A stretch of 32,000 nucleotides of DNA from Caedimonas varicaedens (GTDB lineage: Bacteria; Pseudomonadota; Alphaproteobacteria; Caedimonadales; Caedimonadaceae), in contig BBVC01000007.1 in the NCBI GenBank assembly GCA_001192655.1, positions 1 through 32,000 on the forward strand, read 5' to 3'. Below the pieces are notes generated by a model. That model saw only the letters and a list, made by a program, of their open reading frames with translations, searched no databases and was not told the origin of the DNA. Positions 1-32,000 of this stretch are shown piece after piece (within the stretch, counting starts at the first letter, position 1; every line of letters begins with the position of its first letter). The position numbers and the translations under genes were made by a program.

Positions 1-728
1 CTGATCTGGTGGTTCAGGATGCAGAAGAAAATAAATACGTTGTGGAAATCGAGCGGTGCTTTACGCCCAACTTTATGCACAAGGCTTGTTTTAATACCTC
101 TCGTTTGGTGGTGGACAGCATCTCGGGCAATCAGGACTACACCACCCTCAAGAAAGTGTTTCACATCAGTTTGTTGTACTTCTCCACCCAGGAGATGAAA
201 AAGCCCATTTATCACGGCAAGACGATTATTCATGAAATTGACACCGCCCATCCTGTGGATTTTAGGATTGCCAATCAGGGGTTGGTGATGTTTGAACACA
301 AGAACATCTTTCCCGAGTATTTCTTTATCTCCATTCCTCTTTTTAATGAGGTGATCACTCAAGAGATTGACGAGTGGCTTTACATGATGAAGCATTGTGA
401 GGTGCGGGATGATTTTAAATCTCCCACTATGAAGAAGGTTGCGGAGCGTTTAGCTGTTCTGAAAATGAGTAAGGAAGAGCGCACGGACTATTATCGCTAT
501 TTGAAAGAAGCTGTCTACTCTCAGGATATTCTCATGGCCGCAGAGCAAAAAGGGGAAGCAAGGGGAATAGAAAAGGGAATCGAAAAGGGAATCGAAAAGG
601 GAAAAGCCGAGGGAAAAGCTGAGGAGAAGATTGACATTGCGCGCAATCTTGTCAAGCAGGGGTTGGATATTGATGTGATTTGTCAGGCAACGGGGCTTTC
701 CCTTGAGACCATCAAAGAGTTGACGTGA
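1..728 (+). CDS. Rpn-family (YhgA-like, PD-(D/E)XK) recombination-promoting nuclease / putative transposase, 5'-truncated by the window edge
   Basis: The frame is open from the first bases of the window. The N-terminal DLVVQDAEENKYVVEIER fits the D...D-x-E-I-(Q/E) nuclease core of the Rpn/PDDEXK_2 family. The C-terminal helical (E/K)G-rich segment (AAEQKGEARGIEKGIEKGIEKGKAEGKAEEK) followed by IARNLVKQGLDIDVICQATGLS is typical of Rpn C-termini. Confidence 0.75.
   Translation, partial: DLVVQDAEENKYVVEIERCFTPNFMHKACFNTSRLVVDSISGNQDYTTLKKVFHISLLYFSTQEMKKPIYHGKTIIHEIDTAHPVDFRIANQGLVMFEHKNIFPEYFFISIPLFNEVITQEIDEWLYMMKHCEVRDDFKSPTMKKVAERLAVLKMSKEERTDYYRYLKEAVYSQDILMAAEQKGEARGIEKGIEKGIEKGKAEGKAEEKIDIARNLVKQGLDIDVICQATGLSLETIKELT
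564..599 (+). repeat. In-frame 12-bp tandem repeat, 3 copies (GGAATMGAAAAG, encoding GIEK-GIEK-GIEK) inside the Rpn C-terminal region
   Basis: Read directly: ggaatagaaaag ggaatcgaaaag ggaatcgaaaag, followed by a degenerate fourth unit ggaaaagccgag. Confidence 0.9.
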
Positions 729-3309
729 TGGCTCGTTTGATCTGCTCTGCTAAAGAGGGTCGATTTTTCTCAACAATCGTCATTAAAAAAAGTCCTTTGC
801 CCTGACTGTGTTCTGCCCATAAGTGACCGATGCGCGCCTTTTCTTTGCTGTCATCGTTGGTGGCGTAAATCTTGCCCTTATGTTCAATGATCAGAATCCG
901 ACCATCTTGTAACTCTGCGATAAAATCAGGGTAGAATTTACCTGTGGAGAGGGGAAGCCAAAAACCCTGCTGATCCAAATTGCGTACCCAATATTTGATC
1001 TCCGCTGTTAAATCAAGGGCTTTGGCACAGTCAAACTCTTCACCTTTATTCTCAAGTTTGCCGATTTGAGCATAGTAATGTTTGGTAAATTCATAAGGAT
1101 AACCTACATACGTGACAGAGGGATGGTATTGGTCAGGCATAAATTGAAAATCTCCAACTAGTCTAACATCTGAAACAGAAGCACTCAATACTTGTTCATA
1201 CCCCCGTTCCACACAATGAAAACGGTGTTGATCTATTTTTCTTTTGAGGACTTTAGACAAAACATAACGCCATCGTACTAACGCAGTGAGAGGGATGTCT
1301 CTTTTTTCAATAAGAAACTGAAGGCTACCCTTTATGTAGGAAAACATCTCACTCTGAGAAATATCCTGTTGCCTGACTTCTTTCTCCAGCCAACGACAAA
1401 GTTGTTCGGATGTCCATCCGGTATCGACCAAATCAAGCTCTTGCTGTTCGGCTCTGCCTAAGGACTTGTGCGTGATATGTCCCTGGTCGTTTAAATCAAT
1501 TTCCCATTGCACGCCATTTTCTGTGAAGCAAAAATCATCTTCTGTGATCTCAACAGAACAATGACTTAAGTCCCAATTTCCTATTTCTAAAAAGATATCT
1601 CGTTCCATAAGACGAAGATCATCCTCTAAATGAAGATAAAGACGTGGCACAATAAATGGAATCCCTTTTTGTGCTGAAGATTGCCTCTCCGCATAATGCT
1701 TGTTATGAATGTCAAAATTCAGAGACAAAGTTTCCCGTAGCTCTTTTGTTGGCAATGCTTTCATCAGATCATTTTGGATTGACAAATTCATATGTCCTCG
1801 AATCAGCAAGCGACTGCGCGATCCATTTTGTTCCAACGTGATGTGTGGTTCATTGAGAATAAGAGGAGCAATATAAGGTTCAACGCCTTCTGGCAGATCA
1901 ACAACTGATTGATCCTGAGCAGAATGTTGATTTTCAGAAAACAACGAAGGCTGTGGATCAACAAAGCGAGCGACCTCATTTTTTTCAAATCCCATATCTA
2001 CTAAAGCATCGCATAGTTGCTTGGCGGCATCGCGCCAAGAGGATTGACACACATAAGCATAAGCTCGATTAAGATCAGCATGAGCGCGCTTCCTAGCATA
2101 AGGCATTCTCAAAACACGTCCCAGAATTTGCTCAACATCTTTCTTGGAATAGATGGTTGCTACAGAACAAAACACATAAGCAAAAGAGCAATCCCATCCT
2201 TCTTTTAAGGCTTCTATAGTCAGGACAAATTTGATCGGACACTCAGGTGACAACAGATTAATGCCGTCTAACTCTTTTTGAGTCCCCGTGACAATGGCAA
2301 TTTCATGTCTGGGTATTTTCTCCTGTTCCAGCAGATGATTGAGTAAAACGCCTTGCGTAATGTCTTTGTTTTTTTCTTCAGCCTGAAACAGCACAATAGG
2401 GCGAATATAATCTTTTTCCTGACGGGCAACATCCTCAAGGCGTTGACGCATGAGAATGCTCTCTTTGACCGCTTCTTCCCACGTATTATGAGAAATAAGA
2501 CGAATAGGGAGTTTAATCATCTCTTCAGCTTTGAGTTCTGCTGCGGAGATGGAGCAAAGAATATTACTGTTCATAGGAGGTGTCGCTGTAAATTCCACGA
2601 CAGAAGACGCATTAATTCTTTTTAAGACTTCAACGCTAAGGGATGATGTATGATTATGGGCTTCATCGACAATCACGAGAGGGCGATGCATGGCCAAAAC
2701 ATTGCGAAAAGAAAAGAGAATGCTTCCATTCTCTTTACGTTCTAAAATCGAGTTATCTCCTGAAAAATCGGCAAAATGAGCCTCTAAATTCTCATGATGA
2801 TCATAGACTTTACGGCCTTCAGTGGTATTGGTGACGCGAAGGCTGGCAAACGTACCTACAATAATGCACGCACCCTGAAGATCGGTTGGCGTCAGAGTGT
2901 CAAAATCGCTGATGTCGATCACTTTGAAACGTCCGTTAAAGGCTTCTCGCAACGTCTCATAATTGGGATGCCCCGGCTTTTTAAGAGTCTGAAGCGTTTG
3001 GGTGCGAATCGTATTGGTCGGCACCAGCCATAAAGCAACAGGATAGTCTCTCTCTAGATAAGATTGAGAAGCAATTTTAACTGTATGCGCCGATAAAAAT
3101 GTTTTGCCTCCCCCTGTTGGCAACCGCAAACAAATATAGGGAATCCTTTCTAATCCTTTCAAAGGTTGATAAAGACAAGGATTCTTTCCGTCAGCTTCTT
3201 GCATCATGCTGTCATAAGCAGGTTTTGCGCCTATAGCACGCGCAGCTTCAAGATAAGAGTTTAAAGTTTTTAAAACTGTGAGTTGATAGTTTTTAAGAGC
3301 AAAAATCAT
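712..3309 (-). CDS. res: Type III restriction enzyme Res subunit (SF2 helicase plus C-terminal PD-(D/E)XK nuclease)
   Basis: 865-aa ORF. Helicase motif I is LRLPTGGGKTF and the DEAH box is LVIVDEAHNH. The C-terminal nuclease motif is YPDFIAEL...ILIIEHKGK. The start codon overlaps the stop of the upstream methylase (TAATG), as in mod-res operons. Confidence 0.85.
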   Translation of the reverse strand: MIFALKNYQLTVLKTLNSYLEAARAIGAKPAYDSMMQEADGKNPCLYQPLKGLERIPYICLRLPTGGGKTFLSAHTVKIASQSYLERDYPVALWLVPTNTIRTQTLQTLKKPGHPNYETLREAFNGRFKVIDISDFDTLTPTDLQGACIIVGTFASLRVTNTTEGRKVYDHHENLEAHFADFSGDNSILERKENGSILFSFRNVLAMHRPLVIVDEAHNHTSSLSVEVLKRINASSVVEFTATPPMNSNILCSISAAELKAEEMIKLPIRLISHNTWEEAVKESILMRQRLEDVARQEKDYIRPIVLFQAEEKNKDITQGVLLNHLLEQEKIPRHEIAIVTGTQKELDGINLLSPECPIKFVLTIEALKEGWDCSFAYVFCSVATIYSKKDVEQILGRVLRMPYARKRAHADLNRAYAYVCQSSWRDAAKQLCDALVDMGFEKNEVARFVDPQPSLFSENQHSAQDQSVVDLPEGVEPYIAPLILNEPHITLEQNGSRSRLLIRGHMNLSIQNDLMKALPTKELRETLSLNFDIHNKHYAERQSSAQKGIPFIVPRLYLHLEDDLRLMERDIFLEIGNWDLSHCSVEITEDDFCFTENGVQWEIDLNDQGHITHKSLGRAEQQELDLVDTGWTSEQLCRWLEKEVRQQDISQSEMFSYIKGSLQFLIEKRDIPLTALVRWRYVLSKVLKRKIDQHRFHCVERGYEQVLSASVSDVRLVGDFQFMPDQYHPSVTYVGYPYEFTKHYYAQIGKLENKGEEFDCAKALDLTAEIKYWVRNLDQQGFWLPLSTGKFYPDFIAELQDGRILIIEHKGKIYATNDDSKEKARIGHLWAEHSQGKGLFLMTIVEKNRPSLAEQIKRAITSTL

Positions 3310-4823
3310 TATGAGGCCTTCACATCGTAAGGTGTTTGTTTAAAAATGATCCCTAATGGTTTGAGCCGTTCCACGCTCAATCTGGATGCTTCTCCATAAA
3401 TCACCTTTTGACCCTCATAGACGGGTAAAGATTGCAGAATTTTCCAAGTCAACACATTTCCTCCATGAGGGCGCTTATCTCTCAAAATACCATTATATAA
3501 GAGATAGTAAGCAATATCCTTATAGATACCTAAGAAAGGACTGCTGGCTTCATCTGTTAATGCCGTATGCGTTTCTGAAAACCAGATATGAGCTGCCAGA
3601 TGAGGAAATTTAATAGCAGAATTAATGCGACCTTCAGAATCAAAAATAGGGGCGCCCAAGCGATAAAAACGATAGCCTCCCCCTCCTTGCCAACCCACAG
3701 ATTCTGATATGCCTCCTTGTTCCCCGCTAATGACCTTACGTAAACGCGGAACACAGTGCGTGATGGCATGATCTCCCATCTCTATACCGATATAGTTCCT
3801 GCCCATTTTATGGGCAACAGCCGCTGTCGTACCAGAGCCAAGGAAAGAGTCAAGCACAAGATCGCCTTCTTTCGTGGCTATTTGAAAAATGCGATGGATC
3901 AGACGTTCTGGCTTTGGAGTGGAAAAAATTTCAATATTTTTGAAAAGAGATAAAATTTCTTGTTTTGCTTGTTGGTTATGTCCTGCTTCATCATTAGACC
4001 ACCAAGTCCATGACTGCCTACCTTCTGTTTCAGAAAGATAATTTTTTCTTCTAGGTACTCCTTTGTCATCTTTACCAAACCAAAAACGACCATCAGAACG
4101 TTGCGCAAGATAGACATCTTCGACATTTTTCCAACAACGTCCTTCAGGCGGAGTATATTTTTTTCCTCCCGGAGTTACGATCGCATACATCTGATTGGGG
4201 CGATAGCCTTGTGCGGAAAAATCTCTTGACACCCAAGCTCCGCGAGGATCGTTATCCGGATTTTTATATTCTTTTAGTTGTTTTTCATATATGGGCAACA
4301 GATGTGCTGAGTTTTTAAATAAACTGCTGTTTTTTGCAAAAACAAGTATATTGTCATGAGCATCACCTAAAACAATTCTAAAATCTGGCGATGTACGTTT
4401 TTGCCACACGACATTTGCCACAAAGTTTTTTCTTCCAAAAATTTCATCCATAATAACTTTGAGATAGTGCGCCTCATGATCATCAATAGTGACCCATATG
4501 CTACCATCTTCTGACAAAAGCTCTCTCAACAGCTTGATCCTGGGAAACATCATTCCTAACCATTGGCTGTGTTCCAAGTTATCGTCATAATGCTCAAAAG
4601 CACTCTTGGTATTATAAGGAGGATCAATAAAGATACATTTGACGCGACCGGCATAATAAGGGAGCAAGGATTTTAGAGCGTGCAGGTTATCTCCTTGAAT
4701 CAACATATTAGATGTACGCTGATCCCCTGCACTATGGAGATCATCCGCTTCTAGCAATCGATAGGGAACATCTTCCGTGATTTTTGTGTGCTGATTTCGA
4801 TTCAGCCAGCTTAAAAGAGGCAT
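3309..4823 (-). CDS. mod: Type III R-M Mod subunit, beta-class amino-DNA methyltransferase (N6-A or N4-C)
   Basis: 504-aa ORF. Catalytic motif IV (CIFIDPPYNT) comes before the SAM-binding motif I (DSFLGSGTTAAVA), which is the beta-class order. It lies immediately upstream of res and is translationally coupled to it. Confidence 0.85.
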   Translation of the reverse strand: MPLLSWLNRNQHTKITEDVPYRLLEADDLHSAGDQRTSNMLIQGDNLHALKSLLPYYAGRVKCIFIDPPYNTKSAFEHYDDNLEHSQWLGMMFPRIKLLRELLSEDGSIWVTIDDHEAHYLKVIMDEIFGRKNFVANVVWQKRTSPDFRIVLGDAHDNILVFAKNSSLFKNSAHLLPIYEKQLKEYKNPDNDPRGAWVSRDFSAQGYRPNQMYAIVTPGGKKYTPPEGRCWKNVEDVYLAQRSDGRFWFGKDDKGVPRRKNYLSETEGRQSWTWWSNDEAGHNQQAKQEILSLFKNIEIFSTPKPERLIHRIFQIATKEGDLVLDSFLGSGTTAAVAHKMGRNYIGIEMGDHAITHCVPRLRKVISGEQGGISESVGWQGGGGYRFYRLGAPIFDSEGRINSAIKFPHLAAHIWFSETHTALTDEASSPFLGIYKDIAYYLLYNGILRDKRPHGGNVLTWKILQSLPVYEGQKVIYGEASRLSVERLKPLGIIFKQTPYDVKAS

Positions 4824-4981
4824 ACATAAGCTTTCGTTTATATTGTTCTCTAAGATTACGCCAAGACTATCAGCATCAATGAAAATATTTTTCAGAGACT
4901 ACTTTTGTGTCCAAATCATTTTTATAGATTTTTATAGAAATATTCAAGATTCAGACAGAAGAATAAAAAAGATGTTTCGAA

Positions 4982-5271
4982 TGATAAAAAAGGGATTCAC
5001 ATTACTCAAGAAATATGGTTGAGTGAAGAAGAATTTTTTGGCAGCCTGCGGGCATAAAAACCGAGGAAAATCAACAGAATGGCTCAATCATTAGGAATCA
5101 ATCAGTTCGAGGGGTGTAGCGCCCACCAACCGAACTTCTCCAGAAGTTGAATTGGTGGCAGAATTCCAAGAAAGTGTTGATTTGCAATAGGTTTGAGGCA
5201 TCGTTACCCTCTAAAAATATATTTCTTCACTCAACCACATTTCTTCGGTAATGTGAATCTCTTTTTTATCA
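4982..5271. mobile_element. MITE-like non-coding element with about 48-bp terminal inverted repeats
   Basis: 4983-5030 (gataaaaaagggattcacattactcaagaaatatggttgagtgaagaa) matches the reverse complement of 5223-5270 at 44 of 48 positions. The roughly 190-bp core has no long ORF and contains a 7+7 bp hairpin (5123-5159). The element lies in the mod/MFS intergenic space. Confidence 0.6.
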
Positions 5272-5329
5272 AAGAGGAGATTTTTTGATGACGTCGTTTC
5301 TCAAGAGACGTTTGCCGCACGGCCTGGGT

Positions 5330-6535
5330 TCAAACTTTTCTCCAGGCATTCATCAGAAAAAGGCAACAAAGCGCAAAGAGCGCAACGCAAGACGAGGTGA
5401 GAAATCCGATAGAAAGAGAAAAATGATGCGCAATATATCCAATGGCACTGTTCGATAGAAAAAGCATGATCCCCATCAGAGCATAATAAATACCAAAAGC
5501 GCTTCCTCTAGTCTCTGTAGGTGTTGTCTCAGCAATCCTTGTCATGAATAAACTTTGGGTCATCCCCACTTGAACCCCCCATAGAAAAGCTCCGAACAGA
5601 ATATCAAGAGGCGTAGAGGAGAAAGCAAAAACAATGCCCGAAAGTGCTGTCACCAAAAACCCAAAGCCAAGAATCCAGGTATGGCCTATCTTATCGGAAA
5701 TATAACCTATAGGATAAGCAACTGCCGTGGTTGCCATATTCTGGACGATCATCACCAGAGGCGCGATGATTTGAGTTTGAGCGATCGCTTCAGAATGTAA
5801 CAATATAAAAGCTCCGCTATAATTGGAGAGCATGAACAGAGAAGCCATCATCACAACGCTCCAATAAGTCACTGGCAACTTTTTAAGGTGAATCACTTTA
5901 AAGACAAGCTTTTCTTGAGGACTCGAAGAACTGAAAGGAACTTCTTTCACTTTCCAAATAAGAATCATGAAGGCGATAATGGGAGATATGGCCGCTATTA
6001 AAAAGAAAGTAAAGTAGCGATTGTCACAGGAATGAAAGAAGATGATCATGATCAAGGCGCCTGCGAAAGACCCAGCTGTACTGAGAGATTGCCTGAGTCC
6101 ATAACAGGCGCCCTTCTTAGACCCATGAAGGGATGTAATATCTCCCACGAGCGCTTCTCGAGGAGCAGCATGCAAGCCATTGCCAAGACGGTCAAGACTT
6201 TTGGCCAGAAAGAAACCCATAAAGCTCGAACTCATCATAAACAAGGGTCTGGAAAGCACGATTAAAGCAGAAGAAAAAAGTAAAATCGGCGTTCTTCTTC
6301 GACAATAATCACTGATCACACCTGAGAACATTCTGATCGCCCAAGCTATAAAATCAACGGTACCTTGCAGAATTCCAATGCTGAACGTTGTCACCCCTAA
6401 AACGCTGACAAGATAGGAAGGGGAAAGCGTAAAAATAATAATGGAAGAAAAATTGATGAGAAAAGAAACAAAGCCGATCATCCAAATATCTTTTGGAAGA
6501 GAAGAAGCTGGTTCTATTTTACGAAGAGGTTCCAT
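5330..6535 (-). CDS. MFS-type transporter (about 12 TM segments)
   Basis: 401-aa, very hydrophobic ORF with repeated TM-like segments. An MFS loop 2-3-like motif (GVISDYCRRRTPIL) is present. The substrate is not inferable. Confidence 0.75.
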   Translation of the reverse strand: MEPLRKIEPASSLPKDIWMIGFVSFLINFSSIIIFTLSPSYLVSVLGVTTFSIGILQGTVDFIAWAIRMFSGVISDYCRRRTPILLFSSALIVLSRPLFMMSSSFMGFFLAKSLDRLGNGLHAAPREALVGDITSLHGSKKGACYGLRQSLSTAGSFAGALIMIIFFHSCDNRYFTFFLIAAISPIIAFMILIWKVKEVPFSSSSPQEKLVFKVIHLKKLPVTYWSVVMMASLFMLSNYSGAFILLHSEAIAQTQIIAPLVMIVQNMATTAVAYPIGYISDKIGHTWILGFGFLVTALSGIVFAFSSTPLDILFGAFLWGVQVGMTQSLFMTRIAETTPTETRGSAFGIYYALMGIMLFLSNSAIGYIAHHFSLSIGFLTSSCVALFALCCLFLMNAWRKV

Positions 6536-6657
6536 AAATTTTTATATCCGCATTCACATAAGAAAGCAAACGCCGATCAAATGTTGACTTTTACACAATA
6601 AAATGAAACTCCCCCCGAATTTTCTCCCCTCTATCAATAGCACGCATAGATGACCGA

Positions 6658-6696
6658 ACTTAACAACCCTCGATTATAAATTGAGGGTTGTTAAGT
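6658..6696. repeat. Perfect 14-bp-stem inverted repeat (acttaacaaccctc / gagggttgttaagt) with an 11-nt AT-rich loop
   Basis: Read directly. No T-tract follows on either strand, so it is not a classical terminator. It could be an operator or an RNA hairpin. Confidence 0.8.
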
Positions 6697-6763
6697 ATGA
6701 CTGTTGGTGCGGTAACTTCTCATAGGGTAAACTTCGTCGTTGACACGACTTCAGGGTACCTTC

Positions 6764-6790
6764 CCTTCACCTGAAAGGCGAGGGTTTTTT
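6764..6790 (+). terminator. Candidate rho-independent terminator (plus strand)
   Basis: ccttcacc-tgaaa-ggcgaggg forms 7 of 8 pairs including one G-U, followed by TTTTTT (6785-6790). No annotated plus-strand gene ends here. Confidence 0.45.
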
Positions 6791-6819
6791 ATAATCCCCG
6801 TACGGGACAGTAATATATC

Positions 6820-6847
6820 TTGACAGGAATCTTGAGATAGCTACTAT
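6820..6847 (+). promoter_or_regulatory. Sigma70-type promoter for the riboswitch-nrdAB transcript
   Basis: TTGACA (6820-6825), a 16-nt spacer, then TACTAT (6842-6847), about 15 nt upstream of the riboswitch. Confidence 0.55.
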
Positions 6848-6860
6848 ATGTAGTGTTTTT

Positions 6861-7040
6861 ACGGTGCATCAAAGGGATGACCTGCGATGCTTAAAAGGGA
6901 ATTCGGTGCGAAGCATATTTCAATACCGGAGCTGCCCCCGCAACTGTAAGCGGCGCGTTACTTGATCATGATGTCACTGGGAAACTGGGAAGACGGATCA
7001 GGCTGACAATAAGCCACAAGCCAGGAGACCTGCCGGAAAA
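6861..7040 (+). promoter_or_regulatory. Cobalamin (B12) riboswitch aptamer in the nrdA leader
   Basis: Contains the conserved cobalamin-element blocks AAAAGGGAAttcGGTG, GCTGCCCCCGCAACTGTAAGCGG and GTCACTGGGAAactGGGAAGAC, plus the B12 box AAGCCAGGAGACCTGCC (7018-7034). Downstream, a T-tract (7081-7084) and a cctct/agagg hairpin (7109-7125) could occlude the nrdA SD. Confidence 0.85.
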
Positions 7041-7130
7041 CAATTCGCAACCATCGGGCGGGGTGCACCGGTTGAGGGCTTTTTATCTCTGCTTTCAGCA
7101 AATCCTGTCCTCTGATAAATAGAGGTTATT

Positions 7131-9056
7131 ATGCTGACACATTCCTATGATTTCGACCGCAACGGCCATCTGATTAACTATGATCCAACCAAGATTATCC
7201 TTAATTTTCCTACAGTAAAGAAGCAAAAAGAGCCTTATCGACAAGGAGTTGACCATCATCGGTCTAGGCCAAAAGTGAATCCTCAAGAGATCCAACTCGA
7301 TCCTGCACGCGATTCTTTACTGACTAATTTCGGAAAAGCAACATTAGATGACCGCTATCTCCTTAAAGGTGAAACTTACCAACAAATGTTTGCCCGTGTG
7401 GCTAGCGCCTATGCAGATGATAGGAACCACGCCCAGAGGCTCTATGATTATATGTCTCGTCTTTGGTTCATGCCTTCGACACCCATCCTTTCAAATGGTG
7501 GCGCAAAGCGGGGGTTACCTATTTCGTGCTTTCTAAATACAGTCAAAGATTCTCTAGACGGCATTGTATCGACCTGGAATGAAAATGTATTGTTAGCTTC
7601 CAACGGTGGAGGAATCGGCACTTATTGGGGTTTTGTGCGTGGGGTGGGTGAGCCGGTAGGGCGGGCAGGAAAAACTTCCGGCGTTATTCCCTTCATTCGC
7701 GTCATGGATTCTCTGACACTGGCTATTAGCCAAGGTTCTTTGCGACGTGGATCTGCTGCGGTCTATATAGATGTGCATCATGCAGAGATAGAAGAATTTT
7801 TAGAAATTCGGAAGCCTTCCGGTGATTTTAATCGTAAAAGCCTAAATCTGCATCACGGTATTAATCTGACTGACGAATTTATGGAAGCTGTACGCAATGA
7901 CAGGGAATTTCATCTGCGCAGCCCAAAAACGAATCAGATTATGCGCACTGTGAATGCGAGAGAGCTTTTCCAGAAGATTTTAGAAACACGTTTGCAAACG
8001 GGAGAGCCGTATCTGATTTTTATCGATACAGCAAATAAATTGATGCCGAAACATCTCCGTGAATTGGGTTTGAAGATCCATATGTCGAATTTGTGTAGCG
8101 AAATCTTGCTGCCTACAGGCCCTGATCAGTACGGCAAAGACCGAACGGCTATTTGTTGCCTCTCTTCACTCAACGCTGAAACGTGGGATAAGTGGCATAG
8201 TGACCCAATGATTATTGAAGATGTATTGCACTTTCTCGACAATGTTCTTCAAGAATTCATTGACACTGCACCTGACGGTATGGCGCGTGCCAAATATTCT
8301 GCTATGCGTGAGCGGTCGGTGGGTCTAGGGTTAATGGGATTCCATTCATTCTTGCAATCTAAAAACATACCATTTGAAAGTGTGATGGCGAAGTCCTGGA
8401 ACATAAAAATTTTTCGTCATATCCGGCGCTGTGCGGATGCTGCATCGGTCATTCTTGCTGAGGAACGAGGTGCTTGTCCAGATGCTCAAGAACGCGAAAT
8501 CAAGGCGCGGTTCAGCCATAAAATTGCCCTTGCGCCAACAGCGAGTATCAGCATTATTTGTGGTGGCACGTCAGCGTGTATCGAGCCTATACCGGCAAAT
8601 ATCTATAACCATAAAACACTTTCTGGCAACTACGCGGTCAAGAATATCTATCTGGAAAAGCTGTTAACAGAAAAGGGGATAGATAATGATTCTGTATGGC
8701 AATCTATCGTTGAGAACGAAGGATCTGTGCAACACTTGGAAGTTCTTTCTCAAGCTGAAAAAGACGTATTCAAAACTGCCTTTGAAATTGATCAGCGTTG
8801 GGTGATTGAGATGGCGGGAGACCGCGCGCCTTTTATTTGTCAGGGGCAATCCGTTAATCTCTTTTTGCCCACCGATATCGATAAATGGGACTTGTTGATG
8901 TTGCATTGGATGGCGTGGGAAAAAGGAGTGAAAAGCCTCTATTATTGTCGATCAAAGTCAATTCAACGTGCTGAATATACGGGTGGGGAAAGCATGGCGA
9001 AGAAAGCGATTCAAATCAAACGCACAGATTATGAGGAATGTTTGGCATGTCAATAA
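7131..9056 (+). CDS. nrdA: Class I ribonucleoside-diphosphate reductase alpha subunit (short form, no full ATP-cone)
   Basis: 641-aa ORF with an SD (agagg) 5 nt upstream. RNR large-subunit blocks are present: MPSTPILSNGG, LPISCFL, the SNLCSEI catalytic Cys loop, ALAPTASIS, and a C-terminal CxxC tail (ECLACQ). Confidence 0.9.
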   Translation: MLTHSYDFDRNGHLINYDPTKIILNFPTVKKQKEPYRQGVDHHRSRPKVNPQEIQLDPARDSLLTNFGKATLDDRYLLKGETYQQMFARVASAYADDRNHAQRLYDYMSRLWFMPSTPILSNGGAKRGLPISCFLNTVKDSLDGIVSTWNENVLLASNGGGIGTYWGFVRGVGEPVGRAGKTSGVIPFIRVMDSLTLAISQGSLRRGSAAVYIDVHHAEIEEFLEIRKPSGDFNRKSLNLHHGINLTDEFMEAVRNDREFHLRSPKTNQIMRTVNARELFQKILETRLQTGEPYLIFIDTANKLMPKHLRELGLKIHMSNLCSEILLPTGPDQYGKDRTAICCLSSLNAETWDKWHSDPMIIEDVLHFLDNVLQEFIDTAPDGMARAKYSAMRERSVGLGLMGFHSFLQSKNIPFESVMAKSWNIKIFRHIRRCADAASVILAEERGACPDAQEREIKARFSHKIALAPTASISIICGGTSACIEPIPANIYNHKTLSGNYAVKNIYLEKLLTEKGIDNDSVWQSIVENEGSVQHLEVLSQAEKDVFKTAFEIDQRWVIEMAGDRAPFICQGQSVNLFLPTDIDKWDLLMLHWMAWEKGVKSLYYCRSKSIQRAEYTGGESMAKKAIQIKRTDYEECLACQ

Positions 9057-10135
9057 ATTACGAGAGAGAAAACCCTTTAGATTTGCAAGGAAAAGGTTTA
9101 ATCGGCCTTCTTGAAACATCCGGCAGTTATAATGTGGATCGTTACCCTTGGGCGTACTCAGCTTGGAAACGTCAGCAGCAGATTCACTGGCTGGGAGAAG
9201 AAGTACCGCTGGGAGAGGATGTCAAAGATTGGAACGGTCATAATCTTACCCAGAGCGAGCGTAATCTTCTCACTCAAATTTTTCGTTTCTTCACGCAGTC
9301 AGATGTGGAAGTAAGCGATAATTATTTCAAGCGCTATATTCCTATTTTTCAGCCACTAGAAATACAAATGATGATGGCAGCATTTACCAATATGGAAACA
9401 GTGCATATCGACGCCTATGCATTGCTCCTCAAAACCATAGGAATGCCACAAACCGAATTTCAAGCGTTTCGAGAGTATACTTCCATGCGCGCCAAAGTGG
9501 ATTATATGCATAGCTTTGGCACTGCGACCTGTGCCGATGTGGCGCGTACGCTGGCGATGTTTGGTGCCTTTACGGAAGGTATGTCGTTGTTTGCGAGCTT
9601 TGCTATGCTGATGAATTTTCCTCGTTTTAATAAAATGAAAGGGATGGGGCAAATTGTTTCATGGTCAGTACGAGATGAATCGCTGCATTGCGAGAGCATT
9701 ATCCGCCTTTATCACGAATGGCAAAATGAAACCGGGGCAGTTACGAAATCAATAGCCGATGATATCATCGATATAGGTAAAACAATGGTAGAATTAGAGG
9801 ATAAATTTATAGAGCTTGCCTTCGAGTTGGGTGAGATAGAAGGTATGATGCCACAAGATATTCAAGCGTACGTGCGTTACATTACTGACTGGCGACTAAC
9901 ACAGCTTAAGCTCACGCCCATTTACGGCTATTTTACCGGTACAGCAGGGAAATATAAGAAAACTAAGGAACACCCTTTACCTTGGCTGACTGTTATGCTC
10001 AATGGCGTAGAACATGCCAATTTCTTTGAGGCGCGTGCGACGGAATATTCCAAAGCTGCAACAAAAGGTGAATGGTACGGCGAAAGAGGCGCATGGGGAA
10101 TGTTTGACACTATTCGAACGAAAAATACAGCCTAG
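9038..10135 (+). CDS. nrdB: Class Ia ribonucleotide reductase beta subunit (diiron-tyrosyl radical R2)
   Basis: Metal ligand pattern: D in QSDVEV; E-x-x-H in METVHIDAY with the radical Tyr four residues after the His; E in FTEGMSLF; E-x-x-H in RDESLH. The ORF overlaps the nrdA stop. The true start may be the second ATG at 9047, which has better spacing to GAGGA. Confidence 0.9.
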   Translation: MFGMSINYERENPLDLQGKGLIGLLETSGSYNVDRYPWAYSAWKRQQQIHWLGEEVPLGEDVKDWNGHNLTQSERNLLTQIFRFFTQSDVEVSDNYFKRYIPIFQPLEIQMMMAAFTNMETVHIDAYALLLKTIGMPQTEFQAFREYTSMRAKVDYMHSFGTATCADVARTLAMFGAFTEGMSLFASFAMLMNFPRFNKMKGMGQIVSWSVRDESLHCESIIRLYHEWQNETGAVTKSIADDIIDIGKTMVELEDKFIELAFELGEIEGMMPQDIQAYVRYITDWRLTQLKLTPIYGYFTGTAGKYKKTKEHPLPWLTVMLNGVEHANFFEARATEYSKAATKGEWYGERGAWGMFDTIRTKNTA

Positions 10136-10198
10136 GAGCTTGTCGGGATTGTGTCAGTAGCACGTTGATATGACCGAGTCATATATATAGCACTCGAG

Positions 10199-10870
10199 TT
10201 AATGATCTTGCAACCCTTTAGAAGCTGTTTTCATCATCCCATCAAGAAAAAACCAAAGTAATTTGGCGCCTTCTTGCGCTCCATACATCACACGTTGCTG
10301 GTCTTCTGGATTGCGTTGCTCTATCAATTTTAGTATTTCAGTGCGATGCCATTCATCTGTGCTCATGTGAACGTTAAAAAACTGAAAAGTTTGTTCATCT
10401 TGCAGGTTGTAATGATTTTTTAATCCTTCAATTTTTGATCTCGATATTTCTGGGGTCTGACGTTCATAAGCATAAATAGCCCCTAGACCGGTTCCATCAT
10501 TTAACCTAACCAGATGAAAGTAACCTTCTACAAGATCACGTGTCGTTGAGAGATGAGAACTGTTGACACATTCTTCTCTTGTAACACCTAAACCATTAGC
10601 AAAGCGTAACCATAGTTCAGGATGGTTTTCTTCGCCCTGTTCTTCTTCAATTAGGTTTTCCAGTAAGACTTGTCTCGTTTTGATATCTGAACATAGGGAA
10701 TGCAAACTGCTGAGATAGCGTGGAAAAGCGGCTACGTGATGATAATATTCCTGCGCATAGATTCTGAGTGTATCCATGGTCAGTTTACCTTCGCTCCAAG
10801 CTTGATAAAAGGGATGTTTTAAAAGATGTAAAGCATCCAATTGCAAATGAAGAACATCACTAAATTTCAT
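10199..10870 (-). CDS. CADD / CT610-like heme-oxygenase-like diiron (Fe/Mn) oxidase (PqqC/TenA-fold), putative self-sacrificing p-aminobenzoate synthase
   Basis: The 223-aa ORF aligns by eye along its length with Chlamydia CT610 as I remember it. HPFYQAWSEGKLT...YAQEYYHHVAAFPRYLS...LLENLIEEEQGEENHPELW resembles HTFYVKWSKGELT...YAKDYYLHIKAFPKYLS...LLDNLMDEENGYPNHIDLW. The ligand spacing H-x3-D-x2-H (HMSTDEWH) is conserved. Confidence 0.7.
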   Translation of the reverse strand: MKFSDVLHLQLDALHLLKHPFYQAWSEGKLTMDTLRIYAQEYYHHVAAFPRYLSSLHSLCSDIKTRQVLLENLIEEEQGEENHPELWLRFANGLGVTREECVNSSHLSTTRDLVEGYFHLVRLNDGTGLGAIYAYERQTPEISRSKIEGLKNHYNLQDEQTFQFFNVHMSTDEWHRTEILKLIEQRNPEDQQRVMYGAQEGAKLLWFFLDGMMKTASKGLQDH

Positions 10871-11017
10871 GAGTCAATCCTTTCTATTTTTTATGTTTAC
10901 CTTCTATTCATCTGTGTTGCCTGCGATTTGTTAGCGCCGGAGGTAAAATGATACAGATCATCGGTTGAATTTTGATACACCCACGCATTAACTCCTTTTC
11001 AAAGGAGTTTAGGAATA

Positions 11018-12852
<1,835 letters not shown>

Positions 12853-12980
12853 ACCCTTATTTTTTTATCTCAGGTGTATCAATTTTCATCCGAGGATTTT
12901 TAAAAATCTGTATCAAATTTCAGCCGATGTTGACATCTGATGAGACATTGACAATTTCTCCTAGGGTTGTTGATGTTTAG

Positions 12981-13002
12981 TGGCGGTGGGGTGTTCAAGC
13001 AC
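12981..13002 (-). repeat. Degenerate copy of the tRNA-Ser 3' end (candidate distal att site of the integrase islet)
   Basis: tggcggtgggg (12981-12991) matches the tRNA-Ser 3' end tggcggagggg (16870-16880) at 10 of 11 positions, in the same orientation. A TTCAAG T-loop-like remnant follows. It lies just beyond the last islet gene. Confidence 0.35.
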
Positions 13003-13257
13003 TTCCTCCGTCACGCCTGTATCATGCAGGCTTTTAAAGCATATGATCGTCCAACCCAACATGCAAGGCAAAAAGGTGGCGATTGTCTCCATTTTTTGTT
13101 CAATCTCTGAAATGAGGTAGGCTCTGATTTTTTATGGTGCTCTTTTTCAGAAAAAACAAACGATTTTGAAAAAAATAAGAGAATGCCAATCAACACGAAA
13201 CGTAAGAGTATAGATGGGTTGGGTAGATCGCTTGACTAAATTCTTCCTCTATTATCC

Positions 13258-13689
13258 TCACTCAGGATAAAAATTCTCATCCATAATTTGCTCAAAAGTG
13301 TAGGGACAGCCAGTGGGAAAGTTTTTTGCTGGCAAATTTGTTTCTCTCGCAGCTTTAGAAATAGAAACCCTATAAGCATCTTCTAAAATCTCTGTCATCT
13401 TGCTTTTCAGGCTGGGGTTTTTTCTCAAGTGTATTTTAGCCTGATCTCTCTGTTCTCTGATTGTATAGATCCAGCTATGACCTCTCATGGTTGGTTGAAA
13501 TTGCCATTTAAGAAGATGTGTGAGAACAAGGGTGAGACGATTAATCATTTGTGTTTCATTGCTACTCACCATGTCTTCAAGCTCCTCAATGAGATGATCA
13601 AAATCTACTTCGCTCATTTTTTTATCCCTTAAAAGTTGTGCTGTATGAACAGTCCATCCGTAGTTGTCTTCATCATGTTTAGGAATCAT
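13258..13689 (-). CDS. DUF29 family protein (paralogue 1)
   Basis: 143 aa. DUF29 hallmarks as I recall the family: N-terminal D-x-YGW...AQLLR, EELE acidic helix, HLLKWQFQP, NPSLK, and the C-terminal FPxxCPYTFEQIM...FYPE. Confidence 0.85.
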   Translation of the reverse strand: MIPKHDEDNYGWTVHTAQLLRDKKMSEVDFDHLIEELEDMVSSNETQMINRLTLVLTHLLKWQFQPTMRGHSWIYTIREQRDQAKIHLRKNPSLKSKMTEILEDAYRVSISKAARETNLPAKNFPTGCPYTFEQIMDENFYPE

Positions 13690-13698
13690 TTGTCTGCC

Positions 13699-14130
13699 TC
13701 ATTCTGGGTAAAAGTTGTCATTCATAATTTGATCAAAAGTATAGGGACATTCGGTGGGAAAGTTTTTTGCTGGCAAATTTGTTTCTCTTGCTGCTTTATC
13801 AAGCGCTACATTGTACGATCGAGTTATCATTTCATTTAATTTACTTTTGAGGCTAGGATTATCTTCCAGGTAGTACTTAGCTTGCTTTCTGTGTTCTCTT
13901 ATGGTGTAGATCCAACTATGTCCTCTCATGGTTGGTTGAAATTGCCATTTAAGAAGATGTGTGAGAACGAGAGCAAGGCGGCTAATCATGGCATGTTTAT
14001 TACTAATCCCCATTTCTTCAAGCTCCTCGATAAGTCCGTCAAAATCTACTTCGTTCATTTTCTTATCCCTTAAAAGTTGCGCTGTGTGAACAGCCCACCC
14101 GTAGTTGTCTTCATCATGTTTAGGAATCAT
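13699..14130 (-). CDS. DUF29 family protein (paralogue 2; tandem duplicate of paralogue 1 with a 441-bp period)
   Basis: 143 aa, with 111 of 143 residues identical to paralogue 1 by hand alignment. The gap to paralogue 1 is 9 nt, with GAGG spanning the stop codon. Confidence 0.85.
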   Translation of the reverse strand: MIPKHDEDNYGWAVHTAQLLRDKKMNEVDFDGLIEELEEMGISNKHAMISRLALVLTHLLKWQFQPTMRGHSWIYTIREHRKQAKYYLEDNPSLKSKLNEMITRSYNVALDKAARETNLPAKNFPTECPYTFDQIMNDNFYPE

Positions 14131-14139
14131 TTATCTGCC

Positions 14140-14565
14140 TCATTCTGGGTAAAAGGTGTCATTCATAATTTGATCAAAAGTATAGGGACATTGGGCTGGC
14201 AAATCTTCGTGTCCCATTGCCCGTTGAGCTCTGTAAAGGGAAGTTCGATAACAATCTTTGATAGAATCCTGTATATTGTCTTTCAACGTTTTGTTATCTT
14301 CTAACTCGTGTTGTAAGTCGAGTCTCAATAAGCTCATTGCCCCTTTCCACTCACGACCTCTCCAATAAGGCTGAAATTGCCAGAGAAGAAGATAAAATAT
14401 GAGAGATTTTAAATGGTACTCCACATATTTTTTCTGATTCCATGCAAGAGAAAGAATTTCTTCTTCCAGCATGGGTAGATCAAGCTCTTCAAATCGCTTT
14501 GTCGCTAAAAGCTCTGCCTGCTCTTTAACCCATCCGTAATAATCAGTTTCGTACCTGGAACTCAT
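14140..14565 (-). CDS. DUF29 family protein (paralogue 3, divergent)
   Basis: 141 aa. It keeps YYGW, LWQFQP and the C-terminal CPYTFDQIMNDTFYPE but diverges elsewhere. Its start lies 2 nt after the RelE stop, with the SD (GAGGAA) formed by the last RelE codons. Confidence 0.8.
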   Translation of the reverse strand: MSSRYETDYYGWVKEQAELLATKRFEELDLPMLEEEILSLAWNQKKYVEYHLKSLIFYLLLWQFQPYWRGREWKGAMSLLRLDLQHELEDNKTLKDNIQDSIKDCYRTSLYRAQRAMGHEDLPAQCPYTFDQIMNDTFYPE

Positions 14566-14567
14566 TT

Positions 14568-14852
14568 TTATTCCTCATACACTTCTTTTCTGTGTCCTAC
14601 GTTCAAGACGATAACAATAAGCTTGTGATCTATAATCTCACAAACGAGGCGATAATCGTTAAATCTGAGTTTCCATAACCCTACCTTATCTCCTCTAAGG
14701 GGCCTAACTTTTGTGAGGGGTTTGGCCTCATCAGAAGGAGTAGACCAAGAAGCAACAACAATCTTTAAGCGTTGAGTGATATTTTTAGCAACAAAAGGAT
14801 CAAGCTTATTGAGCTGCTTTTTGGCTTTCTTATTCCATTCAATGCTCCACAT
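14568..14852 (-). CDS. Type II toxin, RelE/ParE (StbE-like) family
   Basis: 94 aa. WSIEWNKKAKKQLNKLD...LRGDKVGLWKLRFNDYRLVCEI...LIVIVLNVGHRKEVY matches the RelE/StbE fold signature. It overlaps the upstream antitoxin by 14 nt. Confidence 0.85.
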   Translation of the reverse strand: MWSIEWNKKAKKQLNKLDPFVAKNITQRLKIVVASWSTPSDEAKPLTKVRPLRGDKVGLWKLRFNDYRLVCEIIDHKLIVIVLNVGHRKEVYEE

Positions 14853-15075
14853 GAGTCTCTCTCAATTCTTGTTCTACTTCTTCCATGCTATAAGTTTTTT
14901 TCTCACCAGATATCTCCATTTCTTTTAAAGCTTCCAAACCATCGCGTGTATCCTCCATATCTTCCATAAGTTCAAAAAAAGCTTTTTTGATCAGAGAGGT
15001 TTCGTCTTCCCCAATTTCTTTGGCAAGCTCATGAAATCTTGACTCCAGTTTTTCTGAAACATTAATCGTTAACAT
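14839..15075 (-). CDS. Ribbon-helix-helix (CopG/RelB-like) type II antitoxin
   Basis: 78 aa. N-terminal RHH pattern (LTINVSEKLESRFHELAKEIGEDETSLIKKAF). The acidic C-terminal part (DTRDGLEALKEM...KTYSMEEVEQEL) is typical of RelE-partner antitoxins. GAGGAG SD upstream. Confidence 0.75.
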   Translation of the reverse strand: MLTINVSEKLESRFHELAKEIGEDETSLIKKAFFELMEDMEDTRDGLEALKEMEISGEKKTYSMEEVEQELRETHVEH

Positions 15076-15108
15076 TGTTTCTTCTCCTCATTCTCTTATT
15101 CATTTCTC

Positions 15109-15540
15109 TCATTCAGGGTAAAATTCATCATCCATGATCTGCTCAAACGTATACGGACATTCGGTGGGAAAGTTTTTCTTATATACACCTGTTTCTTCAA
15201 TAGCACCTTCTAATGCGTCCTTATAAGCATCTTTGATGTATTCGGGAATGGTAGGCTTTAAACTTGGATTGTCCTTGATAACAGCTGAGAGTGCCTTTCT
15301 TTGATTCCTGATGCTATTCTTCCAACTTCTACATTGTAGATCGGGTTGATATTTCCATTTAAGGAGATGTTTCAAAAGCTGTTCCATCCTAGAATGAATT
15401 TCACGCTTTTCTGATGCCCCCATACTTTCAAGCTCCTCTATCAAATGTTCAATATCCAGTTCATTAAATTTACGTTGACGCAGCAACTCAGCTTCCGCCA
15501 TCGTCCATCCGTAAAAATCGTCATCATGTTTAGGGTTCAT
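15109..15540 (-). CDS. DUF29 family protein (paralogue 4)
   Basis: 143 aa. FYGW, LIEELESMG, HLLKWKYQP, NPSLK and FPTECPYTFEQIMDDEFYPE are present. It starts 39 nt downstream of the integrase stop. Confidence 0.85.
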   Translation of the reverse strand: MNPKHDDDFYGWTMAEAELLRQRKFNELDIEHLIEELESMGASEKREIHSRMEQLLKHLLKWKYQPDLQCRSWKNSIRNQRKALSAVIKDNPSLKPTIPEYIKDAYKDALEGAIEETGVYKKNFPTECPYTFEQIMDDEFYPE

Positions 15541-15579
15541 TGTTATTCCTTTCTCAAAAGTCCTCTCAAATCGATTGTT

Positions 15580-16749
15580 TCATCCAAATACCTCTGCAAC
15601 TTTATTGGTTGCCTTCTTCAAATGTTCTAACTCTAAATGAGCATAGCGTGTTGTTGTGGCTATATTCTTGTGTCCCAGCAGCTTTGAGACCGTATAAAGA
15701 TCAACGCCTTTTTTAAGGGCGAAGCTGGCAAAAGAATGACGAAGGTCATGGATACGGACATCGGGGATGCCAGCAAGGTGACGAACCTTATGCCATGTTG
15801 TTTCTATTTTACTCAGATGTGATCCAGGTGTTTTGCCATGAAATACATAAAGATTAGCAGAATCTTTTTTAAGATTCTTTAACAAATCAATAGCCTTGCT
15901 ATTCAGGGGAAAAGTTTTAGCTCCCGTTTTACTATCTTGGAGATGGATGTAGCCTTCTTCCATAAAAACGTCGCTCCACTTTAATGTTAAAATTTCTCCA
16001 CAGCGGCAACCTGTGTAAAGCAACATACGAATGGCTGCAATGGTATAAGGAGAAGAGTGGGATATTTTTTCTTGTTCTGATAAAATGCGCTCTAACCGCT
16101 CGTATTCTTCTTTTGAGAGGAATCGTTCCATTTTTTTATCAGGGGATTTTTCTACCCCCTGGCAGGGATTCGTATTTTTCTCTCTATAACCCCATTTTTC
16201 TGCTTGATTGAAAGCAGTGCTGAGGAGAATGAGACATTTATTGCAGTTTCCGCGTGCATGCTTCATAGAACTCACAAAGCTGATCACATCATCTTGGATG
16301 ATAGCACCTATCTTCTTTTTTCCAAAGAATGGAAGGATATACTTGTTAATTCTATGTTCATCTCTATGAATAGTGCTGGGCTTATGTTTTTCTAATATGT
16401 ATTTTTGTCTGAATATCTCAAAGAAATCCTCAAAAGACAGAAAATGTTGCTCTTTAATTTGGAGAGCTTTCTTTTGCTCTTTAGGATCAAGACCATTGAC
16501 AATATCCGTAGACAAGTTTTTGGCTTTCTTCCGGGCTACATCTGCAGAAATGTTTCCATGAATTCCTATCTTGAGATAGGAATATTTTCGTGTGAGGGGG
16601 GATGTATAAAAAAATACATACGTCTTATAACCTGTGGGTAGAATACGACATCCAAAGCCTTTAACCTCATCATCCCAAACAATATAGTCTTTTTGTTTTG
16701 TTAAACTGGCATCTATCAGCTTATTCGTTAACTTTGGCATCATTAACAC
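15580..16749 (-). CDS. int: Tyrosine recombinase, P4-like phage/island integrase with an N-terminal DUF4102-type arm-binding domain
   Basis: 389 aa. The N-terminus (KDYIVWDDEVKGFGCRILPTGYKTYVFFY) is DUF4102-like. Catalytic residues: R in LLYTGCRCGE, HDLRHSFAS, and LLGHKNIATTTRYAH. It lies 120 nt from the 3' end of tRNA-Ser. Confidence 0.9.
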   Translation of the reverse strand: MLMMPKLTNKLIDASLTKQKDYIVWDDEVKGFGCRILPTGYKTYVFFYTSPLTRKYSYLKIGIHGNISADVARKKAKNLSTDIVNGLDPKEQKKALQIKEQHFLSFEDFFEIFRQKYILEKHKPSTIHRDEHRINKYILPFFGKKKIGAIIQDDVISFVSSMKHARGNCNKCLILLSTAFNQAEKWGYREKNTNPCQGVEKSPDKKMERFLSKEEYERLERILSEQEKISHSSPYTIAAIRMLLYTGCRCGEILTLKWSDVFMEEGYIHLQDSKTGAKTFPLNSKAIDLLKNLKKDSANLYVFHGKTPGSHLSKIETTWHKVRHLAGIPDVRIHDLRHSFASFALKKGVDLYTVSKLLGHKNIATTTRYAHLELEHLKKATNKVAEVFG

Positions 16750-16869
16750 TCATTCAAACATGTTAGAGCAATGTTAGTGCTTAATGGCTTTTAATGTCAA
16801 CTTTATTATTTTAATAGGGTATTATAAAAAAACTATCAATCACCTAAAATCAGCATAAAATAAGACATT

Positions 16870-32000: not shown

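Follow-up and report, generated by a model that had tools for sequence, protein, structure and literature searches.

An integrase islet beside a tRNA-Ser gene of Caedimonas varicaedens carries four DUF29 genes around a RelBE toxin–antitoxin pair

Organization of the islet

The window analysed here is a 32,000-nt stretch of DNA from Caedimonas varicaedens, an endosymbiont of Paramecium, and contains an islet of seven co-directional minus-strand open reading frames adjoining a tRNA-Ser(GCT) gene (Table 1). The gene order is int, DUF29-4, a RelB-like antitoxin gene, relE, DUF29-3, DUF29-2 and DUF29-1, and the intergenic spacings calculated from the coordinates are, from int onward, 39, 33, -14, 2, 9 and 9 nt. 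The junction of relE and DUF29-3 reads GTGTATGAGGAATAAAAATG, in which the Shine–Dalgarno (SD) sequence GAGGAA is formed by the final two sense codons of relE and is followed by the 2-nt gap; the two junctions between consecutive DUF29 genes read CCAGAATGAGGCAGA(T/C)AAATG, and there the SD spans the stop codon. The coordinates and sequence thus bear out every detail of gene order, gaps and SD placement in the first-pass annotation, as well as its description of a recombinase-led islet with genes packed as an operon-like unit.

Table 1. Features of the islet and its flanks (window coordinates).
Feature	Position	Strand	Evidence
tRNA-Ser(GCT)	16870..16961	-	ARAGORN; Rfam tRNA 56.7 bits
Sigma-70-like promoter, TTGACA-18-TAACAT	16771..16800	-	Consensus match, 10/12 positions
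int, P4-type tyrosine integrase, 389 aa	15580..16749	-	Pfam PF00589, PF13356, PF14659
DUF29-4, canonical PF01724	15109..15540	-	Pfam E 3.9e-52
RelB-like ribbon-helix-helix antitoxin, 78 aa	14839..15075	-	NCBIfam/Pfam below cut-off; phrog_4085
RelE/StbE-family toxin, 94 aa	14568..14852	-	PF05016, TIGR02385, phrog_1213
RelE stop/DUF29-3 start junction, CACAGAAAAGAAGTGTATGAGGAATAAAAATGA	14562..14594	-	33-nt identical run vs L094
DUF29-3, divergent PF01724 paralogue	14140..14565	-	Pfam E 6.8e-33
DUF29-2, canonical PF01724	13699..14130	-	Pfam E 4.9e-47
DUF29-1, tandem duplicate of DUF29-2	13258..13689	-	Repeat families D1, D2
Non-coding stretch, DUF29-1 to IS21 end	12936..13257		No attR, no CSD remnant
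IS21-family element	10929..12935 (approx.)	+	Pfam rve, IstB_IS21; inverted repeats I1, I2

The int product has arm-binding, SAM-like and catalytic domains (Arm-DNA-bind_3, SAM_3 and Phage_integrase in Pfam) with intact HxLRH...Y catalytic motifs; as an integron integrase it scores 57 bits, far below the 265-bit cut-off. The tRNA gene lies directly upstream of int with its 3’ end facing it, and this end is presumed to be the integration target, on the attL side. The promoter-like site, which precedes the int start by 22 nt, is the sole strong one on the islet coding strand, although the call is only a consensus match and promoter-like sites in the region do not in total exceed shuffle expectation; a scan of the same strand gave no terminator-like site. 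The far end is abutted by an IS21-family element with istA (11018-12052), istB (11986-12852) and multiple terminal inverted repeats. The whole window contains no second copy of the tRNA 3’ end that could serve as attR, and because the non-coding stretch beyond DUF29-1 holds neither an attR nor a CSD remnant, the far boundary of the islet appears to have been lost or displaced. The islet is probably immobilised now. The tRNA gene, the IS21 element and the missing attR had been overlooked in the first-pass annotation.

The antitoxin, whose gene overlaps relE by 14 nt, matches phrog_4085 (E 2e-16) and, short of their cut-offs, NCBIfam antitoxin_RelB_like (36.9 bits against 50) and Pfam DUF6290 (26.1 bits against 27). 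RelE matches PF05016 (E 1e-14), TIGR02385 RelE/StbE (40.4 bits, above the NCBIfam cut-off of 27.9) and the RelE-like toxin phrog_1213 (E 2e-22); the C. varicaedens annotation names it ‘toxin RelG’. RelE toxins cleave mRNA in a ribosome-dependent manner, and RelB neutralises RelE and represses the operon. We read the pair as an ordinary type II toxin–antitoxin (TA) addiction pair.

The DUF29 paralogues

All four paralogues are full-length members of PF01724 (Pfam E about 7e-33 to 4e-52), a family of 10,313 clusters at 50% identity, and four such genes within 3.5 kb are far beyond chance. DUF29-4 is 100% identical to Cva_00133 and has an omega of 0.05-0.08 against its relatives; DUF29-1 and DUF29-2 share 78% aa and 82-87% nt identity (omega 0.16, dS 0.95). 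Because omega is 0.05-0.16 over the 12 gene pairs with estimable dS, all four copies appear to be functional and under purifying selection. DUF29-3 retains the seven family-invariant residues (D8, W12, D29, E36, L60, W73 and L94) and in the alignment lacks M40, G41, R51, H58, K61, S72 and Q80, yet its omega of 0.07-0.14 indicates strong purifying selection despite the loss of near-invariant residues. The earlier remark that the copy coupled to RelE has lost conserved residues is borne out. Five cluster representatives, one of them the window protein, make up its whole clade.

The first-pass annotation held that the presence of four copies requires explanation. Tandem arrays are a family trait, with four copies in L005 and L072 and pairs in L091, L093, L103, L112 and Photorhabdus, and proteins with two or three fused DUF29 domains also exist; since such arrays and fusions occur elsewhere, the four islet copies need no special explanation. 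A survey of domain fusions of PF01724 revealed none that is informative.

Many DUF29 genes are carried by mobile elements. DUF29 is the single cargo of plasmids pHW104 (5.1 kb), pACRY08 (4.9 kb) and pTAO100 (6.4 kb), it is ORF11 of the 6.6 kb phiRSS1-type filamentous phages (inoviruses) of Ralstonia (PMC4471427), whose product is 41-42% identical to DUF29-4, and it is present in 73 IMG/VR contigs and 110 plasmid records. Close relatives adjoin resolvases, a ResT/TelK telomere resolvase (protelomerase) and a phage lysozyme, and neighbouring genes include Uma2, Mrr, AAA_21, GT4-conflict and integrases. With the fused multi-domain proteins and the varying combinations in which the three paralogue types co-occur (window, L091 and L093), these contexts would suit diversifying mobile-element conflict proteins such as anti-defence, exclusion or immunity-like binders, the arrays giving breadth or hetero-oligomers and the TA pairs merely sharing cargo regions. 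We consider this improbable. PADLOC has no match for three of the copies and a marginal MkoA match for DUF29-4 (E 0.022), a BFVD structure search gave no match, and the PHROG family (phrog_11797) has no assigned function; many chromosomal copies are flanked by housekeeping genes, the strong purifying selection argues against arms-race diversification, and the consistent upstream position of RelE-type toxins (see below) is left unexplained.

DUF29 was proposed earlier to be an HEPN-like RNase effector on the strength of an R-x6-H string, DUF29-3 being a regulatory copy devoid of catalytic activity. The strings are exactly as quoted, RLTLVLTH, RLALVLTH and RMEQLLKH in paralogues 1, 2 and 4 and HLKSLIFY in DUF29-3, so that DUF29-3 does lack R51 and H58; within the close subfamily these residues are at least 90% conserved, and the AF2 model places them on the same face of helix 2. 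However, Foldseek comparison of AF2 models of DUF29-4 (pLDDT 94.7) and DUF29-3 (pLDDT 90.9, with the same helices) with 350,542 PDB chains returned a single entry, 3FCN (Rru_A3208), which is the sole DUF29 structure solved to date, and no HEPN, DUF86, Cas13 or Csm6 chain even at E <= 10; other nuclease folds likewise gave no match with a useful score. In HEPN proteins the motif opens the last core helix, whereas R51 and H58 are in the middle of helix 2. Among 20 diverse members R51 is missing in seven and H58 in five, 3FCN lacks both, and the invariant residues are others. R-x4-6-H also arises in 40-64% of composition-preserving shuffles of DUF29 proteins, and DUF29-3 carries two such strings elsewhere in its sequence. 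A toxin, moreover, would not survive by itself on 5 kb plasmids or in 6.6 kb inoviruses. The nuclease proposal is thus close to refuted. The HEPN/MNT system (HepT/MntA) is similar in having a small helical protein with an R...H string and an association with mobile elements and TA genes, but DUF29 has no fold match to it, has its motif in the wrong helix and not invariant, lacks an MNT partner and occurs alone. The window proteins resemble, as full-length members, PF01724, 3FCN, phiRSS1 ORF11 and phrog_11797; all of them are without an assigned function, and they differ in that 3FCN lacks the emphasised R and H.

Linkage of DUF29 to toxin–antitoxin genes

In a survey of about 185 DUF29 loci, TA pairs of at least six families lie just upstream of DUF29 on the same strand (L094, L093, L128, L001, L105, L110, L114, L011/L051 and L134), and are of RelBE, HigBA, ParDE, RelE-DUF2283, Phd-VapC, FitAB and HicAB types. 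The RelB-RelE-DUF29-3 tricistron recurs with identical -14/+2 spacing in the environmental contig L094, where the antitoxin is 74% identical to that of the islet (omega 0.14). The two tricistrons are 70% identical overall; their longest identical run, 33 nt, lies on the RelE stop and DUF29 start, and across the 1 kb alignment only one 30-nt window is 100% identical, which falls on this junction. Because of this tricistron and its identical junction, the association of DUF29-3 with a TA pair is supported as not accidental. In L093 the DUF29-3 orthologue follows HigB-HigA and precedes a DUF29-2-like gene, and the clade is behind a TA pair in all three contexts with known upstream DNA. In the viral contig L128 a canonical DUF29 begins 11 nt after a distant RelBE (35%/31% identity).

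The RelE/ParE-superfamily toxins detected are all upstream of DUF29 (9/9, P = 0.004). Among the matches listed, the density of TA-family matches less than 700 nt from DUF29 is ~1.7-3.7 times that at 1.5-3.6 kb (P = 0.002-0.03 for 9-15 far matches, about 0.1 if there are 20). Small same-strand gene pairs, counted without annotation, are not polar (12 upstream and 9 downstream), and TA-like genes also occur downstream: L043 has a MazE-family antitoxin there, and L110 has DUF4160-DUF2442 pairs. No TA genes adjoin DUF29 at 85% or more of its loci, and the neighbours of 79 genomic loci in a Pfam census span 170 families with no recurrent partner. The earlier view of DUF29 as a TA-associated module therefore stands for the conserved tricistron and the upstream TA pairs, and is not supported as an obligate module, DUF29 also occurring alone on minimal plasmids and inoviruses; the gene-neighbourhood comparison reveals enrichment of TA genes and polarity of RelE/ParE toxins, but no constant partner.

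These data raise the possibility, which we hold to be a minority one, that DUF29-3 and other TA-adjacent DUF29s are a true third component of RelE-superfamily TA operons. They might then influence the stability of the antitoxin, the activity of the toxin or the regulation of the operon, in the manner of the SecB-like TAC chaperone, which serves several TA families, and canonical DUF29-2, -1 and -4 might be partners or spare paralogues. The L094 junction, identical within a 70% background, the HigBA context (a partner swap within one toxin superfamily), the L128 arrangement, the upstream toxins, the TA enrichment and the constrained divergence of the DUF29-3 clade point this way, and the DUF29-3 to DUF29-2 order kept in L093 and the fused double-DUF29 proteins suggest paralogue pairing. 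Against it, the majority of DUF29 genes lack TA neighbours, those that have them belong to different clades, the adjacent toxins (RelE, ParE, VapC and HicA) are unrelated with different targets, the gene-pair counts are not polar, and TA-like genes also lie downstream. In tripartite TAC systems, HigBA, MqsRA or HicAB is joined by a SecB-like chaperone (PMC5105189, PMC3581621). The likeness lies in a third gene that comes last in a TA operon and has homologues attached to several TA families; the differences are that DUF29, an all-helical bundle, has no relationship to SecB, that the RelB sequence has no C-terminal extension comparable to the ChAD (chaperone-addiction) element, and that most DUF29 genes are not beside a TA pair, any dependence on DUF29 being putative.

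Proposed origin of the islet

On balance we favour, with some reservation, a decayed tRNA-linked islet in which RelBE is an addiction module and the DUF29 genes are autonomous, non-toxic, co-transcribed cargo. A P4-type tyrosine integrase would have inserted a small islet at the 3’ end of tRNA-Ser(GCT), and the promoter ahead of int would drive its cargo as a single compact operon; relBE may have a promoter inside DUF29-4, where none was detected. RelBE addiction would stabilise the islet. The four DUF29 proteins would be accessory cargo of a kind typical of plasmids, phages and islets, and these ~140 aa helical-bundle proteins probably act by partner binding rather than catalysis. The array may have grown by accretion and by tandem duplication of DUF29-2/DUF29-1, its genes being expressed by riding on those upstream. 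DUF29-3 would be a specialised paralogue fixed as a 3’ passenger of RelE-superfamily TA operons, its translation coupled to relE through the conserved stop/start junction. Some results weigh against this reading. The greater density of TA matches close to DUF29 makes the link tighter than mere co-residence would predict, nine of nine RelE/ParE toxins are upstream, the DUF29-3 clade is behind TA genes in three of three contexts, and the residue loss of DUF29-3 under strong constraint fits a new TA-related role.

The islet is similar to tRNA-linked P4-integrase islets with type II TA pairs in having an arm-binding integrase directly downstream of a tRNA 3’ end, a small cargo including relBE and an IS element at its boundary; it differs in that no attR or direct repeat was found in it and that its cargo is nearly all PF01724, in four copies. 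Functionally independent downstream genes are present in the relBEF and mazEFG TA operons of E. coli. In Caulobacter higBA-higX, a foreign TA pair has inserted upstream of a co-transcribed gene that works independently of it (PMC13384398). The islet shares with higBA-higX a gene apparently co-transcribed behind a TA pair, but differs from all three in that its downstream gene belongs to the mobile cargo and that this layout is repeated in different phyla and with different TA families.

Architecture and boundaries of the islet

The seven open reading frames at 13258–16749 are arranged exactly as described in the first-pass annotation, and the gaps between them, calculated from the coordinates, are 39, 33, -14, 2, 9 and 9 nt as claimed. 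Its reading of the translational signals also holds: the Shine-Dalgarno sequence of DUF29-3 (GAGGAA) is formed by the final two sense codons of relE and is followed by TAA-AA-ATG, and both of the DUF29/DUF29 junctions read TGAGGCAGA(T/C)AAATG. At 100% identity, the islet proteins match Cva_00133, Cva_00130 and ‘toxin RelG’ from Caedimonas varicaedens, a member of the Holosporales that lives as an endosymbiont in Paramecium.

Coordinates of the islet genes and flanking features
Feature	Position	Strand	Assignment
IS21 element	~10929–12935		istA (344 aa) and istB (288 aa); two sets of terminal inverted repeats; complete-looking
DUF29-1	13258–13689	-	PF01724 (Pfam)
DUF29-2	13699–14130	-	PF01724 (Pfam)
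DUF29-3	14140–14565	-	PF01724 (Pfam)
RelE	14568–14852	-	PF05016 (Pfam) and RelE/StbE (NCBIfam, above cut-off)
Antitoxin (78 aa)	14839–15075	-	RHH-type, RelB-like (NCBIfam RelB models, below cut-off)
DUF29-4	15109–15540	-	PF01724 (Pfam)
int	15580–16749	-	Phage-integrase family (PF00589), arm-binding (PF13356) and SAM-like (PF14659) domains (Pfam)
tRNA-Ser(GCT)	16870–16961		3’ end towards int

A tRNA-Ser gene, absent from the first-pass annotation, is located 120 nt upstream of int, and the integrase has both the catalytic tyrosine-recombinase and arm-binding domains, as in P4-type islets. This is a classic tRNA-linked islet and its architecture as such is ordinary. The expected far boundary is occupied by the IS21 element, 320 nt from DUF29-1. 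A pattern search of the window for an attR in the form of a copy of the tRNA 3’ end (up to 3 mismatches in 25 nt) found none, and the best local alignments within the window are at noise level; because there is no second copy of the tRNA 3’ end in the window, the far boundary appears to be lost or displaced and the islet has probably lost its mobility by now. The IS21 element may have removed or displaced attR. An integron cassette array was also considered and rejected, as the integrase is not of the IntI type (56.9 bits to TIGR02249 against a cut-off of 265) and the 2–39 nt gaps are too short for attC sites. On the coding strand of the islet, the sole strong candidate promoter, identified by its match to the consensus, is upstream of int, and no terminator-like site was found on that strand inside the islet; this is compatible with a single predicted transcript and is not proof of one.

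The RelE/RelB-like pair and the probably coupled DUF29-3 gene

The RelE protein scores above the cut-offs of two models (TIGR02385, 40.4 bits against 27.9; PF05016, 55.4 bits against 23), and relE is preceded by the antitoxin gene with a 14 nt overlap. The antitoxin scores fall under the curated family cut-offs, yet it has clear homologues in two of the other DUF29 loci compared here, L094 and L128. Judged from sequence, the toxin is a genuine RelE and its partner is RelB-like.

Relatives of DUF29-3 are few, with its clade containing five cluster representatives, the window protein among them and hence four relatives. In L094 the gene order is resolvase, RelB (77 aa), RelE (94 aa), the DUF29-3 orthologue following after a 2-nt gap, and a cold-shock domain (CSD) gene; the relB and relE genes again overlap by 14 nt, and RelE and DUF29-3 are 68% and 73% identical to those of the window, respectively. 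The DNA of the two tricistrons is 70% identical, and the longest identical run (33 nt) lies on the relE stop and DUF29 start, which is also the sole 30-nt window of 100% identity. The identity across the window segment 14100–15120 is mosaic, with the 5’ halves of relB and DUF29-3 being 80–93% identical to L094 and the relB 3’ end and middle of relE only 33–57% identical, a pattern compatible with either a fast-evolving toxin–antitoxin (TA) interface or recombination. Two further loci also have DUF29 behind a TA pair: in L093 a DUF29-3 orthologue (85% identity) is 21 nt downstream of a HigB-HigA pair and is followed by a DUF29-2-like gene, and in the viral contig L128 a canonical DUF29 gene is 11 nt downstream of a distant RelBE pair.

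Nei-Gojobori comparisons give omega values of 0.07–0.14 for DUF29-3 and its orthologues, 0.18 for RelE, 0.14 for RelB, and 0.05–0.08 for DUF29-4 and its relatives, with dS of 1.2–2.1. DUF29-1 and DUF29-2, a pair of tandem duplicates, give omega 0.16 and dS ~0.95. By this measure there is no sign of decay in any of the genes compared.

We somewhat favor a reading in which a tRNA-Ser islet carries a RelBE addiction module together with DUF29 genes as autonomous non-toxic cargo, with DUF29-3 coupled to relE. The observations on which this is based are a P4-type integrase beside tRNA-Ser, a RelE/RelB-like pair, four constrained PF01724 genes arrayed like an operon, and a conserved relE/DUF29-3 junction. 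The islet would have entered at tRNA-Ser, its far end since being lost to IS21; RelBE, by analogy with the established biology of such modules, would stabilize it through addiction; the DUF29 genes would be co-transcribed with RelBE as autonomous non-toxic cargo; and DUF29-3 may be translated by termination-reinitiation after relE.

Alternatively, DUF29-3 could be a real third component of the TA operon, obeying the logic of the toxin-antitoxin-chaperone (TAC) systems with an unrelated fold; we regard this as possible but somewhat unlikely. The third-gene logic is indeed comparable to that of the TAC chaperones (PMC5105189), but the DUF29 fold is unrelated to theirs. The TAC third gene encodes a SecB-like chaperone, whereas that of the window matches only PF01724 in Pfam, is all-helical, and has no SecB match. 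The TAC antitoxin has a C-terminal chaperone-addiction extension; the 78-residue RelB of the window is covered nearly end to end by antitoxin models of 69–72 residues, with no obvious extension as judged by these general models. The gene higX, downstream of higBA in Caulobacter, acts independently of the TA pair, which advises caution in reading function from operon position (PMC13384398).

DUF29 genes behind other toxin–antitoxin pairs

Placement downstream of a TA pair is not confined to the DUF29-3 clade, and same-strand pairs of several families precede DUF29 genes elsewhere.

Same-strand TA pairs upstream of DUF29 genes (L numbers denote DUF29 loci compared with the window)
TA pair	Locus
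ParDE	L001
RelE/ParE-NadS	Citrobacter plasmid
RelE/ParE-DUF2283	pACRY06 (L110), among several overlapping TA-like pairs in a row
Phd-VapC	Skermanella
FitA-PIN	Two cyanobacteria
HicAB	L134

Searches of 185 loci with crude ad hoc HMMs place RelE/ParE-type toxins upstream of DUF29 in 9/9 cases (P = 0.004) and same-strand toxins of two families upstream in 12 cases versus one downstream. Among the matches listed, the density of TA-family Pfam domains within 700 nt of DUF29 is approximately 1.7–3.7 times that at 1.5–3.6 kb. An annotation-free count of small same-strand gene pairs (12 upstream versus 9 downstream) has no significant polarity, and we therefore claim polarity only for the RelE/ParE-type toxins; a MazE-family antitoxin and DUF4160-DUF2442 pairs are also seen downstream of DUF29. 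At least 85% of DUF29 loci have no adjacent TA genes. The association that the first-pass annotation anticipated is real but partial: TA genes are denser near DUF29 and the RelE/ParE toxins found are all upstream of it, but most loci have none.

On the 8.8 kb Acidiphilium cryptum plasmid pACRY06, TA-like pairs form a ‘super-operon’ around a central DUF29 gene, the single-strand order being RelE/ParE, DUF2283, DUF29, DUF4160, DUF2442, DUF4160, DUF2442. Of its six junctions, five are overlapping or abutting and the other is a 64-nt gap.

A broader proposal is that DUF29 is a widespread accessory partner of type II TA operons, the DUF29-3 lineage being specialized for RelE-superfamily pairs and stand-alone copies acting in trans. 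We think this unlikely; were it true, a toxin-coupled helical protein could adjust the turnover of the antitoxin, the activity of the toxin or the recovery from its action, and mobile elements could use a stand-alone DUF29 to disarm TA-based host defence. The recurrent placement of this large uncharacterized family behind several TA families, together with its stand-alone occurrence on minimal replicons, has no description in the literature searched. PF01724 members are now seen to recur at the 3’ end of TA operons from several families, to occur alone on minimal replicons, and to form arrays and fusions. The islet, a TA operon whose third gene recurs elsewhere, is a promising starting point for experimental work on PF01724.

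The DUF29 proteins and the HEPN question

All four DUF29 proteins match PF01724 over model positions 2–138 with 114–177 bits (gathering score 22.5; E-values 7e-33 to 4e-52). The family has one orphan crystal structure (3FCN) and essentially no literature, with searches for DUF29, PF01724 and IPR002636 turning up a single passing reference, to self-activators in yeast two-hybrid work on Synechocystis. DUF29-4 is related to 3FCN by sequence (phmmer E 2e-5; profile E 1.3e-7), and 3FCN is the top Foldseek match of its model (probability 1.00, TM 0.62). The AF2 models of DUF29-4 and DUF29-3 (pLDDT 94.7 and 90.9) agree on a helical bundle whose helices span approximately 9–21, 30–64, 71–90 and 92–117; despite this shared pattern, 3FCN is absent from the Foldseek list of DUF29-3. 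Comparison of 20 diverse members identifies the invariant residues D8, W12, D29, E36, L60, W73 and L94, all of which are kept in DUF29-3.

The first-pass annotation had proposed a multi-component module of HEPN-like DUF29 proteins with an R-x6-H motif (R51 and H58), and this is not borne out. The HEPN four-helix fold was not recovered, and the motif does not behave as an invariant catalytic one: close relatives conserve R51 and H58 (at least 90%), but among the 20 diverse members R is absent from seven and H from five, 3FCN lacking both. R-x4-6-H strings occur by chance in 40–64% of shuffles of the window DUF29 sequences, and DUF29-3 has two elsewhere in its sequence. Given the variability of the two residues, their absence from 3FCN, and the frequency of the motif in shuffles, a HEPN effector is extremely improbable, and this reading can be dropped, which saves effort.

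The best non-self PDB match for both models is the NeC3PO/translin nuclease, rejected as not significant (E 0.6–2, TM 0.35–0.38). This match recurs in both models (m46506e4d8816 and m5aaccd78dd8e), and the invariant D8, D29 and E36 are acidic. DUF29-4 alone has a marginal PADLOC match (E 0.022) to MkoA residues 207–310 of the Mokosh defence system.

DUF29 genes at large

PF01724 is a large family, with 10,313 clusters at 50% identity in a profile search, and ranges through Proteobacteria, Cyanobacteria, Chloroflexi and Nitrospirae as well as plasmids and phages. Tandem arrays are common, as are proteins with two or three fused DUF29 domains, so the four copies in the islet follow a habit of the family. 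Apart from one fusion to a TnpB HTH that is probably a mis-call, DUF29 is fused only to further DUF29 domains. Six proteins of 281–346 aa (P0131, P0134, P0140, P0144, P0152 and P0162) have two or three DUF29 domains per chain, a hint that tandem paralogues act as pseudo-dimers or, alternatively, of gene-calling read-through at ATGA overlaps.

DUF29 is the only accessory gene on plasmids of 4.9–6.4 kb, is the functionally unassigned ORF11 of Ralstonia phiRSS1-type inoviruses, where it is exchanged between phage lineages, and is present in 73 IMG/VR contigs. Its occurrence alone on minimal replicons indicates that a TA partner is not required, and a lone toxin would not be viable on replicons that small. 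DUF29 could also be envisaged to serve in conflict or immunity without any link to TA; we consider this quite improbable. PADLOC has no DUF29 model, and the PHROG family of DUF29 is without known function.

Sampling of 80 genomic DUF29 loci from Gamma- and Alphaproteobacteria, Cyanobacteria, Chloroflexi and Nitrospirae reveals no common partner. Pfam assigns the 132 immediate neighbor proteins to 170 families, with Uma2 the most frequent (6/132), and BLAST clustering of neighbors groups only syntenic relatives. Close co-directional neighbors are equally frequent upstream (33/57) and downstream (31/59), and a tRNA is nearby at only 2/60 loci. Large co-directional upstream genes suggested placement inside type I restriction-modification operons, which was rejected because the neighbors belong to these 170 unrelated families. 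Uma2 (DUF820), a putative endonuclease and the commonest neighbor in L001–L080, is itself a multi-copy orphan family of cyanobacteria. On the Nostoc plasmid pTCL26-01_B (L116), DUF29 is inside a two-partner secretion locus, between ShlB/FhaC-type transporter and filamentous-haemagglutinin-type genes.

The close relatives of DUF29-4 adjoin genes for resolvases, a ResT/TelK telomere resolvase (protelomerase), phage lysozyme and HU, often in the order resolvase–48 aa–DUF29–CSD, and are mobile-element cargo of endosymbiont-like genomes. At eight loci (L081, L082, L084–L087, L094 and L095) the CSD gene is 9–13 nt after DUF29, a spacing like that between the window DUF29 copies, and the recurring resolvase–48 aa ORF–DUF29–CSD unit suggests cassette-like shuffling at a conserved ...FYPE-stop-SD junction.

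Other features of the window

A cobalamin riboswitch (6845–7051, plus strand; 113.7 bits) immediately precedes the genes for both subunits, large and small, of ribonucleotide reductase (7131–10135), suggesting B12-responsive control of an nrdAB-type reductase in this endosymbiont. Further left on the minus strand (712–4823), a gene of the ResIII/DEAD helicase type (865 aa) shares 1 nt with one for an N6/N4 DNA methylase (504 aa), and the two look like a type III restriction-modification pair.
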